Notes: generated from the sequence alone by a model not told the origin. A DNA stretch of 64,000 nucleotides from Actinomycetes bacterium (GCA_025964395.1 JAOPYY010000005.1:7957-71956); one strand, 5' to 3'. Positions 1 through 64,000 are shown, counted from the stretch's first letter. Numbers and translations are program-made.

Positions 1-1325
1 TGGCGCTCGCGCTCTTCCTGCTGATCCAGCACACCGGCAAGCTCGGCTATGCGGAGGTCTTCGCCACGAGCCCGCACGGCGGCACCGTCGCGAACCTGAT
101 CGCGCTCGGCCTGCTCGGCGGCGCCCTCGCGAAGTCGGCGCAGCTCCCGCTGCACACGTGGCTCCCGGACGCGATGGAGGGCCCGACGCCGGTCAGCGCG
201 CTGATCCATGCCGCCACGATGGTCACGGCAGGCGTCTACCTGATCGTGCGCTGCCACCCACTGTTCGAGAATGCGTACGTGATCCAGGATCTCGCCGCGG
301 GCCTCGGCGCGGCGACGCTGCTGATGGCGGGGCTGATCGCGCTCGTGCAGACCGACATCAAGCGCGTGATCGCGTACTCGACGATGTCGCAGATCGGCTA
401 CATGTTCGTCGGCGCAGGACTGGGCGCGTACCCGAACGCGATGTTCCACCTCATGACACACGCGTTCTTCAAGGCGCTGCTCTTCATGGCCGCCGGGCTC
501 GCGATCCACGCGGTCGTCGGCGAGCAGGACATCCGCAAGCTCGCCGGGATCGGAAAGCTGATGCCGTTCACGAAGGTCGTCTTCCTGATCGGCTCGCTCG
601 CGCTCGTCGGCATCCTCCCGTTCGCCGGCTTCTTCTCGAAGGACTCGATCCTCGCCTCTGCACTCGCGCGCGGCTGGTTCGGCGACACGCTGTTCGTGGT
701 CGGGATCATCGGCACGTTCCTCACCGGCGTCTACGCGTTCCGGCTGTTCTTCATCGTCTTCACCGGGGAGCCGTCCGCGTTCGCACGTGAGCACTTCCAC
801 TCACACCACGGCAAAGAGGGCCCGCTCTCGATGCGCTGGACCGTCGGCGTGCTCGCAGTGCTTTCCGTGATCGGCGGCTTCCTGCAGTTCGCGCCGCTCT
901 GGCATCCGCTAACGACGTGGCTCGAACCGGTCGCCCGGCCGATCGCGGAGCCGACGAACACGCAGGAGTACCTGGCCTCGGCGATCGCGATCCTTGCGGG
1001 AGCGGCGGGCATCTTCGTCGCGTGGACGATCTATGCCGCGAAGCGCGTCAAGGCGCCGCGTGCGGTGAAGCTGTTCGAGCAGAAGTTCTATTGGGACGAG
1101 CTCTACGACGTCGTCTGGTACCGCAGCGCCGATCTGCTGACGCGCGGTCTGTACGCCTTCGTCGAGCGCCCGCTGATCGCCGGCTCGATCAGCGCGGTGA
1201 CCGGCGCAGTCGGACTCGGCTCGCGCGAGCTCTCCGTCGCGCAGAACGGGCTCGTGCGCACCTACGCCCTCGCGCTCGCAAGCGGGCTCGCCGTCCTCAC
1301 CGTCGTCTTCCTGGCGGCCCGCTGA
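1..1325 (+). CDS. nuoL: NADH-quinone oxidoreductase subunit L, C-terminal part (5' end lies outside the window)
   Basis: The frame is open from the window edge (same frame as ORF 174..1325). The motif LPLHTWLPDAMEGPTPVSALIHAATMVTAGVYL is typical of NuoL/ND5. nuoM and nuoN follow. Confidence 0.9.
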   Translation, partial: ALALFLLIQHTGKLGYAEVFATSPHGGTVANLIALGLLGGALAKSAQLPLHTWLPDAMEGPTPVSALIHAATMVTAGVYLIVRCHPLFENAYVIQDLAAGLGAATLLMAGLIALVQTDIKRVIAYSTMSQIGYMFVGAGLGAYPNAMFHLMTHAFFKALLFMAAGLAIHAVVGEQDIRKLAGIGKLMPFTKVVFLIGSLALVGILPFAGFFSKDSILASALARGWFGDTLFVVGIIGTFLTGVYAFRLFFIVFTGEPSAFAREHFHSHHGKEGPLSMRWTVGVLAVLSVIGGFLQFAPLWHPLTTWLEPVARPIAEPTNTQEYLASAIAILAGAAGIFVAWTIYAAKRVKAPRAVKLFEQKFYWDELYDVVWYRSADLLTRGLYAFVERPLIAGSISAVTGAVGLGSRELSVAQNGLVRTYALALASGLAVLTVVFLAAR

Positions 1326-1341
1326 TGTTGGAGGAACACCG

Positions 1342-2931
1342 TTGCACTGGCTGACGACGATCCTGATCTTCCTCCCGGTCGCGGGCGCGCTCGTCGTCGG
1401 CGCATTGCCGTTGCCGCGCTACTGGGTCGGCTCGCTCGCGTCGTTGATCTCGCTCGTCGAGGTCGGCGTGTGGATCACCACCGCGACGAAGTTCGACTTC
1501 GGCAGTGCATCGCTGCAATTCAGCCAACGACGTTCGTGGGTCAGCGACCTGAACATCAGCTATCACGTCGGCCAGTACGCGTTCTCGGTCTGGCTCGTGG
1601 GCGTGACGACCGTCGTGATGGCCGCGTGCGTGATCTACGGCTGGTGGGTCGGCCGCGAACGGGCGCGGGCGTACTTCTCGCTGATGCTGCTGCTGACGGG
1701 CGCGGTCGTCGGCGTCTTCACCGCACAGGACCTGCTCCTCTTCTACGCGTTCTTCGAGGCGATGCTGATCCCGCTCTACATCCTGATCGGCGTGTGGGGC
1801 GGCGCGGAGCGGCTGCGCGCGACGCTGACGTTCGTCATCTACACCGTCGTCGGCTCGCTGCTGATGCTCGCGTCGATCGTCGCCTACGGGCTGCAGCAGG
1901 GCACCTTCGACCTCACAAAGATCGGGCCCAGCAACTCAACCTGGCTCTTCCTCGGCTTCGTCGCCGCATTCGCGATCAAGTCGCCGCTCTTCCCGCTCCA
2001 CGGCTGGCTGCCCGCCACGTACCGCGAGTCGCCGCCCGAGGTGTCGGCGGTGCTCTCGGGCATCGTTTCCAAAGCGGGTCTCTACGGCCTGCTGCGGATC
2101 GCGATCCCGAAGTTCCCCGAGGTCGTCGCCGACTGGCGCGTCGTGCTGCTCGTCCTCGCTTCGATCTCGCTCGTCTACGGGTCGCTGCTCGCATGGCGCG
2201 CACCGGACTTTCGCGGTGTCGTCATGTACTCGTCGCTCGCGCAGTCGGGCCTGATCGTGCTCGGGCTGCTCGCGAACAACGACCTCGGCCTCGACGGCGC
2301 GGTCCTGCAGATGGTCAACCACGCGCTGATGTCATCGGCGCTCTTCCTGCTCGCGGGCATGGTCGAACGGCGCACCTCGACCGGCGAGTTCGCACTGCTC
2401 GGCGGGATGGCGCGCGGACGGCCCGCCCTCGCGACCGTGATGATGACGGCCGGGATCATCTCGCTCGCCGTGCCACTCTCCACGTCATTCGCGGGTGAGT
2501 TCCTGATCCTTGCGGGGGCCTTCCAGCAGCACTGGGCCTGGGCCGTCATCGGCGCCGGGGCGATCCTGCTCGCGGCGATGTACATGCTGCGCGCGATCTC
2601 GGCCGTGCTGCACCAGGATGTCGGCCCCGCCGTGCCGGACTCGGCGCTCGATCTCCGCGGCGGCGAGCTGGCCGTCGTCGTGCCGCTCGTGCTCTGCCTG
2701 ATCGGGCTGAGCGCCTATCCGAACCTGATCTCCGGGCACGCGTTCGGCGGCAATCGCGCCATTACGCAGGTGATCACGCCCGGAGGCGGCTACCTGACGC
2801 CGACGATCGATCACGCTGCCCAGAGGGCAAACCTGACGACGTGCACGAAGTCGGGCAACCAGGGCTCATGCCAGACGGTCCTCGTCAGCGCCCCTAGCGG
2901 TACGACCACCTGGACGAGGTACGCACCGTGA
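1342..2931 (+). CDS. nuoM: NADH-quinone oxidoreductase subunit M
   Basis: 529-aa polytopic ORF with ND4-family motifs (FFEAMLIPLY, KSPLFPLHGWLP). Sits between nuoL and nuoN, with a 4-nt GTGA overlap with nuoN. Confidence 0.9.
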   Translation: MHWLTTILIFLPVAGALVVGALPLPRYWVGSLASLISLVEVGVWITTATKFDFGSASLQFSQRRSWVSDLNISYHVGQYAFSVWLVGVTTVVMAACVIYGWWVGRERARAYFSLMLLLTGAVVGVFTAQDLLLFYAFFEAMLIPLYILIGVWGGAERLRATLTFVIYTVVGSLLMLASIVAYGLQQGTFDLTKIGPSNSTWLFLGFVAAFAIKSPLFPLHGWLPATYRESPPEVSAVLSGIVSKAGLYGLLRIAIPKFPEVVADWRVVLLVLASISLVYGSLLAWRAPDFRGVVMYSSLAQSGLIVLGLLANNDLGLDGAVLQMVNHALMSSALFLLAGMVERRTSTGEFALLGGMARGRPALATVMMTAGIISLAVPLSTSFAGEFLILAGAFQQHWAWAVIGAGAILLAAMYMLRAISAVLHQDVGPAVPDSALDLRGGELAVVVPLVLCLIGLSAYPNLISGHAFGGNRAITQVITPGGGYLTPTIDHAAQRANLTTCTKSGNQGSCQTVLVSAPSGTTTWTRYAP

Positions 2932-4394
2932 TCAACAAGCCACACGTCGACTGGTTCGCGCTCTCCCCGTCGTTGGGGCTGATCGGCGTCTCCTTCGTGC
3001 TGCTGCTCGTGGCCGTCCTCGTGCCGAAGAACGCGCGCAAGCCTGTCGCGGCCTTCCTCGCCTTCGCGGGCTTCGTCGGCTCGTGCGCGCTCTCCGTGCT
3101 GCTCTACGACCGGAGCGCGCAGGCCGTCACGGCCGTCCACGACGCGATCTTCCGCGACCGCTGGTCGGCGCTCGCACAGGTGCTGCTTGCAGGCTCAGGC
3201 GCCGTCGCCGTGCTCATCTCCTACCGCGAGAAGATGCGCGAGGAGCACATCGCCGAGTACTACGCGCTGCTCACCGCTGCGGGTGCGGGGATGGCGTTCT
3301 TCGTGCAGGCGTCGAACCTGATGACTCTGTTCCTCGGGCTCGAGTGGTTCTCGATCGCGCTCTATGTGCTGACGGCGATCGACATCGACCTGATCGGATC
3401 GCTCGAGGCGGGCCTCAAGTACCTGATCGTCGGCGCGGTCGGCTCGGCGACGCTGCTCTTCGGCTCGGCCCTCGTCTACGGGACGACCGGCCAGCTGAGC
3501 TTCGACAAGATCGCGGCCGCGGGCCACGGGCATGACGTGATGCTCGTTGCCGGCCTCGCGATGGTGATCGCAGGCCTCGCGTTCAAGGCATCCGCGGCGC
3601 CGTTCCACATGTGGACGCCCGACGCGTACCAGGGCGCTCCGACCCCGGTAACCGCGTTCATGTCGTCGGCGACGAAGATCGCCGCGCTCGTCGTCACCTA
3701 CCGCGTCCTGACCACCGCGTTCCCGCACGACCAGCGGCTGTGGAGCGGCGCGATCGCGGGGATCGCGATCGCCTCGCTCGCGTGGGGGAACATCGGCGCG
3801 CTCGTGCAGCGGAACGTCAAGCGCCTCCTCGCGTACTCGTCGGTCTCGCACGCGGGCTTCATGCTGATCGGGATCGCCGCCGCGAACGCGCTCGGCGCGC
3901 GGGCGCTCATGTACTACCTGATCCCGTACGCGGCAATGTCCCTCGGCGCGTTCGCCGTCGTCGCGGCACGTGAGCGTGAGCTCGGCGTGCCCGTAACGCT
4001 CCACAACCTCGCAGGCTTCGGCTGGGAGCGGCCGGTCCTCGGCATCTCGATGTGGGTCTTCGTGCTCGGGATGCTCGGCTTCCCGCTGACGGGCGGTTTC
4101 TTCGGCAAGTTCTACGTCTTCGCCGCCGCGTACCGGCACGGCTGGTGGTGGCTGATCGTCGCGGGCGTGATCGCGACGATGATCTCGGCCTACTACTACC
4201 TCGGCATCGTGCGGGCGATGTACTTCCGCGAGTCAGCCGAGCTGCAACTGGCGCCGGCGGGCGGCGCGCCGAACCGGGAGCTTCTGCTGAGCGCCGGCGT
4301 GCTGATCTGCCTCGTCGTGACGGTCGGCTCGTTCTTCGCGGTGCAGCCGCTGATCGACGTCGCACGGCATGCGGCGAACGCACTGCCGCTGTAG
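2928..4394 (+). CDS. nuoN: NADH-quinone oxidoreductase subunit N
   Basis: 488-aa polytopic ORF with the ND2-family motif FKASAAPFHMWTPDAYQGAPTPVTAF. Last gene of the nuo run. Confidence 0.9.
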   Translation: MINKPHVDWFALSPSLGLIGVSFVLLLVAVLVPKNARKPVAAFLAFAGFVGSCALSVLLYDRSAQAVTAVHDAIFRDRWSALAQVLLAGSGAVAVLISYREKMREEHIAEYYALLTAAGAGMAFFVQASNLMTLFLGLEWFSIALYVLTAIDIDLIGSLEAGLKYLIVGAVGSATLLFGSALVYGTTGQLSFDKIAAAGHGHDVMLVAGLAMVIAGLAFKASAAPFHMWTPDAYQGAPTPVTAFMSSATKIAALVVTYRVLTTAFPHDQRLWSGAIAGIAIASLAWGNIGALVQRNVKRLLAYSSVSHAGFMLIGIAAANALGARALMYYLIPYAAMSLGAFAVVAARERELGVPVTLHNLAGFGWERPVLGISMWVFVLGMLGFPLTGGFFGKFYVFAAAYRHGWWWLIVAGVIATMISAYYYLGIVRAMYFRESAELQLAPAGGAPNRELLLSAGVLICLVVTVGSFFAVQPLIDVARHAANALPL

Positions 4395-4430
4395 TCCGTT
4401 GCGGACATGACCGGGGTCTGACCCCGGTGT
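4395..4430. repeat. REP-like intergenic repeat, copy 1 (two adjacent hairpins), immediately after the nuoN stop
   Basis: TCCGTTGCGGACATGACCGGGGTCTGACCCCGGTGT. It contains the small hairpin GTCCG/CGGAC and a GC-rich stem ACCGGGG/CCCCGGT with loop TCTGA. 31 of 36 positions match copy 2. Confidence 0.7.
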
Positions 4431-4499
4431 TGGCCCTGCGAGACGAGACCGACAATCCATGGCCGAACCGCCACGGCGCATGGTTGTGCGGCGGCGTTG

Positions 4500-4536
4500 T
4501 CCGTTCAGGACACGACCGGGGTCTGACCCCGGTCGT
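4500..4536. repeat. REP-like intergenic repeat, copy 2
   Basis: TCCGTTCAGGACACGACCGGGGTCTGACCCCGGTCGT. Perfect 10-bp stem ACGACCGGGG/CCCCGGTCGT with loop TCTGA. Lies 20 nt from the stop of the convergent minus-strand gene. Confidence 0.7.
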
Positions 4537-4556
4537 GGCTCGGAAGGACGTGGCGC

Positions 4557-4937
4557 TTAAGGCTTCGCGGTATGGAGCGCGACTCGGCGCAGCTGCGGCG
4601 CGACCGCGACGACCACCTTGATCGCGAGTACCGCGAGGCAGCCCACGAGCGCCGAGGCGCCGAGGGGCGGCAGGGCGTGCATCTCCGTCGCCGGAGAGCG
4701 TGCGGCGCAGGAGAGGACGAGCAGGGCGACCGCGAGCGTCCAGAGCAAGGCTTGCAGGCCCGCGACCGCGTTCTCGCGCCGCTCCAGGTACTCGCCGAAG
4801 CCGACGAGAGCGGAGACAGCGGCAAATGGGATCGCGCCGAGCAGCGCATCGAAGGCGAGGCCGTGGGCACCGCGCGCGTCGGCGAACGCCGCGACGACGA
4901 CTAGCAAGGCCGGTAGAACTCGACGTCCCACGGCCAC
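4557..4937 (-). CDS. hypothetical small membrane protein
   Basis: 126-aa ORF with 3-4 hydrophobic helices. Convergent with nuoN. No family recognised. Confidence 0.5.
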   Translation of the reverse strand: MAVGRRVLPALLVVVAAFADARGAHGLAFDALLGAIPFAAVSALVGFGEYLERRENAVAGLQALLWTLAVALLVLSCAARSPATEMHALPPLGASALVGCLAVLAIKVVVAVAPQLRRVALHTAKP

Positions 4938-5004
4938 CTAGCTTCGCCCTCGCTCGCGACGGTCCTTCTATGCTCACTTCGCTCTCGAGGACGAAAGGAT
5001 CGGC

Positions 5005-5691
5005 ATGGCGACTCTTACCTGGCTCGGCCACGCAGCGTTCCGGATCGACACTGACTCCGGTAAGCGGATCTACGTCGATCCGTTCCTGCAGAACAATCCC
5101 AAGACACCCGAAGGCGAGAAGCAGCCCGAGCGGGTCGACATCATCGCCGTCACACACGGCCACTCCGACCACGCGGGCGAGGTGCCCGCGCTGTCGAAGC
5201 AGTTCCCGGACGCGCAGATCGTCGCGCAGGTCGAGGTGAAGGGCTGGCTCGGCGCTCAGGGCGCGAACGTCGGCGAACTGCCCGGGATCAACAAGGGCGG
5301 CACACAGGAGATCGACGGCGTCAAATTCACGCTCGTCAACGCGTTCCACTCTTCGAGCGCCGACGACGGCACCTACACCGGCGAGTCGTGCGGAATCGTG
5401 ATTCGCTTTGACGGCACATCGCTGTACTTCGCCGGCGACACGTGCGTGTTCGGCGACATGCAGCTGATCGCGCGCCTCTATAAGCCGGACGTGGCGGTGC
5501 TGCCGATCGGCGACTGGTTCACGATGGGCCCCGACGAGGCAGCGCTCGCACTGGAACTGCTCGGCAACCCGCGTTGCGTGCCGTGCCACTGGGGCACGTT
5601 CGGGCTGCTCACGGGCACGCCGGACGCCCTCGCGTCCCTGACGAGCGCACAGGTCGAGCAGCTGGAGCCGGGAGATACGGTCGAGCTGTGA
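5005..5691 (+). CDS. UPF0173-type metal-dependent hydrolase (metallo-beta-lactamase fold)
   Basis: N-terminus MATLTWLGHAAFRI and an HGHSDH metal motif. AAAGGA lies 5 nt upstream of the ATG. Confidence 0.85.
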   Translation: MATLTWLGHAAFRIDTDSGKRIYVDPFLQNNPKTPEGEKQPERVDIIAVTHGHSDHAGEVPALSKQFPDAQIVAQVEVKGWLGAQGANVGELPGINKGGTQEIDGVKFTLVNAFHSSSADDGTYTGESCGIVIRFDGTSLYFAGDTCVFGDMQLIARLYKPDVAVLPIGDWFTMGPDEAALALELLGNPRCVPCHWGTFGLLTGTPDALASLTSAQVEQLEPGDTVEL

Positions 5692-5954
5692 GAGAACGTT
5701 GGTTCGGAGCAACGGGCCGGCGCGTCCCCGAGATCGCACTCGAGGGCGAGCTCGACATCGCAGAAGCGCTCGTGCTCGACACGCTCGACGACGAGGCGCT
5801 TCGCGAGGCTCACACGCAGGGACGACCCGTGGTCGTGCGCGCCTCGACCGCGGTCGAGGTGAAAGCCGCCCTCGCGCGGCCGGAGGTCGCCATGGCCCTG
5901 GTCACCGACCCGGCGCTGCTCGAGCTCGACTTGACGGAGCTGACGTATGGCTAG
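5688..5954 (+). CDS. hypothetical acidic protein (88 aa)
   Basis: The GTG start overlaps the upstream stop (GTGA) and the 3' end overlaps the next ATG. Third-codon positions are mostly G or C, as in neighbouring genes. No family recognised. Confidence 0.5.
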   Translation: MRERWFGATGRRVPEIALEGELDIAEALVLDTLDDEALREAHTQGRPVVVRASTAVEVKAALARPEVAMALVTDPALLELDLTELTYG

Positions 5955-6789
5955 CCCAATCGTCGCCACCTACTCGATCGCGGCCTGCGATCTCGAGGCC
6001 GGGCAGTGGGGCGTCGCGACCCAGTCGAAGTTCCTCGCGGTCGGCTCGGTCGTGCCGTGGGCCGTGCCGGGCGTGGGCGCTGTCGCGACCCAGGCCTACG
6101 CGAACCCGCGCTACGGCCCTGAAGGGCTCCAGCTGCTCGCAGACGGCCTCTCAGCCGCCGAGGTGGTCGCCCGCCTCACCGACGCGGACGCGGGGCGTGC
6201 AGACCGGCAGGTCGGCGTCGTCGACGCCCAGGGCGGCGGCGCCACGTACACGGGCTCCGATTGCATGGAGTGGGCCGGCGGCCTCGCCGGGCCCGGCTTC
6301 GCCGTACAGGGGAACATCCTCGTCGGCGAGGAGACGGTCGCAGCCCTCGCGACGACATTCACCGCCACCCACGGGCGCCCGCTTGCCGAGCGCCTGCTCG
6401 AGTGTCTCGCCGCCGCGCAGGCCGCGGGCGGCGACCGCCGCGGCCAGCAGTCGGCGGCCTTGCTCGTCGTGGAGAAGGACGGCGGCTACGCAGGCCTGAG
6501 CGATTCGCTCGTCGACCTCCGCGTCGACGACCACGCGCAGCCTGTCGCCGAGCTCGCGCGCCTGTATGAGATGCACTCACTGCTCTTTGGGAAGACGCCA
6601 CGCGACCGTTGGATCGACGTCGACGACGAATTGCGCGCGGAGCTGACCGACCGGCTCGGGCGCCTTGGCTACGACGGCGAGCTCGACCGCGCGCTCGGCG
6701 AGTGGTCGGGAACGGAGAACCTGGAAGAGCGCGTCGACGGCGTCGACAAGATCGATCCGGTCGTGCTCGAGGAGCTGCGGCGGCAATGA
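5947..6789 (+). CDS. DUF1028 family protein (Ntn-hydrolase fold) with C-terminal peptidoglycan-binding-like domain
   Basis: N-terminus TYSIAACD..GQWGVATQSKFLAVGSVVPWA is typical of DUF1028. The C-terminal LGRLGY..LDRAL..W helical repeat resembles the PG_binding_2 tail often fused to this family. Confidence 0.8.
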   Translation: MASPIVATYSIAACDLEAGQWGVATQSKFLAVGSVVPWAVPGVGAVATQAYANPRYGPEGLQLLADGLSAAEVVARLTDADAGRADRQVGVVDAQGGGATYTGSDCMEWAGGLAGPGFAVQGNILVGEETVAALATTFTATHGRPLAERLLECLAAAQAAGGDRRGQQSAALLVVEKDGGYAGLSDSLVDLRVDDHAQPVAELARLYEMHSLLFGKTPRDRWIDVDDELRAELTDRLGRLGYDGELDRALGEWSGTENLEERVDGVDKIDPVVLEELRRQ

Positions 6790-7466
6790 GCGGCACCGGC
6801 GTAGGCTCGACGGAGCCGGAAGAGAAGGGCTACGAGATCCTCTCCCTCGACGACCTTGACCGCGTCCCGTACCGGGGGAGCGGCGAGGTGCTGCGGCCCC
6901 TGCGCCGGCGGCTCGGCTTCCGGCCGTTCGGCGTCAACGTCTGGAGCGCCGAGGCGACCGGCGACAAGCTCATCCCGCCGCACGAGGAAGAGAGCGGGCA
7001 CGAGGAGCTCTACGTCGTCGTGCGCGGGACCGCGCGCTTCACGCTCGGCGAGGAAACGTTCGACGCACCGGCCGGGACACTCGTCCACGCGCCGCCGGGG
7101 ACGTTCCGCGTCGCGACCGCGGCCGAGCCCGGAACGATGGTCCTCGCCGCCGGCGGGAAGGCCGGCGAGGAGTTCGTGCCGCACGGCTGGGAGGACGTGC
7201 ACATGGCGTTCGCAAAGCTAGAGGCTGGTGACGCTGCAGCGGGCCGCGCAATCATGGAGGAGGCGCTGGCGGACGACCGAGAGCCCTGGGGCAGGCACTA
7301 CAACCTCGCCTGCTACCTGGCGCTCGCGGGCGAGACCGACGATGCGCTCGAACACTTGCGCACCGCCGTCGAGCTGGATCGCGGCAACGTGCTGAAGTGG
7401 CTCCCGGAGGACAGCGACCTCGACCCGCTGCGCGACGACGCACGCTTCAAGGAGCTCGCGTCATGA
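6786..7466 (+). CDS. cupin-domain protein with helical TPR-like C-terminal tail (paralog 1)
   Basis: The ATG at 6786 overlaps the upstream stop (ATGA). Cupin core PHEEESGHEELYVVVRGTARF. The tail HYNLACYLALAG..ALEHLRTAVELD resembles the next gene. Confidence 0.7.
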   Translation: MSGTGVGSTEPEEKGYEILSLDDLDRVPYRGSGEVLRPLRRRLGFRPFGVNVWSAEATGDKLIPPHEEESGHEELYVVVRGTARFTLGEETFDAPAGTLVHAPPGTFRVATAAEPGTMVLAAGGKAGEEFVPHGWEDVHMAFAKLEAGDAAAGRAIMEEALADDREPWGRHYNLACYLALAGETDDALEHLRTAVELDRGNVLKWLPEDSDLDPLRDDARFKELAS

Positions 7467-8089
7467 GCATCGCGCACATCGACGAGCTCGACCGGATCGA
7501 GATGCCCGACGGATTCGTCTGGCGCCCGATCCGCCGCCACTTCGACATCCGTGGGTTCGGCGTCAACGCGTATACCGCGCTGGAAGTCGGCGGCCTGATC
7601 GTCGAGCCGCACACGGAAGGACAGCTCAAGCACGAGGAGATCTATCTCGTGCTGCGCGGCCGCGCGCTCTTCACTGTCGACGGCAACGAGCACGAGCTTG
7701 GCGCGGGCCAGCTCGTCTTCGTCCGCGACCCGGAGCTCCACCGCGGCGCGGTTGCGCTCGAGGAGGACACCGTCGTGCTCGCGCTCGGCGGCAAGCCCGG
7801 CGAGGCGCACGTCGTCTCCGCGTGGGAGGCGATGTTCGCAGCCGTCCCGTTCTCACGAGAGGACAACTGGGACGAGGCGATCCGCATCCACGTCGAGGCG
7901 CTCGTCGAGCAACCGGAGCATCCTGCGCTGCTCTACAACCTCGCGTGCATGGAAGCGCGTGGCGGCCGGCACCTCGACGCGCTGTTGCACATCCAGCGCG
8001 CGGTCGAGCTCGATCCGAAATGGGCCGACTACGCGGCCAAGGACTCGGACTTCGCCGCGATCCGGAACGAGCCCGGCTTTCCCGCTTAG
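7463..8089 (+). CDS. cupin-domain protein with helical TPR-like C-terminal tail (paralog 2)
   Basis: ATGA overlap with paralog 1. Same architecture: cupin core PHTEGQLKHEEIYLVLRGRALF and tail LYNLACMEARGG..ALLHIQRAVELD. Confidence 0.7.
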   Translation: MSIAHIDELDRIEMPDGFVWRPIRRHFDIRGFGVNAYTALEVGGLIVEPHTEGQLKHEEIYLVLRGRALFTVDGNEHELGAGQLVFVRDPELHRGAVALEEDTVVLALGGKPGEAHVVSAWEAMFAAVPFSREDNWDEAIRIHVEALVEQPEHPALLYNLACMEARGGRHLDALLHIQRAVELDPKWADYAAKDSDFAAIRNEPGFPA

Positions 8090-8099
8090 TTCTTGAAGG

Positions 8100-8738
8100 C
8101 TAGTCGCCGTCGATGCCGGCGATGCCGGTGCCGCGGTCCTGCCAGTGGTCGACGAGCGGCAGCGTCGTCAGCGCCAGCATGAGCCCTACGGCGAGCGTTC
8201 CGGTGAGCACGAGCTGCCGCACGCGGCGCCCACTCAACGCGTCTCGATGCAACCAGTCGGCGGCGAGCAACGGCGGCAGCTTCAGTCCACGGGTGAGCAC
8301 GTGAATGGACATCGCCCCTAGCCAGACAAAGAAGCTCAGCTTGTGCAGATTGAGCAGCAGTCCTCTCTGGTCGAGCGCGGCCGCGGCGATGCCGGTCGCG
8401 ATCAGCGCGATCGTCGAGACGACGAGGACGGGCGCGACGATCATCCGGATGAGCACCGCCGGCGGCCCGCGGCGCACGTACTCCGCGCTGCGACGGTAAT
8501 AGCTCGTCATCCGCCAGCCGGTGCTTGCAAGCTTGAGCAGGACGAGCGGGATCAGCAGGAGCCCGAGGAAGATGTGTGGCCGGAGGAACTGCTTGACGCC
8601 GAGCAGGGTCAAGCCCTCGAGCGCCAGCACGACGAGCAGAACGGCCGCTGTGGCGGCTGTCAGCCGCTCGTTTCCGTCACTGCCGCCTCTGAGGAAACCG
8701 CGCGTCTGCATCTTCGACATCCGGGTATTGAAGCGCAT
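8100..8738 (-). CDS. hypothetical polytopic membrane protein
   Basis: 212-aa ORF with 4-5 predicted helices. No family recognised. Confidence 0.6.
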   Translation of the reverse strand: MRFNTRMSKMQTRGFLRGGSDGNERLTAATAAVLLVVLALEGLTLLGVKQFLRPHIFLGLLLIPLVLLKLASTGWRMTSYYRRSAEYVRRGPPAVLIRMIVAPVLVVSTIALIATGIAAAALDQRGLLLNLHKLSFFVWLGAMSIHVLTRGLKLPPLLAADWLHRDALSGRRVRQLVLTGTLAVGLMLALTTLPLVDHWQDRGTGIAGIDGD

Positions 8739-8750
8739 GTGACCTGACGA

Positions 8751-9497
8751 TTACCTAAAAGAATCGCCGGGCAAGCGCACGCCGCCGGCGAGCGCGCGCA
8801 GCGCAGGCACGGGGTCGGCTTCGGGCGGGGCGACGAGGAGCACCGCGCCGAAGCCGTCCTCCGGGCTCAGCGCGTCGACGAGCAGCTGCAGGCCGAGCGC
8901 GAGCGCGAACGCCTTATGCGACTGCGAGCCGCCAAAGGGCACGAGCTCCTCGGCGCGCGCGCGCCCTGCGAGCACGTCGCCGTGCGTGACCGCGCCCATC
9001 GAGACGTCGGTGACGATCGGCGCGTCGTCGCTGGACGGAATCGCGATCGCGAGCGGATTCGTGCCCACGAGCGGCTCACCACCGTCCGGATGCGCGAGCC
9101 GGCGCGGCGAGGTTGCCGTGAGCACGGCGACGAGCCCGCCGGCCGCGAGCCGTCGCACCCAGTAGCCGAGCGATCCGGTCGGGAACGTGCGCGAGCAGAC
9201 AACGAGCCGCGCGCGGTCGGGCGGGTCCGTGAGCTGCGACCGGATCACCGCCTCGAGCGTCAGGTAGCCGAGCGCGCCCTCACCGTTCCAGCGCTCGTAG
9301 CCGGGCCTCGACTCCACACGGCGCGGACGAGCCTCCGTGTTCAGCTCGTCCCACGTCTCGAGCCACTCGATACGTGATAGCCCGTGGCCGAGCTGGCCCC
9401 GCGCCTCCGCGTCGAGGAAGTGCGCTGCCAGCGTCTCCACGTCGTCGGCTCTGAACCCGAGCTGCGCGAGCCGGGGGCGCGCCTCCTCAGGACGCAA
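8751..9497 (-). CDS. Ldh_2 (malate/L-lactate dehydrogenase-like) family protein, short form
   Basis: Motifs GQLGHGLSRIEWL, PLVGTNPLAIAIP and FGGSQSHKAFALAL. The TTG start at 9497 was chosen because upstream codons overlap the HAD gene and translate to Arg/Ser-rich nonsense. Confidence 0.6.
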   Translation of the reverse strand: MRPEEARPRLAQLGFRADDVETLAAHFLDAEARGQLGHGLSRIEWLETWDELNTEARPRRVESRPGYERWNGEGALGYLTLEAVIRSQLTDPPDRARLVVCSRTFPTGSLGYWVRRLAAGGLVAVLTATSPRRLAHPDGGEPLVGTNPLAIAIPSSDDAPIVTDVSMGAVTHGDVLAGRARAEELVPFGGSQSHKAFALALGLQLLVDALSPEDGFGAVLLVAPPEADPVPALRALAGGVRLPGDSFR

Positions 9498-10149
9498 AGT
9501 CGACCACCGGCCAGCCGCGCTCGGCGGCGATGCGACGAAGCTTGCGGTCCGGGTTTGCGGCGACCGGATGCCCGACCGCTTCGAGGAACGGCACGTCGCT
9601 GTAGGAATCCGAGTACGCCGTCGACTCCGCGAGGTCGAGACCCTCGGCCGCCGCGAGCTCGCGCAGCGCCTCCGCCTTGCCCACCCCGTGCGCGGCGCGC
9701 AGGGTGCGTCCGGTGTAGACGCCGTCGACGCTTTCGCAGATCGAGCCGATAGCGCCGTCGAAGCCGAGATCGTCCGCAATGTGCTGCACGATCTCTTGCA
9801 GCGTCGCCGAGACGATGTAGACGCGCTCGCCGCACGCCCGGTGATGCTCGACCAGTCGTAGCGGCTCGTCGTAGACGAGCGGCCGCAGCACGGTCTCCAT
9901 CGCATCGCCGACGAGGTGCTGCATCTCCTCGACCGAGAAGCCGTTGAGGATCTTCATTCCGTCCTCGGCCGCGCTCCGGACGCGCTCGGCGCTCGCGCCG
10001 CGCAAGACGAACAGCACCTGCCAGAACGCCGACTTGACGAGGTCGAGCCGCGAAATGAGGCCGCGCTTACGGAACGTGCCCGCGAGGGCGAGGACGGATG
10101 AACGCTTGATCAGCGTCCGGTCGAGGTCGAAGAACGCGGCGGCTGCCAC
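9487..10149 (-). CDS. HAD-IB family hydrolase (SerB-like phosphatase fold)
   Basis: The DxDxT motif FFDLDRTL sits at the N-terminus, and SDSYSDVPFL lies near the C-terminus. GTG start. Confidence 0.85.
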   Translation of the reverse strand: MAAAAFFDLDRTLIKRSSVLALAGTFRKRGLISRLDLVKSAFWQVLFVLRGASAERVRSAAEDGMKILNGFSVEEMQHLVGDAMETVLRPLVYDEPLRLVEHHRACGERVYIVSATLQEIVQHIADDLGFDGAIGSICESVDGVYTGRTLRAAHGVGKAEALRELAAAEGLDLAESTAYSDSYSDVPFLEAVGHPVAANPDRKLRRIAAERGWPVVDFAS

Positions 10150-10170
10150 CGCAGCAGATTAGAGGCTACG
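10150..10170 (-). promoter_or_regulatory. -10-like hexamer TAATCT, 6 nt upstream of the GTG start (putative leaderless promoter)
   Basis: The gene-sense strand reads CGTAGCCTCTAATCTGCTGCG-GTG. There is no SD. The core AGCCTCTARTCTGC recurs at 16090-16103. Confidence 0.45.
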
Positions 10171-11227
10171 AGACGAGCGGCAACGTGCGGGTGAACCCGC
10201 CCGCACGACTTGCATCGATCACACGCGCGAGCTCGATGATCGCCTGAGCAGGCTCGGAGTCGGGCTCCCGCGTGACGAGCGGCACACCGGCATCGCCGGA
10301 CTCGCGCAGCCGCGCGTCGAGCGGGACGGTCCCGAGGAGCGGCACACCAAGCTCGCCCGCAAGCGTCTCGCCGCCGCCACTCCCAAAAACATCGGAGGTC
10401 ATGTTCTCGATCACGCCGACGACACGCATGCCGGTCTTCTGCGCCATCGTCGCCGCACGTGAGGCGACTTCCTGCGCAAGCGGCTGCGGCGTCGTGACGA
10501 CGACGGCTTCCGCGCGCGGGAGCAACTGGCCGAGCGAGATCGAGACGTCACCCGTACCCGGCGGCATGTCGACGACCAGCACGTCGAGCTCACCCCAGTG
10601 CACGTCCTGCAGGAACTGCTCGAGCGCGCGGTGCAACATCGGGCCACGCCACATCACCGGTTGGTTGTCGTCGAGGAAGAACCCGATCGACATCAGACGC
10701 ATGTTGTGCGCAACCGGCGGAACGATCATCTTGTCGACGACGACGGGCTTCTGGTCGATGCCGAGCATGTGCGGGATCGAGTGGCCGTAGATGTCCGCAT
10801 CGAGCACACCGACCTCGCGGCCCTGCGCGGCGAGTGCCGCTGCGAGGTTCACCGTCAACGTCGACTTGCCGACACCGCCCTTGCCGGACGCGACCGCGAG
10901 CACGCGCGTCTTCGGTGAGAGTTGAATCCCTTTCGTCTCGACGCCGCCGCGCAACTGGGTCGTCAAAGCGGCGCGCTCATCCGGCGACATCACGTCGAAA
11001 TGGAGCGTCACGGACGCAACATCGGGCAGCGTCCCGACGTGCTCGCCGACCTGATCCTCGAAGCTCGAACGGAGCGGGCAGCCGACGACGGTCAGCGCGA
11101 TCGTCACCGCCACGTCCGCGCCGTCGATCTCGATCGCCCGCACCATGTTCAGCTCGGTCACCGGGCGGCGCAGCTCCGGGTCGATCACACGGCCGAGCGC
11201 CTCGAGGATCTCGTCGCGTGTGGGCAT
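10166..11227 (-). CDS. apbC: Fe-S cluster carrier ATPase Mrp/ApbC (N-terminal DUF59 domain)
   Basis: P-loop SGKGGVGKST, the DUF59-like N-terminus LGRVIDPELRRPVTELNMV, and DMPPGTGD. Confidence 0.9.
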   Translation of the reverse strand: MPTRDEILEALGRVIDPELRRPVTELNMVRAIEIDGADVAVTIALTVVGCPLRSSFEDQVGEHVGTLPDVASVTLHFDVMSPDERAALTTQLRGGVETKGIQLSPKTRVLAVASGKGGVGKSTLTVNLAAALAAQGREVGVLDADIYGHSIPHMLGIDQKPVVVDKMIVPPVAHNMRLMSIGFFLDDNQPVMWRGPMLHRALEQFLQDVHWGELDVLVVDMPPGTGDVSISLGQLLPRAEAVVVTTPQPLAQEVASRAATMAQKTGMRVVGVIENMTSDVFGSGGGETLAGELGVPLLGTVPLDARLRESGDAGVPLVTREPDSEPAQAIIELARVIDASRAGGFTRTLPLVS

Positions 11228-11267
11228 GCTTCGAGGGTAGCGGAGTAGGTGAGGCGGCTACGCCGTT

Positions 11268-13544
11268 TTGGGGATGCTGAACGGCGTCTTAGTCGGCGAT
11301 GATCGTGGGATGACCACCGGTTTGCGGTACCGGCTGGAGCCTTACGCACGCGTTGGCCTCGATCTGAGCCTCGGGACGTTCCTCGCTCTGCTCTGGGTCA
11401 CGGGCGACGTGACGCTGTGGCTGCACTTGGCATACATCAGCATCGCGCTCAGAGCGTTCCTGCGGCCCTGGGCGCGCTCGACGGCGATCCGGGCGCTCAT
11501 CGTCTCGGTCGTCGGCGGTGCGGTGTTGCTGGACCTCCACGCTCAGGGAGCGATCCCCTCCAACGATCTGGTCGAGATTCCCCTGTTGACGGTGCTGGCT
11601 CTGCTCTTCGCCGCGTTCGGGCGGCAGCGAGTCCGCGCGCAGCAGGACATCATGCGCGACAAGACGAGGCTGGAGCAGCAGATCGACCGGATCCCGCTCG
11701 CCACGGTCGCGTTGGACGAGAACGCCCGAGTCGTTACCTGGAACATCACCGCCGAGCAGCTCTTCGGCTGGAAGGCCGACGAGGTGATCGGGGAGCTCAA
11801 CCCGATCGTCTCCACCGGCGAACGCGGCCACTCCGACGAACTCTTCGCCCGGATCCAGGCCGGCGAGCGCCTGAACGGCATCGAGGTGACGAGGCACGCC
11901 CGCGACGGCTCCGTCCTCGAGTTGTGCCTCTACTCAGCACCGCTCGGCGAGACCGGGACGATCGTCCTCTACGACGACATCCGCGAACGTAAGCGGGCGG
12001 AGCGGGAGCGCGATCAGGCGGAGGGGCGCTATCGCAACCTGATCGAGTCGCTGCCCCTCGTCACCTACGTCGACCTGGTCGACGATCACGCGACCAACGT
12101 CTACACGAGCCCGCAGATTGTCGACCTCCTCGGCTGGTCGCTCGCCGAGTGGGGAGCCGATTCGCGGCTCCTCGAGAACGTCCTCCATCCGGACGACACC
12201 GAACGCGTCATGGCCGAGGTTGTCCATGCGAACGAGACGCGCGAGCCGTTCGACTCGGAGTACCGGCTCCGCCACCGCGAGGGCCACTACGTCTGGGTCC
12301 GCGACCAGAGCGCGATCATGGAAGACAACGGCGAGGCGTTTGCGCGCGGGTTCTTGCTCGACATCACCGAGCAGAAGAAGCTCGAAGAGCAGCTCCGACA
12401 GGCACAGAAGATGGACGCGCTCGGGCAATTCGCCGGCGGGATTGCACACGACTTCAACAACCTGCTGACCGGGATCGGCGGCTACGCAGAGCTGGCCGCT
12501 TCGTCAACCGAGCGCGGCACCGTGATTTCGCGCTGCCTCGACGGCATCAAGACCGCCACCGAAGAAGCTGCCAGCCTCACCTCTCGTCTCCTCGCCTTCA
12601 GTCGGCGCAACGTGCCGGAACGGCGGATCGTCGACCTGAACGAGATCGTGCGCGAAGCTGCGTCGCTGCTCGAGCGGCTTGTCCGCTCTGACATTCGCGT
12701 GAGCCTCGCGCTCGCCCATCCGCTGCCGGCCGTCGCAGCCGATCTTGCGCAGTTGAAGCAGGTCGTGCTCAACCTCGCATTGAACGCGCGCGACGCGATG
12801 CCTGACGGCGGCACGCTGACGATCGAGACGACCGTCTCCGGCGAGTCCGTTGTCCTGCGCGTGCGCGACAGCGGGATGGGCATGGACGCGGCGACCAGGT
12901 CGCGCGCGCTGGAGCCGTTCTTCACGACCAAGCCAGAAGGCGAGGGAACGGGCCTCGGTCTCTCCCTCGTCTACGGGGTCGTGGACGGGCTCGGCGGACG
13001 GCTGTCGATCGAATCGGCGATCGGGCTCGGAACGATCGTCGAGATCGCGCTACCTGCCGCGGACGCCCTGCCCGACGAACCGGTGGAGCTGGACGACAAC
13101 GAGCCCGTCGACGTGCACAACGCCGAGCGCGTGCTCGTCGTCGAGGACCGGCAGGTCGTTCGTGAGCTGACGCGCGACGTGCTCGAGTCTGCGGGATTCG
13201 ACGTGATCGCCGTTGCCGGTGGCCGTGAGGCGCTCGAAGAGGTGGCGTCGAGCCAACCGTTCGATCTCTTGCTCACCGACGTCGTGATGCCGGAGATGAG
13301 CGGCCCAGAGCTTGCCGTGAAGCTCCGCGCACGGCGACCCGAGTTGCCCGTCCTCTACATGTCCGGCTACACCGACGACGTGCTCAGCGCACACGAGCTC
13401 GCGCAAGACGCGACGGCGTTCTTGCGCAAGCCGTTCGGCAACGCCGAGCTGATCACCGCCGCGCGCACGTTGCTCGACGCTCAACCCTGGGCGCCGGCGG
13501 CGTTGGCGAAGGCCAAGAGCTCGGCGTTCACCTCCGCCGGCTGA
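11268..13544 (+). CDS. hybrid sensor histidine kinase (membrane N-terminus, 2 PAS, HisKA, HATPase, C-terminal receiver)
   Basis: H-box [15 protein letters not shown] boxes LNARDAM and GTGLGLS, receiver [16 protein letters not shown]. An alternative ATG start exists at 11310. Confidence 0.85.
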
Positions 13545-14311
13545 CCGAGCCGTCGCTTCAGGTAGAGGGCGTTCTCGACCGCGTAGCCCTCCCAGTCGTT
13601 ATTGAAGTACGCGAACACATCCGCCCCGCTCGACCAGCGCCCGAGACGCGCCGCCCACTCGTCGAGTTCCGCATGCGAGTAGTTGCCGTTCGCGCCGCGT
13701 GTGCCGCCGTGGAAGCGCACGAACGTGAAGTCAGCCGTCAGCTCGTGCGCCTGGAAGTCGTTCACCTGCGGGCGGTCGCCGATCACCAGCGCGACGTTGT
13801 GCTCACGCAGCAGCGTGTACGTCTGCTCGGTGAACCACGAGGGGTGGCGGAACTCGAACGCGTGCCGCTGTCCGCCGCCGTTCGGAACGCTGCGCAGGTG
13901 TTCGAGCGCAAGGGCGAGCCGGTCGAGGTCGAGCGGGAACGTCGGCGGTAGTTGCCAGAGCAGCGGCCCCAACTTTGGCGACTCGAGCAGCGGCAGGATG
14001 CGCTCGTAGAGCAGCGGAAGGTGCTGCGGTACGTCGAGCAGCCGCTTGATGTGCGTGACATAGCGACTGACCTTCACCGCGAATATGAATCCGGCGGGGG
14101 TCTCCTCGACCCAGCGCGCCACGATCGGCGCCTTCGGCAGGCGATAGAACGTCATGTTGACCTCGACGGTGTCGAAGTGCTTCGCGTAGAAGCGCAGCCA
14201 GTTCCTCGGCGCGCAGCGGGGCGGATAGAACACGCCGTTGCGCCAGTGCGCGTAGTTCCAGCCGGAGCAGCCGACCCTTATGCGGTGAGGGCTGTCGCGA
14301 GCCGAGCGCAC
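13481..14311 (-). CDS. DUF72 family protein
   Basis: IRVGCSGWNYAHWRNGVFYP and FEFRHPSW are typical of DUF72. The GTG at 14311 is the nearest in-frame start upstream of the conserved N-terminus. Confidence 0.75.
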   Translation of the reverse strand: MRSARDSPHRIRVGCSGWNYAHWRNGVFYPPRCAPRNWLRFYAKHFDTVEVNMTFYRLPKAPIVARWVEETPAGFIFAVKVSRYVTHIKRLLDVPQHLPLLYERILPLLESPKLGPLLWQLPPTFPLDLDRLALALEHLRSVPNGGGQRHAFEFRHPSWFTEQTYTLLREHNVALVIGDRPQVNDFQAHELTADFTFVRFHGGTRGANGNYSHAELDEWAARLGRWSSGADVFAYFNNDWEGYAVENALYLKRRLGQPAEVNAELLAFANAAGAQG

Positions 14312-15063
14312 AGCTCGTCGTTCCCCGCCGCGACGACGCGTGAACGTCCTTCGAGATCGAGCGGTGCAGCCGCGAACGGAGACGCGTCGGGCAGGTCGAT
14401 CGCGAGCCCCTGCTCGAGCACGAGGAGCTGTGCGGCGGCGATGTCGACCGAGCGCGCCGCCTTGAGGGAGACGACGCCGTCGACGCGCCCGGCGGCGAGG
14501 TGGCAGAGCGTGATCGCCAGCGACCCCATGATCCGCAGGCGGTGCGCGACACCGTCGAAGCGCGCGGCGTTCTCCGAGACGTACGCGGTCGTCGTCGCCT
14601 CGAACGACAGGATCTCCAGCTCGTCCTTGGGCCGCTCGGTGATGGGCTTGCCGTTGAGGAATGCGCCGCCGCCGCGCGTCGCCGTCCATTCTTCGCGCGC
14701 CCCGAAGTCGTAGACGTAGCCGAAGACGACGTCGCCCATCGTGTCGCCGTCCGCAACGGCGATCGAGATCGAGAAGAACGGGATGCCGCGCTTCGCGTTC
14801 AGCGACCCGTCGATCGGATCGACGACGACGGTCCAGCGGCCGTCGCCGAACAGGCCGATCTCTTCGCTGACGATGCGCACGTCCTCGCCGCGGAAGCGCT
14901 CGAGGATCACCGCCTCGGCGGCGGCGTCGATCGCGGTCGTGTCATCGCCGCCCTCACCGTCGCCGTGCACCGGCTCGCGATCGGCGCGGAAGGGCAGCTC
15001 CTCGAGCACGCGCTCGACGTCGTCGCGAGCCGCCCGACACAGCGTCAACCAATCAGGCGTCAT
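14278..15063 (-). CDS. inositol monophosphatase / FBPase family protein
   Basis: Motifs SEEIG and VVVDPIDGSLNAKRG. 4-nt overlap with the upstream gene. Confidence 0.85.
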   Translation of the reverse strand: MTPDWLTLCRAARDDVERVLEELPFRADREPVHGDGEGGDDTTAIDAAAEAVILERFRGEDVRIVSEEIGLFGDGRWTVVVDPIDGSLNAKRGIPFFSISIAVADGDTMGDVVFGYVYDFGAREEWTATRGGGAFLNGKPITERPKDELEILSFEATTTAYVSENAARFDGVAHRLRIMGSLAITLCHLAAGRVDGVVSLKAARSVDIAAAQLLVLEQGLAIDLPDASPFAAAPLDLEGRSRVVAAGNDELCARLATALTA

Positions 15064-16085
15064 ACCGGGTGGAACAGCAGGCCGGAGGTGAGCTTCGGGA
15101 AGAAGAACGTCGACTTCTGCGGCATCACGTCGCCGGCTTCCGCGAACGCCGCGACCTGTTCCGTCGTCACCGGCTGGAGCAGGAATGCCGCCGCAGCGTC
15201 GCCCTGGTCGACGGCTGCGATCGCCTCGTCGGCGTACGCGGTGTAGCTGACGCCTTCCGGCGCGAACGACTCGACGACGCGCGGGCCGAAGCCGTCATCA
15301 GTGCGCACCCGCACGTACTTGCCGTCGCGGTAGAGCGTGACGCCGTCGCCGGGACCTTCGACGTCGTCGCCGGGCACGTCGCCGACCGACTGCACGATGC
15401 GGTGCGTCGGGAAGATCTCGAGCCCGGGAGCGCGCGACGAGACGAGGATCGCAAAGGTGTGCGTCGCTGCCGGGTTCTCCTCGCGGTAGGCGACCGCGGT
15501 CTCGTAACGGTGGTGCCCGTCGGCGATCAGCAGCGGCGTGTCGATCGTCACCTCGTCGGCCACGATCGGCCACATGCGCGTGCGCACACCGCCCTCCTCG
15601 ACGTCGACCGCGGGCTCACCGGCCGGGCGCGCGAAGACGGGGTCGGCGTCGTAAAGGAGAAAGATCGGCTCGAGCTGTGTCTGCGTCGCGCGCAGCAGGC
15701 GCAACCGTCCCTCCTTCGGACCGGCGTGTGTCCGCTCGTGCGGCAAGATCTGGCGCTCCTCGTACGGCGAGACCGGAACCGAGGCTGCGACGCCCTCACG
15801 GGTGCGGGCAACCCCGTCGGGCCCGACGTAGTCCTGAGCGACCCACCAGTAGAGGTCGTCGCCGCATGCGAGCACGCCACGCTCGCGCCAGTCCGTGAAG
15901 TCGGCCGCCGCCTGCTCGTCGGAGTCCGGCAGGGTCAGGTGCACGACGTTGTAGGGACTGCGCGCGAGGTACTCGCGGCGCTGCTCGTCCGAGATCACGT
16001 CGTACGGCGGCGCCACCAGCTCGTCGAGCGGCCCAGCGACCGCGGGGTCGTAGCGAAGCGCGCGAAAAGGTCTGACGGTCGGCAC
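15060..16085 (-). CDS. DUF1015 family protein
   Basis: N-terminus MPTVRPFRALRYDP..LVAPPYDVIS and IADGHHRYETA. Confidence 0.85.
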   Translation of the reverse strand: MPTVRPFRALRYDPAVAGPLDELVAPPYDVISDEQRREYLARSPYNVVHLTLPDSDEQAAADFTDWRERGVLACGDDLYWWVAQDYVGPDGVARTREGVAASVPVSPYEERQILPHERTHAGPKEGRLRLLRATQTQLEPIFLLYDADPVFARPAGEPAVDVEEGGVRTRMWPIVADEVTIDTPLLIADGHHRYETAVAYREENPAATHTFAILVSSRAPGLEIFPTHRIVQSVGDVPGDDVEGPGDGVTLYRDGKYVRVRTDDGFGPRVVESFAPEGVSYTAYADEAIAAVDQGDAAAAFLLQPVTTEQVAAFAEAGDVMPQKSTFFFPKLTSGLLFHPV

Positions 16086-16103
16086 TCCGGCAGACTAGAG
16101 GCT
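16086..16103. promoter_or_regulatory. 18-bp divergent intergenic region with overlapping -10-like hexamers on both strands
   Basis: Minus strand: TAGTCT (16092-16097), then 6 nt, then GTG at 16085. Plus strand: CAGACT (16091-16096), then 7 nt, then GTG at 16104. No SD on either side. Confidence 0.4.
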
Positions 16104-16823
16104 GTGGTTCGCACCCTGTCGCAGGCAGCGAAGTGGGTCGACAAGGTCGGTCTCGCGCTGATCTTTCCGAAGACGGATGTTGTGCTCCCTTCGCTCTGGG
16201 AGCAGGTCAACGGCGACGCCGGCCGCAACTGGGCGGTGCGCGACGAGGAGGGCGGCTTCGTCGAGTGGACGGAGGAGATGGGCTTTCTCTGGGGCGCGAA
16301 GGACGAGTTGCCGGCGCGGGGCCTCGTCTGCGTGGGCAAGCACGTCGCGCGGGTCGCGACCTGTGTCGCGCCGCGCCTCGTTCCTACGCTGGTCGCTGCG
16401 GGCGAGCCCTATGAGCCCGAGGGCATCGAGGCCGAGGTCGTCGAGGCGATCGCCGGCGAAGGGCCGCTGACAGGCCCCGCGCTGCGCGAGGTGACGGGCG
16501 CGCCGAAGAAGGACGTCGACAAGGCCGTCGTTGCCCTCCACCGCCGGCTCGTGCTCACGAACTCGCACCTCGTAGAGCGGGACGGACCGTGGGGCGCGAT
16601 CGCCCACGACCTGCTCGCGCGCAAGTGGAAGCTTCCGAGGCGGCTCCCGAAGCGGCAGGAGGCCCGACGCGAGCTCGCACGGCTCTTTCTGGCCGCGGCC
16701 GGCGAGGTCACGGCCGCCGACCTCAGCCCGCTCGGCTGGCGACGGAAGGAGGCCGCCGCGGTGCTGGACGAGGTCGCCAAAGGCCGGGACGAGGAGGGGT
16801 TCCGCATCTGGAGGCAGCGCTAG
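16104..16823 (+). CDS. hypothetical protein (239 aa)
   Basis: This is the only part of the long ORF 15069..16823 that is not antisense to DUF1015. The sequence looks like a real protein. GTG start. No secure family assignment. Confidence 0.6.
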   Translation: MVRTLSQAAKWVDKVGLALIFPKTDVVLPSLWEQVNGDAGRNWAVRDEEGGFVEWTEEMGFLWGAKDELPARGLVCVGKHVARVATCVAPRLVPTLVAAGEPYEPEGIEAEVVEAIAGEGPLTGPALREVTGAPKKDVDKAVVALHRRLVLTNSHLVERDGPWGAIAHDLLARKWKLPRRLPKRQEARRELARLFLAAAGEVTAADLSPLGWRRKEAAAVLDEVAKGRDEEGFRIWRQR

Positions 16824-16999
16824 ATGATTGATCGGCAATTGGAGCACCCGCGGATGGTGGCCTGGATGCGGCGCATCTCGGCCAGGCCGGGCTTGAACGT
16901 AGGCACCGCTATGCCCTTCGCCCGACCTGTCCGACCTGCTTGATCCAGACCATCCCCGCGAGCACTCGAACTGCCGACCAACCATCTAGGCTGGCCCTC

Positions 17000-17812
17000 G
17001 TGACGATCGCTGAGCTTGCCGAAGATCGCGTCGTCGAGGGCATCTACGCCGTCAAGACGAAACGGAAGCTCCGGACGAAGAGCGGCGCCTCCTACCTCGC
17101 GCTCGAGCTCGTCGACCCGACCGGGAAGATCGAGGCCCGCGTCTGGAAGGACGTGGAGCTGCTCGACGGCCGCTTCGGCGAAGGCGATGCGGTGCGCGTG
17201 CTCGGACGCGTCGAGAAGTTCCAGAACCGCCTACAGCTCGACGTGCGTTCGCTCGAGGCGGCCGACGTCGATCCCTCGTCCCTCACGCCGACGATCCGGC
17301 GCGACGCCGACGAGATCGCCGGCTTCCTCGACTTCCTCGTCGCGGAGATCTCACACTCGGCGCTGACTGCGACCGTGCAGGCCGTGCTCGCGGACCGCGA
17401 TCTCGCCGCGTACCCGGCGACCGCGGACGACCATCACTCTTACGCGGGCGGACTGCTCGAGCACACCGTCGGCGTCGCAACGCTTTGCCGCGAGACGTCG
17501 CAGCTCCACCCACGGCTGCGGCCCGATCTGCTGCTCGCGGCGGCGCTCGTGCACGACGTCGGCCGGACGATCGAGCTCGGTCGTGGGCCTGCATTCACGG
17601 TCACCGACGAGGGGCGACTGCTTGGGCACGTGCACCTCGGCCTGCGCTTGATCGAAGAGCGTGCGCAGGGACTGACCGCCGGACAACTCGCGGAGCTCTT
17701 GCACTGCGTCGCCGTGCACCACGACGCCCGCGGCGCCCGCACGGCCGAGGCCGCCGTGCTCTACCACGCGAACCAGCTCGACGCGATCGCCGCCACCCGC
17801 AGAGTCGATTGA
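17000..17812 (+). CDS. OB-fold plus HD-domain protein (YhaM-like 3'-5' exoribonuclease family)
   Basis: N-terminal OB fold (YLALELVDPTGKIEARVW) and HD motifs HHSYAGGLLEHT and LVHDVGR. The GTG at 17000 follows TAGGCT plus a 7-nt spacer. Confidence 0.7.
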   Translation: MTIAELAEDRVVEGIYAVKTKRKLRTKSGASYLALELVDPTGKIEARVWKDVELLDGRFGEGDAVRVLGRVEKFQNRLQLDVRSLEAADVDPSSLTPTIRRDADEIAGFLDFLVAEISHSALTATVQAVLADRDLAAYPATADDHHSYAGGLLEHTVGVATLCRETSQLHPRLRPDLLLAAALVHDVGRTIELGRGPAFTVTDEGRLLGHVHLGLRLIEERAQGLTAGQLAELLHCVAVHHDARGARTAEAAVLYHANQLDAIAATRRVD

Positions 17813-18636
17813 CCCCGCTGCTGCTCGCGCTTGGGGCGTCCCTCGCCTGGGGCGTTTCCGACTTCGTGGGCCCACTGGTCGCCCGGACCCTGGGCACGTT
17901 GCGCGTCCTCTTCTGGGCGCAGGTTGGCGGGCTGGTGGCGATCGGGCTCGCTGTGGCTATTCGCGGCCAGGGGCCTGCCGGATGGGCGGTGCTGTTTGCG
18001 GTCCTCGCCTCGATCGGCGGAATGCTCGGGCTGTTCGCGTACTACCGCGGCATCCAGCGCGGCGCGATCAGCGTCGTCGCGCCGATCGCGGGCGTCTCGG
18101 CGATCGTCCCGGTGATCTTCGGGATCGCGACCGGCGACAGCCCCTCCCCGTTGCAGCTCACCGGCGTCGCCTGCGCGCTGCTCGGCGTCGCGCTTGCCTC
18201 GATCGAGCATCACGAAGGCTCCCGCCGGGTCGCCGCAGGGGCGGGACTGGCGCTGCTTGCGGCCGCCGGCTTCGGCTTTTACTTCCCGTGGATGCACGCG
18301 GCCGGGAAGGCCGACTTCTGGTGGGCCTCGCTCACCTTCCGCACCGTCGCGTTGCTGCTCGTCGCAGCTGTCGTCGCGCAACAACGCACGCCGCTGAAGC
18401 TCGGTAAGCGCGACCTCGCGATCGTGTTCGCGGCCGGGATCGGCGACACGGTCGGCAACGCGCTCTTCGCTGCGTCCTCGGCGCACGGGCTCGTCAGCCT
18501 GACCTCGGTGCTGGCATCGCTCTATCCCGTCGTAACCGTGCTGCTCGCGGCCTCGGTGCTGCACGAACGGGTCGCGCCGATGCAGCGAGCCGGGATCGTG
18601 CTGACGCTCACCGGCGTCGTCCTGATCTCGTTCTAG
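17809..18636 (+). CDS. EamA/DMT-family transporter
   Basis: 10-TM protein with two EamA-like halves. The TTG start overlaps the upstream stop (TTGA). Confidence 0.8.
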   Translation: MTPLLLALGASLAWGVSDFVGPLVARTLGTLRVLFWAQVGGLVAIGLAVAIRGQGPAGWAVLFAVLASIGGMLGLFAYYRGIQRGAISVVAPIAGVSAIVPVIFGIATGDSPSPLQLTGVACALLGVALASIEHHEGSRRVAAGAGLALLAAAGFGFYFPWMHAAGKADFWWASLTFRTVALLLVAAVVAQQRTPLKLGKRDLAIVFAAGIGDTVGNALFAASSAHGLVSLTSVLASLYPVVTVLLAASVLHERVAPMQRAGIVLTLTGVVLISF

Positions 18637-19556
18637 ACGTTGAAGCGAATGTTCAACACGTCGCCGTCCTTGACGATGTAGGTCTTGCCCTCGAGGCCCT
18701 GCTTGGCCTGTTTGGCGGCCTCCGCCGCCGAGCCGAGGGTCACGAGGTCATGCCAGTTGATTACCTCGCACCGGATGAAGCCGCGCGCGATGTCCGTGTG
18801 GATCGCGCCTGCCGCATCCAGCGCGGTTTGACCGTTGCGCAGCGTCCACGCACGCGTGTCCTGCTCGCCCGCCGTGAAGAACGTGATCAGGTCGAGCGCG
18901 TTCGCGAGCCGGCCCGCAATGTCCTCGAGCGCGGACTCGCTGCCGTCGCGGTAGGCGGCCGCCTCATCGTCAGGTAGCTCCGCGAGCTCCGCCTCGAGCT
19001 TCAGGTCGATGCCGCCCGGCCCGTTGACGATCGCGATCAGCGGCTTCGTCGTCAGCGGCTCGAGCTCGCCCGGCAGTTCGCCGGGGTAGGTCGAGAGCTC
19101 GCCGCCCGCGTCGACGTGCGCGAGCACCTTCTGCAGCTCCTCGAGCTCGCCGCGCAGCTTCGCGTCGCCCGACTTCGCCTGCTTCTCGACGCGCTCCAGA
19201 CGACGTTGCACATGGTCGCGGTCCGCGACGAGCAGCTCGAGCTTGAACGTCTCGAGATCGTCATCCGGCGTCGCGTCGGGCCCGAAGCCCCGCAGCACGA
19301 CGAGCAGCGCATCGACCTGGCGCAGGTTCCCGAGCTGCGCCTCGCCGGCACCGGGAACGTCCTGGACACGGATCGTGGCCGGCGTGATCTTGCGTGCCTT
19401 CACGATCTCGGCGAGCTGCTGGAGGCGCTCGTCGGCGATCGGCGCCATGCCGACGTTCGTCTTCCCGTACTCGCCTCCGCCGGTCTTCGTCAGCGCGGTG
19501 AAGAGCGATGTCTTCCCGCTGCCCGACGGGCCGACAATGCCCACCTCGAGTGCCAC
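18633..19556 (-). CDS. ychF: YchF/Obg-family ATPase (short form, TGS-like C-terminus)
   Basis: P-loop GPSGSGKTSLF and C-terminus GKTYIVKDGDVLNIRFNV. Confidence 0.8.
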   Translation of the reverse strand: MALEVGIVGPSGSGKTSLFTALTKTGGGEYGKTNVGMAPIADERLQQLAEIVKARKITPATIRVQDVPGAGEAQLGNLRQVDALLVVLRGFGPDATPDDDLETFKLELLVADRDHVQRRLERVEKQAKSGDAKLRGELEELQKVLAHVDAGGELSTYPGELPGELEPLTTKPLIAIVNGPGGIDLKLEAELAELPDDEAAAYRDGSESALEDIAGRLANALDLITFFTAGEQDTRAWTLRNGQTALDAAGAIHTDIARGFIRCEVINWHDLVTLGSAAEAAKQAKQGLEGKTYIVKDGDVLNIRFNV

Positions 19557-19573
19557 GGCCGTGGAGGGTAGCT

Positions 19574-19618
19574 AGAGGCTTGATGTGAAACGCACGCGCA
19601 GTTCCACATCAAGCCTCT
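19574..19618 (-). terminator. perfect 14-bp inverted repeat spanning the sigma-factor stop codon
   Basis: AGAGGCTTGATGTG (19574-19587) pairs with CACATCAAGCCTCT (19605-19618) around a 17-nt loop. No U-tract follows. Confidence 0.45.
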
Positions 19619-20202
19619 CGGCCTTCGGACTCGCGCTTCTCGAGCTGCTTCTGCAGCGAGACGAGCGCACGGTGCTGGAGCGACTTGATCGCGCCTTCGG
19701 TCTTTCCGAGGATCGTCGCCGCCTCCGCGTTCGCGAAGTTGAACACGAACTTCAGCGTCAGCACCTGCTGCTGCTCGGGCGAGAGATCCTCGATCAGCTC
19801 GAGCATCGACTTGCGGCCGATCGACTCGAACGCGCCGGCCTCGGCCGAGGTCGCCTCGTCGGGCTCCGGCTCCGGCACCTCTTCCTCCGGCTGCCAGCGC
19901 TTGTTGGCGCGGAAGTGGTCCATCGCGAGGTTGTGGGCGATCCGAAAGAGCCACGCCGAGAACGGCGCCGACTGCCAGCGGAACTTGCCGATCGCCTCCA
20001 GCATCTTCAGGAACGTCTGGGTCGTCAGGTCTTCGGCGTCGTGGCGGTTGCCGACGCTCACGTGGAGATAGCTGTAGATCCGGTCGAAATGGATCAGGTA
20101 CAGCTCTTCGAGCGCGCCACGATCGCCCTTCTGGGCGCGATCGACCAGCGCGCGCACGCGCTTGGTCTCGCTCTCCTTCTTCGTTGCCGCAGCTTCGCTC
20201 AT
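19609..20202 (-). CDS. ECF-type sigma-70 family RNA polymerase sigma factor
   Basis: Region 2 (FSAWLFRIAHNLAMDHFR) and region 4 (LSPEQQQVLTLKF..AEAATILGKTEGAIKSLQHRAL). Confidence 0.85.
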   Translation of the reverse strand: MSEAAATKKESETKRVRALVDRAQKGDRGALEELYLIHFDRIYSYLHVSVGNRHDAEDLTTQTFLKMLEAIGKFRWQSAPFSAWLFRIAHNLAMDHFRANKRWQPEEEVPEPEPDEATSAEAGAFESIGRKSMLELIEDLSPEQQQVLTLKFVFNFANAEAATILGKTEGAIKSLQHRALVSLQKQLEKRESEGREA

Positions 20203-20251
20203 CCCGACTCTTGATCCGTGCCCTGGAGCGCTCCGCGCCTAACCAGAGGTC

Positions 20252-20485
20252 CTACGCGGCAGCGCCGAAACCTACGCGACTTTCGCGTCCGAAGCGCTTG
20301 ACGTAGACGATCTTCGGGATGGAAACGGTGTAGCGGCCGTCCTCGGCCTCGAAGCTCAGGCTGTCGTGAGCACCTGCGAGGGCGCGATCCAGATCATCGG
20401 CCGTCGCGACGGGGACGTAGACGTTGAGCACCTGGGTGCCCTCGAAGGCGATCTCGATTCTGATGCGGTCAGCGTTGTCTGTCAT
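20252..20485 (-). CDS. DUF3107-like small protein
   Basis: The pattern IRIEIAF...YVKRFGRESRVGFG resembles actinobacterial DUF3107. The ATG at 20485 overlaps the mce 3' end by 17 nt. Confidence 0.65.
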   Translation of the reverse strand: MTDNADRIRIEIAFEGTQVLNVYVPVATADDLDRALAGAHDSLSFEAEDGRYTVSIPKIVYVKRFGRESRVGFGAAA

Positions 20486-20879
20486 TACCGACGAACTCTG
20501 CCAGAACGCCACCGGTCGCCTCGGGGTGGACGAACGCGACCTGGAGGCCGAACAGCCCGCGGCGCGGCTGCTGGTCGATCAGGAGCACGTCGTGGGCCTT
20601 CAGCCGGTCGAGCTCGGCGGCTAGATCCTCGACCTCGAACGCCATGTGATGCATGCCCGGCCCCCGCTTGGCGAGGAACCTCCCGACCGGTGTGTCGGGC
20701 CCGAGCGGCTGCAGCAACTCGATCCGGGCCTCGCCCACCCGCAGCGACGCAGCCTCAACGCCTTGATCCTCGACACGCTCGCGGTGCTCCAGCGTCGCGC
20801 CGAACAGTTCGGCGTAGACGAGGATCGCCGCATCGAGGTCATCGACCGCGATCCCCAGGTGGTGCAGGTTCAACGCCAT
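20469..20879 (-). CDS. mce: methylmalonyl-CoA epimerase (VOC/glyoxalase fold)
   Basis: LHHLGIAVDDLDAA...IELLQPLGPDTPVGRFLAKRGPGMHHMAFEV. Confidence 0.8.
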   Translation of the reverse strand: MALNLHHLGIAVDDLDAAILVYAELFGATLEHRERVEDQGVEAASLRVGEARIELLQPLGPDTPVGRFLAKRGPGMHHMAFEVEDLAAELDRLKAHDVLLIDQQPRRGLFGLQVAFVHPEATGGVLAEFVGNDRQR

Positions 20880-21418
20880 TCGTGCTCCAGCATCGCGTAG
20901 ACGAGCTCACTCTGCCATTCGCCCTTGACCCACTCGTTCTCGACCAGGTGCGCCTCGCGGCGCATGCCCAGCTTTTCCAGTACCCGCGCCGACGCCGTGT
21001 TGCGCGCCTCGAGCCGGCCGACCACGCGATGGAAGCCCAGGCCGTCGAAGGCGACGGCGAGAAACGCGCGTGCGGCTTCGGTCGCATAGCCGCGGCCCTG
21101 GTGATCGGGATGAAAGATGAACCCGATTTCGCCGGTCTTGTGCTCCGTGCTCACCCACTGCAACGACATGTCCCCGACGAGTTGCCCGGTCTCGCGCGCG
21201 ATAACCGCGGCGCTAAGCCAGTCGTGCTCACCGAAGAACTCGTGGCTTGCGATCTTGCGCTCCAGCAGCTCCCGCGTCTCGTCCAGCGTGCGCGGTTCCT
21301 TGTAGAGCCAGCGCGCCGACTCCACGTCGGACTGGATCGCGTACAAGGCGTCGAGGTCGCCTTCCTCGAACGGGCGCAGCACGAGACGCTCGGTCTCGAG
21401 CGGCCAGTCGGGCTTCAT
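20870..21418 (-). CDS. GNAT family N-acetyltransferase (RimJ/RimL-like)
   Basis: TERLVLRPFEEGDLDALY and the acetyl-CoA motif HQGRGYATEAARA. Confidence 0.8.
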   Translation of the reverse strand: MKPDWPLETERLVLRPFEEGDLDALYAIQSDVESARWLYKEPRTLDETRELLERKIASHEFFGEHDWLSAAVIARETGQLVGDMSLQWVSTEHKTGEIGFIFHPDHQGRGYATEAARAFLAVAFDGLGFHRVVGRLEARNTASARVLEKLGMRREAHLVENEWVKGEWQSELVYAMLEHEWR

Positions 21419-21445
21419 GAGCGGGACGTTACCCGGAGTTGTTTC

Positions 21446-23014
21446 TCAACCCGTGGGGTCTGCGCCGAGGGCACGCACGGTGCCGACGGAGTCCGACGAG
21501 CGCGACTCGACCTCGATGCCGACGAAGAGCTCTGCGAGCTCCTCGCGGTCGAGCGTCTCCTTGTCGAGCAGCGCCATCGCGATGCGGTCGAGCGAGCCGC
21601 GGTGCTTCGCGAGCAGCCGGAGCGCATCCGCGTAGGCCGCGTCGGTGAGCAGCGCCTGCTCGGTGTCGCGAAGACGCTTCGTTTCCTCCGAAAGCGCGTA
21701 GTTGTCCGCACGCATCGTGCGCGACGTGACGGACTCGCCCATGCCCCACTCGAAGACCATCGCGCGTGCGACCTGTGTCACCTTCTCGAGATCGTTCGCT
21801 GCGCCGTTTGTGACGCGACCGAACACGATCTGCTCGGCGGCGCGGCCGGACAACGCCATCACCATCCAGTCGAGCAGCTCTTCCCTCGTTTCGAGGTAGC
21901 GCTCTTCTTCGGGCAGATGAAGCACATAACCAAGAGCGGTGCCGCGCGCGATGATCGTCGCCTTCTCGGGCGCGTTGCCGACGAGGTGCGACATCAGCGC
22001 GTGACCGCCCTCGTGGTAGGCGAGGATGCGCTTCTCCTTGTCCGTGACGACGCGCCGCTGCTGCAGGCCCGCGACGACCCGCTCGAGCGCGTAGTCGAAG
22101 TCCTCGTGCGTCAGGGTTGCGCGGTCGTTGCGGCCCGCGGCGATCGCAGCCTCGTTGCAGATGTTCTGGAGATCCGCACCGGTCAGGCCGGCGGTCTGGC
22201 GTGAGACGGCGTCGAGATCGACGTCGTCGTGGAGCGGCTTGCCGCGCGTGTGCACGTCGAGGATTGCGCGGCGGCCCTTCAGATCGGGCGGGTTGATCAG
22301 CACTTGGCGATCGAAACGGCCCGGGCGGAGCAGCGCCGGGTCGAGATCCTGCAAGCGGTTCGACGCGCCCATCACGACCACCTGGTCGCGCGGGCCGAAG
22401 CCGTCCAGCTCGACGAGCAGCTGGTTGAGCGTCTGGTCCTGCTCGCGATTGAAGCCGTTGCCGCTGCGCGCCATGCCGACGGCATCGAGCTCGTCGATGA
22501 ACACGATCGACGGGGCGTTCTTGCGCGCTTCCTCGAAGAGCTTGCGGATGCGCGCGGCGCCGAGGCCGGCGAACATCTCGACGAACGCCGACGCGCTCTG
22601 CGCGTAGAAGCGCGCGCCCGATTCGTTTGCGACGGCCTTCGCGGCGAGCGTCTTGCCGGTGCCGGGAGGACCGTGGAAGAGGATGCCCTTCGGCACGCGT
22701 GCGCCGAGCGCCTCGAAGCGGTCCGGGTCGCGCAGGAAGTCGACGATCTCCTGCAGCTCTTCCTTCGCCTCGTCGAGGCCGGCGACGTCGGCCCACGTGA
22801 CGGCGGACGCCGAGCCCGGCGTGATCTCCATCGGTTTGACGCGCGGCATCAGCTTGACCGTCTTCCAGAGCAGGTAGACGACGACGCACATCAGCACGAA
22901 GAACATGACCGGGATCCAGGTCAGGACGAAGTTCGAGAACCACTTCGAGATATCGAAAGCGAGCGGCATCCAGTTCCCCATCGGCAGCGCCAGGCCGCCT
23001 CTAAAGCCCAGCAA
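21446..23014 (-). CDS. ftsH: FtsH-family ATP-dependent zinc metalloprotease, short N-terminus with a single TM
   Basis: Walker A GPPGTGKT, Walker B IVFIDELD and zinc site HEGGHAL. Only one hydrophobic segment precedes the AAA module. Alternative starts at 22981 and 22969. Confidence 0.85.
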
Positions 23015-23612
23015 TCACTTCGGCGGTCGTGACAAAACGCACGCCCCCGTCCCGCCACGCCGCGAGACAGGCAGCCGTTCGGGCCTCGTCCAGGCCGCGA
23101 GAGGCGTCCTCCACGAACGTCACAGCCCGGCCGCGGGCCAGCAGGCCCCGGATCGCCGCGTCGTTGCACACATCAGTGGCGACGCCGAAGAGCACGATCT
23201 CTTGCGGGTCGAGCAGCTCGAGGAGGCGGTCGGTGTTCGGATTCGTGAACGGATCGTAGGCCTTTTTCAGCACGAGGAACTCGCGCCCCCGGAGCCACGA
23301 GGGGTCGACCTCGGTCTCGCCGAGGACGACCGGATCGGCCTGCTGCGTCTCGGGGGGCCGCATCGCGCCGGGGGTTCCCCGGAGGCAGTGCGGCGGCCAG
23401 AGGGTCGCGAAGTCCGGCTCGGCCGAGATCTCCGGGTCCGACAGCTCGTGGTCGTCGGCGCTCGCAACGTGCGGGATGCCGGAACGGCGCGCCGCCTCGA
23501 CGAGAAGGGCCATCGCCGGGAGCGCCTGCTCGGCACCGGGGACGTACAGCTTCCCATCCGGCATCACGAAGTCGACTTGCGTATCGACGTCCCAGAGCAC
23601 GCGACCTGCCAC
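23001..23612 (-). CDS. pncA: isochorismatase-family nicotinamidase
   Basis: DVDTQVDF, WPPHC and FGVATDVCN catalytic-type motifs. Directly downstream of the NAPRTase gene. Confidence 0.75.
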   Translation of the reverse strand: MAGRVLWDVDTQVDFVMPDGKLYVPGAEQALPAMALLVEAARRSGIPHVASADDHELSDPEISAEPDFATLWPPHCLRGTPGAMRPPETQQADPVVLGETEVDPSWLRGREFLVLKKAYDPFTNPNTDRLLELLDPQEIVLFGVATDVCNDAAIRGLLARGRAVTFVEDASRGLDEARTAACLAAWRDGGVRFVTTAEVIAGL

Positions 23613-23680
23613 GGCCTGAGCGTATCCGCGCGGACCTACTGGGTTCCCGCGGGCTGGGACTGCACCTGATTCGGTCTCAA

Positions 23681-23722
23681 CCGAACCCGCGGCTACGTGA
23701 CGAGCTCGAGCCGCGGGTTCGG
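23681..23722 (-). terminator. perfect 14-bp inverted repeat enclosing the pncB stop codon
   Basis: CCGAACCCGCGGCT (23681-23694) pairs with AGCCGCGGGTTCGG (23709-23722) around a 14-nt loop. Confidence 0.4.
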
Positions 23723-24787
23723 CCGGTGGTGGCGGCCGACCTTGGCCGACGGCACGCCGTCGGTCAGCACGATGTCCGCGGTGAAGTCGTTCGAGCCGCG
23801 GATCAGCGACGAGCCGACGCCGTATGCGTCAACCGGTACGTCGTCTTCCTCGAAGTCGTGGATCTTCTCGACGGTGAAGCCGCCCGAGACGACGATGCGC
23901 ACCTCGTTGAAGCCTTCGCGGTCGAGCGCCTCGCGCACCTTCCAAACGAGCCGCGGATTGACACCGTTCGGCTTGAAGTCGCCCATCTCTTCCCAGAGCG
24001 CACGATCGACGAGCGTCTCGGAGGTGTCGAGCCGTACGCCCCACAAGCGCGGGCCGAGCGCATGTGCGACCTCGAGCGCGGTGCGGACTGAGTCGTTCTC
24101 GAAGTCCACGAGGACCGTCACGTTCATGTCGTCCGGCGCCCAGTCGGCGAAGTGCTTCGCGGCAGCGACCGTGTCGCCACCGTACGACGCAATCAACGAA
24201 TGCGGCACCGTGCCGAGCCCGCTACCGCCCCACCACGACGCCTGCTCGTCGGTCGTGACACCGATCGGCGTACCCACGATCTGTCCGGCCACGTACGCGG
24301 AGTACCCGTCACCCGTCTGGACGCGGTGATGGTCGTGCCGCGCCGGCATGAAGATCACCGGCTTGCCGTTCGCCGCACGCAGCACGTTGACGGTGTTCGT
24401 CGTGATCAGCGTGCGCCGTGCGAGCGTGCCGAGGTACACGGTCTCGAGATGCGCGAACGCGGTGTAGTCGCCTTCGATCGTCATCACGGTTTCGTACGGC
24501 TCGATCGAGTCGCCGTCGTAGAGCGCATGCACCGTCAGATCGGGCCACGTGTCGGCGCAGAGCTTGAGGACCGCGATCGCCTCGTCCATCCCGCCGAGGT
24601 ACGCGTTGTTCTTCTGGAACACCTGCATCACGACGTTCGGGTGCCGGCCGTCCTCGATCAGCGTCGCGCGTGCGTGGTTGAAGTACGCGTCCGTGTACCA
24701 GCCGGTCTGCATCTTCTCGACCGGCAGGTCGAAGATCGAGGGATCCAAGCGCTTGTGCGTCGACGTCACTGCTCGAGTTCCAGGCAC
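23693..24787 (-). CDS. pncB: nicotinate phosphoribosyltransferase (short type)
   Basis: 364-aa type II PRTase-like ORF (TDAYFNH..., GVRLDTS, VSGG). Adjacent to the nicotinamidase gene. Confidence 0.8.
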   Translation of the reverse strand: MPGTRAVTSTHKRLDPSIFDLPVEKMQTGWYTDAYFNHARATLIEDGRHPNVVMQVFQKNNAYLGGMDEAIAVLKLCADTWPDLTVHALYDGDSIEPYETVMTIEGDYTAFAHLETVYLGTLARRTLITTNTVNVLRAANGKPVIFMPARHDHHRVQTGDGYSAYVAGQIVGTPIGVTTDEQASWWGGSGLGTVPHSLIASYGGDTVAAAKHFADWAPDDMNVTVLVDFENDSVRTALEVAHALGPRLWGVRLDTSETLVDRALWEEMGDFKPNGVNPRLVWKVREALDREGFNEVRIVVSGGFTVEKIHDFEEDDVPVDAYGVGSSLIRGSNDFTADIVLTDGVPSAKVGRHHRPNPRLELVT

Positions 24788-25533
24788 GCGTGGAGCGCGG
24801 CGTTCGCGACTTCCAGCTGGTCGGCAGACGGCTCACGCGTACCGAGCCGGTGCTGCAGCTCGTGGCCCGGCTTCGCAAGCGCGCGCGCGAGCGGGTGCTC
24901 GTCGTTGCGCGTCATCCAGTTGAAGATCTCGACCGACGCGGCGATCGAGCCCACCGCGGCTACGACCTTGGCCGCCGGGCGCACCCGCCTCGGCGCCTGC
25001 TCCGCTACCAGATTGCCCGCGGCGGTCGTGAGCAGCATCGGGCCGAGCAGGTGCGAGCCGCAGCGCTCGTGCTCCTTGGGGCGCGCTTCGCCGTGCTCGT
25101 AGCTGCCGATCGAGACGTGCTCCGCGCCGTGGTAGGCGGCGAGGTCACCGCCGCGCAGCGCGAACGCGGCCGGCGCGACGGAGAGCACGCCGTTGACGAG
25201 CTCGCGCGTCAGCGGACGCAGGCCGGAGTTGCGAATACCGCGCAGGACGAGGGCGCTCCCGATCATCGACGCGAGCACGCGCGGCCGTTCCATCGGGAGC
25301 TGCGCTTCGGGCAGCGCACGCTTGACCTGCGGCAGCAACGCGAACACCTCCGCGATCCGCGCCGGCCCGCGCAGCAAGGGGTTGTTGACGTCGACGGCAC
25401 GGAAGCGCTTGCGCTTCGCGACGACCTTCAGTTCCCCGTCGGCGGTGCGCACGGCGCACGCCCAGGCCCGCGGGCCGTGCACGAGCACGCCGTTTGCGAG
25501 CGCCATCCCGCCGAGCCGGACCCTCTCGGTCAC
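24766..25533 (-). CDS. DUF1385 family protein
   Basis: GGMALANGVLVHGP..., YHGAEHVSI and HERCGS are typical of DUF1385. Confidence 0.8.
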   Translation of the reverse strand: MTERVRLGGMALANGVLVHGPRAWACAVRTADGELKVVAKRKRFRAVDVNNPLLRGPARIAEVFALLPQVKRALPEAQLPMERPRVLASMIGSALVLRGIRNSGLRPLTRELVNGVLSVAPAAFALRGGDLAAYHGAEHVSIGSYEHGEARPKEHERCGSHLLGPMLLTTAAGNLVAEQAPRRVRPAAKVVAAVGSIAASVEIFNWMTRNDEHPLARALAKPGHELQHRLGTREPSADQLEVANAALHACLELEQ

Positions 25534-26336
25534 CGCTGGGAGCGTACCCGGAGCGCTTCCTGCAGCCGCGCGGCGACGGCACCGGGGTTGCCGGCGCCGA
25601 CCACTGCGTCGTCGAGCGAGACCACAGGCATCACCTCACGCACCGACGAGGTGGTGAACACCTCGTCTGCGCCCTCGAGCTCCGTCAGCGGGAATCGGTC
25701 CTCGCGCACCTCGAGGCCCTGCTCCCGGGCGAGCTCCCACGCGACGGCGCGGGTCACGCCCGGCAGCACACCAGGCCCGGTCGTCGGCGTCGAGAGGATG
25801 TCGCCACGCCGCCACCAGATGTTCGACATCGGCGCTTCGAGCACGATGCCGTCTGCAACGAACAGCGCGTCGTCGCGTCCGTTGCGCTCCGCCTCGCGCA
25901 GCGCCGCGAGCGCAAGCGCGTAGCTCGTCGCCTTCGCGCCTGCGACGAGCGCGGCGGGGAGCCCCGTCTCGACGACATGCATGCGCAGTCCGCGCGCGCG
26001 CAGCTCCTCGATCCCTGCGGGGATCGGCGCAGCGGTGCCGACGAGGCTCGCCTCGGTGCGGTAGAGCCGCAGCACGAAGTCCCCCTCGACCTCTGCGACG
26101 AGGGTCGCAACGAGCGACTCGGCAGCACCCTCGCCGAGCGGCGGCAACCCGAGCGTGGACAGTGAGCCCCGCAGGCGCTGGAGGTGGCGCTCGAGCTCGA
26201 ACGGGCGGCCACCGTAGACCGGCAGCGTCTCGAACGCGGAGCTGCCGCGGAGCAGTGCCTCGTCGTCGGCGCGGAAGACCGGCTCCGCCGGATCGACGAG
26301 CCCTCGACCGTCGACTGCAACGGCGAGCAACTTCAC
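25530..26336 (-). CDS. pabC: class IV aminotransferase fold protein, probable aminodeoxychorismate lyase
   Basis: SAFETL, HLQRL and EAPMSNIWW motifs. The GTG start overlaps the pabB stop (GTGA). Confidence 0.7.
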   Translation of the reverse strand: MKLLAVAVDGRGLVDPAEPVFRADDEALLRGSSAFETLPVYGGRPFELERHLQRLRGSLSTLGLPPLGEGAAESLVATLVAEVEGDFVLRLYRTEASLVGTAAPIPAGIEELRARGLRMHVVETGLPAALVAGAKATSYALALAALREAERNGRDDALFVADGIVLEAPMSNIWWRRGDILSTPTTGPGVLPGVTRAVAWELAREQGLEVREDRFPLTELEGADEVFTTSSVREVMPVVSLDDAVVGAGNPGAVAARLQEALRVRSQR

Positions 26337-27400
26337 GCCCGCACTGCTTTCAGCGACCCCGTCGAGCCTGCGTCGCTGCTTCCGATCGAGGCGAGCAGCG
26401 GGCGCGCCTTCACCCACGACTCCTCGATCTCCGCCTCCGCATCGGAGTCCCAGACGATCCCGCCGCCGACCCAGAGATGCGCGCGTCCGTCGGCAATCGC
26501 GAACGTGCGGATCGTCAGCGCGAGCTCGAAATCGCCGTTCGCCTGAATCGTTCCGAGCGCGCCCATCGACGCGCCGCGCCCGACGGGCTCGAGCCGCGCG
26601 ATGTGGTCGATCGCGGAGATCTTCGGCGCGCCGGTGATCGAGCCGCCGGGAAACGTCGCCCGGAGGATGTCGGCGAGCGTTGCGTCGGGACGCAACTGTC
26701 CCTCGACGGTGGAGACGAGATGGGTCACACCGGCGAGCTCGTGCTGGGCCATCAGCTCGGGCCAGCGAATCGATCCGACCTCGCACACGCGTGAGAGGTC
26801 GTTGCGCTCGAGGTCGACGATCATCACGTGCTCGGCCGCGTCCTTCGCGTCGTCGATGTCCTCGCCGATCGGCCGCGTGCCCTTGATCGGCATCGTCACG
26901 AGCCGGTCGCCACGCCGGGCGAGGAAGAGCTCCGGCGACGCGGAGACGATCGCCCATCCATCTCCGACGAGCGGCCGCGGGTGGAGCGGACGCAACGGCG
27001 CGAGCGCCTCCGCGAGCGCGAGCGGGCTCCCGGCGAACGGCGCCGAGAGGTGCTGCACGAGGTTCACCTGGTAGACGTCGCCGCGCTTGATCGCCGCGCG
27101 TACTTCGTCGACGGCTGCCGCGTAGTCCTCGGGCGCCCAGGTCGCCTCCCACGCCCCTAGCCGTTGGTGGTCGCCCGTGGAACGCTTCGGATCATCAACG
27201 GGGCGTATTCGGGCGGCCAGCAACGGCAATGGACACGGCTCCGGTGGCGCCGGCCACGGCTCGCGGCGCAGCGGCTCGCCAAGTCCGTAGCCGAGGTACA
27301 CGTCCGCGACGAAGCCTTCGCGCAGTTCCTCCGCCAGATATGCCTCGAGCGACTCGAACGCGCCGTCGGGCTCGAACACCTCCAGCATGCTCAGCCGCAA
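26333..27400 (-). CDS. pabB: chorismate-binding enzyme, probable aminodeoxychorismate synthase component I (short form)
   Basis: ELFL..., PIKGTRP, EHVMIVDLERNDL, GGSITGAPK and GGGIVWDS. Confidence 0.75.
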   Translation of the reverse strand: MRLSMLEVFEPDGAFESLEAYLAEELREGFVADVYLGYGLGEPLRREPWPAPPEPCPLPLLAARIRPVDDPKRSTGDHQRLGAWEATWAPEDYAAAVDEVRAAIKRGDVYQVNLVQHLSAPFAGSPLALAEALAPLRPLHPRPLVGDGWAIVSASPELFLARRGDRLVTMPIKGTRPIGEDIDDAKDAAEHVMIVDLERNDLSRVCEVGSIRWPELMAQHELAGVTHLVSTVEGQLRPDATLADILRATFPGGSITGAPKISAIDHIARLEPVGRGASMGALGTIQANGDFELALTIRTFAIADGRAHLWVGGGIVWDSDAEAEIEESWVKARPLLASIGSSDAGSTGSLKAVRA

Positions 27401-28701
27401 ACGACCTGCGCGGCGTGCCGAAGCCAGCGCAGGCCGAGCTCGAGGTCGGAGACCGGTACGCGCTCGTTCGCCGAGTGAATCAGACGCGCGGCTGTCTCGG
27501 AGTCCATGTCCCGTGACGGAAAAAAGCCGTAGGCGACCGTGCCGAACGCCTCACGCATCCAGTGCGAGTCGGTGAAGCCGGCGACGCAGATCGGTGCAGC
27601 CGCCGCGCCCGGCTCCTCGGACTCGACGAACGACCGCACCGCATCCCAGAGCGGGCCGCTGATCGGCGAGCGCGTACCGCCGAAGCGCTCGGTGTTCACG
27701 AGCTCGTAGTCGCCCTCGCCGAGCCACGCGCGAATCGTCGCCTCCGCTTCCTCGGGCGTCTGGCCCGGCAGGATCCGGGTATCGACGGTGACCGAGCACA
27801 GCGCGGGAATGATGTTGCGCTTGTCCGAGGCGTGCGCCATCGTCGGCGCGACGGTCATCCACAGCAGCGGCTCGATCAACTCCCCAGCGAGCGGCGCGAC
27901 CTCGCGTGCACGCGCCAACGCATCCGCCGCCGGCGGCACCTCGCCGAACAACGCCGCCAGGAAACCTTCGACCTCCGGGATCAGCTGCGGCTCGGTCTCG
28001 AATGCACCGAGCCGCTCGATCAGCGGCGCCGCCTTGACGAGCGCGTTGTCGGCGATGCTCGGCATCGCTCCGTGGCCGCTTCGACCGCGCACGCGCAGCT
28101 CAAACGGTGAGCTCATCTTCTCAGCCGTCGCGCAGAGATACAGCACTTTGCCCCCGAGCTCGACGCGATCTCCCGCTCCTTCGTTGACGGAGAAGTCCGC
28201 GCGCACCGCGTCCGGATGGGCCTCGACGAGCCATTCCAGGCCGAACCCCGCACCGACCTCCTCGTCGGCCGCCGCGATGAAGATCAGATCGCCGTCGCCG
28301 CGCCAGCCCTCGCGTGCGAGCGTCGCAAGCGCGACCGCCGAGGCGGCCACCTCGCCCTTCATGTCGAGCGCGCCACGTCCCCAGATCTCGCTGCCGGCGA
28401 ACTCGCCGCCGAACGGGTCGCGCTCCCACTCGCTCGCGTCCGCGAGCACGACGTCGGTGTGCGAGAGCATCGCGAGCGATGGACCGCTACCGCGACCGGG
28501 GATGCGCGCGACAAGGTTCGCGCGCTCGGGCACGCGCGCGTAGAGATGGCACTCGACGCCGGCCGCCTCGAGGTAGTCACGCAACAGCTCTGCCGCCAGC
28601 GTTTCGTTGCCCGGCGGGTTCGTCGTGTCGAGACGAATCAGCCGCCGAAGGAGCGCCGCAACTTCCGACTCCGCCGAGCCTACGTCGGCAACCTCGCTCA
28701 C
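27391..28701 (-). CDS. M20/M25/M40 family metallopeptidase
   Basis: SHTDVV, GRGALDMKG and AADEEVG. The GTG start overlaps the upstream stop (GTGA). Confidence 0.8.
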   Translation of the reverse strand: MSEVADVGSAESEVAALLRRLIRLDTTNPPGNETLAAELLRDYLEAAGVECHLYARVPERANLVARIPGRGSGPSLAMLSHTDVVLADASEWERDPFGGEFAGSEIWGRGALDMKGEVAASAVALATLAREGWRGDGDLIFIAAADEEVGAGFGLEWLVEAHPDAVRADFSVNEGAGDRVELGGKVLYLCATAEKMSSPFELRVRGRSGHGAMPSIADNALVKAAPLIERLGAFETEPQLIPEVEGFLAALFGEVPPAADALARAREVAPLAGELIEPLLWMTVAPTMAHASDKRNIIPALCSVTVDTRILPGQTPEEAEATIRAWLGEGDYELVNTERFGGTRSPISGPLWDAVRSFVESEEPGAAAAPICVAGFTDSHWMREAFGTVAYGFFPSRDMDSETAARLIHSANERVPVSDLELGLRWLRHAAQVVCG

Positions 28702-29465
28702 TTCCTGCGGCCGAGCACGAGCAGATAGCGGCGCGGCGCGCGCACGCCGCCGTCCTTCGTCGCATAGCTCTCGTAGAGCTCGACGAACGCGCGGTGAAAC
28801 TCCTCGCGCTTCTTGGGATCGAGTTGCTTGACGAGCGCGATCACCGGTGGGGCCGATTCCGAGAAGAGCTTCCAGATCTCCTCGCCGGACCCCGCCTCGA
28901 GCCAGAGCGTGCCGTCCTCGTATTCCAACTCGAAGTCGTCGCCCAGCATGTCCTCGACGTGGTCCTCGCGGCCCCACTCGTACACCTCGCGCCCCTCGAT
29001 CGGCTCCTCGGAGAAGCGGCGGTAGAGCTCGCCCAGCTTCGGATTCGGTTTCCAGCCGGTGAAGCCGAGGCGTGCGCCCGGGCACGAGACGCGTGCGAGC
29101 TCCGACGCGACATTTGCATGATCGGGCGCCAGGACGAGGCCGAAGTTCGAGACGACGACGTCGAAGCAACCGTCCTCGTACGGCAGGTACTCGACGTCGC
29201 CGAGGTCGAAGGTGATCTGAGCCCCTTCCTCCTTCGCGCGCTCGCGGGCTTTCGCGAGCATCGGCTCCGCGATGTCGAGGCCCGTGACGACGCCGCCGGA
29301 GCGCGCGGCCCGCACGGCCACCTCGCCGGTGCCCGTGGCCAGATCGAGCACACGGTCGCCCTTGGCGATCTGCAGCAGGTTGACGAGCTGGTCCTGGACC
29401 GGGGCCAGGCGTGCGGCCAGCCGCTCGTACGTCCCTGCCCCCCAGACCTCGCTCGCCTCACTCAT
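28698..29465 (-). CDS. class I SAM-dependent methyltransferase
   Basis: Motif I VLDLATGTGEVA, then FDVVVSNFGL. An alternative ATG lies 15 nt upstream at 29480. Confidence 0.75.
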   Translation of the reverse strand: MSEASEVWGAGTYERLAARLAPVQDQLVNLLQIAKGDRVLDLATGTGEVAVRAARSGGVVTGLDIAEPMLAKARERAKEEGAQITFDLGDVEYLPYEDGCFDVVVSNFGLVLAPDHANVASELARVSCPGARLGFTGWKPNPKLGELYRRFSEEPIEGREVYEWGREDHVEDMLGDDFELEYEDGTLWLEAGSGEEIWKLFSESAPPVIALVKQLDPKKREEFHRAFVELYESYATKDGGVRAPRRYLLVLGRRK

Positions 29466-29489
29466 CGCGCTAGAAAGCATACTTTCGGC

Positions 29490-30800
29490 GTGGGTGACCT
29501 CTTGTCCGAGGCCGCGGGCCGCCGCCTCGGCGCCTCGGCCCCTCTCGCGCAGCGGCTGCGGCCGGCGACGCTCGACGACTTCGTCGGCCAGGAGCACGTG
29601 ATCGGGCCTGGCCGGGCGCTGCGTCTCGCGATCGAACAGGACCGCGTGCCGTCGATGATCCTCTACGGGCCGCCGGGCTCCGGGAAGACGACGCTCGCAC
29701 GGATCGTCGCGCACACGACCGGCGCGGAGTTCGAAGAGCTCTCTGCCGTGCAGGCGACGGTGGCGAACGTGCGCGAAGTGTTGAAGCAGGCGCGCGAGCG
29801 GCTCGGTACGAGCAGCCGGCGCACGATCCTCTTCCTCGACGAGATCCATCGGTTCAACAAGGCGCAGCAGGACGCGCTGCTCCCCGGCGTCGAGGAGGGC
29901 CTCGTCACGCTGATCGGCGCGACGACCGAGAACCCGTACTTCGAAGTGAACTCGGCGCTGCTCTCACGCGCGCAGGTGTACGAGCTCGAGCCGCACTCCG
30001 TCGAGACGCTGCAAGGCGTCGTGCGACGCGGCGCGGCGGAGCTCAAGACAGAGGTCTCCGACGAGGTGGAGGAGATGATCGCGGCGCGCGCCGGCGGCGA
30101 CGCGCGCAACGCGCTCAACATCCTCGAATTGTCCGTTGAGACGGCGCGTGCCGAGGGCGTCCCACTCGAGGAGCGCCATGTCGACGACGCCGCACGCAAG
30201 CGGCCACTCGCCTACGACAAGGGTGGTGACCGCCACTACGACTTCATCTCGGCGTGGATCAAGTCGACGCGTTCGGGCGACGTGCAGGCGTCCGTCTACT
30301 ACCTCGCGGCAATGCTCGAGGGCGGAGAGGATGCGCGCTTCATCGTGCGGCGCATGATCGTGCTCGCATCCGAGGACATCGGCAACGCCGATCCGCAGGC
30401 GCTGCTCGTCGCCGTCGCGGCCGCGCAGGCGGTTGAGCACGTCGGCCTGCCCGAAGCGCGGCTCAACCTCGCGCAGGCTGCGATCTACCTGGCGCGCGCG
30501 CCGAAGTCGAACGCGTCGTACGTCGCAATCGGCAAGGCGACGCAAGACGTGCGCGAGCACGGTCACCTGATGCCGCCCGCGGCCCTGCGCTCGGCGGCGT
30601 ACGCCGGCGCAAAGAAGCTCGGCCGTGGCGAGGGGTACATCTATCCGCACGCGAACGACGCGGGCTTCGAGGTCGACTGCCTGCCGGAGAAGCTGGCCGG
30701 CTCCGTCTACTACGAGCCGTCGGGGATCGGCGACGAGGTCGACGTCGAGCGGAGCGCTAGAGCGCGGCCTGCAAAGCCGCCTCGAACTGCTCCAGAGTAA
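29490..30800 (+). CDS. rarA: replication-associated recombination protein A (AAA+)
   Basis: LRPATLDDFVGQEH, GPPGSGKTT, LFLDEIHRFNKAQQDALLP and ATTENPYFEV. The GTG start follows CATACT plus a 6-nt spacer. Confidence 0.85.
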   Translation: MGDLLSEAAGRRLGASAPLAQRLRPATLDDFVGQEHVIGPGRALRLAIEQDRVPSMILYGPPGSGKTTLARIVAHTTGAEFEELSAVQATVANVREVLKQARERLGTSSRRTILFLDEIHRFNKAQQDALLPGVEEGLVTLIGATTENPYFEVNSALLSRAQVYELEPHSVETLQGVVRRGAAELKTEVSDEVEEMIAARAGGDARNALNILELSVETARAEGVPLEERHVDDAARKRPLAYDKGGDRHYDFISAWIKSTRSGDVQASVYYLAAMLEGGEDARFIVRRMIVLASEDIGNADPQALLVAVAAAQAVEHVGLPEARLNLAQAAIYLARAPKSNASYVAIGKATQDVREHGHLMPPAALRSAAYAGAKKLGRGEGYIYPHANDAGFEVDCLPEKLAGSVYYEPSGIGDEVDVERSARARPAKPPRTAPE

Positions 30801-30811
30801 CCGGCTCCGGC

Positions 30812-31717
30812 TTACAGAATGCGGGCGCCAAGGGCGCTCGCGACCAGTTCGACGGCAAGCGTGCCGGTCTCGTTCTCGCGGTCGAGGATCGGATTGACCT
30901 CGACGACCTCGAGCGAATCGAGGCGGTTCGACTCCGCGAGCAGCTCCATCGCGAGGTGCGCCTCGCGGTAGGAGAGGCCTCCGCGCACCGGCGTGCCAAC
31001 CCCGGGCGCGAACATCGGATCGACGGCGTCCAGGTCGAGGCTCAGGTGCAGGAACGGCGCGCCCGCCAGGAACTCGAGCGACTCGGTCAGCACCCGCTCC
31101 ATCCCGAGCCGGTCGACCTCGTTCATCGTGTAGACGCGGACATCGAGCTCGCCGATCAACGCCCGCTCGCCCGGATCGAGTGAACGGATGCCGATCAGCG
31201 CGGCACGCGTCACGGACGGCGTCGGATAGACGTCGCTCTCGAAGGCCTCGCCTGCGACACCGAGCGCAGCTGCGAGCGGCATGCCGTGGACGTTGCCGCT
31301 CGGCGAGGTGCTCGGCCGGTTGAGATCGCCGTGCGCATCGATCCAAAGGGCTGCGCCGGCGCCGCGCGCCTTGGCCATGCCGCCCAGCGTTCCCATCGCG
31401 ATCGAGTGGTCGCCGCCGAGCACGAGCGGCAGGAAGCCCTGGCCGACCGCGTCCTCGACGAGCGCTCCGACCTTCTCGCACGCCTGCTTGATCGGTGCGA
31501 GGTACCGGCAGGTCGCGTCGCCCTCCTCCGTCGCCTCCGGAACGGGAGAGCGCACGTCGCCCCAGTCTGCAACGTCGCGCCCGAGCGCCCGGATCCGCGA
31601 TTCCAAGCCGGCGTAGCGGATCGCCGAGGGCCCCATGTCGACGCCGCGGCGCCCGGCGCCCAGGTCGAGGCCTGCCCCGATGATCGCGACGGGCCGCGGG
31701 GTATCCAGTGCGGACAT
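30812..31717 (-). CDS. rocF: arginase
   Basis: GGDHSIA, DAHGDLN, SGNVHGMPLA and SLDLDAVDP. Confidence 0.85.
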   Translation of the reverse strand: MSALDTPRPVAIIGAGLDLGAGRRGVDMGPSAIRYAGLESRIRALGRDVADWGDVRSPVPEATEEGDATCRYLAPIKQACEKVGALVEDAVGQGFLPLVLGGDHSIAMGTLGGMAKARGAGAALWIDAHGDLNRPSTSPSGNVHGMPLAAALGVAGEAFESDVYPTPSVTRAALIGIRSLDPGERALIGELDVRVYTMNEVDRLGMERVLTESLEFLAGAPFLHLSLDLDAVDPMFAPGVGTPVRGGLSYREAHLAMELLAESNRLDSLEVVEVNPILDRENETGTLAVELVASALGARIL

Positions 31718-31727
31718 CAGGAAGACA

Positions 31728-32969
31728 CTAGACGGCCCAGGAGGCGCGGAACTTCAGCTGCGCCGCGGTGGGGTCGTCGAGCTCGATGCCGAGCGTCGCG
31801 AGCTTCGTCCGTGCGATCAGATCGTCGAGCTCGTCGGGAAAGCGGTTGAGGCCTGCTGGGACGCCGCCCGAGGCGAGCAGGTGCGCGGACAACGCTTGCA
31901 CGGAAAACGAGAGATCCATGATCTCGATCGGGTTGCCGTCGCCCCCGGCGATGTTGACGAGCGCGCCGTCGACGAGCACGTGCACGCGCCGGTTGCCGAG
32001 CACGTACGTCTTGACCTTCGGGCGCGCGTCGATCACCTCGTCCGCCTCTGCTGCAAGTGCGGGCACGTCGATCTCGCGGTCGTGGTGGCCTGCGTTCGCG
32101 AGCAGCGCGCCGTCCTTCAGGTACGCGAACGCATCGGCGCCGATCGCTTCGATCAGACCGGTCGCGGTGATCACCACGTCGGCGTCGGGGAGCGCGTCCG
32201 CGAGTGAGGCGACGCGGTAGCCGTCCATGTGCGCAGTCAGCGCGCGCACGGGATCGAGCTCGACAACCGTGACGCGACCGCCGAGGCCGTCTGCGGCACG
32301 CGCGAGGCCCTTGCCGACCCAGCCGTACCCGACGATGCAGAACTCGCGGCCGGCAGCCAGCACGTTCGTGAGCGCGAGCAGCGCGGTCAGCGTCGTCTGG
32401 CCGGTGCCGTACGGGTTGTCGAACATGTGCTTGCACTTCGCGTCGTTCGCGGCGATCGCCGGAAACGGGAGGCGACCTTCGGCTTCGAGCGCGCGCAGCC
32501 GCGCGACGCCGGTGGTCGTCTCCTCACTCACGCCCTGCAGCCGCTCGTACAGATCGGGCCGGTGCTCCGCCGTGCGGCGCGTCAACTCAAGGCCGTCGTC
32601 GATTACGAGCTCCGGTCCCGTCTCGGCGACCGCGAGCAGGTCGGCGGTGAACTCGTCCTGCGAGACGCCGTGACGTGCGTGCACCTCGATGCCGCGCTCG
32701 ACGAGCGCCGCACACACGGCGTCCTGCGTCGAGAGCGGATTGCTGCCGGCAGCGACGACGTGCGCGCCCGCCTCCTGCAGCGCGAGCACGAGGCACGCGG
32801 TCTTCGCCTCGAGGTGGACGACGACGGCCAGCTTTCGACCCTCGAGCGCACCGTCTCCGAGCCGGTCGCGGAGCGCAGCGAGAACCGGCATGTGCTGGCG
32901 CGCCCACTCGATGCGCCGGTGCCCCTCGGGCGCGAGGCCAGGATCAGCGATACGGGAAGTGGTCGTCAC
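31728..32969 (-). CDS. ahcY: adenosylhomocysteinase (short type)
   Basis: EETTTGV, KCKHMFDNPYGTGQ and the NAD site GYGWVGKG. The GTG start is the first start codon after the A/T island. Confidence 0.85.
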   Translation of the reverse strand: MTTTSRIADPGLAPEGHRRIEWARQHMPVLAALRDRLGDGALEGRKLAVVVHLEAKTACLVLALQEAGAHVVAAGSNPLSTQDAVCAALVERGIEVHARHGVSQDEFTADLLAVAETGPELVIDDGLELTRRTAEHRPDLYERLQGVSEETTTGVARLRALEAEGRLPFPAIAANDAKCKHMFDNPYGTGQTTLTALLALTNVLAAGREFCIVGYGWVGKGLARAADGLGGRVTVVELDPVRALTAHMDGYRVASLADALPDADVVITATGLIEAIGADAFAYLKDGALLANAGHHDREIDVPALAAEADEVIDARPKVKTYVLGNRRVHVLVDGALVNIAGGDGNPIEIMDLSFSVQALSAHLLASGGVPAGLNRFPDELDDLIARTKLATLGIELDDPTAAQLKFRASWAV

Positions 32970-33025
32970 AAAATAAAAAAATAGAGTCCGGACTGTCCGG
33001 CCCCCGCAGCACGGCCGGCTGCGGG
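32970..33025 (-). promoter_or_regulatory. two hairpins plus a 14-nt pure A/T tract between tRNA-Phe and ahcY (terminator-like and/or ahcY -10)
   Basis: The sense strand reads CCCGCAGC-CGGCCGT-GCUGCGGG, then CCGGACAGUCCGG, then ACUC-UAUUUUUUUAUUUU-GUG. TATTTT lies 8 nt upstream of the start. Confidence 0.4.
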
Positions 33026-33047
33026 TTCCGCTTGCAGTAGTAACGAA

Positions 33048-33120
33048 TGGCCAGGGCCGGACTTGAACCGGCGACACCACGGTTTTCAGCCGTGTGCTCT
33101 ACCAACTGAGCTACCTGGCC
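33048..33120 (-). tRNA. tRNA-Phe (anticodon GAA)
   Basis: 73-nt cloverleaf: acceptor GGCCAGG/CCTGGCC, anticodon loop CTGAAAA, T-loop TTCAAGT. CCA is not encoded. Confidence 0.95.
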
Positions 33121-33147
33121 CCAGGAATACAGCGCGGCCCAGTGTAA

Positions 33148-33741
33148 CTACGCCCGCCGAGCGAGCAACGAGACGCCGGTGCCCGCCTCGAAGTCCGCAA
33201 CGTGCAGGAACCCCCGCCGCTGCAGCTCGTCCCGGACACGCTCGAGCGGCACCCAGATCGGGGTGTTCGGCCCCATGCTGTAGGCGATCGCGAGGTACCC
33301 GCCGACCGCAGTGACGCGGGCGAGCTCGTCGAAGAACGGGATCATGTTGTTCAGCGTCACGAGATCGAACGATGCGTCGTCGTAGGGCAGCGCCGACGCG
33401 TCGCCGACGTCGTAGCGCTCCTGCCCGAGACGCCGGGCCTCCGCGATCATCCCGGGTGATACGTCGACGCCCGTCACCTCGGCGGACGGCCAGCGTTCGC
33501 CGATCAAGCGTGCGACCGCACCGGTTCCGGTCCCGACGTCAAGTGCGCGTTCGGGTGTATCGGTCGCATCGAGCGCGGCGATCATCGCGACAAGCCGGTC
33601 GCGGCTGACGCGCGTCGCGTCCCACTCCGGTGCGAGCTGGTCGAAGTTCCGCCTCATGCGCCCGCGGAAGAGGCGCCAGAGGAACGGTGCTCGGACAACG
33701 ACGTCGGTGACGAAGCGCGCAAAGCGCTGGCCGAGCGTCAC
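33148..33741 (-). CDS. class I SAM-dependent methyltransferase
   Basis: Motif I ALDVGTGTGAVA, then FDLVTLNN. 4-nt overlap with the upstream gene. Confidence 0.75.
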   Translation of the reverse strand: MTLGQRFARFVTDVVVRAPFLWRLFRGRMRRNFDQLAPEWDATRVSRDRLVAMIAALDATDTPERALDVGTGTGAVARLIGERWPSAEVTGVDVSPGMIAEARRLGQERYDVGDASALPYDDASFDLVTLNNMIPFFDELARVTAVGGYLAIAYSMGPNTPIWVPLERVRDELQRRGFLHVADFEAGTGVSLLARRA

Positions 33742-34535
33742 ACGACCGCGATCCGCAACTCGTCGCCGACACCGACGCCCGTCAACCGGGCGGCGTTGCC
33801 GTTGCTGATCGCAAGCGTCACCAGACCGTACGAATCCTCGTAGAGGATCAGCTCGCCGGGTGCAGCATCGGCAAAGGTGTCCGCGAGGACCGCGTAGTAG
33901 CGCTCGAACGTCAGGCGGACCTCGACGCGATCGCCGCGCACGACGCCGAGCCTGGCGACGTGGTCGGTACGCATGTTCGTTGCGACATTGCCGAAGCGGT
34001 CCACTCCGACGACGCTGGCGGAGATCCGGGACGTCCCGACGCTCGGGTCCGGTACCGCGACCCGCACAAGGCCGGCCGGATCGATCGCAGGGCCGAGCTC
34101 GTCGATCGCAACGCCTGCGGCGAGATGCGCGGCCGCGGGGGAAAAGATGTCGCGCGCATGGAACGTGCGCGAGACGTCCGGCAGCCGGTAGCGCTCGTCG
34201 ACGAGCTCGTACGCGGCTTCGATGCCGAGCTCGTCGGCGGCAAGGCTCAGGAGGCCGTTGTCGGGCCCGATGAAGGTGCGCCCGTCGGCCGTGCGCACAG
34301 CGAGCGGGCGACGGTGGCTACCCACGCCGGGATCGACAACCGCGAGGTGCACGCCGACGGGCATGTACCTCGTCGTGCTGCGCAGCACGAGCGCTCCCTG
34401 CAGGATCGCCTGCGGGGGGATGCCGTGCGTCACGTCGATCACGCGAGCGTCCGGCGCGATCCGTGCCATCACGCCGTGGCAAGTACCGACGAAGTCGTCC
34501 TCCAGGCCGAAGTCGGTGAGGAAGGTGATCACCAC
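33738..34535 (-). CDS. SAM hydroxide adenosyltransferase family protein (DUF62, SAM hydrolase)
   Basis: N-terminus ITFLTDFGLEDDFVG..HGV, then VVDPGVGS and IGPDNGLLS. Confidence 0.8.
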   Translation of the reverse strand: MVITFLTDFGLEDDFVGTCHGVMARIAPDARVIDVTHGIPPQAILQGALVLRSTTRYMPVGVHLAVVDPGVGSHRRPLAVRTADGRTFIGPDNGLLSLAADELGIEAAYELVDERYRLPDVSRTFHARDIFSPAAAHLAAGVAIDELGPAIDPAGLVRVAVPDPSVGTSRISASVVGVDRFGNVATNMRTDHVARLGVVRGDRVEVRLTFERYYAVLADTFADAAPGELILYEDSYGLVTLAISNGNAARLTGVGVGDELRIAVV

Positions 34536-35173
34536 GGGCGGGAGTTCATCAGATCGCGCACCGCGGCGACGAGCCCTGCGAGATCGTGCGTCGGCGCCTC
34601 GCCGACGACCTCCAGCCCGACCGAACGTGCGACGCGGGTCGTCTCGGGCCCAATGCTCACCGCCGGCGCCGACCCGCCGACGCCCGCGTACGCGCGGGCG
34701 GCAGAACCGGAGGCGAGCACGACGGCGTCGCCGTCGGGCGGATCCGGTGTGAGGAGCCGCGTCCGGTAGAGCGGGACGAAGTCGGCCTGGAGCTCGTCGA
34801 TCGGGCGCCTACGCGCGCCCTCTGCCGCGGCAAAGAGCACACGGCCGGTCGGGCGCGGGAACTCGCGCAACAAGCCCTCCTGCGACGACTCGCGCGGCAC
34901 GAACGCCGCCTCGATCCCGTGCTCGCGCAGCGCCTCCGCGGTGCCAGGCCCGACGGCGGCAATGCGCGGCAGGTTGATGGCGCGCCGAGCTACCTCGTCG
35001 GCGCCGTTGGGGCTGGTGACGATCAGCCAGTCGTACCCCGTACCGTCGATCGGCTCATCCGACGTGCGCTCGATCTCGATCAGCGGGCACTCGACGACCT
35101 CGGCGCCGATTGCCTCGAGTGCTGCGACGAGCGGCCGCGCCTGACTACGCGGCCGGGTCACGATCACCCTCAT
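34529..35173 (-). CDS. hemD: uroporphyrinogen-III synthase
   Basis: MRVIVTRP..., WLIVTSPNGA and AVGPGTAEAL. Lies downstream of hemA and hemC. Confidence 0.75.
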   Translation of the reverse strand: MRVIVTRPRSQARPLVAALEAIGAEVVECPLIEIERTSDEPIDGTGYDWLIVTSPNGADEVARRAINLPRIAAVGPGTAEALREHGIEAAFVPRESSQEGLLREFPRPTGRVLFAAAEGARRRPIDELQADFVPLYRTRLLTPDPPDGDAVVLASGSAARAYAGVGGSAPAVSIGPETTRVARSVGLEVVGEAPTHDLAGLVAAVRDLMNSRPW

Positions 35174-35195
35174 CGCAGCATTCAAACCCGTGCTT

Positions 35196-36026
35196 TCAAA
35201 CCCGTGCGGCGAGGCCCGCGAGCTCTTCCGCGAGCGCGACCGGGTCGTCGCCACTGCGACGCACGACCCATGCGCCGTCCTCGTCGGCGATCAACGCATG
35301 CAAGGTCGTCCCGTCGTGATGTGCGGCCACCGGCGCGAGGCAGCCGGCGCCGATCAGCGCGACGCAGGCGCGCTCCGGCTCCACGCGGCGGCGCGTCTCG
35401 GCGTGATCCGCGTGCGCGACGAGCTCCTCCTCGCCCGCGCGCACCTGCAGTGCAAGCGCCCCCTGGGCGGCCTCGGGCAGCATCAGCTCCGGATCGAGGC
35501 GCAGGCCGATCTCACCCGCGAGCCCCAGCCGGTCGAGCCCGCACGAGGCGAGAATGATCGCGTCGAGCGCGCGTTCGCGCATCTTCCGCAGCCGAGTCTC
35601 GACGTTGCCGCGCATCGGCTCGACCGAGATCGTCGGCTCTGCCGCGAGCAACTGCGCGCGCCGCCGCACGGACGCGGTGCCGATGCGCATGCCCGGCCGC
35701 AGCTCGCCGGCGCCGACGAGCGCGTCCCGCGGGTCGTCGCGCTCGAGGTACGCGCCGATCGCGAGCCCTTCGGTGTCATCGGAGGTCATGTCCTTCGCCG
35801 AGTGCACGGCGACGTCGATGCGACCGGCGAGCAGTGCCTCCTCAATCTCCTTCACGAAGACTCCGCGCTCGCCGATCTGCCCGAAGGGGCTCGTGCGATC
35901 TCGGTCGCCTGCGGTCGTAATCGGAACGAACGCGATCTCGATGCCCGAGCCGCGCAGCAGCTCGGCGGCCTGCTCGGCCTGAGTGAGCGCGAGCCTAGAT
36001 CCGCGAGACCCGATGCGAACGAGCAC
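35196..36026 (-). CDS. hemC: porphobilinogen deaminase (hydroxymethylbilane synthase)
   Basis: RIGSRGSRLALTQA, GVFVKEIEEALL..IDVAVHSAKD and RGNVETRL. GGGAGG lies 7 nt upstream of the GTG at 36026. Confidence 0.85.
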   Translation of the reverse strand: MLVRIGSRGSRLALTQAEQAAELLRGSGIEIAFVPITTAGDRDRTSPFGQIGERGVFVKEIEEALLAGRIDVAVHSAKDMTSDDTEGLAIGAYLERDDPRDALVGAGELRPGMRIGTASVRRRAQLLAAEPTISVEPMRGNVETRLRKMRERALDAIILASCGLDRLGLAGEIGLRLDPELMLPEAAQGALALQVRAGEEELVAHADHAETRRRVEPERACVALIGAGCLAPVAAHHDGTTLHALIADEDGAWVVRRSGDDPVALAEELAGLAARV

Positions 36027-36146
36027 AGCCCGACCTCCCAACACGCTTGCTCCGTCCACACTGCGGGTGGCCGAACTTGATCCGCATGAACGCCGACGGC
36101 GCCACGATCGGGAGCGGCCGCTCAATACGACGATCCTTGTCAGGCG

Positions 36147-37352
36147 TCACCGCTTCTTCTCCTCTTCGAGGCCGAACAGATGGCGGACTGCGTCCGCATA
36201 CGCGGCCCCGTCGGCACTGACGGCAGCCTCCTTCATCCGGATTGTCGGCAAGTGCAGCAGCTTGTTCAAGATCTGCGAGGTCACCGACTCGAGCGTCCGG
36301 CGCTCGTCGTCGCTCATCCGGGCCTCGACCTTCGCGAGCTCAGCGGTGCGGATCTCCTCGGCACGGGCGCGGAGCGAGGCGATCGCGGGGACGACGTCCA
36401 GGGACGCGCGCCACGAGCGGAAGCGCTCCGCCTCCTCGGCGACGAGCTGCTCGGCGCGCGCTGCTTCGGAGCGCCGCCCCGACAGCGTCTCCGCGACGAC
36501 AGCCTCGAGATCATCGATGTCGTAAAGGAAGCAGCCGTCGAGCTTCGCGATCGCGGAGTCGAGGTCGCGCGGCACCGCGATGTCGATGAAGAACAGCGGT
36601 GTACGGCGCTTGGCCGGCACGTCACCTGCCTGCACGACGGTCTCGGGCGCGCTGGTCGACGAGATGACGACGTCGACGTTGCCGAGCCGGGATGCAATGT
36701 CCGCCAGCGCGACCGCCTCTCCGCCGAAGCGGTGCGCGAGGTCGCGCGCCGTATCGACGGTGCGGTTCGCGATGTACGCGATGGTCGCGCCGCGCGAGGC
36801 GAGATTCGAAGCCGCGAGCTCCCCGATCCGGCCGGCGCCGATCAGCAGTACCCGCCTGCCCGTGAGGTCGCCGAAGACCTGAGCGGCGAGCGCCCCGGCG
36901 GCGGAGGAGACGGATGCGGGGCTTTCCCCGATCGCGGTCTCGCTGCGCACGCGTTTCCCGACGCCGAGCGCCTGCCGGAAGACGCGATCGAGCAACGCTC
37001 CCGGACGAGCGGCTTCGTAGGCGCCGCGCACCTGCCCGAGGATCTCGCCCTCGCCCGGGACGAGCGAGTCGAGACCGGAGGCGACGCGGAAGAGATGCAG
37101 GGCGGCCGCGTCCTCGTGCAGGCGGTAGAGCACGCCGTCGAGCGGCTCGCCTGCGAGTTCCTGCAGCGCCGTCACCGCCTGGCGCTCGTCGACCCCCTCG
37201 AAGTAGAGCTCCGTGCGGTTGCACGTCGAGAGACAGATCGCGTCGCCGAGCGAGCTCGCGAGCGCAGCGGCCGCAGGCGCGTCGAGGGTCACGCGCTCGC
37301 GCAGCTCTACGGGAGCGATGTGATGCGAGAGCCCGATCAGCGTCAGCGTCAT
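36147..37352 (-). CDS. hemA: glutamyl-tRNA reductase
   Basis: LSTCNRTELY, GEGEILGQV and the NADPH site LLIGAGRIGE. The ATG overlaps the upstream stop (ATGA). Confidence 0.9.
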   Translation of the reverse strand: MTLTLIGLSHHIAPVELRERVTLDAPAAAALASSLGDAICLSTCNRTELYFEGVDERQAVTALQELAGEPLDGVLYRLHEDAAALHLFRVASGLDSLVPGEGEILGQVRGAYEAARPGALLDRVFRQALGVGKRVRSETAIGESPASVSSAAGALAAQVFGDLTGRRVLLIGAGRIGELAASNLASRGATIAYIANRTVDTARDLAHRFGGEAVALADIASRLGNVDVVISSTSAPETVVQAGDVPAKRRTPLFFIDIAVPRDLDSAIAKLDGCFLYDIDDLEAVVAETLSGRRSEAARAEQLVAEEAERFRSWRASLDVVPAIASLRARAEEIRTAELAKVEARMSDDERRTLESVTSQILNKLLHLPTIRMKEAAVSADGAAYADAVRHLFGLEEEKKR

Positions 37353-38110
37353 GCGAAATGAGTCCCCGCGAGAGCGAGCCGCGCAACAATCACGAGTGCG
37401 AACCCGCCGAGTGCGAAGTACGCCGCGCGCCGTCCCGTCGGGCGCAGCGCGAGCACCGCGCCGTAGACGAGCCACGTCAACACCGTCACCGCCTCGAGCG
37501 CGTCGAACCGGCCGCCGTCGCGTTGCTGGCGGACGATGCCGATCACGAGGGCGAGGGTGAGAAGCGGGAGCGAGACGAGGATCGTGCGCCACGTGAGACG
37601 CTCGAGCGACGCGAGCGGCGGCAGGCGCAAGCGCAGAATGTCTGCGGCGCGCCGCTTCAGGCGCCGCTCCTCCCACAGATAAAGCCCGGCCAGCCCCGCC
37701 GCGAGCGTGAAGCCGGCGAATGCGGCGAGCGCGAGCCCGACGTGCAGGATCAGAAAGAGGTTGCCGTAGCTCGAGTGCGAGCCCGCTCCGGTCCCACCGC
37801 CGACGCGCGCGACGGCGAAGAGCGCGGCTGCCAGCGGCATCACGGTCAGCCCGAGCAGGCGGAACCGCGGACGGCAGCCCCAGATCAGATACGCCCCGAC
37901 GACGAACCACACGAAGAGGTTGAGCGAGCCCGCCCAAGTCGACCACGGAAAGCCGTCGGAGCGCACGGCCTGCGCGATCAGCAACGCCGTTTGCGCGAGC
38001 CAGCCGAGCCGTACGCCCCATGTCGCCGCGCGCGAGGTGCGCACGGTCGCGTAGGCGAGCGCGGCTTCGCCGTAGCCGAGCAGCGCGGGCCAGAAGAGCG
38101 CCTCAACCAC
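37349..38110 (-). CDS. CcsA/HemX-like cytochrome c assembly family membrane protein
   Basis: Polytopic protein immediately upstream of hemA, resembling HemX-type CcsA-family proteins. I saw no W-rich WWD motif. GTG at 38110; alternative TTG at 38122. Confidence 0.7.
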   Translation of the reverse strand: MVEALFWPALLGYGEAALAYATVRTSRAATWGVRLGWLAQTALLIAQAVRSDGFPWSTWAGSLNLFVWFVVGAYLIWGCRPRFRLLGLTVMPLAAALFAVARVGGGTGAGSHSSYGNLFLILHVGLALAAFAGFTLAAGLAGLYLWEERRLKRRAADILRLRLPPLASLERLTWRTILVSLPLLTLALVIGIVRQQRDGGRFDALEAVTVLTWLVYGAVLALRPTGRRAAYFALGGFALVIVARLALAGTHFA

Positions 38111-38118
38111 GTCGCGCC

Positions 38119-38274
38119 TCAACCATCCGTGCGTTTGTCCTTGACGAGCTCGACGAGCTGCTCGACCTGGCGTTGCAGCCGCTGCAGCTTCGACCCGATG
38201 ATCACGACGTAGACGAGCACGCCGAGGAACACCACGAGATAGGCGGCGGCGGTGTACTTCTCGGACTGCGTCAT
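38119..38274 (-). CDS. CcmD-like small single-TM protein (51 aa)
   Basis: One TM (AAAYLVVFLGVLVYVVII) followed by a charged coiled tail. Located downstream of ccmA, ccmB and ccmC. An alternative GTG start lies at 38304. Confidence 0.5.
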   Translation of the reverse strand: MTQSEKYTAAAYLVVFLGVLVYVVIIGSKLQRLQRQVEQLVELVKDKRTDG

Positions 38275-38315
38275 GACGCGTGGCCTTTCTGACCCCAATG
38301 CCACGCTCCTCGGTC

Positions 38316-38392
38316 GCGAGCACCAAGCGATGCAAGGACGCAGGTCTTCCCGCTAGTGGTACTAACGGGAAGACCGAGGACGCAGCAGCGCG
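38316..38392 (-). promoter_or_regulatory. conserved leader element, copy 1 (conserved boxes flanking a 10-bp hairpin)
   Basis: Plus strand: GCGAGC-N3-AAGCGATGCAAGGACGCAGG, overlapping by two G the stem GGTCTTCCCG/CGGGAAGACC, whose last C starts CGAGGACGCAGCAGCGCG. The flanks match 63884-63966 at 19 of 20 and 16 of 18 positions. Confidence 0.4.
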
Positions 38393-38437
38393 CCGCGTGA
38401 TCGCGGGCGAGGGGCCTGGATGTTGGGGTTGGGAAGG

Positions 38438-39118
38438 TCACGACAAAAGCTCCTTCAGCTCGCGCAGCGAGCAGTCGAGTCGCTTGCCCGCCAGCTCGAT
38501 CGCATACATCGTCGCGAACAGCGTCAGCATCGCGGCGAGACAGACGCAGAAGGTGAAGAACTGCGCGCCGGTCATCTGAGGCCCTTGCAGCTTGAAGACA
38601 ACGGGATGGATGAACTGCTTCGAAAGCCTGATCGCGAGAAACGACACCGGGATCAGCACGACCCCGAAGAGCGCGTAGACCGCGCTCATGTTCGCGCGCG
38701 CGGGGCCAGGGTCGACCGAGAACCGAAGCATGAAGTAGGCGCAGTAGAAGAGGAAGAGCACGAGAAAGAGCACGAGCTCGTCCTCGCCCCACGACCACCA
38801 GACGCCCCACGAGATGCGCGCCCAGATCGACCCGGTCAGCAGCGTCAGCGCGCCGAAGATCACGCCCTGGTGGATCGCGACGTAACTCTCGAGATCCGCC
38901 CGCTCGTCGCGCCCGCGCAGGTACTTGAGCGCCTTCCATGCGCCCCAGCCGAAGCACGCATAGGACGTCAGGGCGAGCGGCACATGGAAGTAGAAGATGC
39001 GCTGCGAGAGTCCCTGGTCAGCGTCCGCCGGGGCGTAGAAGAACGCGAAGACGACCGCCAGCCCGAACAGGCCCGTGCAGGCGGCCGCGAGGGCAGGCAG
39101 CTTCAGGTGCATCGTCAA
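38438..39118 (-). CDS. ccmC: heme exporter protein C
   Basis: W-rich motif WARISWGVWWSWGEDE and conserved His residues. Six-TM pattern. TTG start, with an ATG 6 nt downstream. Confidence 0.85.
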   Translation of the reverse strand: MTMHLKLPALAAACTGLFGLAVVFAFFYAPADADQGLSQRIFYFHVPLALTSYACFGWGAWKALKYLRGRDERADLESYVAIHQGVIFGALTLLTGSIWARISWGVWWSWGEDELVLFLVLFLFYCAYFMLRFSVDPGPARANMSAVYALFGVVLIPVSFLAIRLSKQFIHPVVFKLQGPQMTGAQFFTFCVCLAAMLTLFATMYAIELAGKRLDCSLRELKELLS

Positions 39119-39134
39119 AGCACGGTCAATCGTA

Positions 39135-39154
39135 GTCTGAGACTCGTCTCAGAC
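39135..39154. promoter_or_regulatory. 20-bp palindrome overlapping the ccmB stop, 17 nt upstream of the ccmC start
   Basis: GTCTGAGAC-TC-GTCTCAGAC, followed by a further CTCAGAC. TACGAT (sense strand, 39129-39134) lies between the palindrome and the TTG start. Confidence 0.35.
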
Positions 39155-39766
39155 CTCAGACACGACGTACTCGAAGGCGGCCCAGCTGAGCAACGCGAAG
39201 ATCGCGTCGTAGAGCACGAGGAACCAGAGGTAGCCGCCGACGCCGCCGACGACGATCGGGATCGCCATCGGGAGGAAGAGCAGCGGCAGGAGCAGCTCCC
39301 GCGCACGGCCGGCCACCGCCATCGCGCCGAAGAGGGTGCCGACGGTGCAGATGCCGAGGTCCGCGAGCGCCACGGCGGCCACCGTCCGCCCGTTCAGACC
39401 GTGGAAGAACATGGCAAACGCCGGCAGCGCCACGATCTCGGCCGCGACGAGGAAGGCGAGGACCGCGATCGCCTTGCCCAGCCAGATCGCGCTCCGGTCT
39501 ACCGGCGTCAGGATCAGCGCGTCGAACATGCTCTGCTCGCGCTCCGCGACGAATGCGCGCGTGAGGCCGAGCAGCGCGGTGAAGATCAGCGCCGCCCACA
39601 GGAGGCCACGGGCGGCAACGTCACTCGTTCCGTTCGGCAGCGCGAAATGGAAAATCGTCAGCGCTGCGATCACGAAGAGCAGCATCGACGGCAGCGTCTC
39701 CTTCGCGCGCAACTCGAGCAGCAGGTCCTTGCGCGCAAGCGCTGCGACATCGGAGGCGTACGTCAT
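39149..39766 (-). CDS. ccmB: heme exporter protein B
   Basis: 205-aa six-TM protein between the ccmA-like ATPase and ccmC. CcmB-like N-terminus KDLLLELRAKE. ATGA overlap with ccmA. Confidence 0.8.
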   Translation of the reverse strand: MTYASDVAALARKDLLLELRAKETLPSMLLFVIAALTIFHFALPNGTSDVAARGLLWAALIFTALLGLTRAFVAEREQSMFDALILTPVDRSAIWLGKAIAVLAFLVAAEIVALPAFAMFFHGLNGRTVAAVALADLGICTVGTLFGAMAVAGRARELLLPLLFLPMAIPIVVGGVGGYLWFLVLYDAIFALLSWAAFEYVVSEV

Positions 39767-40350
39767 GCGAACGCCAGCCGTTCCGTCGCGTAGCGGTCGA
39801 CTCGCTGCGGCTCGTGCGTCGCGATCACCCAGGCGCGCGGCTCCTCAAAACTGTGTTCTTGAAAGACAGCGTCGAGGAGCGCCGCTCCCTCCGCGTCGAG
39901 CGCGTTGTACGGCTCGTCGAGCAGGAGGTGCGTCGGCTCGTGCAACAAGACGCGGCAGAGGCCGAGCCGCTGCTGCATCCCGCGTGAGAACGTCGAGACG
40001 CGCTCGTGGCGTACCTCCCACAGACCGAAGCGTTCGAGCAGCATCCCGATGCGCTCGCCGCGCTCGGGCAAGCGGTAGAGACGGCCGAACAGCGTCAGGT
40101 TCTCAAGCGGCGTCAGCTCGCGGTAGACGAGCGGCTCGTGACCGAGGTAGCCAATCGTGTGGCGGGGCGGCAGCTGCAGCTCACCCGCGCTCGGCGCGGC
40201 AAGCCCGGCGAGAACGCGCAGCAGCGTCGTCTTGCCGGAGCCGTTCGGGCCGGTGACGAGCAGGAAGCCGCCGTCGGGAACGTCGACGTCGAGCCCTGCG
40301 AACACGCGGCGGTCGCCGTAGCGCTTCGCGAGCGCGCGGGCTTGGATCAC
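39763..40350 (-). CDS. ccmA: heme exporter ABC ATPase
   Basis: Walker A GPNGSGKTT, signature FSRGMQQRL and Walker B LLLDEP. Short CcmA-like length of 195 aa. Confidence 0.8.
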   Translation of the reverse strand: MIQARALAKRYGDRRVFAGLDVDVPDGGFLLVTGPNGSGKTTLLRVLAGLAAPSAGELQLPPRHTIGYLGHEPLVYRELTPLENLTLFGRLYRLPERGERIGMLLERFGLWEVRHERVSTFSRGMQQRLGLCRVLLHEPTHLLLDEPYNALDAEGAALLDAVFQEHSFEEPRAWVIATHEPQRVDRYATERLAFA

Positions 40351-41060
40351 GCGCGGTACACCCGGGCCGCGGCGCGATGGAAACCGTCGGGCTGGCCGGC
40401 GGCGGCGAACGTATCGGCGATCTCCTCCATCTCACCTTCCCAGCGCCACCCCTTCGTCGCAGCCGCGTGCTCGGCACGCGGCAGGCGCTTGGCGAGCTCG
40501 GGCGCAGCAAGCTCCCACTCTTCTTCGACGCCGAAGTGGCGCGCGACGTCGCGGATCGCGAGCAACATCGCGGCCGAGCCCTTCGACCACGCCGCGTACG
40601 CCATCTTGATCGCCGACGCGTCGGCGACGACACGCGGTTCGAGGTTCGTGCCGACGAAGAGCACTGCGACGGACGCGGCGCCCGAGCCGGAGAGGTAGAG
40701 CGTCGTGCCCGGCTCGTCGGGCGGACTGCCGACGATGCCGCCGTCGACGAAGCGCGGCTGGATCTTTGCGACCTCTTGTGCGCGCATCGGCGAGATCGCG
40801 TTCGCGTCCACATACACGCCGTCGAAGCCCTCCACGGCCCGCGCCACCTCCAACGCGCTGTGCGGCGGGCAGATCGAAAGGATCAACTCGGCCTCGGCCG
40901 CGAGCGCCTCAACCGTCCCGGCGTCTCGAAACGTCTGTGCGCGCTCGCGGCTAGCAGCACTGCGCCCCTCCGACGCCCACAGCACCTCGTGCCGGTTGGC
41001 CTGCAGGCAGCGGCCGATGGCCGCACCCATCTCACCCGGGTGCAGGAGGCCCACGATCAC
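40347..41060 (-). CDS. NAD(P)-binding oxidoreductase (6PGDH-like N-terminus, DUF1932-like C-terminus)
   Basis: N-terminal VGLLHPGEMGAAIG dinucleotide-binding fold. The GTG start overlaps the ubiA stop (GTGA). Confidence 0.7.
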   Translation of the reverse strand: MIVGLLHPGEMGAAIGRCLQANRHEVLWASEGRSAASRERAQTFRDAGTVEALAAEAELILSICPPHSALEVARAVEGFDGVYVDANAISPMRAQEVAKIQPRFVDGGIVGSPPDEPGTTLYLSGSGAASVAVLFVGTNLEPRVVADASAIKMAYAAWSKGSAAMLLAIRDVARHFGVEEEWELAAPELAKRLPRAEHAAATKGWRWEGEMEEIADTFAAAGQPDGFHRAAARVYRA

Positions 41061-41902
41061 AGCACGTCGGCCAGCACAAACGCGAAGAACGCAACCGAGA
41101 TCACGCCGTTCATCGTGAAGAACGCCGCATCGAGGCGGCGGAGATCGCCGGGCCGCACGAGCGTGTGCTCGTAGAGCAGCAGCGATCCGACGATCACCAC
41201 GCCGAGCCAGTAGAGGAGCCCAACGTCGAGCCCGATTCCGGCGGCGGCGAGCAACACGATCGTCGCGAGGTGCAAGACGCGCGCACCGGTGAACGCGCCG
41301 CGCTCGCCGAACCTCGTCACCCACGAGTGCAGTCCCTGCTCGCGATCGATGTCCACGTCGAACAGCGCGTAGAAGAGGTCGAATCCCGAGACCCAGGCAG
41401 CGACCGCCGCGCCGAGGGCCCAGGCCTGCCAGGGCAGCTCGCCCTTGATCGCCGCCCACGCACCGACGGGCGCGAGTCCGTCCACCGCACCGAGCCAGAG
41501 GTGGCACAACCACGTGAACCGTTTCAGGTACGGATAGACGACGAACGCGACAACCGGGATCGGCGACAGCCAGCGGACGAGTGGATCGAGCTGCCACACG
41601 GCGACGGCGTACACGGCGAGCGAGAGCAGGCAGAACGCGACGACCGCGGCCCTCGTCAGCGCGCCGGAGGGAATCTCACGCGTCGCGGTGCGCGGGTTCG
41701 CGGCGTCGATGCGCGCGTCGATCAGCCGGTTGAGCGCCATCGCGAGCGAACGCGCCCCGACCATCGCCAGCGTGATCCAGAGCAGGTCGTGCGCCGAGGG
41801 GACGCCGCCGACGGCGAGGAACGCCCCGACGTACGCGAACGGGAGTGCGAAGATCGTGTGCTCGAATTTGACGAGCCGGTAGTAAAGGCGGGCGATGCGC
41901 AT
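41057..41902 (-). CDS. ubiA: UbiA-family aromatic prenyltransferase (4-hydroxybenzoate or menaquinone-type)
   Basis: LVKFEHTIFALPFA and the Asp-rich motifs NRLIDARID and DLFYALFDVDIDRE. Confidence 0.8.
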   Translation of the reverse strand: MRIARLYYRLVKFEHTIFALPFAYVGAFLAVGGVPSAHDLLWITLAMVGARSLAMALNRLIDARIDAANPRTATREIPSGALTRAAVVAFCLLSLAVYAVAVWQLDPLVRWLSPIPVVAFVVYPYLKRFTWLCHLWLGAVDGLAPVGAWAAIKGELPWQAWALGAAVAAWVSGFDLFYALFDVDIDREQGLHSWVTRFGERGAFTGARVLHLATIVLLAAAGIGLDVGLLYWLGVVIVGSLLLYEHTLVRPGDLRRLDAAFFTMNGVISVAFFAFVLADVL

Positions 41903-42387
41903 CAGCCGGAAGTGTGCTGATGACGCGTAGGCGCGTCGGCGAGAAGCGACAACGCGTGGCCCAGAGCGGGTTGGAGCACGGCGTAGCCGTCGCGGCACCC
42001 GCCGGTCGAGCCCGGCAGGTTGACGACGAGCGTCCCGCCGACGACGCCGGCGACACCGCGCGAGAGCAGGCCGTGCGGCGTCTTGGCGATCGAGTCGGCC
42101 CGCAGCGCCTCTGCAATCCCGGGCGCGTCGCGCTGCAGGACGGTCCGCGTCGCCTCGGGAGTGACGTCGCGCGGCGCGAGCCCGGTGCCCCCGGTCGTCA
42201 GGACGACCGCGGCCCGTGTGGCGAGGTCCTCGATCGCAGCCGCGATCTCGTCGGCCTCATCGGGAACGACACGCCGCTCGACCTCGTAGCCGTCGGCGCG
42301 CAGAAGCTCCTCGAGCAGGTCGCCGCTTCCGTCGCCGGCCTCGCCGCGCGAGACGCGGTCGGAGACCGTTAGCACCGCCGCGTTCAC
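41902..42387 (-). CDS. mog: MogA/MoaB-family molybdenum cofactor biosynthesis protein
   Basis: [25 protein letters not shown] and VVNLPGS. Confidence 0.8.
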
Positions 42388-42851
42388 CGCCTCGTCCCCG
42401 ACTCCGTCGAGCCTACGTCTTTGACCTTCTCGAGCAGCTCGACGGTGAACGTCATTCCCTTGTCGATCGCCTTCGCCATGTCGTACACCGTGAGCGCAGC
42501 GACCGACGCCGCGGTGAGCGCCTCCATCTCGACGCCCGTCTGTGCGGTCGTCTCCGCCGCTGCGACGATCTCGACGCCGTCGTCGAGGACGCGCGTGTCG
42601 ACTTCGATGTGCGTGAGCGGCAGCGGGTGACAAAGCGGGATCAACTCGGATGTGCGCTTCGCGGCCATGATCCCCGCGAGCTGCGCCGTCGTCAGGGCAT
42701 CGCCCTTCGGGAGGTCGCCTAGCCGCGCAGCCGTTTCGGGCGCCATGCGCACCACCGCGCGTGCAACAGCGCGCCGTCGCTGCGCAGGCTTCGCGCCGAC
42801 GTCGACCATCCGCACCGCGCCCGTCTCGTCGACGTGCGAAAGATCGCTCAC
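42384..42851 (-). CDS. moaC: cyclic pyranopterin monophosphate synthase
   Basis: [28 protein letters not shown] and [21 protein letters not shown]. Confidence 0.85.
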
Positions 42852-44380
42852 GGGCGATACCTTTTCGCGAGTGCGAAGAGCGCGCGCCGCTCGCGCCACG
42901 CTGCGCGCGCGCGTGCCGGCAGACCGTCGGCGTACAGCGCCCCGAGCGCGCCACGGAATGCAGCGGCAGCCTGGGCGTCGTAGGGGAACCACCACGGCAC
43001 CGGCACACGGCCGGAGTCGTGGTCGGCGAACTTCGGCGAGGTGAGGTCGTAGAGCCCGTGCTTGGAATGTGTCCGCCCGAAGCCTGACTCGCCCCGGCCA
43101 CCCCACGCCGCTTGCGAGGATGCGTACGAGTACGCGTGGTCGTTGTGCCAGACCGTGCCCGCCCGCAGACGATGCGCTGCTCGCTGCGCGCGGTCTGGAT
43201 TGCGAGTCCACACCGATGCGCCGAGCCCAAATGCGGTGTCATTCGCCGCGCGGATCGCCTGCGCGTCATCAGCGACGCGCGAGACCGTGACCACGGGACC
43301 GAACGTCTCGTCGTGCTCGATGCGGGCGTCATGCGGGACATCGACGAGCACGGTCGGATCGTAGAACCACCCCGCACGCTCGGGGGAACGCGCACCGACG
43401 AGCGCGCGCGCGCCCCGTTCAACTGCATCCTCGACCAGGCCGGCGACCCTGTCGCGCTGCTCCTTCGAGATGAGCGGGCCGAGCTCGAGCTCGCGTGCCT
43501 TGCGCGACAGCTCCTCGACGAACGGCTCGTACAGCGCGCCCTGAACGTAGATGCGCTCGACACCCGAGCACACCTGGCCGCAGTTCATGAACGAGCCCCA
43601 CAGCGCACCGTCGACAGCACGGGCGAGGTCCGCGTCGTCCAAGACGATCATCGGGTCCTTGCCGCCGAGTTCGAGCGTCACGGGTACAAGGCGCTGGCCG
43701 GCGTTCGCGGCGACCAGCCGGCCGACCTCCGCGGAGCCGGTGAAGAGCACCTTCCCGAGGCCGCGTGCCTTGACGAGCGCTTCACCAACCGCGCCGTCGC
43801 CCTGGGCGACGCGGACCGGAGCGCCTGCGGTCGCAAAGATCTCCGCCACAAGCGCGCCGGAAAGCGGGGTCAGTTCAGACGGCTTCAGCACGACGGCATT
43901 CCCCGCCGCGAGAGCGTAAGCCGTCTGCGTGAACGGGATCGCGAACGGGAAGTTCCACGGCGCGATCACGCCGACGACGCCGATCGGCTCGTAGAACAGC
44001 GACGCGCGCTTGTGCTTCAAGTGCAGTTGCGGGTAGCCGATGCGCTCGGGCGCGAGCAGCTTCGGCGCCTGCTTCGCGAGCCAGACGAGCGCGTCGAGCG
44101 CGGGGAACAACTCGGTCGTGAACGCCTCGACGCGCGGCTTCCCCGTCTCCGCGATCACCGTGTCCGCGATCTCGTCCGCGCGCTCGAGAACGGTCTCGGC
44201 GACGCGCACGAGGAGCGCTCGCCGGTCGTCCAGTGGCGTCTCGCCCCAGGCCTCCTGGGCGAGCTTCGCCTCGGTCACGACCTCCTGGACCGCGGCTGGA
44301 TCGGTCGTCGCGACCGTGCCCACGAGCTCGAGCGTCGCCGGGTTGACGACGCGCAGCTCACCGGTAGCAGCGACCGCCAT
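42848..44380 (-). CDS. NAD(P)-dependent aldehyde dehydrogenase
   Basis: TLELGGKDP and [15 protein letters not shown] catalytic motifs. 510 aa. Confidence 0.85.
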
Positions 44381-44389
44381 GCCGGAAGG

Positions 44390-45751
44390 TTACGCCGAGA
44401 CGCGATCGAGGTCGGCGAGCAGGCACTGGACCCACTTCGCGACGTCGTTCTCCCGTACCTGGGCCTGAATCGCCTCGGCCCGCCGGCGGCGCTCGGCCGG
44501 CTCCATGGTGAGCGCCGCGTGGAGGGCCTCGGCCTGGCCCCAGACGTCGAACGGGTTCACCGTCACCGCCCACTCGCCGAGCTCCTCGTGCGCGCCCGCG
44601 TTCTCCGAGAGCACGAGGACGCCGTCGCGGGCATTGACGAGCGGGCCCTCCTTGGCGACGAGGTTCATGCCGTCGTAGACGGCGTTGACGAGCAGCACGT
44701 CGTACTGCTTGTACGCGGCGACGGACTGCGGGAAGTTGTCCGCGACCTGCACCTCGACCGCGCCCGGGTAGCGGGCGCTCACGGCCGCGGCTTCCGCCTC
44801 GATCGCGGCGCGGTACTCGACGTACTCGGGAATCGTCTCGCGTGACGGGTCGAGGCGCGCGAGCAGCTTCACCCGCCCGCGCCACTCCGGATGCTCGTCG
44901 AGCAGGATGCCGAACGCGCGGAATCCGCGGGCGATGTTCTTCGACGGATCGGTGCGGTCGACGCGAACGATCAGCTTCTCGGCACGGTCCAGCGTCGCCT
45001 CGGCGGCGAGCACCTCCTCGCTCTCGCGCAATGCGTCGAACTCGGCGAGGTCGATCGAGATCGGATGGTGCGTGACGAAGGTGCGGTCGACGCCGCACGC
45101 GAGGTCGGTACAGCTGCGCTTGAAGTTGCGCGCCCACCGGGCGGTGTGGAAGGCGACGACGTCGTTCGCGAGCAACCCGTTGTGCAACGCGCGCCGCATC
45201 TCCTCCGGCAGCGTCGTCCAGTCGACCGGCCACGGGATGTGCACGAAGTGCGCGAGCTTCGCATCCGGCCGCGCCTCGCGCACCATGCGCGGCGCGAGAT
45301 AGAGGTGGTAGTCGTGGAAGAACACCGCCGCATCCGGGCTGTTGTCCAATTGGGCGACAACTGCCTCGGCAAACGCGCGGTTGATTGCTACGTAGCCGTC
45401 GCACCACGCGTCGTTGAACGCGTGATCGATCGTCGGGTTGAACGCTGGCCCCCACAGCGAGTGCTGGATGAACCACAGCATCGGATTCGCGACGACGTTG
45501 TAGTAGAGGTCGTACGCAAGCGGATCGTGCGCGACGAACACGACTTCGCCTCCGCCCTCCGCGGCGACCACACGGTCTTCGTCGGTCGTCGCACTCGCAA
45601 TCCACGTCACGTCGTGGTCCTCGCGCAGGCCACGCAGCGCGGTGACGAGCCCGCCGCCTCCCCGCCGTTCGATGCGTGTGCCTTCGGCGTCCCGGTCGTA
45701 CGTGACCGGGCCGCGGTTCGAGACGATGATGAGTGGGCGCTGCTCAGACAA
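44390..45751 (-). CDS. otsA: trehalose-6-phosphate synthase (GT20)
   Basis: LIIVSNRGP, GGLVTAL, HDYHL and NLVAKE. Confidence 0.85.
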   Translation of the reverse strand: MSEQRPLIIVSNRGPVTYDRDAEGTRIERRGGGGLVTALRGLREDHDVTWIASATTDEDRVVAAEGGGEVVFVAHDPLAYDLYYNVVANPMLWFIQHSLWGPAFNPTIDHAFNDAWCDGYVAINRAFAEAVVAQLDNSPDAAVFFHDYHLYLAPRMVREARPDAKLAHFVHIPWPVDWTTLPEEMRRALHNGLLANDVVAFHTARWARNFKRSCTDLACGVDRTFVTHHPISIDLAEFDALRESEEVLAAEATLDRAEKLIVRVDRTDPSKNIARGFRAFGILLDEHPEWRGRVKLLARLDPSRETIPEYVEYRAAIEAEAAAVSARYPGAVEVQVADNFPQSVAAYKQYDVLLVNAVYDGMNLVAKEGPLVNARDGVLVLSENAGAHEELGEWAVTVNPFDVWGQAEALHAALTMEPAERRRRAEAIQAQVRENDVAKWVQCLLADLDRVSA

Positions 45752-47015
45752 CGGTGATCGTGCTGCCGCCTGTGTCGTTGCCGGCGAGGCGGTTGAAGAG
45801 AACGAGCCAGTCGCGCAAGAGGCGCGGCGTCAGGAAGTGCCGGCGCACGTGCTCCTTGCCGCGCAGCGCTCGCGCACGCGCCGCTGCCGGGTCGCGCAGC
45901 ACTTCGATGCACGCCTGCGCGCACTCCTCCGCCGAGTTGACGAGCCAGCCCGTCACCCCGTCGGTGACCTGGGCAACGATGCCTCCGGCGCGGCCTGCGA
46001 CGATCGGCTTGCTCTTCCAGAGCGCTTCGGTCACCGTCAGGCCGAACCCTTCCTTGATCGACTTCTGGATCAACGCCGCCGAGTGCACCTGAAAGGCATT
46101 CACCTCCACTGCCCCAACGCTGTTCATGTTGCTCAAGACGTAGATGTCCGAATCGTCGCCCGCGTACTCGAGCGTCCGGTTGTAGTAGTCCCACCCCTCA
46201 GGATCGTCGTGCGCCATCGAACCGACGAGCGCGAGTTGCACCTCGGGGAACCGCTGCTTGACGATGCGATACGCGTCGATCACGCCGATCGGGTCCTTCC
46301 AGGGATCGAAGCGCGACACCTGGGTGAGCAGCGGCCGGTCGACGTCGATGCCGAACTGGTCGAGGATGTACGCGGCATCCTGCGGCGAGAGCGCCATGTT
46401 CTTCGGCATCAGCGGATCGATCGCCGGCGGCCAGATCACGATCTCCGGCAGATCGTCGGCGCGCGGCGCGTACTCGCGCATATGGAAGATCGCGTCGTCG
46501 TACTTACGGAGTGACGGCAGCAGAAACTCCATCACGTCGGGATTCGGGGTCGAGAAGTCGATGTGCCCGCGCCAGATCCATTTCGCCGTCCGCTCCGGGA
46601 ACGCGTCGATCATCGCGATCGGCTGCGGGTCGTGGATGATCACGTAGTCGTAGTCGTCCGCTGCGAACTCCGCGGCGTTCTCGGCGTTGTAGCGACGGAA
46701 GATCTCCTGTTCCTCCGGCGTCAACGAGCGCGGATCTCCCTGCAGCGCGTTGTGGATCGCCTTCGTCACGTTGAAGAACTCCTCGGCGCCGCGGATGATC
46801 CTCCACTCGACCTCGAGGCCCGCGTCGGCCATCAGCGGCACGAGCGTGTAGTTGATCTCGGCGACGCCGCCGCCGAACGCGGTCGCGGAGACATGCACGA
46901 TGCGCTTCCCCTGCAGCGGTTCGGCGAGACGGCGGATCTCGTCCATCAGCCCACGCGAAACGAGGGTTGCGTAGTCGCCGAGCGACTTGTGCCCGACATT
47001 GACGAGAGGGAGCAC
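45744..47015 (-). CDS. treT: GT4 glycosyltransferase resembling trehalose glycosyltransferring synthase
   Basis: HVSATAFGGGVAEI..., IHDPQP and SIKEGFGLTVTEALWK. 8-nt overlap with otsA. The treT assignment rests on sequence resemblance only. Confidence 0.65.
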   Translation of the reverse strand: MLPLVNVGHKSLGDYATLVSRGLMDEIRRLAEPLQGKRIVHVSATAFGGGVAEINYTLVPLMADAGLEVEWRIIRGAEEFFNVTKAIHNALQGDPRSLTPEEQEIFRRYNAENAAEFAADDYDYVIIHDPQPIAMIDAFPERTAKWIWRGHIDFSTPNPDVMEFLLPSLRKYDDAIFHMREYAPRADDLPEIVIWPPAIDPLMPKNMALSPQDAAYILDQFGIDVDRPLLTQVSRFDPWKDPIGVIDAYRIVKQRFPEVQLALVGSMAHDDPEGWDYYNRTLEYAGDDSDIYVLSNMNSVGAVEVNAFQVHSAALIQKSIKEGFGLTVTEALWKSKPIVAGRAGGIVAQVTDGVTGWLVNSAEECAQACIEVLRDPAAARARALRGKEHVRRHFLTPRLLRDWLVLFNRLAGNDTGGSTITVV

Positions 47016-47024
47016 GTCGCGTCT

Positions 47025-47468
47025 CTAGTTCAAGTGCTTCACGAAACGCAGGAAGGATCCTCCCTGCGGGCGCTCGCGAATCTCGAACTCATCGGCGAGC
47101 GCTTCGATAATTGCGATCCCGAGCCCGCCTTCCGACAGTTCCTCGTCGGCGAGCACGCTGCTCGGTCCAGCGGGGGGCTCGAAGCCTTCGCCCTGGTCGA
47201 CGACCTCGACGACGAGCTTGTCGTCGTGGAGCTCGTAGAGGATCTCGACCGTGCCCTCGCCGCCCGCATAGGCGTGGCGCACGGAGTTCGTGCAGGCCTC
47301 GGTCAGCGCGAGCTTCAGGTCGCCGAGCACCTCCTGGCGCAGCGGCTCGGGGCGCAGACGGGCGATCCCGGTCAGGGCGAGGCGGCCCAGCGTGATGTAT
47401 TCCGGCTTGGCCGGAATGGTCAGGCGGATCGCATGGACGTGCCCGTTCCCGTTCACTGCTCCGCTCAT
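47025..47468 (-). CDS. HATPase_c-type anti-sigma factor / serine kinase (RsbW/SpoIIAB-like)
   Basis: EACTNSVRHAY, VVDQGEGF and GGLGIAII. GGGAG lies 5 nt upstream of the ATG. Confidence 0.7.
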   Translation of the reverse strand: MSGAVNGNGHVHAIRLTIPAKPEYITLGRLALTGIARLRPEPLRQEVLGDLKLALTEACTNSVRHAYAGGEGTVEILYELHDDKLVVEVVDQGEGFEPPAGPSSVLADEELSEGGLGIAIIEALADEFEIRERPQGGSFLRFVKHLN

Positions 47469-47577
47469 CCGGCTCCCTTTTCCCAGCGGATTAGAAAGGT
47501 AAACACGTCAGATTCTGCCGAAAACTGCTTCAGGCCGCTGCGCCTTCTGTACACGGGTGCCCGGCCCCACGCTTTTG

Positions 47578-48834
47578 CTAACCCGGCGGGGGCCGCTGGT
47601 CGAGCGTCACGTTGACCACCCGGCGGTGCCGGCCCCGCACGACAGTGAAGCGTGCGGTCTCGCCTGGGACGAGCCTGGTTGTGACAATCCGCACGACATC
47701 CTGGGCGCCCGAGACGGGGATGTCGTCGATCGCAACGATCGCGTCGCCGCCGACCTTCACACCCAGACCCTCGTAGACCGCGTCGCGCGTCCCGGCCTTG
47801 ATCCCGGCCTTCTCGGCGGCGGAGCCGGCGTTCACGAGGTCGACGAGCGCTCCGCGCGTGGCGGCGTACCCGAACTTCTTCGCGACCGCCGGGGTCAGAT
47901 CCTCGGTCTTGATCCCGACGTACGCGTAGCGGACGCCGCCCGTCTTCAGGAGCTGGTCCATCGAGCGCCGGGCCGAATCGATCGGGACGGCGAAGCCGAC
48001 GCCCTCGAAGCCCGAGCCCGTGCCGCTGGAGCGAATCTGCGCGTTGATGCCGATTGCGCGCCCGCGCGCGTCGAAGAGCGGGCCGCCCGAGTTGCCGTGG
48101 TTGATCGGGGCGTCCGTCTGGATCGCGTCCACCAGGTCGTAGTTCGAGGTCAAGGAGGGGATCGAGCGCCGGATCGCGGAGACGACGCCCACGGAGAGCG
48201 AATCGGCATTGCCAAAGGGGCTGCCGATCGCGGCCACGGGCTCGCCGACGATCACGCGGCTCGAATTGCCGAGCGGGACGGGATCGAGCGCGTGCTGTTT
48301 GGGATCAATCCGGAGCAGGCCCACGTCGTCGAAGAGGTCGACGCCGACAACGGTCGCCGTGACCCGGTCGCCGTCAGAGAACTCGACGTACACGGTGCCG
48401 GCGGGCGTGGTGCTGCCGCCCGTCTGGCCCGCCGTGGTGACCACATGGGCGTTCGTCAGGATCAGACCGTCGGCCGAGACGACGAAGCCCGAGCCCTGGC
48501 CTGCGGAGGCCGCCGGAGCATCGAAGTAGGAAATGATCGTGACCACGCCCGCGGCGCGGGTCCGGAAGATCTGGGCCGGCTGGAAGCCGTTGCCGAGCAA
48601 GGGCTTGGCCGCCACGACCGGAGCGCCGGCGTCACCGGCCGAAGGCGCCGGGGCGCGGACGACGACCGTCTTCGTGGGGCTGGAGTGCAGCCACCCTGCC
48701 GACAAGGCAACGACGAGCACCAGTGCGCCGCCGACGACGGCGGCGATCAGAGCGAGGGCAGCAGCCGAGCTCGTGCGCACCGGCGCGCACTGTAGCCGGG
48801 ACGGCGGCCCGTTTTGCACATTCGGCTCACACAC
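47578..48834 (-). CDS. htrA: HtrA/DegP-family serine protease with PDZ domain
   Basis: TNAHVV, D..GLLRI, the GNSGGPL catalytic triad context, and a C-terminal PDZ domain. N-terminal membrane anchor. The exact start is uncertain. Confidence 0.85.
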   Translation of the reverse strand: MCEPNVQNGPPSRLQCAPVRTSSAAALALIAAVVGGALVLVVALSAGWLHSSPTKTVVVRAPAPSAGDAGAPVVAAKPLLGNGFQPAQIFRTRAAGVVTIISYFDAPAASAGQGSGFVVSADGLILTNAHVVTTAGQTGGSTTPAGTVYVEFSDGDRVTATVVGVDLFDDVGLLRIDPKQHALDPVPLGNSSRVIVGEPVAAIGSPFGNADSLSVGVVSAIRRSIPSLTSNYDLVDAIQTDAPINHGNSGGPLFDARGRAIGINAQIRSSGTGSGFEGVGFAVPIDSARRSMDQLLKTGGVRYAYVGIKTEDLTPAVAKKFGYAATRGALVDLVNAGSAAEKAGIKAGTRDAVYEGLGVKVGGDAIVAIDDIPVSGAQDVVRIVTTRLVPGETARFTVVRGRHRRVVNVTLDQRPPPG

Positions 48835-48862
48835 AGGGCCTGAGCGTTTCCACGGGGAAAGG

Positions 48863-48910
48863 CGTGTCCATTTGAGACATGTCCCGGGGACTGTCCCTGA
48901 GACATGTCCC
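48863..48910. repeat. four phased TGTCC boxes, including two perfect 13-bp direct repeats (candidate response-regulator site)
   Basis: TGAGACATGTCCC occurs at 48873-48885 and 48898-48910. TGTCC starts at 48865, 48880, 48892 and 48905. The array lies between the kinase stop (48913) and the htrA start (48834). Confidence 0.5.
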
Positions 48911-48912
48911 TT

Positions 48913-50310
48913 TCAGACGAGGCCGGGCTGGAAGTCCCGTTCCGGGACTTCGGCGCTCAGGACGAGCGTGAAGAGCGTCCAGCCGTTCTGCGAATCGAGC
49001 TCGATCCGGCCGCCCATCACCTCCGCCAGCTCCCGCGCGATCGCGAGGCCGAGGCCGCTGCCGGAGGCCCGGGTGCCGTCGAGGCGGTAGAAGCGCTCGA
49101 AGATCTGGTGCTGCGCGCCGCGCGGGATCTCGGGGCCGTCGTTTGCCACCGTCAGGGTCGCGCGGCCCCCGTCGACGGCGGTCAAGACTCGCACCGTCGT
49201 CCCGGACGGCGTGTGCACAAGTGCGTTCTCGAGCAGGATCCGCCCGATCTGGAGCACCCGCTCGGCGTCACCCTCCGCAACGACAGGCTCCGTCGCCACC
49301 TCGATCGTGTGCTCGCCGGCGCGCCCCCGGAACTCGGCGGCCACCTCCTCCGCGAGCTCGGACAGCTCGATGAGCTCGCTCGCGACGGTCAGGCGCCCGG
49401 CGTCGAGGCGCGACAGATCCAGCAGGTCGGTCGCGAGCTTCGTCAGCCGGGCCACCTGCTCGCGCATCTGGCCCAGGAACTCCTCGCGCGTCGGCTCGTC
49501 CAGGTCGGGGTCCATCAGCTCGAGGAAGGCGCCCAATGAGAACAGGGGGGTCCGCAGCTCGTGGGAGGCGTTCGCGATGAACTCGCCCCGGGCGCGATCG
49601 AGATTCGCGAGCCGGAGCCGCATCCGCTCGAACGTCCGCGCGAGCTGGCCGAGCTCGTCGGAGCCGTGGTCGACGACGGGCGTGGTGAAGTTGCCGGCGG
49701 CAATGCGTTCGGCCGCCTCCTCGAGCCGGCGGATCCGCCGGGCGAAGATGCTTGCGCCGGCATAGCCGAGCAGCGCGGCAAACGCGGTCGCGATCGCGCC
49801 GGCCACAATCACACGCTTGCGCACGACCGAGACCACCTGGAGCTGGTCGTGGAGCGGGGACGAGAGCATCACGACGGAGGCCCCGATCGGATAGGCCACC
49901 TCGGCGTACTCCTGGCCTTTGCGCGTCACAGCGCCGCGGGCCAGGGTCTGGAGCTGAATCGCATCGATGGCCACCGGATCGTTGACGACGTCAGTGGAGT
50001 CGCCTTCGAGATCCGAGTCCGCGTAGGGGACGAGCAGCGCCGGCGTCTCGTTCTGGAGGTTGAACACGATCACCCGCGCGTTGATCTTGGGAGCCAGCGT
50101 CGAGGCGAACTGCTGCTTCATCCAAGGTTCCGCCGGATACGTCGGCACGGCACGGTTCAGCAGGACCTGCTGCAGCGTGCCCAGCTCATTGTTCTCGAGC
50201 GAGGTCTTGTAGGACGGGACGACGATCAGGTAGACGATCGACAGCACGCCCGCGACTACGAGCAGGAGCGCGAACGCGAGCCGCCCGCCGACGCTCCTGA
50301 GCGGCCTCAC
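48913..50310 (-). CDS. sensor histidine kinase (2 TM, HAMP, HisKA, HATPase), MprB-like
   Basis: H-box ASHELRTPL, N box LLENALVHT and G box GSGLGLAIA. 4-nt overlap with the regulator gene. Confidence 0.85.
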   Translation of the reverse strand: MRPLRSVGGRLAFALLLVVAGVLSIVYLIVVPSYKTSLENNELGTLQQVLLNRAVPTYPAEPWMKQQFASTLAPKINARVIVFNLQNETPALLVPYADSDLEGDSTDVVNDPVAIDAIQLQTLARGAVTRKGQEYAEVAYPIGASVVMLSSPLHDQLQVVSVVRKRVIVAGAIATAFAALLGYAGASIFARRIRRLEEAAERIAAGNFTTPVVDHGSDELGQLARTFERMRLRLANLDRARGEFIANASHELRTPLFSLGAFLELMDPDLDEPTREEFLGQMREQVARLTKLATDLLDLSRLDAGRLTVASELIELSELAEEVAAEFRGRAGEHTIEVATEPVVAEGDAERVLQIGRILLENALVHTPSGTTVRVLTAVDGGRATLTVANDGPEIPRGAQHQIFERFYRLDGTRASGSGLGLAIARELAEVMGGRIELDSQNGWTLFTLVLSAEVPERDFQPGLV

Positions 50311-51011
50311 CGCTCGCGGAAGCGGTAGCCGACACCGCGCACGGTGAGGATGAATTCGGGCGTCCGCGGCTCGGCCTCCAGCTTCTCGCGGAGATGCCGC
50401 ACGTGGACGTCGATCGTGCGCGGATCGCGGTAATCGGCGCTCTTCCAGAGCGCTTCGAGCAGCATGCGGCGACTGAAGACGCGGCCCGGCTGCGCGGCCA
50501 GCGTCCGCAGGAGCTCGAACTCGACATACGTCAACTGCACGGGTGCGCCACGCATCTCCACGGTCCGGCGCGGGATGTCGACCACGAGGCCGTCATGCTC
50601 GAGCCGCTCCGCCTGCTCCTCGCCGGGGGTGTGCGGCGCCTTGGCGCGGCGCAGCAGCGCGCGCACGCGCGAGCGGAACTCGCGGATCGAGAACGGCTTC
50701 GTGATGTAGTCGTCGGCGCCCAGCTCGAGGCCGATTACCTTGTCCAGCTCGTCGTCGCGGGCGGTGAGCATGATGATCGGCACGGTGCTCGTCGCCCGCA
50801 GGCGCTTGCAGACCTCGAGCCCGTCGAGCCGCGGCAGCATGATGTCGAGCACGACGAGATCGATCGTGTGCGCCGCAAACTGGCGCAGCGCCTCCTCGCC
50901 GTCGGCGGCCTGGACGACGATAAACCCGTCACGCTCGAGTGGGAACGCGAGCACCTTGCGCACGGAGTCCTCGTCGTCGACGAGCAGAATCGTGGGGGCG
51001 GGTTCGGTCAT
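50307..51011 (-). CDS. OmpR/PhoB-family response regulator, MprA-like
   Basis: Receiver LLVDDE...VLDIMLP..DG, with a winged-helix C-terminus VRGVGYRF. Confidence 0.9.
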   Translation of the reverse strand: MTEPAPTILLVDDEDSVRKVLAFPLERDGFIVVQAADGEEALRQFAAHTIDLVVLDIMLPRLDGLEVCKRLRATSTVPIIMLTARDDELDKVIGLELGADDYITKPFSIREFRSRVRALLRRAKAPHTPGEEQAERLEHDGLVVDIPRRTVEMRGAPVQLTYVEFELLRTLAAQPGRVFSRRMLLEALWKSADYRDPRTIDVHVRHLREKLEAEPRTPEFILTVRGVGYRFRER

Positions 51012-51076
51012 GGGCTTGCCTCACGCAATGCCTTTGAAAAGCGCTCCGCGGCAGGTGCTGCCAGGATAGCCCTGCA

Positions 51077-52945
51077 ATGGCGGCGCACCGAACCCCCGCA
51101 CGCCGTCGTCGCGCGCGCCGCGGCTCACTCGAACGGCCCGTGAACACGCGGCTCTACCGGAGCGCGTTCCTCTTCCTCTCCCTGCCACTCCTGATCCTGG
51201 CGTTCAGCATCGTGCGACCGGGCGCGCTGCCGGCGCCGCTGCTGCCGCCGAACTTCGACGGCGCGACCACGAAGCAGCTCGCGATCAACTTCGCGAGCGC
51301 GGCTCCCGACCGCTCACCGAACGGCCTCGGGGCCTTGCGCGCCGGGCAGTGGTTCCGCGACCAGATGGCGCCGTACGCACTGCCGGTCTCGACCGACACG
51401 TGGCAGGCGAAGATCCCGTCGCTCGGCACGGTCAAGCTGCGAAACCTCTGGGCGGTCGCGGCGGGACAGTCGAGCGACGCGATCGTCGTGATGGCGCACC
51501 GCGACGACACCGGCGCCGGACCGGGGGCGAACGACAACGCGACGGGCACGGCGGCGCTCGTCGAGCTCGCGCGGAACTACGCACAGTCGTCCGGTCGTCT
51601 CGTGCGCTCGGCGCACACGATCGTCTTCCTGTCGACCGACGGCGGTGCGTTCGGCGGGCTGGGCGCGGTGCGCTTCGTCACGCACGCGCCGTTCCATGTC
51701 GTCGCGACGATCAACCTCGACGCGATCGGAGGCACCGGGCCACCACGCGTTGTCATAACAGGCGACACACCCCGCTCTCCTGCGGCGACGTTCGTGGAGA
51801 CCGCCGCGAAGCGCGTGCTCGAGCAGACCGGCGTGCCTGCGCGGCGCGCCACGATCGTCGATCAGCTGGTCGACCTCGGCTTCCCGTTCACGCTGTACGA
51901 GCAGGGCCCGTTCGTAGCGCACGGCATCCCGGCGGTCACGCTCACGACGGCCGGTGAGCGGCCGCTCGCCGCGTTCACCGACCGGCCCGAGCGGCTGAGC
52001 GATACCAGGCTGACTGCGATGGGACGTGCAGCGCAGCAGTTGATCGGTTCGCTCGACCAGGGCCTCGAGCTCGCGCAAGGCACGACGAGTTTCGTGTGGG
52101 CCGGCGACCGAATCGTGCGCGGCTGGGCGATCGAGCTCGTGCTCTTCACACTCCTCGTTCCGTTCCTCGTCGGTGTCGTCGACCTGTTCGCGCACTGCAG
52201 GCGTCGGGGCATCTCGCTGCTGCCGGCCGCGCGCAGCCTGCGCACCCGCCTCGGCTTCTGGCTGTTCGTCGGGTTCGCGTTCTATGCGTTCAAGCTCTTC
52301 GGCGCGTGGCCGACGGGTGCGGCGCGGCCGCCGAACCCGACGACGACCGCCGCGGGCGACTGGCCCGTCCTCGCACTGATCGCGCTCGTGATCGTTGCGG
52401 TCGTCGGTTGGGTCGTCGCGCGTCACCGCCTCGTACCGCGTCGTCCTGTCGGCGCCGATGAGCGGCTCGCGGGTGAGACCGCCGCGCTGCTGGCGCTCGC
52501 CGTCGTTGCGTTGCTCGTTCTGGCAACTAACCCGTTCGCCCTGCTCTTCATCCTCCCGGCGCTGCACGCGTGGCTCTGGCTCCCACAGGTGCGAAGCGGA
52601 AAGCCGGCTGCGCGCGCGTTCGTGCTGCTGCTCGGACTGACCGGGCCTGCGCTGATCCTGCTCTCGCTCGGTGGGCGCTACGGGCTCGGCCTCGACGCGC
52701 CCTGGTACCTCCTCGAGCTCGTCGCCCTCGGCTATGTCCAGGTACCCACGGTCGCGATCACGCTGGGCGCCGCCGCTTGTGCCGCACAGCTCGCCGTGGT
52801 CGCCACCGGGCGGTACGCCCCGTACCCGGAGCCGGGAGAGCGGCCCGTCCGCGGGCCGCTGCGGGAGCTCATCCGCAGGCTGATCCTCGCGAATCGCGCC
52901 CGTCGGCGCGTAACCGAAGATAGGCGGCGCGCGTTCGGAGGCTAG
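51077..52945 (+). CDS. M28-family peptidase fused to a polytopic membrane domain
   Basis: AHRDDTGAGPGANDNATGTAALVELA, followed by about 8 predicted helices in the C-terminal half. Confidence 0.75.
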   Translation: MAAHRTPARRRRARRGSLERPVNTRLYRSAFLFLSLPLLILAFSIVRPGALPAPLLPPNFDGATTKQLAINFASAAPDRSPNGLGALRAGQWFRDQMAPYALPVSTDTWQAKIPSLGTVKLRNLWAVAAGQSSDAIVVMAHRDDTGAGPGANDNATGTAALVELARNYAQSSGRLVRSAHTIVFLSTDGGAFGGLGAVRFVTHAPFHVVATINLDAIGGTGPPRVVITGDTPRSPAATFVETAAKRVLEQTGVPARRATIVDQLVDLGFPFTLYEQGPFVAHGIPAVTLTTAGERPLAAFTDRPERLSDTRLTAMGRAAQQLIGSLDQGLELAQGTTSFVWAGDRIVRGWAIELVLFTLLVPFLVGVVDLFAHCRRRGISLLPAARSLRTRLGFWLFVGFAFYAFKLFGAWPTGAARPPNPTTTAAGDWPVLALIALVIVAVVGWVVARHRLVPRRPVGADERLAGETAALLALAVVALLVLATNPFALLFILPALHAWLWLPQVRSGKPAARAFVLLLGLTGPALILLSLGGRYGLGLDAPWYLLELVALGYVQVPTVAITLGAAACAAQLAVVATGRYAPYPEPGERPVRGPLRELIRRLILANRARRRVTEDRRRAFGG

Positions 52946-53641
52946 GTGCGCAAAACGTCCAGGATCTTCGGTTCGCTTCTGATCGTCGCGGGAGTGCTCA
53001 CGCTGGCGTGGGTCGTGCTCGTCTGGCGCTGGGAAGACCCGTTCACCGCGGTCTACACGCACTTCCAGCAGGCGCGGCTCGCGAGCACGTACGACAAGCG
53101 CGCCGCTGCGTTCCATCCGCAACTGGCGCGCGGCGACCTCGCGAGTGTGGAGCGTCAGGTCGCAAGCGAAGCGCACGCGTATCGCAACACTCTGCGCCCT
53201 GGTGAACCGGTCGGCCGGCTGCGCATCGGCCGCATCGGCTTGAACATGGTCGTGGTGCAAGGCACCGACCACAAGTCGTTGACGAAGGGGCCCGGCCACT
53301 ACGAGGGCAGCGGTCTCCCCGGCGAGGGGCACCTGATCTACGTCGCCGGCCACCGCACGACGTACCTCGCGCCGTTCGCCGCGATCAACAACATTCGCAT
53401 CGGCGACTACATCCGCTTCGAGCTGCCGTACGGGACGTTCACCTACCGCGTGACGCGCCACTACATCGTGGCCGATAACGCCGTCGCCGTGCTCGAGGAT
53501 CACGGCGCCGAGATCCTGCGCCTGCAGGCGTGCCATCCGCGCTTCTTCGCGACACGTCGTTATCTCGTCGACGCGAAGCTCGTCGGCGTCTCGCCGCGCG
53601 GCGGAACCGCCTACGCTCCGCTCAGATCCGCAAGTAGCTGA
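52946..53641 (+). CDS. sortase family transpeptidase (actinobacterial class E-like)
   Basis: N-terminal anchor, AGHRTTY, the catalytic Cys context LRLQACHP and a conserved Arg. The start abuts the M28 stop. Confidence 0.75.
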   Translation: MRKTSRIFGSLLIVAGVLTLAWVVLVWRWEDPFTAVYTHFQQARLASTYDKRAAAFHPQLARGDLASVERQVASEAHAYRNTLRPGEPVGRLRIGRIGLNMVVVQGTDHKSLTKGPGHYEGSGLPGEGHLIYVAGHRTTYLAPFAAINNIRIGDYIRFELPYGTFTYRVTRHYIVADNAVAVLEDHGAEILRLQACHPRFFATRRYLVDAKLVGVSPRGGTAYAPLRSASS

Positions 53642-54800
53642 CCTGCGCGCCCTCGGACACGTCACCCGTTCCGCGTGGAACGAGGACCAGCGCGGACGCC
53701 GCGGCACTCCGTACGATCATGTGCGACTCCTGCCCGGTGAGCGGATCGAGCACGACGGCGCCGTCTTCGATCCGCGTGCGGGCACGGACGAGCTCGTCGC
53801 GGTGCTCATTGCGGCGCACCGTCGTCCCGAGGCGACCGGGGAGATACGCGGGGCCTGGCTCGCGCGCGCCCTGCAGTGCAAGCAGCGCGGGGCGGACGAA
53901 GAGCTCGAAGCCGACGAGCGAGGAGACGGGGTTGCCCGGCAGTCCGAACACGAGCGTCTCGCCGCGCACGGCGAACGCGATCGGCTTCCCCGGCTTGACC
54001 GCGACGCGCCAGAAGATCTCCTCCGCGCCCAACTCGGCCAGCGCGGCACGCACGAGGTCGTGCGGCCCGACCGAGACGCCGCCGGAGGTGACGAGCACGT
54101 CGGACTCGACCCCGCGCTCGAGCGCAGCGCGGGTCGCGCCTTCGTCGTCGCTGACCGAGTCGTGGACGGTGACGTCCGCGCCTGCCGACTCGAGCTGCGC
54201 AGCGAGCAGCACCGTGTTCGACTCGTAGATCTCACCGGGCGCAAGTCGTTCGCCCGGCGCACGCAGCTCACTGCCGGTCGCGAACACGGTGACGCGCGGG
54301 CGGCGTGCGCAGCGCACCGTCGCGACTCCTGCAGCGGCAAGCGCACCGAGCTGCGCAGGGCGGAGGACGTCGCCGCGTTCGACGACAACATCACCTACGC
54401 GTGCGTCGCCTCCGCGCGGACGCACGTTGTCCCCTGGGCCGACGCCTTCGACCTCGACGTTGCCCGACGCTCGCTCGACCGGAACGACCGCGTCGGCGCC
54501 GGCCGGCACAACCGCTCCGGTGGAGATCACGATCGCTTCGCCGGCACCGAGGGTGCGCGCTTCGGGCTTCCCCGCCGCGGAGTGCCCGACGACGGTGAGG
54601 GCGCCCGGCGTGTCCGCCGCGCGCACCGCGTAACCGTCCATGGCCGAGCTGTCGAAGGGCGGAAGGTCGGTGACGGCGGCGGCGGCCTCCGCGACAACGC
54701 GGCCCGCGGCGCGCGCGACGGGCACGTCTTCGGCCTCCAGCGGCCGTGCGCGCGCGAGCACCAGCGCAAGGGCTTCGTCGATGGCCGGCAGGGAGCTCAC
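53622..54800 (-). CDS. moeA: molybdopterin molybdenumtransferase
   Basis: PPFDSSAMDGYAV, TGSEL, SGGVSVGPHD and KPGKP. Confidence 0.85.
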   Translation of the reverse strand: MSSLPAIDEALALVLARARPLEAEDVPVARAAGRVVAEAAAAVTDLPPFDSSAMDGYAVRAADTPGALTVVGHSAAGKPEARTLGAGEAIVISTGAVVPAGADAVVPVERASGNVEVEGVGPGDNVRPRGGDARVGDVVVERGDVLRPAQLGALAAAGVATVRCARRPRVTVFATGSELRAPGERLAPGEIYESNTVLLAAQLESAGADVTVHDSVSDDEGATRAALERGVESDVLVTSGGVSVGPHDLVRAALAELGAEEIFWRVAVKPGKPIAFAVRGETLVFGLPGNPVSSLVGFELFVRPALLALQGAREPGPAYLPGRLGTTVRRNEHRDELVRARTRIEDGAVVLDPLTGQESHMIVRSAAASALVLVPRGTGDVSEGAQVSYLRI

Positions 54801-54822
54801 GCTGGAGCACGATAATCACCCA
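54801..54822. promoter_or_regulatory. 22-bp divergent intergenic region with -10-like hexamers on both strands
   Basis: Plus strand: GATAAT (54811-54816), then 6 nt, then GTG at 54823. Minus strand: TATCGT (54809-54814), then 8 nt, then GTG at 54800. No SD on either side. Confidence 0.4.
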
Positions 54823-56124
54823 GTGGCCGAGGAGCTGATCGCTGGGCGCTACCGCTTGCTCGAGCCGCTGGGTCGCGGCGCGATGAGCTCGGTCTGGCTC
54901 GCGCAGGACGAGGAGCTGGAGCGGCGGGTCGCGGTGAAGATGCTCGCCCCGAGCGCCGACCGGGCGCGCTTCGAGCGCGAAGCGCGTGCAGCCGCCGCGC
55001 TCTCGCACCCCAACATCTGCGCGCTCTACGACTACGGCGAGGCCGACGGCCGGCCGTACATGGTCCTCGAGTACCTGCCGCACGGATCGCTCGAGGAGCG
55101 CCTGAAGGACGGCCCGCTTCCCGACGCTGAAGCGTTGCGCCTTGCGACGGAGATGGCTGCGGGCCTGGCCCACGCCCACGAGCGTGACCTCGTGCACCGC
55201 GACCTGAAGCCGGCAAACGTCCTCTTCGACGTCGAGGACCGCGCCAAGATCGCCGACTTCGGGATCGCGCGCATGGGCGGCTCGGGCACGCTCACCGAGG
55301 CGGGCACGGTGCTCGGAACGGCGTCGTACATCTCGCCCGAGCAAGCGTCCGGCCAGCCGGCCGGGCCGGCGAGTGACGTCTATTCGTTCGGCGTGATCCT
55401 GTTCCGGATGCTGACGGGGCGGCTCCCGTTCGTCTCGGCGAACGCGATGGAGCTCGTGCGGATGCACCGTGACGACACACCGCCTTCGGTTGCCGAGTTC
55501 CGAGGCGACGCACCGGCGCGCCTCGAGAGCCTGGCGGCGGCCGCGCTCGCGAAGGACCCGGCCGACAGACCGGCCGACGGCGCTGCCCTCATGCGTGAGC
55601 TGCGTCGCGGCGGGGGTGGGGGCGATGACGCGACGGTGATGCTCGCGCCCGGCGCCTTCCCCGCGTCCTCTGGAGCGACCCGGGTGCTGCGCCCCGTGCC
55701 GCCGACCCGGCAGCGGCGCAAGCGTGAGTTCTGGCTGGTGCCGCTCGTACTCGTGCTCCTCGGTGGCGGCGTCGCACTCGCCCTCGTGACGACGAGCGGA
55801 GGCGGAGGGACGCCAACCACCAACCCGCTGCCGAGCCTCGGCTTGCCGAGTGTCCCCACTGCCGGCTCGACGAAGCCCGCCGCCACGGCGCCCTCGACGA
55901 CGGCGCCCACGACAACCGCTCCGCCGACGACCGCACGGACGACGACGCACCGCGTGACGACGGTTCCGGTGACGCCGACAGCGCCGCCGACGGTGCTGCC
56001 CACGACGACGGTCGCGCCGCCGCCTACGACCACGGTTGCGGCGCCTCCGACCACCACCGCGCCGCCGCCGACGGCGACCGACACGACGCCGACCACAACG
56101 GCGGCGACCACGACCGGCCCGTGA
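54823..56124 (+). CDS. Ser/Thr protein kinase with one TM and a Thr/Pro-rich extracytoplasmic tail
   Basis: GRGAMSSVW, VAVKML, HRDLKPANVL, DFGIA and SPEQ. TM FWLVPLVLVLLGGGVALALV. The 109-aa tail has no PASTA domain. Confidence 0.85.
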   Translation: MAEELIAGRYRLLEPLGRGAMSSVWLAQDEELERRVAVKMLAPSADRARFEREARAAAALSHPNICALYDYGEADGRPYMVLEYLPHGSLEERLKDGPLPDAEALRLATEMAAGLAHAHERDLVHRDLKPANVLFDVEDRAKIADFGIARMGGSGTLTEAGTVLGTASYISPEQASGQPAGPASDVYSFGVILFRMLTGRLPFVSANAMELVRMHRDDTPPSVAEFRGDAPARLESLAAAALAKDPADRPADGAALMRELRRGGGGGDDATVMLAPGAFPASSGATRVLRPVPPTRQRRKREFWLVPLVLVLLGGGVALALVTTSGGGGTPTTNPLPSLGLPSVPTAGSTKPAATAPSTTAPTTTAPPTTARTTTHRVTTVPVTPTAPPTVLPTTTVAPPPTTTVAAPPTTTAPPPTATDTTPTTTAATTTGP

Positions 56125-56146
56125 GGGCCCTTTCGATCGGTGTCTC

Positions 56147-57100
56147 GTGAGGGCGCTCTACTTTGGAACCTACGACCGCGCGCATCCGCGGAACGTCAAT
56201 GCGATCGCAGCGATGAGCGCGGCGGGTGTGGAGGTCAGCGAGCGGCAGGTCCCGCTCCGCCGCGGCGGGTTGCTCGGTGCGCTCACGATCTTCGGCGCGG
56301 AAGCCAGGCTCAGCCGGCCGCGGCGGCGTACGTTCGACGTCGTGATCGTCGGGTACCCCGGCCACTTCGACGTGCCGCGGGCGCGTCGCGTCGCGCGCAA
56401 GCGTCCGCTCGTCTTCGACGCGGTGCTCTCACTCGAGGACGAGCTCGTGCAGGTGCGGCGTCGCTTTCGTCCCCGCTCCACCGCGGCGACCGTCCTTCGT
56501 GCTGTCGACAACCGCGCGTTGCGTCTGCCCGACCTCGTGGTCTGCGGCACGCACGCCGAAGCTGCGTACCTCGAGCAGCTCGGCGCGCGGCGCACCTCCA
56601 CGATCTACCTCGGTGCAGACGAGGACGTCTTCTGCGAGACGTGGTCGCCTGCGTATCCGTTCTCGGCGTTGTACGTCGCCGATGCCTCGCGCGACGTCGT
56701 CGAGGCCGCGGCGCTGCTCGTGCCGGACGCGCCGGTGCGCATCGTCGCGCCCGGGGAGATTCCGGATGCCGACCGTGGCATAGCGTTCGCGCACGCGGGC
56801 ATCGTGCTCGGCAGCTTCCGCGAGTCGCGCGCGATCCCCCCGGCGGTCTTCGAAGCACTCGCCACCGGCGCGCCTGTGATCACCGCGGACACGCCCGCAG
56901 CACGCGAACTGCTCAACGGCGGTGAGTCCGCGCTGCTCGTCGCACCAGGTGACGCCGTCGCACTCGCCGGCGCCTTGCGGCGGCTGACGGAGGACGAAGC
57001 GCTGCGAACGGCGATCGCAGCGCAGGGACGGCGCGTGTACGCCGAGCGCGCGAGCCGCCGCGTGCTCGGAGCACGCTGGCGCAAGGCGCTCGAGCGCTAG
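56147..57100 (+). CDS. glycosyltransferase (GT1/GT4-like fold)
   Basis: The C-terminal half (FEALATGAPVITADTPAARELL..G..ALLV) is typical of the GT-B EX7E region. The GTG start was chosen by protein-like onset. Confidence 0.65.
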   Translation: MRALYFGTYDRAHPRNVNAIAAMSAAGVEVSERQVPLRRGGLLGALTIFGAEARLSRPRRRTFDVVIVGYPGHFDVPRARRVARKRPLVFDAVLSLEDELVQVRRRFRPRSTAATVLRAVDNRALRLPDLVVCGTHAEAAYLEQLGARRTSTIYLGADEDVFCETWSPAYPFSALYVADASRDVVEAAALLVPDAPVRIVAPGEIPDADRGIAFAHAGIVLGSFRESRAIPPAVFEALATGAPVITADTPAARELLNGGESALLVAPGDAVALAGALRRLTEDEALRTAIAAQGRRVYAERASRRVLGARWRKALER

Positions 57101-59326
57101 CTACGGCTGCTGGCCCGGACCGCCGGGCGGGGGCTCGGTCGTGGTCGTCGCCGGTGGCGGCGCCGAGGTGGTGGTCGGTGGCGGTGGCGGTGCAGCAGTC
57201 GTCGTTGCGGCGGGTGTGGGCTTCGGCTTCGGCTTCGGGGTCGCGGACTTCGTCGAGACGGGGGGCGCCGGGCCCCGCCGGGTCGTCACCGCAGTCGTCG
57301 TCGCGGCCGTCGTGGTCGTCGTACTCGGCGTGTACACGTAGCCGAGGCTGCCGTAGTTGCCGCGCGTGATCGAGTGATAGAGCGGGTACTTGTCGGGCAA
57401 CTCGAAGCCGAGCACCTTGTGGTGCCAGAGCGCGGCCGCCATGTACTCGTGCCAGATCGGCACGGGGAACGTCGCGCCGGCGACCGTCTGGCCGTGCACG
57501 CTCAGCATCGGGATCTCGCCCTCCGGGTAGCCCATCCAGACAACGGTGCTGAGCTGCCGCGTGTAGCCGTCGAACCATGCGTCGGCGTGATTCTCGGTCG
57601 TTCCGGTCTTGCCGGCATTGACGTGGATGCCGTCACCCGAGCCGGCGCCCGTCCCGTAGAGCGCGTTCTGGCGCAGGATGTCGGTCACCTTCCAGGCAAC
57701 GGCCTGGGAGAGCGCGCGCTTCGTCTGCGGCTTGCCCCAACCGGAGTCCTTGTCCTCGTGACCGCCGGGGAGGATCACCTTCGTGATCGCCATCGGCTTC
57801 GCGTAGGTGCCCATCGCGGCGAATGTCGCGTACGCCGCCGCCATATCGAGCGGTGAGACGGCAAGCGAACCGAGGCCGATCGATGCGACGGGCTTGTCGG
57901 GGGAGAGGTGCACGCCGAGTCGATGCGCCATCTGCCAGACGTAACGCGGGCCGACGTCGAGGGTCAGCTGCGCGTACACCGCATTGTCGGAGGCAAGCGT
58001 TCCGCTCGTGATCGACATCGAGCCACGATACGAGTTGTCGTAGGTGTGCACCTGCCACGGTGTCTGACACCACGGCCCGACCGAGCAGGTGAACGGCGCA
58101 GAGGTGTAGTACGTCGAGTCCGGATCGAAGCCCTGCTCGATCGCCGACGCGAGCACGAACGACTTGAAGGTCGAGCCCGCCTGGCGTGCCGACTGTGCGA
58201 CGAGGTTGAACTGGTTGCCGCTCTTGCGCACGACGGCTGTCATGGCGCGGATCGCACCGGTGCCCGGCTCGAGAGAGACGATCGCGGACGCCGGGTCGTC
58301 CTTGTACGGAAGGACGTCGCGGATCGCCTTGTTCGCGAGCCGTTGCAGCCGCGGGTCGATCGTCGTGTAGACCTTCAAACCGCCCTGGCGCACCGTGTTC
58401 GTGCCGTAGGCGTGGTCGAGCTCGTCGATCACGTACGAGAAGAAGTACGGCTGCTTGATGCTCGTGTAGATGCGGCCTGCTCGCAGGTCGAGCGTGTTGG
58501 AGCGAATTGCGCTGTCGTACTGCGCGAGCGTGATCGACTGGTTCTTGAGCATGGCGCGCAGCACCTCGTCGCGGCGGTCGAGCGCGGCCTGCGGGCTGTG
58601 GTACGGGTCGTAGTCGGACGGCGCCTGCGGGAGCCCCGCGAGCAGCGCTGCCTGCAGCAGCGTCAACTGGCTCGCATGCTTCGAGAAGTACGTCTGCGCC
58701 GCGGCCTCGACACCGTACGCATGGTTGCCGTAGTAGACGGTGTTCAGATACTCGTCGAGCACCTTCTGCTTCGGCCACTTCTGCGCAAGTTTGATCGCGA
58801 GGCAGGCCTCCTTGATCTTGCGTGTGAACGTCTTCTCCTGGCCCGTGTAGAGGTTGCGCACGAGCTGCTGGGTGATCGTCGAGCCGCCTTCCAGCACCTT
58901 GCCCGCGCTGACGTCCTTCCACGCGGCGCGCGCGATCCCGACGTAGTCGACGCCACCGTGCTGCCAGAAGCGCCGGTCCTCGATCGCGACGGTCGCACGC
59001 GGCAGCCACTTCGACATCTGGGCGTTGGTCACGGGCTCGCGGTTCCGCTCGGCGGGGATCGATCCGAGCAGCGAGCCGTCGTACGCGTAGACGAACGAGT
59101 TTGCCCCGATCTCGACCGGTCGCAGCGTGTTCAGGTTGCAGCTCGCGGAGAGTGCGGTACCGGCGCCGGCGCCGACCGTGACGATGACGATCCCGGCAAC
59201 GATCGCGAACGTCGCGGCTGCTGCGCCCGCGCGGCGGCGGCGCTGGATCCGCGCCGACCGCTTCCGCTTCCGGCCGCGGTGGGCGAGGATGAAGTCCAGG
59301 TCGTCGCCGCGCCGGCGCGGCGTCAT
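57101..59326 (-). CDS. class A penicillin-binding protein (transglycosylase/transpeptidase) with Thr/Pro-rich C-terminal tail
   Basis: GT51 motifs EDRRFWQHGGVD and GGSTITQQL. Transpeptidase motifs STFK, SxN-like SYRGS and KTGTT. Confidence 0.9.
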   Translation of the reverse strand: MTPRRRGDDLDFILAHRGRKRKRSARIQRRRRAGAAAATFAIVAGIVIVTVGAGAGTALSASCNLNTLRPVEIGANSFVYAYDGSLLGSIPAERNREPVTNAQMSKWLPRATVAIEDRRFWQHGGVDYVGIARAAWKDVSAGKVLEGGSTITQQLVRNLYTGQEKTFTRKIKEACLAIKLAQKWPKQKVLDEYLNTVYYGNHAYGVEAAAQTYFSKHASQLTLLQAALLAGLPQAPSDYDPYHSPQAALDRRDEVLRAMLKNQSITLAQYDSAIRSNTLDLRAGRIYTSIKQPYFFSYVIDELDHAYGTNTVRQGGLKVYTTIDPRLQRLANKAIRDVLPYKDDPASAIVSLEPGTGAIRAMTAVVRKSGNQFNLVAQSARQAGSTFKSFVLASAIEQGFDPDSTYYTSAPFTCSVGPWCQTPWQVHTYDNSYRGSMSITSGTLASDNAVYAQLTLDVGPRYVWQMAHRLGVHLSPDKPVASIGLGSLAVSPLDMAAAYATFAAMGTYAKPMAITKVILPGGHEDKDSGWGKPQTKRALSQAVAWKVTDILRQNALYGTGAGSGDGIHVNAGKTGTTENHADAWFDGYTRQLSTVVWMGYPEGEIPMLSVHGQTVAGATFPVPIWHEYMAAALWHHKVLGFELPDKYPLYHSITRGNYGSLGYVYTPSTTTTTAATTTAVTTRRGPAPPVSTKSATPKPKPKPTPAATTTAAPPPPPTTTSAPPPATTTTEPPPGGPGQQP

Positions 59327-60039
59327 GGCTCGGTCACTCCTGCGTCCCTCAGGCGCTCTGCGACGCTCAGGCGCAGCTCGCTCTCGGCACGCTCAGTGTC
59401 GCGCTCACGCGGGACTCGCTTCCGAACCACAATTGTTGCTTTGTCCCCAAGGTCGGTCACGTACACCTCTTCGTCGTCCTGCTGCAAAGAGTTCACCACA
59501 GCGCGCAGGTCGGCGGAAGCCGGCACCTGGACCTGCACCTCCGCCAGCGTCTCTGCGCTGCGGATTGTCGAATTGCGGATGCTCTCGGAGGCGAGCCTCT
59601 CGTTTGGGACGACCAGCCGGTCGTTGTCCCGCGTGCGGATCCACGTGTAGGTGAGGCCGATCTCCTCGACGATCCCCTCGGTGCCCTCAACGGTGACTCG
59701 GTCGCCGAGCCGGAGCGGCTGGGTGATCGCGATCAGGATGCCCGCGACGACGTTGCCGATCGTCCGCTGGGACGCGAACCCGATCACGAGCCCGATCACG
59801 GCCGACGACGCCAGGATGCCGCCGGCGAGGGCGCGCACCGGCGGGATGACGAGCAGCGCCGACAGGACGCCGACGAAGACGATCGCAGTGACGAGCGTCT
59901 GGCGCAGGACGCGGTAGCGGGTCGCGGAGCCGGGCGCGAGGTCGCGGTGGCCGATGCGCCAGTCGACGAACTTCGCGATCACGACGGTCACCGCGATCAC
60001 GCTGCCGGCGATCAGGGCTCTCTGCCAGAACTGGGACAC
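59323..60039 (-). CDS. MscS-family mechanosensitive channel
   Basis: GFASQRTIGNVVAGILIAITQPLRLGDRV..G..G.VEEIGL.YT. The GTG at 60039 lies 7 nt after the upstream stop. The longer ORF start would overlap DUF2203. Confidence 0.8.
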   Translation of the reverse strand: MSQFWQRALIAGSVIAVTVVIAKFVDWRIGHRDLAPGSATRYRVLRQTLVTAIVFVGVLSALLVIPPVRALAGGILASSAVIGLVIGFASQRTIGNVVAGILIAITQPLRLGDRVTVEGTEGIVEEIGLTYTWIRTRDNDRLVVPNERLASESIRNSTIRSAETLAEVQVQVPASADLRAVVNSLQQDDEEVYVTDLGDKATIVVRKRVPRERDTERAESELRLSVAERLRDAGVTEP

Positions 60040-60046
60040 AGGTGGT

Positions 60047-60457
60047 CTATTCGCCCCAGTCGATCGGTTTCCGCCCGGCGTAGCCCTCTTCGAGCCCGTG
60101 CCACGACGTGACCGAGTCTTCACCCACGTGCCAGCAGAGCAACACTTCCTCGCCTTGCCGCTCCGACGGAAAGTCGAGCAGGCCGAGGTCGAGGTCCTTC
60201 AGGACGACGCCCAGCTCCTCGAGCTTGTCGACACACGCAAGCGCCACGTCGGCGAGGCCCCCGAGCTCCGTCTGGGCCGCGTTCAGGTCGGTCGCCGCGT
60301 AGCCGCCGCCGTTCCCGCCGATCGCGGTGACGAGCTCGCCCTGCGACTGCTCGAGCTCCCGCATCCGCGCGCGCACCGCGACGAGGCGCTCCGCAACGGG
60401 CCGCACTTCGTCGAGGGCGTTGTTAGCCTCGTCAGGAGTGAACGAACGCTCGGCCAT
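60047..60457 (-). CDS. DUF2203 family protein
   Basis: FTPDEANNAL...VLLCWHVGEDSVTSWH. Confidence 0.75.
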   Translation of the reverse strand: MAERSFTPDEANNALDEVRPVAERLVAVRARMRELEQSQGELVTAIGGNGGGYAATDLNAAQTELGGLADVALACVDKLEELGVVLKDLDLGLLDFPSERQGEEVLLCWHVGEDSVTSWHGLEEGYAGRKPIDWGE

Positions 60458-61121
60458 CGAGCCGCATCGTAGGGACGAACGACGGCGGCTTGCACTCTGG
60501 CTCGCGCTCGTCACCTTCTTCATTGTCGTCCAGTACGCGGGCCGCTCCGCGGGCGGCGGGGGCACCGATCCCCTCTACAAGTGGTCGTTCGCGGCCGGGT
60601 CGCTGATCCAGGAGGCAATCTTCCTGCTGATCGTGCTCGCGATCGCCGGGTTCGGCGTCGAGCGACTCGGCCTGCGCTTGCCCAAGCTGAAGTGGCGGTC
60701 GGTCGGTCTCGTGGTCGGCGGTTTCTTCGCGGTCCAGATCTTCGAATTCGTCTACATCGCACTCGTGCACCCGGGCAACGAGCAGGGCCTCACGCCGAAT
60801 CGGTGGCAACCGAGCCACGCCGCGGAGTACGTCGTGAACGGCGCGATCGTCTGCACGCTCGTGCCGTTCGTCGAGGAGATCACCTTCCGCGGGCTCGGTT
60901 TCTACCTGCTCCGTCCGTACGGGAAGTGGGTCGCGATTCTCGGCACTGGCGTGCTGTTCGGGCTCTCACACGGGCTGCTGCTCTCATTGCCGATCATCGT
61001 TGTGTTCGGTTGCGTGCTCGCGTGGATCCGCGAACGGACTGACAGTGTCATCCCGGGGATGTTTCTGCACGGCACGTTCAACTTGATCGCGCTCGTAGCC
61101 GCCGTCACCGTGCACCGTTAG
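60438..61121 (+). CDS. CPBP-family intramembrane metalloprotease (CAAX protease-like)
   Basis: EEITFRG, FGLSH and HGTFN motifs. The start is uncertain: GTG at 60438 is the only canonical start before the first TM, and it overlaps the divergent gene by 20 nt. Confidence 0.65.
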   Translation: MNERSAIEPHRRDERRRLALWLALVTFFIVVQYAGRSAGGGGTDPLYKWSFAAGSLIQEAIFLLIVLAIAGFGVERLGLRLPKLKWRSVGLVVGGFFAVQIFEFVYIALVHPGNEQGLTPNRWQPSHAAEYVVNGAIVCTLVPFVEEITFRGLGFYLLRPYGKWVAILGTGVLFGLSHGLLLSLPIIVVFGCVLAWIRERTDSVIPGMFLHGTFNLIALVAAVTVHR

Positions 61122-61132
61122 CCTTTGTCGCG

Positions 61133-61399
61133 ATGACCGATCCCGTCCTCGAGCAGTTGCGTCAGCAGATCACTGAGATCGACCGGTCGATCATCGACGC
61201 GTTCAATCGCCGGCTGGAGATCGTCGCGCAGATCAAGCACCACAAGGACGAGCACGGGATCGCGTTTGTCGACCCCGACCGTGAGGCCGCGATGCTCGCG
61301 CACCAGTCGAGTGAGAACCGCGGGCCGTTGACGGAAGAGGGCCTACGTGCGTTGTACGCCGAGCTGCTCGCGCTGACCAAGCGCGAGATCAGTCTCTAG
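61133..61399 (+). CDS. monofunctional chorismate mutase (AroQ class)
   Basis: LRQQITEIDRSIIDAFNRRLEIV..IK. 88 aa. Confidence 0.85.
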   Translation: MTDPVLEQLRQQITEIDRSIIDAFNRRLEIVAQIKHHKDEHGIAFVDPDREAAMLAHQSSENRGPLTEEGLRALYAELLALTKREISL

Positions 61400-61938
61400 C
61401 GCTCTTCTTCGTCGTCGGGCTCGATCTCAACGTCCTCGACGTCGCCTTCGACCTCGGCCTCGACGAAGTCCTCTGCCGACACCTTGTCGAGGAACTTCTT
61501 GAACTCGTCGACGATCTCTTCCTCGTTCACCTCGTCGCCCTCCATCTCGATCGCCGACTCTTCGATCACTTCGTCGGCGGCGAAGATCGGCGCTTGCGCG
61601 CGCACCGCGATCGCGATTGCGTCGGACGAGCGGGAGTCGATCTCCACCTCGGCTCCGTTCTGCGCGATCGTGATCGACGCATGGAAGGTGTTCTCGCGCA
61701 GCTCCGTGACGGTCACGCGAACGATGTCGACATCGAGCTCGGCCAGCATGTTCACGAGCAGGTCGTGCGTGAGCGGCCGCGGCGCTGTTGCGCCCTGCAG
61801 CTTCATCAGGATCGCGGCTGCCTCGGAGTGGCCGATCCAGATCGGCAGGTAGCGATTTCCCTCGGCCGTCTTCAGGAGCACGATCGGCTGCTTACCGACG
61901 AGGTCAAAGGAGACTCCGTAGATCGACATCTCGACCAT
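61396..61938 (-). CDS. bifunctional nuclease (DUF151/BFN) family protein with acidic C-terminal tail
   Basis: QPIVLLK...NRYLPIWIG..EA.AI, and THDLL. Confidence 0.8.
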   Translation of the reverse strand: MVEMSIYGVSFDLVGKQPIVLLKTAEGNRYLPIWIGHSEAAAILMKLQGATAPRPLTHDLLVNMLAELDVDIVRVTVTELRENTFHASITIAQNGAEVEIDSRSSDAIAIAVRAQAPIFAADEVIEESAIEMEGDEVNEEEIVDEFKKFLDKVSAEDFVEAEVEGDVEDVEIEPDDEEER

Positions 61939-61983
61939 CGACTCCTAGAGTACCCCCGGCCTTGGAGGCAAACGCGAGGGCGC

Positions 61984-61989
61984 TATTAT
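61984..61989 (+). promoter_or_regulatory. -10-like hexamer TATTAT, 11 nt upstream of tRNA-Ile
   Basis: An A/T hexamer in an otherwise GC-rich spacer, correctly placed for a short tRNA leader. Confidence 0.35.
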
Positions 61990-62000
61990 GCGCGCCGCGC

Positions 62001-62074
<74 letters not shown>

Positions 62075-62082
62075 TAAAGAGG

Positions 62083-62712
62083 CTACTGCGCGTCGTCGGG
62101 CCGGCGGACTTCCGTCGCCCCGACCGCGAGCCGATCCTGGGCCCTCGTGGCGCGCATCCGTTCGACCACCTCATGCGCATCCGCGGCGCACGAGGCGATC
62201 CGGTCGTCCGCAGCCCGCATTTCGCCCCGCAGCCGTTCGGCCTCGGTCTCGTCGCCCGCGTACACGGCGCCGCCGAGCGCGTACTGGAGCTGCGACCGCT
62301 CCTTCGCGCGCCGGTTCGCCTCGAGCCGCAGGCGCGCAAGCTCCCGGCCCGCGCTCGTCCACGCGCGCACCGAGGAACCGGTGAAGCCCGCCAGCGCACG
62401 AGTGTGATCAACCGCCGCCGCCGCAACCCGGTCGAAGGCCGAGCCGCGGCGGCGGCGCGCCTGCTCGGCGAAGATCGCCGCGAGCAGCGCGGCGGCGGCG
62501 AGCAGCAGCACGCCGGTCAGAACCACGCCGGAGACGAGCAGCACGATGCTGGCGCCGAACGCGAACGCGGCGATCACCGCGGCGAGGCCGTGCGGCGTAA
62601 CGCCGAAGTAGCGCGGCCGTGTGTCGTCCCAGGTCGCCGGGGTCTCCGTGGCCGCAGGCACCTCGAACGGCGGACGTTCAACGACGGCGGTCTCGTCCTC
62701 GTGCGGCTCCAT
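62083..62712 (-). CDS. hypothetical membrane protein with coiled-coil C-terminal domain
   Basis: ATG at 62712. Acidic N-terminus, two hydrophobic helices, then a charged helical region. No family recognised. Confidence 0.55.
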   Translation of the reverse strand: MEPHEDETAVVERPPFEVPAATETPATWDDTRPRYFGVTPHGLAAVIAAFAFGASIVLLVSGVVLTGVLLLAAAALLAAIFAEQARRRRGSAFDRVAAAAVDHTRALAGFTGSSVRAWTSAGRELARLRLEANRRAKERSQLQYALGGAVYAGDETEAERLRGEMRAADDRIASCAADAHEVVERMRATRAQDRLAVGATEVRRPDDAQ

Positions 62713-62722
62713 GCGCGTCACG

Positions 62723-62971
62723 CTAGTGGAGTGCGCGCGTGCGGTGTACGTAGTCCTCGACGGCATGGAGGAAGCTCTCGTCGCAGGCGAGCTCGGCGAG
62801 CGTCTCCTTCGTGTGGTCGTCGAGATCACAATCGTCCTTGAGCTCGCGCAGGAACGGCTGCAACCGACCGTTCTGGCTCAAATAGGCCATCCGGAGGAAG
62901 AGTTTGCGGGTGTCCTCGTCCTGCGAGATCGCCTCGAGGGATTCGATGTCCTGAAGCCAGAGCCCGTCCAC
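62723..62971 (-). CDS. hypothetical small acidic protein (82 aa)
   Basis: Protein-like composition (MDGLWLQDIESLEAISQDEDTRKLFLRMAYL...), directly downstream of parB. No family recognised. Confidence 0.5.
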   Translation of the reverse strand: MDGLWLQDIESLEAISQDEDTRKLFLRMAYLSQNGRLQPFLRELKDDCDLDDHTKETLAELACDESFLHAVEDYVHRTRALH

Positions 62972-63022
62972 GAGGATTCAACGAGCGGGGGCACAGCCTG
63001 GGTACGGGGGAACCCGCGCCCG

Positions 63023-63868
63023 TTACGGGGTGGTGCCGAGCCGTTCGAGGGCCTCGGCCAGCTCCTCGAGCTGAACGTCGCCGTCGACCGGAATCGTCAG
63101 GCCGGCAGCGCCGACCTTCGCCTCGAACCCTATGAGGAGCCGGACTGCGTCCTTGATCCGGGCCGCGCGGGCCGGATCGACCGCGGTGACGCGGCGCTCC
63201 TTCGTCTTCGCTCCGGCCCAGCGGGCCGCTCTCTCCGCGGCGCGGACCGAGAGGCCTTCGCGCACGATCCGCTTCGCAAGCCGCCGGCGCTCGTCCTGGT
63301 CCGGCACCGAGAGCACGGCGCGGGCATGTCCCTCCGTCAGCTCGTGCCGGCCGATCATCGCCAGCACGTCCTCCGGCAGCTCGAGCAGGCGGATGCGGTT
63401 CGAGACGGTGGGCTTCGACCTGCCGACGCGCTCGGCGACCTCGCCGAGCGAGAGCCCGAACTCGTCGATCAGCACCGCGTACGCGCGCGCCTCTTCGATC
63501 GGAGAGAGATCTTCGCGCGCAACGTTCTCGACGAGGCCGAGCAGCAGCGAGTCGCGATCGTCGGCCTCGCGCACGACTGCCGGAACGGTCGCAAGCCCGG
63601 CCTCGCGCGCGGCGCGCCAGCGGCGCTCACCGGCGATCAGCTCGTAGCCGCCTTCGAGCCGGGGGCGGACGACGACCGGCTGGATCAGGCCTTGCGCCTT
63701 GATCGACTCCGCGAGGCCGCTGACGGCTTCGCCGTCGAACCGCTTGCGCGGCTGCTTCGCGTTGGCGTGGATCTCGTCGACCGCGAGGTGGGCAAGCTCG
63801 GGCGTCGCCCCGCCGATCAGAACCTCGAACCCACGGCCCAACCCTCGGCGGGCGGACTGACCGGTCAC
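63023..63868 (-). CDS. parB: ParB/Spo0J-family partition protein
   Basis: LGRGFEVL, PRKRFD, the IQPVVVRP..GGYELIAGERRWRAA arginine patch and an HTH motif. GAGGGA lies 5 nt upstream of the GTG. Confidence 0.85.
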   Translation of the reverse strand: MTGQSARRGLGRGFEVLIGGATPELAHLAVDEIHANAKQPRKRFDGEAVSGLAESIKAQGLIQPVVVRPRLEGGYELIAGERRWRAAREAGLATVPAVVREADDRDSLLLGLVENVAREDLSPIEEARAYAVLIDEFGLSLGEVAERVGRSKPTVSNRIRLLELPEDVLAMIGRHELTEGHARAVLSVPDQDERRRLAKRIVREGLSVRAAERAARWAGAKTKERRVTAVDPARAARIKDAVRLLIGFEAKVGAAGLTIPVDGDVQLEELAEALERLGTTP

Positions 63869-63883
63869 GGGCGTCCCTCACTG

Positions 63884-63966
63884 GCGAGCGAAAAGCAAGC
63901 GAGGCAAGGACGCAGGGCGCGTTCGTAGCGGTGTTCTACGGGCGCAACCGAGGACGCCGCATCGCG
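63884..63966 (-). promoter_or_regulatory. conserved leader element, copy 2 (conserved boxes flanking a 10-bp hairpin)
   Basis: Plus strand: GCGAGC-N7-AAGCGAGGCAAGGACGCAGG, then the stem GCGTTCGTAG/CTACGGGCGC, then AAC-CGAGGACGCCGCATCGCG. Lies 15 nt upstream of the parB start. Confidence 0.4.
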
Positions 63967-64000
63967 CAGCTTTGCAGCCGGCAGGGAGCGGCGAACGGGG

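Follow-up and report, generated by a model that had tools for sequence, protein, structure and literature searches.

The two recurrent intergenic stretches of the window (the whole 64,000-nt stretch of actinomycete DNA that was analysed) are most probably the cores of two copies of a non-autonomous, MITE-like palindromic insertion element of Thermoleophilia and Acidimicrobiia; we assign this reading a probability of roughly 0.7. The identity as a mobile repeat is well supported: the element is multi-copy and strictly intergenic, its copies lie at unrelated loci, and a given gene junction may be occupied in one genome and free in a related one. In the window, copy 1 is a passenger between ccmC and a small ORF and copy 2 a passenger between parB and parA, the latter gene lying beyond the window; neither copy is a regulator of these genes.

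Both stretches are present with the coordinates and the sequence that a sequence-only reading had given for them; its observation is correct but limited to the centre of a larger element. We observed that the 13-mer GCAAGGACGCAGG occurs exactly in the window only as the two 5′ boxes of Table 1, and the 19-mer CCGAGGACGCNGCANCGCG only at 38374-38392 and 63948-63966; other matches to either carry 2-3 mismatches each and are not more frequent than in shuffled sequence. With a covariance model built from 76 non-redundant relatives, copies 1 and 2 reached 77.5 and 76.9 bits (E ~1e-17), and the third-ranked match in the window reached 16 bits only. What had been missed is that the further 50–55 nt flanking the core on each side are complementary to each other, and the unit is a ~164-nt hairpin. 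For copy 1 (folded as 38272-38443), the + strand gave −106.7 kcal/mol (z −8.7), pairing from 38279 to 38442, and the − strand −90.2 kcal/mol (z −7.1).

Both copies lie directly upstream of minus-strand genes, a placement that had been pointed out earlier and is true in the window. Copy 2 is directly 5′ of parB (− strand), whose identity was confirmed by Pfam. The 51-aa membrane ORF that follows copy 1 has no Pfam match. We observed that automatic gene calling and the longest-ORF rule extend the start of this ORF into the element, to 60-61 aa (L123:10803-10985; window 38119-38304); its true start, according to the relatives with empty sites, is the ATG/GTG of MTQSEKY.... In one relative the called start of the small ORF is 9 codons too far upstream and lies in the element.

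Table 1. Features of the two window copies, and loci at which gene junctions were compared or the variant core occurs
Feature	Coordinates or locus	Strand	Description
Copy 1, whole element	38279..38442	+	164-nt imperfect palindrome; spacer between ccmC-like gene and 51-aa ORF
Copy 1, covariance-model match	38316-38399		77.5 bits
Copy 1, left arm	38279..38331	+	terminal inverted repeat, outer stem, 5′ side of P2
Copy 1, SD-like GAAAGG in left arm	38284-38289	-	9 nt before ATG (38272-38274) of 51-aa ORF
Copy 1, 5′ box GCAAGGACGCAGG	38332..38344	+	exact in at least 120 loci
Copy 1, apical hairpin GGTCTTCCCG / 13-nt loop / CGGGAAGACC	38343..38375	+	variable, covarying part
Copy 1, 3′ box CGAGGACGC then AGC	38375..38386	+	
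Copy 1, right arm	38387..38442	+	sequence and fold
ccmC-like gene, stop codon TGA	38438-38440	-	within stem base of copy 1
Copy 2, element as far as window reaches	63869..64000	+	start ~63869; right arm cut by window end after 43 nt
Copy 2, covariance-model match	63888-63973		76.9 bits
parB SD-like GAGGGA in left arm of copy 2	63874-63879	-	parB GTG at 63866-63868
Copy 2, 5′ box GCAAGGACGCAGG	63904..63916	+	
Copy 2, apical region GCG / CGTTCGTAG...CTACGGGCG / CAAC	63917..63947	+	T-G wobble pairs on + strand
Copy 2, 3′ box CGAGGACGC then CGC	63949..63960	+	
S10 operon, S19/L22 junction	L010		filled
S10 operon, L23/L2 junction	L029		filled
S10 operon, L2/S19 junction	L096		filled
S10 operon, L22/S3 junction	L105		filled
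ccmC/51-aa-ORF junction	L123		filled; CcmC 93% identical to window; element 77.5 bits
ccmC/51-aa-ORF junction	L126		filled, core collapsed; CcmC 96% identical to window
ccmC/51-aa-ORF junction	L128		19-nt remnant of two termini; CcmC 91% identical to window
ccmC/51-aa-ORF junction	L124, L125, L127, L129, L130		empty; CcmC identity 87%, 86%, 92%, 90%, 88%, respectively
Acidimicrobiia variant core	L006, L018, L019, L025, L046, L054, L067, L082, L084, L091, L111		

The element is a long imperfect palindrome, with a long form of ~165 nt (flanks of ~52-57 nt) and a short form of ~105 nt (flanks of ~24 nt, without the outer stem). From the outside inwards on the GCAAGG strand, which is the + strand of the window, it consists of the outer stem, P2, the G-C closing pairs, the 9-nt strand AAGGACGCA, the GG/CY pairs, usually a tandem G.A/A.G step (GAG/CGA; fully Watson-Crick at this position in copy 1) and then the variable apical stem-loop; the return side consists of CY, the 9-nt strand GAGGACGCN, and G-C and P2 again. 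The boxes are opposed as a symmetric 9x9 internal loop, with RAGGACGC on each arm, between covarying stems. In copy 1, AAGGACGCA and GAGGACGCA form the 5′ and the 3′ strand of this loop, the GC of each box closes P2, and the GG of the 5′ box pairs with the opposite CY. The G after GAGGACGC-N is invariant among the copies, though it lies outside the search pattern. In the Acidimicrobiia variant, the core holds the AGGACG unit twice per arm (AAGGACGCAGGACGAAGG ... TCGAGGACGAGGACGC), and this duplication on both arms points to AGGACG as the functional unit.

In every copy lined up, the 50–55-nt flanks are complementary to each other, and their sequences differ between copies. The arms are ~50-60% identical between copies and pair up to the extreme ends (for example AGTGCGCCTTCCAG...CTGGAAGGCGCACT), the termini being of several sequence types; the whole hairpins fold with ~−108 kcal/mol on average. 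The element shares with MITEs the terminal inverted repeats, the size (105/~165 nt), the lack of an internal ORF and the location between called genes. The sequence-only reading had described a hairpin that differs in sequence, keeps its position and looks like the product of compensatory change, and this holds family-wide: the covariation score over 76 non-redundant copies was 0.409 versus 0.166 in shuffles, none of 500 shuffles reached 0.409, pairing with slid partners gave at most 0.18, and both-sided changes were found in 18 of 22 pairs. The element is real and recurs, with its conserved boxes on either side of a hairpin that covaries.

We observed two further features of the arms. At ~34-40 nt from the core, the long-form arms show on both sides a secondary TA peak, and in the same zone a recurring GGAAT/ATTCC-like A+T-richer step (for example CAGAATGACG, CGGAATAGCG and CAGTAATGCC); these could reflect a nested or composite origin of the long form. 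In the region of L013:3741-3854, the right arm has an apparent extra insert of ~35 nt (…agcagccggcgtagccggccgacgagcgaagcgaggagtcgcggcgctcagcgcgg…), itself partly palindromic.

Scanning one genome per species (GTDB representatives) with the pattern GCAAGGACGCAGG-N20-50-GAGGACGC, we found the exact core at no fewer than 120 loci, in ~118 different MAGs; further copies in relatives had been anticipated when a covariance-model search was proposed. Among the listed matches, the carriers are Gaiellaceae/Gaiellales, Solirubrobacterales, Thermoleophilaceae, Thermoleophilales, Miltoncostaeaceae, Acidimicrobiia/Iamiaceae and unclassified Actinomycetota. The covariance model detected 130 copies in L001-L120 (~0.87 Mb), all of at least 45 bits, and no matches between ~26 and 45 bits. 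Seven of the 130 fall outside the exact pattern and have 1-3 of the 21 core positions changed; the strong conservation of the core is therefore not a product of ascertainment by the search. L002, L087 and L012 have several copies per 6-8 kb. We observed three copies each in L002 (6.3 kb, ribosomal-protein/secY/adk region) and L087 (8 kb); those of L002 occupy consecutive 158-220-nt spacers between the genes of a ribosomal-protein cluster. Extrapolation from the extra copies per locus and the two copies in the 64-kb window suggests ~10-30 copies per Mb of genome. The search of plasmids and phages by blastn gave no match to the element, and two IMG/VR pattern matches are without the element fold and look like chance. 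No transposase or autonomous element with the same ends was found in the examined loci (8 kb each), and a search of 0.93 Mb for isolated half-elements, which might flank a transposase gene, found none.

Genes were called by a simple GC3-based caller, and every copy is intergenic, with none inside a called gene. The neighbouring genes are convergent at 29 copies and divergent at 14. When ~1,000 flanking proteins (~125 copies) were clustered, the neighbours were almost all singletons and unrelated; a check for gene-context enrichment had been called for earlier, and no gene class is enriched. From the same clustering, similar outer stems in different MAGs proved to be subfamilies at different loci and not orthologous sites.

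That the element is an insertion is settled by identical junctions that are filled in one genome and empty in another. In the S10 ribosomal-protein operon this applies to four junctions, each of them filled by 163-165 nt in a single genome; in the remaining genomes the genes overlap or abut there (TAATG, TGATG, TAGTG, GTGA). The junction between ccmC and the 51-aa ORF is filled in the window, L123 and L126, retains a remnant in L128, and is empty in five Gaiellaceae relatives; by its CcmC homologues, the window itself comes from a member of the Gaiellaceae. In L126 (1373-1490, the orthologue of 38279-38442), the apical hairpin and one box have been lost by a deletion exactly between two direct GCGTCCT repeats, and the remainder is a 118-nt hairpin that has kept its arms and carries a single box at its tip; since collapsed copies of this type are missed by the covariance model, decayed copies are undercounted. 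In L128 (1382-1400), ccmC and the small ORF are separated by 19 nt (CCGTCCCGAAAGGCCACCC) in which the two element termini are joined, left behind either as a footprint of excision or by loss of the entire interior through deletion. At parA/parB, both the window and the Gaiellaceae relative L119 carry the element, at an equal core-to-GTG distance of 35 nt, and in L012 the junction is empty and the genes overlap. The dispersal of the copies together with the filled/empty polymorphism in the S10 operon and at the ccmC/ORF and parA/parB junctions is the behaviour of a MITE.

A different spacer of the same gene region was also long in one relative. In L125 (2587-3000), ccmB and ccmC are separated by 414 nt, with a called 57-aa ORF, and by 15-30 nt in the relatives examined; this spacer gave no covariance-model match and therefore represents a different insertion.

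The ends of the element were finally set by positional TA frequencies. Ends taken from MFE folds of ±90 nt over-extended into the G+C-rich flanks, and a strict rule of TA on both sides with 7 of 8 terminal pairs retained only 35 of 118 copies; both were discarded. Against a background of 1.5% per position, TA occurs 52-54 nt to the left of the core in 56 of 118 copies and 54-62 nt to the right in ~85 of 118. It flanks both ends in 45 copies (~38%) and one end in 43 more, and of the 35 copies with clean TA at both ends, 29 have G as their first and C as their last inside base. Most copies carry terminal TA, in the pattern TA-G...C-TA; the lineage of copy 1 has GTGAC(C) on both sides instead of TA.

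The termini are linked to the codons of the neighbouring genes. In mRNA sense, the filled S10 sites read ...C-TA-[A/G]GTGCGCCTTCCAG......CTGGAAGGCGCAC-TA-ATG..., where the upstream stop codon is TA plus the first element base and the second TA is immediately followed by the downstream start. Inside the terminal stem, 7-9 nt before the start, lies an SD-like GGAAGG, AGGAGA or GAGGAG that pairs with the sequence immediately after the upstream stop. These sites, three of four with TA on each side, fit a model in which the element enters a stop/start junction at its TA and the TA is duplicated; equally, the TA may be part of the palindrome. Genes abutting the element at their 3′ end use TAG as stop in 59 of 95 cases, versus 311 of 824 elsewhere (p = 7.5e-6). 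We also observed that TAG makes up ~38% of the stops even away from detected copies (crude gene calls), which is high for ~70% G+C genomes and may reflect further undetected TAG-ended repeats or the limits of the gene caller.

The element is also oriented relative to transcription. In co-directional contexts, the mRNA is the reverse complement of the GCAAGG strand in 49 cases and the opposite in 15 (p = 2.4e-5). The downstream start abuts the element in ~30 of the 49 former cases and in at most 2 of the 15 latter; hence only one orientation is found in tight junctions. The earlier reading had left the strand assignment open because the G-U versus C-A pattern in the stems favoured opposite strands in the two copies. 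Across the family, the GCAAGG strand folds better in 113 of 118 whole elements, including copy 1, with a mean of −108.6 versus −88.8 kcal/mol for the opposite strand. There are 6.6 G-U pairs per copy on the GCAAGG strand versus 3.5 on the opposite one, and 35 versus 270 A.C single mismatches; the asymmetry is present in every gene context. Among the orthologous copies of the window, L123 and L126, we observed two compensatory A-U/G-C exchanges and three one-sided changes, each of which leaves a G-U pair on the GCAAGG strand and an A.C mismatch in the mRNA. The strand that keeps its pairing runs antisense to both window genes and, family-wide, is usually not the mRNA. Transcription-coupled deamination would predict the opposite bias, and we infer that selection acts on the folded DNA strand or on an antisense RNA.

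A scheme that would accommodate these observations is as follows. The element would insert at TA-containing stop/start junctions, its terminal TA plus G supplying the TAG stop of the upstream gene and the other terminus supplying an SD-like tract to the downstream gene, so as to leave TA-ATG. The long hairpin would bring the stop and the start codon together at the stem base, which a terminating ribosome might melt, thereby exposing the downstream SD. In this manner the insertion would be tolerated even in translationally coupled operons, but only where the mRNA is the reverse complement of the GCAAGG strand. As the core is kept while the stems and termini vary, the symmetric RAGGACGC/RAGGACGC loop can be read as the recognition site of the factor that propagates or maintains the element. 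This factor would probably be a dimeric protein, and the preservation of wobble G-T/G-U pairs on the GCAAGG strand only points to this strand in its folded form, as ssDNA or RNA, as its target. The coupling-compatible design, the core as a protein recognition site and the nature of the folded strand (DNA or RNA) are what we infer from sequence. The element may have a generic effect on translational coupling.

Several observations argue against the MITE-like reading. The examined loci yielded no transposase or autonomous element with the same ends, and 0.93 Mb no isolated half-elements; only ~38% of copies have clean TA at both ends, and the lineage of copy 1 has GTGAC(C) in its place. The termini differ between subfamilies, whereas in classical MITEs the transposase reads the termini, and the core is conserved far beyond what would be expected of a selfish relic. 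We entertain, tentatively and as clearly the lesser possibility, either an undescribed structure-reading system of propagation or a loop bound by a host factor as a coupling or processing module. In the former case, the RAGGACGC/RAGGACGC loop of a single folded strand of DNA would be read by a dimeric protein, which would act at the hairpin base; if so, the stems and termini would be free to vary. Such a logic would be closer to IS200/IS605-RAYT or integron attC recombination than to DDE transposition that reads terminal repeats. In the latter case, binding of the host factor to the loop would make the insertions built-in translational-coupling or processing modules at operon junctions.

A related but unlikely explanation is that the element spread by transposition and is now kept because its folded symmetric-loop hairpin binds a host factor, for example a dimeric RNA-/DNA-binding protein or a nuclease, and would act in the processing or stability of mRNA, insulate the operon, or provide a site related to the nucleoid or to replication. 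The absence of decayed copies at intermediate scores, between ~26 and 45 bits, could indeed mean host-level selection. The limited change of the core (1-3 of 21 nt) in copies that the search pattern did not pick, the two compensatory and three G-U-retaining changes on one strand in the window, L123 and L126, the same core in two Actinomycetota classes and the doubled AGGACG on both arms in Acidimicrobiia point the same way. However, the sites are dispensable, as identical junctions are empty in close relatives, and no gene class is enriched. L126 has lost the core and kept the arms with the operon intact, which shows that the core is dispensable for the host operon, and another relative has lost nearly the whole element, again with an intact operon.

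It is highly improbable that the GCAAGG strand encodes a family of small RNAs whose exposed AAGGA/GAGGA, by mimicking the SD or GGA sites of the CsrA type, would titrate ribosomes or an RNA-binding protein. Pairing is preserved on this strand, with G-U, and two purine-rich GGA-containing tracts (four in the Acidimicrobiia variant) are unpaired in the loop, but coding sequence abuts both sides of the element and thus leaves no room for a conserved promoter, our scan detected no promoter- or terminator-like consensus at the element, and in 49 + 14 contexts an RNA of the GCAAGG strand could arise only as an antisense transcript.

Hardly tenable is the original proposal of a cis-acting 5′ leader RNA of the downstream gene, in which pyrimidine boxes would pair with the SD region or bind a regulator. 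Apart from the placement of both window copies upstream of minus-strand genes and the abutting downstream start in ~30 of the 49 co-directional cases, it could draw on the SD and start codon, which do lie in or beside the hairpin base for the 51-aa ORF and parB; this part of the suggested SD sequestration stood, but the pairing partner is the opposite outer arm and not the boxes. The pairing of the boxes with purine tracts was not borne out, as only 4 + 6 of 119 copies have GCGTCC in their arms, a frequency similar to that of control hexamers. A leader dedicated to ccmD-like/hemX/hemA or parB is ruled out by the empty sites, the outer-arm pairing, this chance-level complementarity and the lack of a promoter or terminator consensus: the flanking genes of the copies are unrelated, and the empty junctions in relatives already largely refute it. 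Moreover, copies also lie between convergent and divergent genes, and pairing is preserved on the antisense strand. Riboswitch-type leaders have a constant site, related genes and retention with the gene; the copies show none of these, and all four orientation contexts occur. In agreement with the earlier statement that no known RNA family was recognised, Rfam 15 at gathering thresholds returned two tRNAs only for the whole window, the best match of the element at E <= 10 was P11 (22 bits versus a threshold of 70), and eight further loci gave nothing at E <= 0.05. An intrinsic terminator was rejected, as the element has no T run or terminator-like site and many copies lie inside ribosomal-protein operons, between a stop and the abutting start.

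Thermoleophilia and Acidimicrobiia are abundant soil lineages, and the carrier genomes found here are mostly MAGs. A ~165-nt repeat located exactly between stop and start codons misleads gene callers, operon predictors and motif hunters, and it offers a marker for strain typing and for studies of insertion polymorphism in metagenomes. It also illustrates how highly expressed, translationally coupled operons, the S10 ribosomal-protein operon among them, can accommodate a long palindrome; the insert appears to bring its own stop codon and SD-like tract, and its fold would set stop and start side by side. No description of it was found in the literature, including a 2024 MITE survey, and the family of MITE-like palindromic insertion elements is real, widespread and, apparently, new to science.

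We compared the element with known repeats. Like the REP/BIME/REPIN sequences (RAYT, Y1 HUH; GTAG-/CGTC-tagged), it is an extragenic palindrome found mostly just after coding regions. In the REP/RAYT system, single-stranded hairpins with a short conserved tag beside the stem are recognised in a strand-specific manner, and the REP tag CGTC is present in the complement of the element box (GCGTCC). REPs are 20-40 nt long, carry one tag at one end, form head-to-head dimers and are not reported in Actinomycetota (PMC3733652). We rejected this identity because the element has 105-165 nt, two identical direct tags around the hairpin and TA-flanked ends. Integron attC sites, like the element, function in one folded strand and conserve structure while most of the sequence varies; the likeness extends to the paired boxes for protein binding, which flank a central spacer that is unpaired, and to a terminal stem that varies. 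Identity with attC was nevertheless rejected, as there is no cassette array by an integrase gene and the element holds no RYYYAAC/GTTRRRY boxes. MIRUs share with the element that they are actinobacterial intercistronic repeats within operons, oriented relative to transcription, but they are 46-101-bp direct tandem units with small ORFs, not long hairpins, and are without a conserved internal loop. MIRU ends reportedly overlap the stop and start codons of the flanking genes, an observation attributed to Supply et al. 1997.

The closest likeness is to the bacterial MITEs (Correia/NEMIS, ERIC, YPAL), which are marked by their size, their palindromic arms and TA ends, by dispersal between genes with both filled and empty sites, and by being co-transcribed as a long stem-loop (PMC2229807, PMC2649163). 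The Correia/NEMIS elements of Neisseria are 100-160 bp long, non-coding, dispersed and intergenic, with inverted-repeat arms, 5′-TA-3′ termini and a conserved core motif thought to bind IHF, and they are often co-transcribed into mRNA with a long stem-loop (PMC2229807, PMC2649163). Their sequence is different, they belong to one genus whereas our element occurs in two Actinomycetota classes, and their termini are the conserved part, whereas in our element the termini are of several unrelated types and the central loop is nearly invariant. We know of no description of preservation of pairing on one strand only for Correia elements. The ERIC/IRU (127 bp) and YPAL/RU-2 (168 bp) repeats of Enterobacteriaceae are imperfect palindromes in transcribed intergenic regions, including positions within operons; the effects of ERIC on neighbouring transcripts in Yersinia depend on orientation and ribosome movement, and YPAL is not A+T-rich, has no strict TA ends and shows empty and filled sites between close relatives (PMC2229807). 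YPAL has the same size as our element, but neither ERIC nor YPAL has sequence similarity to it or a symmetric direct-repeat internal loop, and our element is known from sequence alone.

In comparison with the bacterial MITEs as a group, the element has variable termini and a nearly invariant core of two direct repeats that form the symmetric loop, preserves pairing on one strand, and is present in two classes. This reversed pattern suggests a protein partner that reads the folded strand, and, if that is true, the element sequence would provide a defined bait for such a protein.
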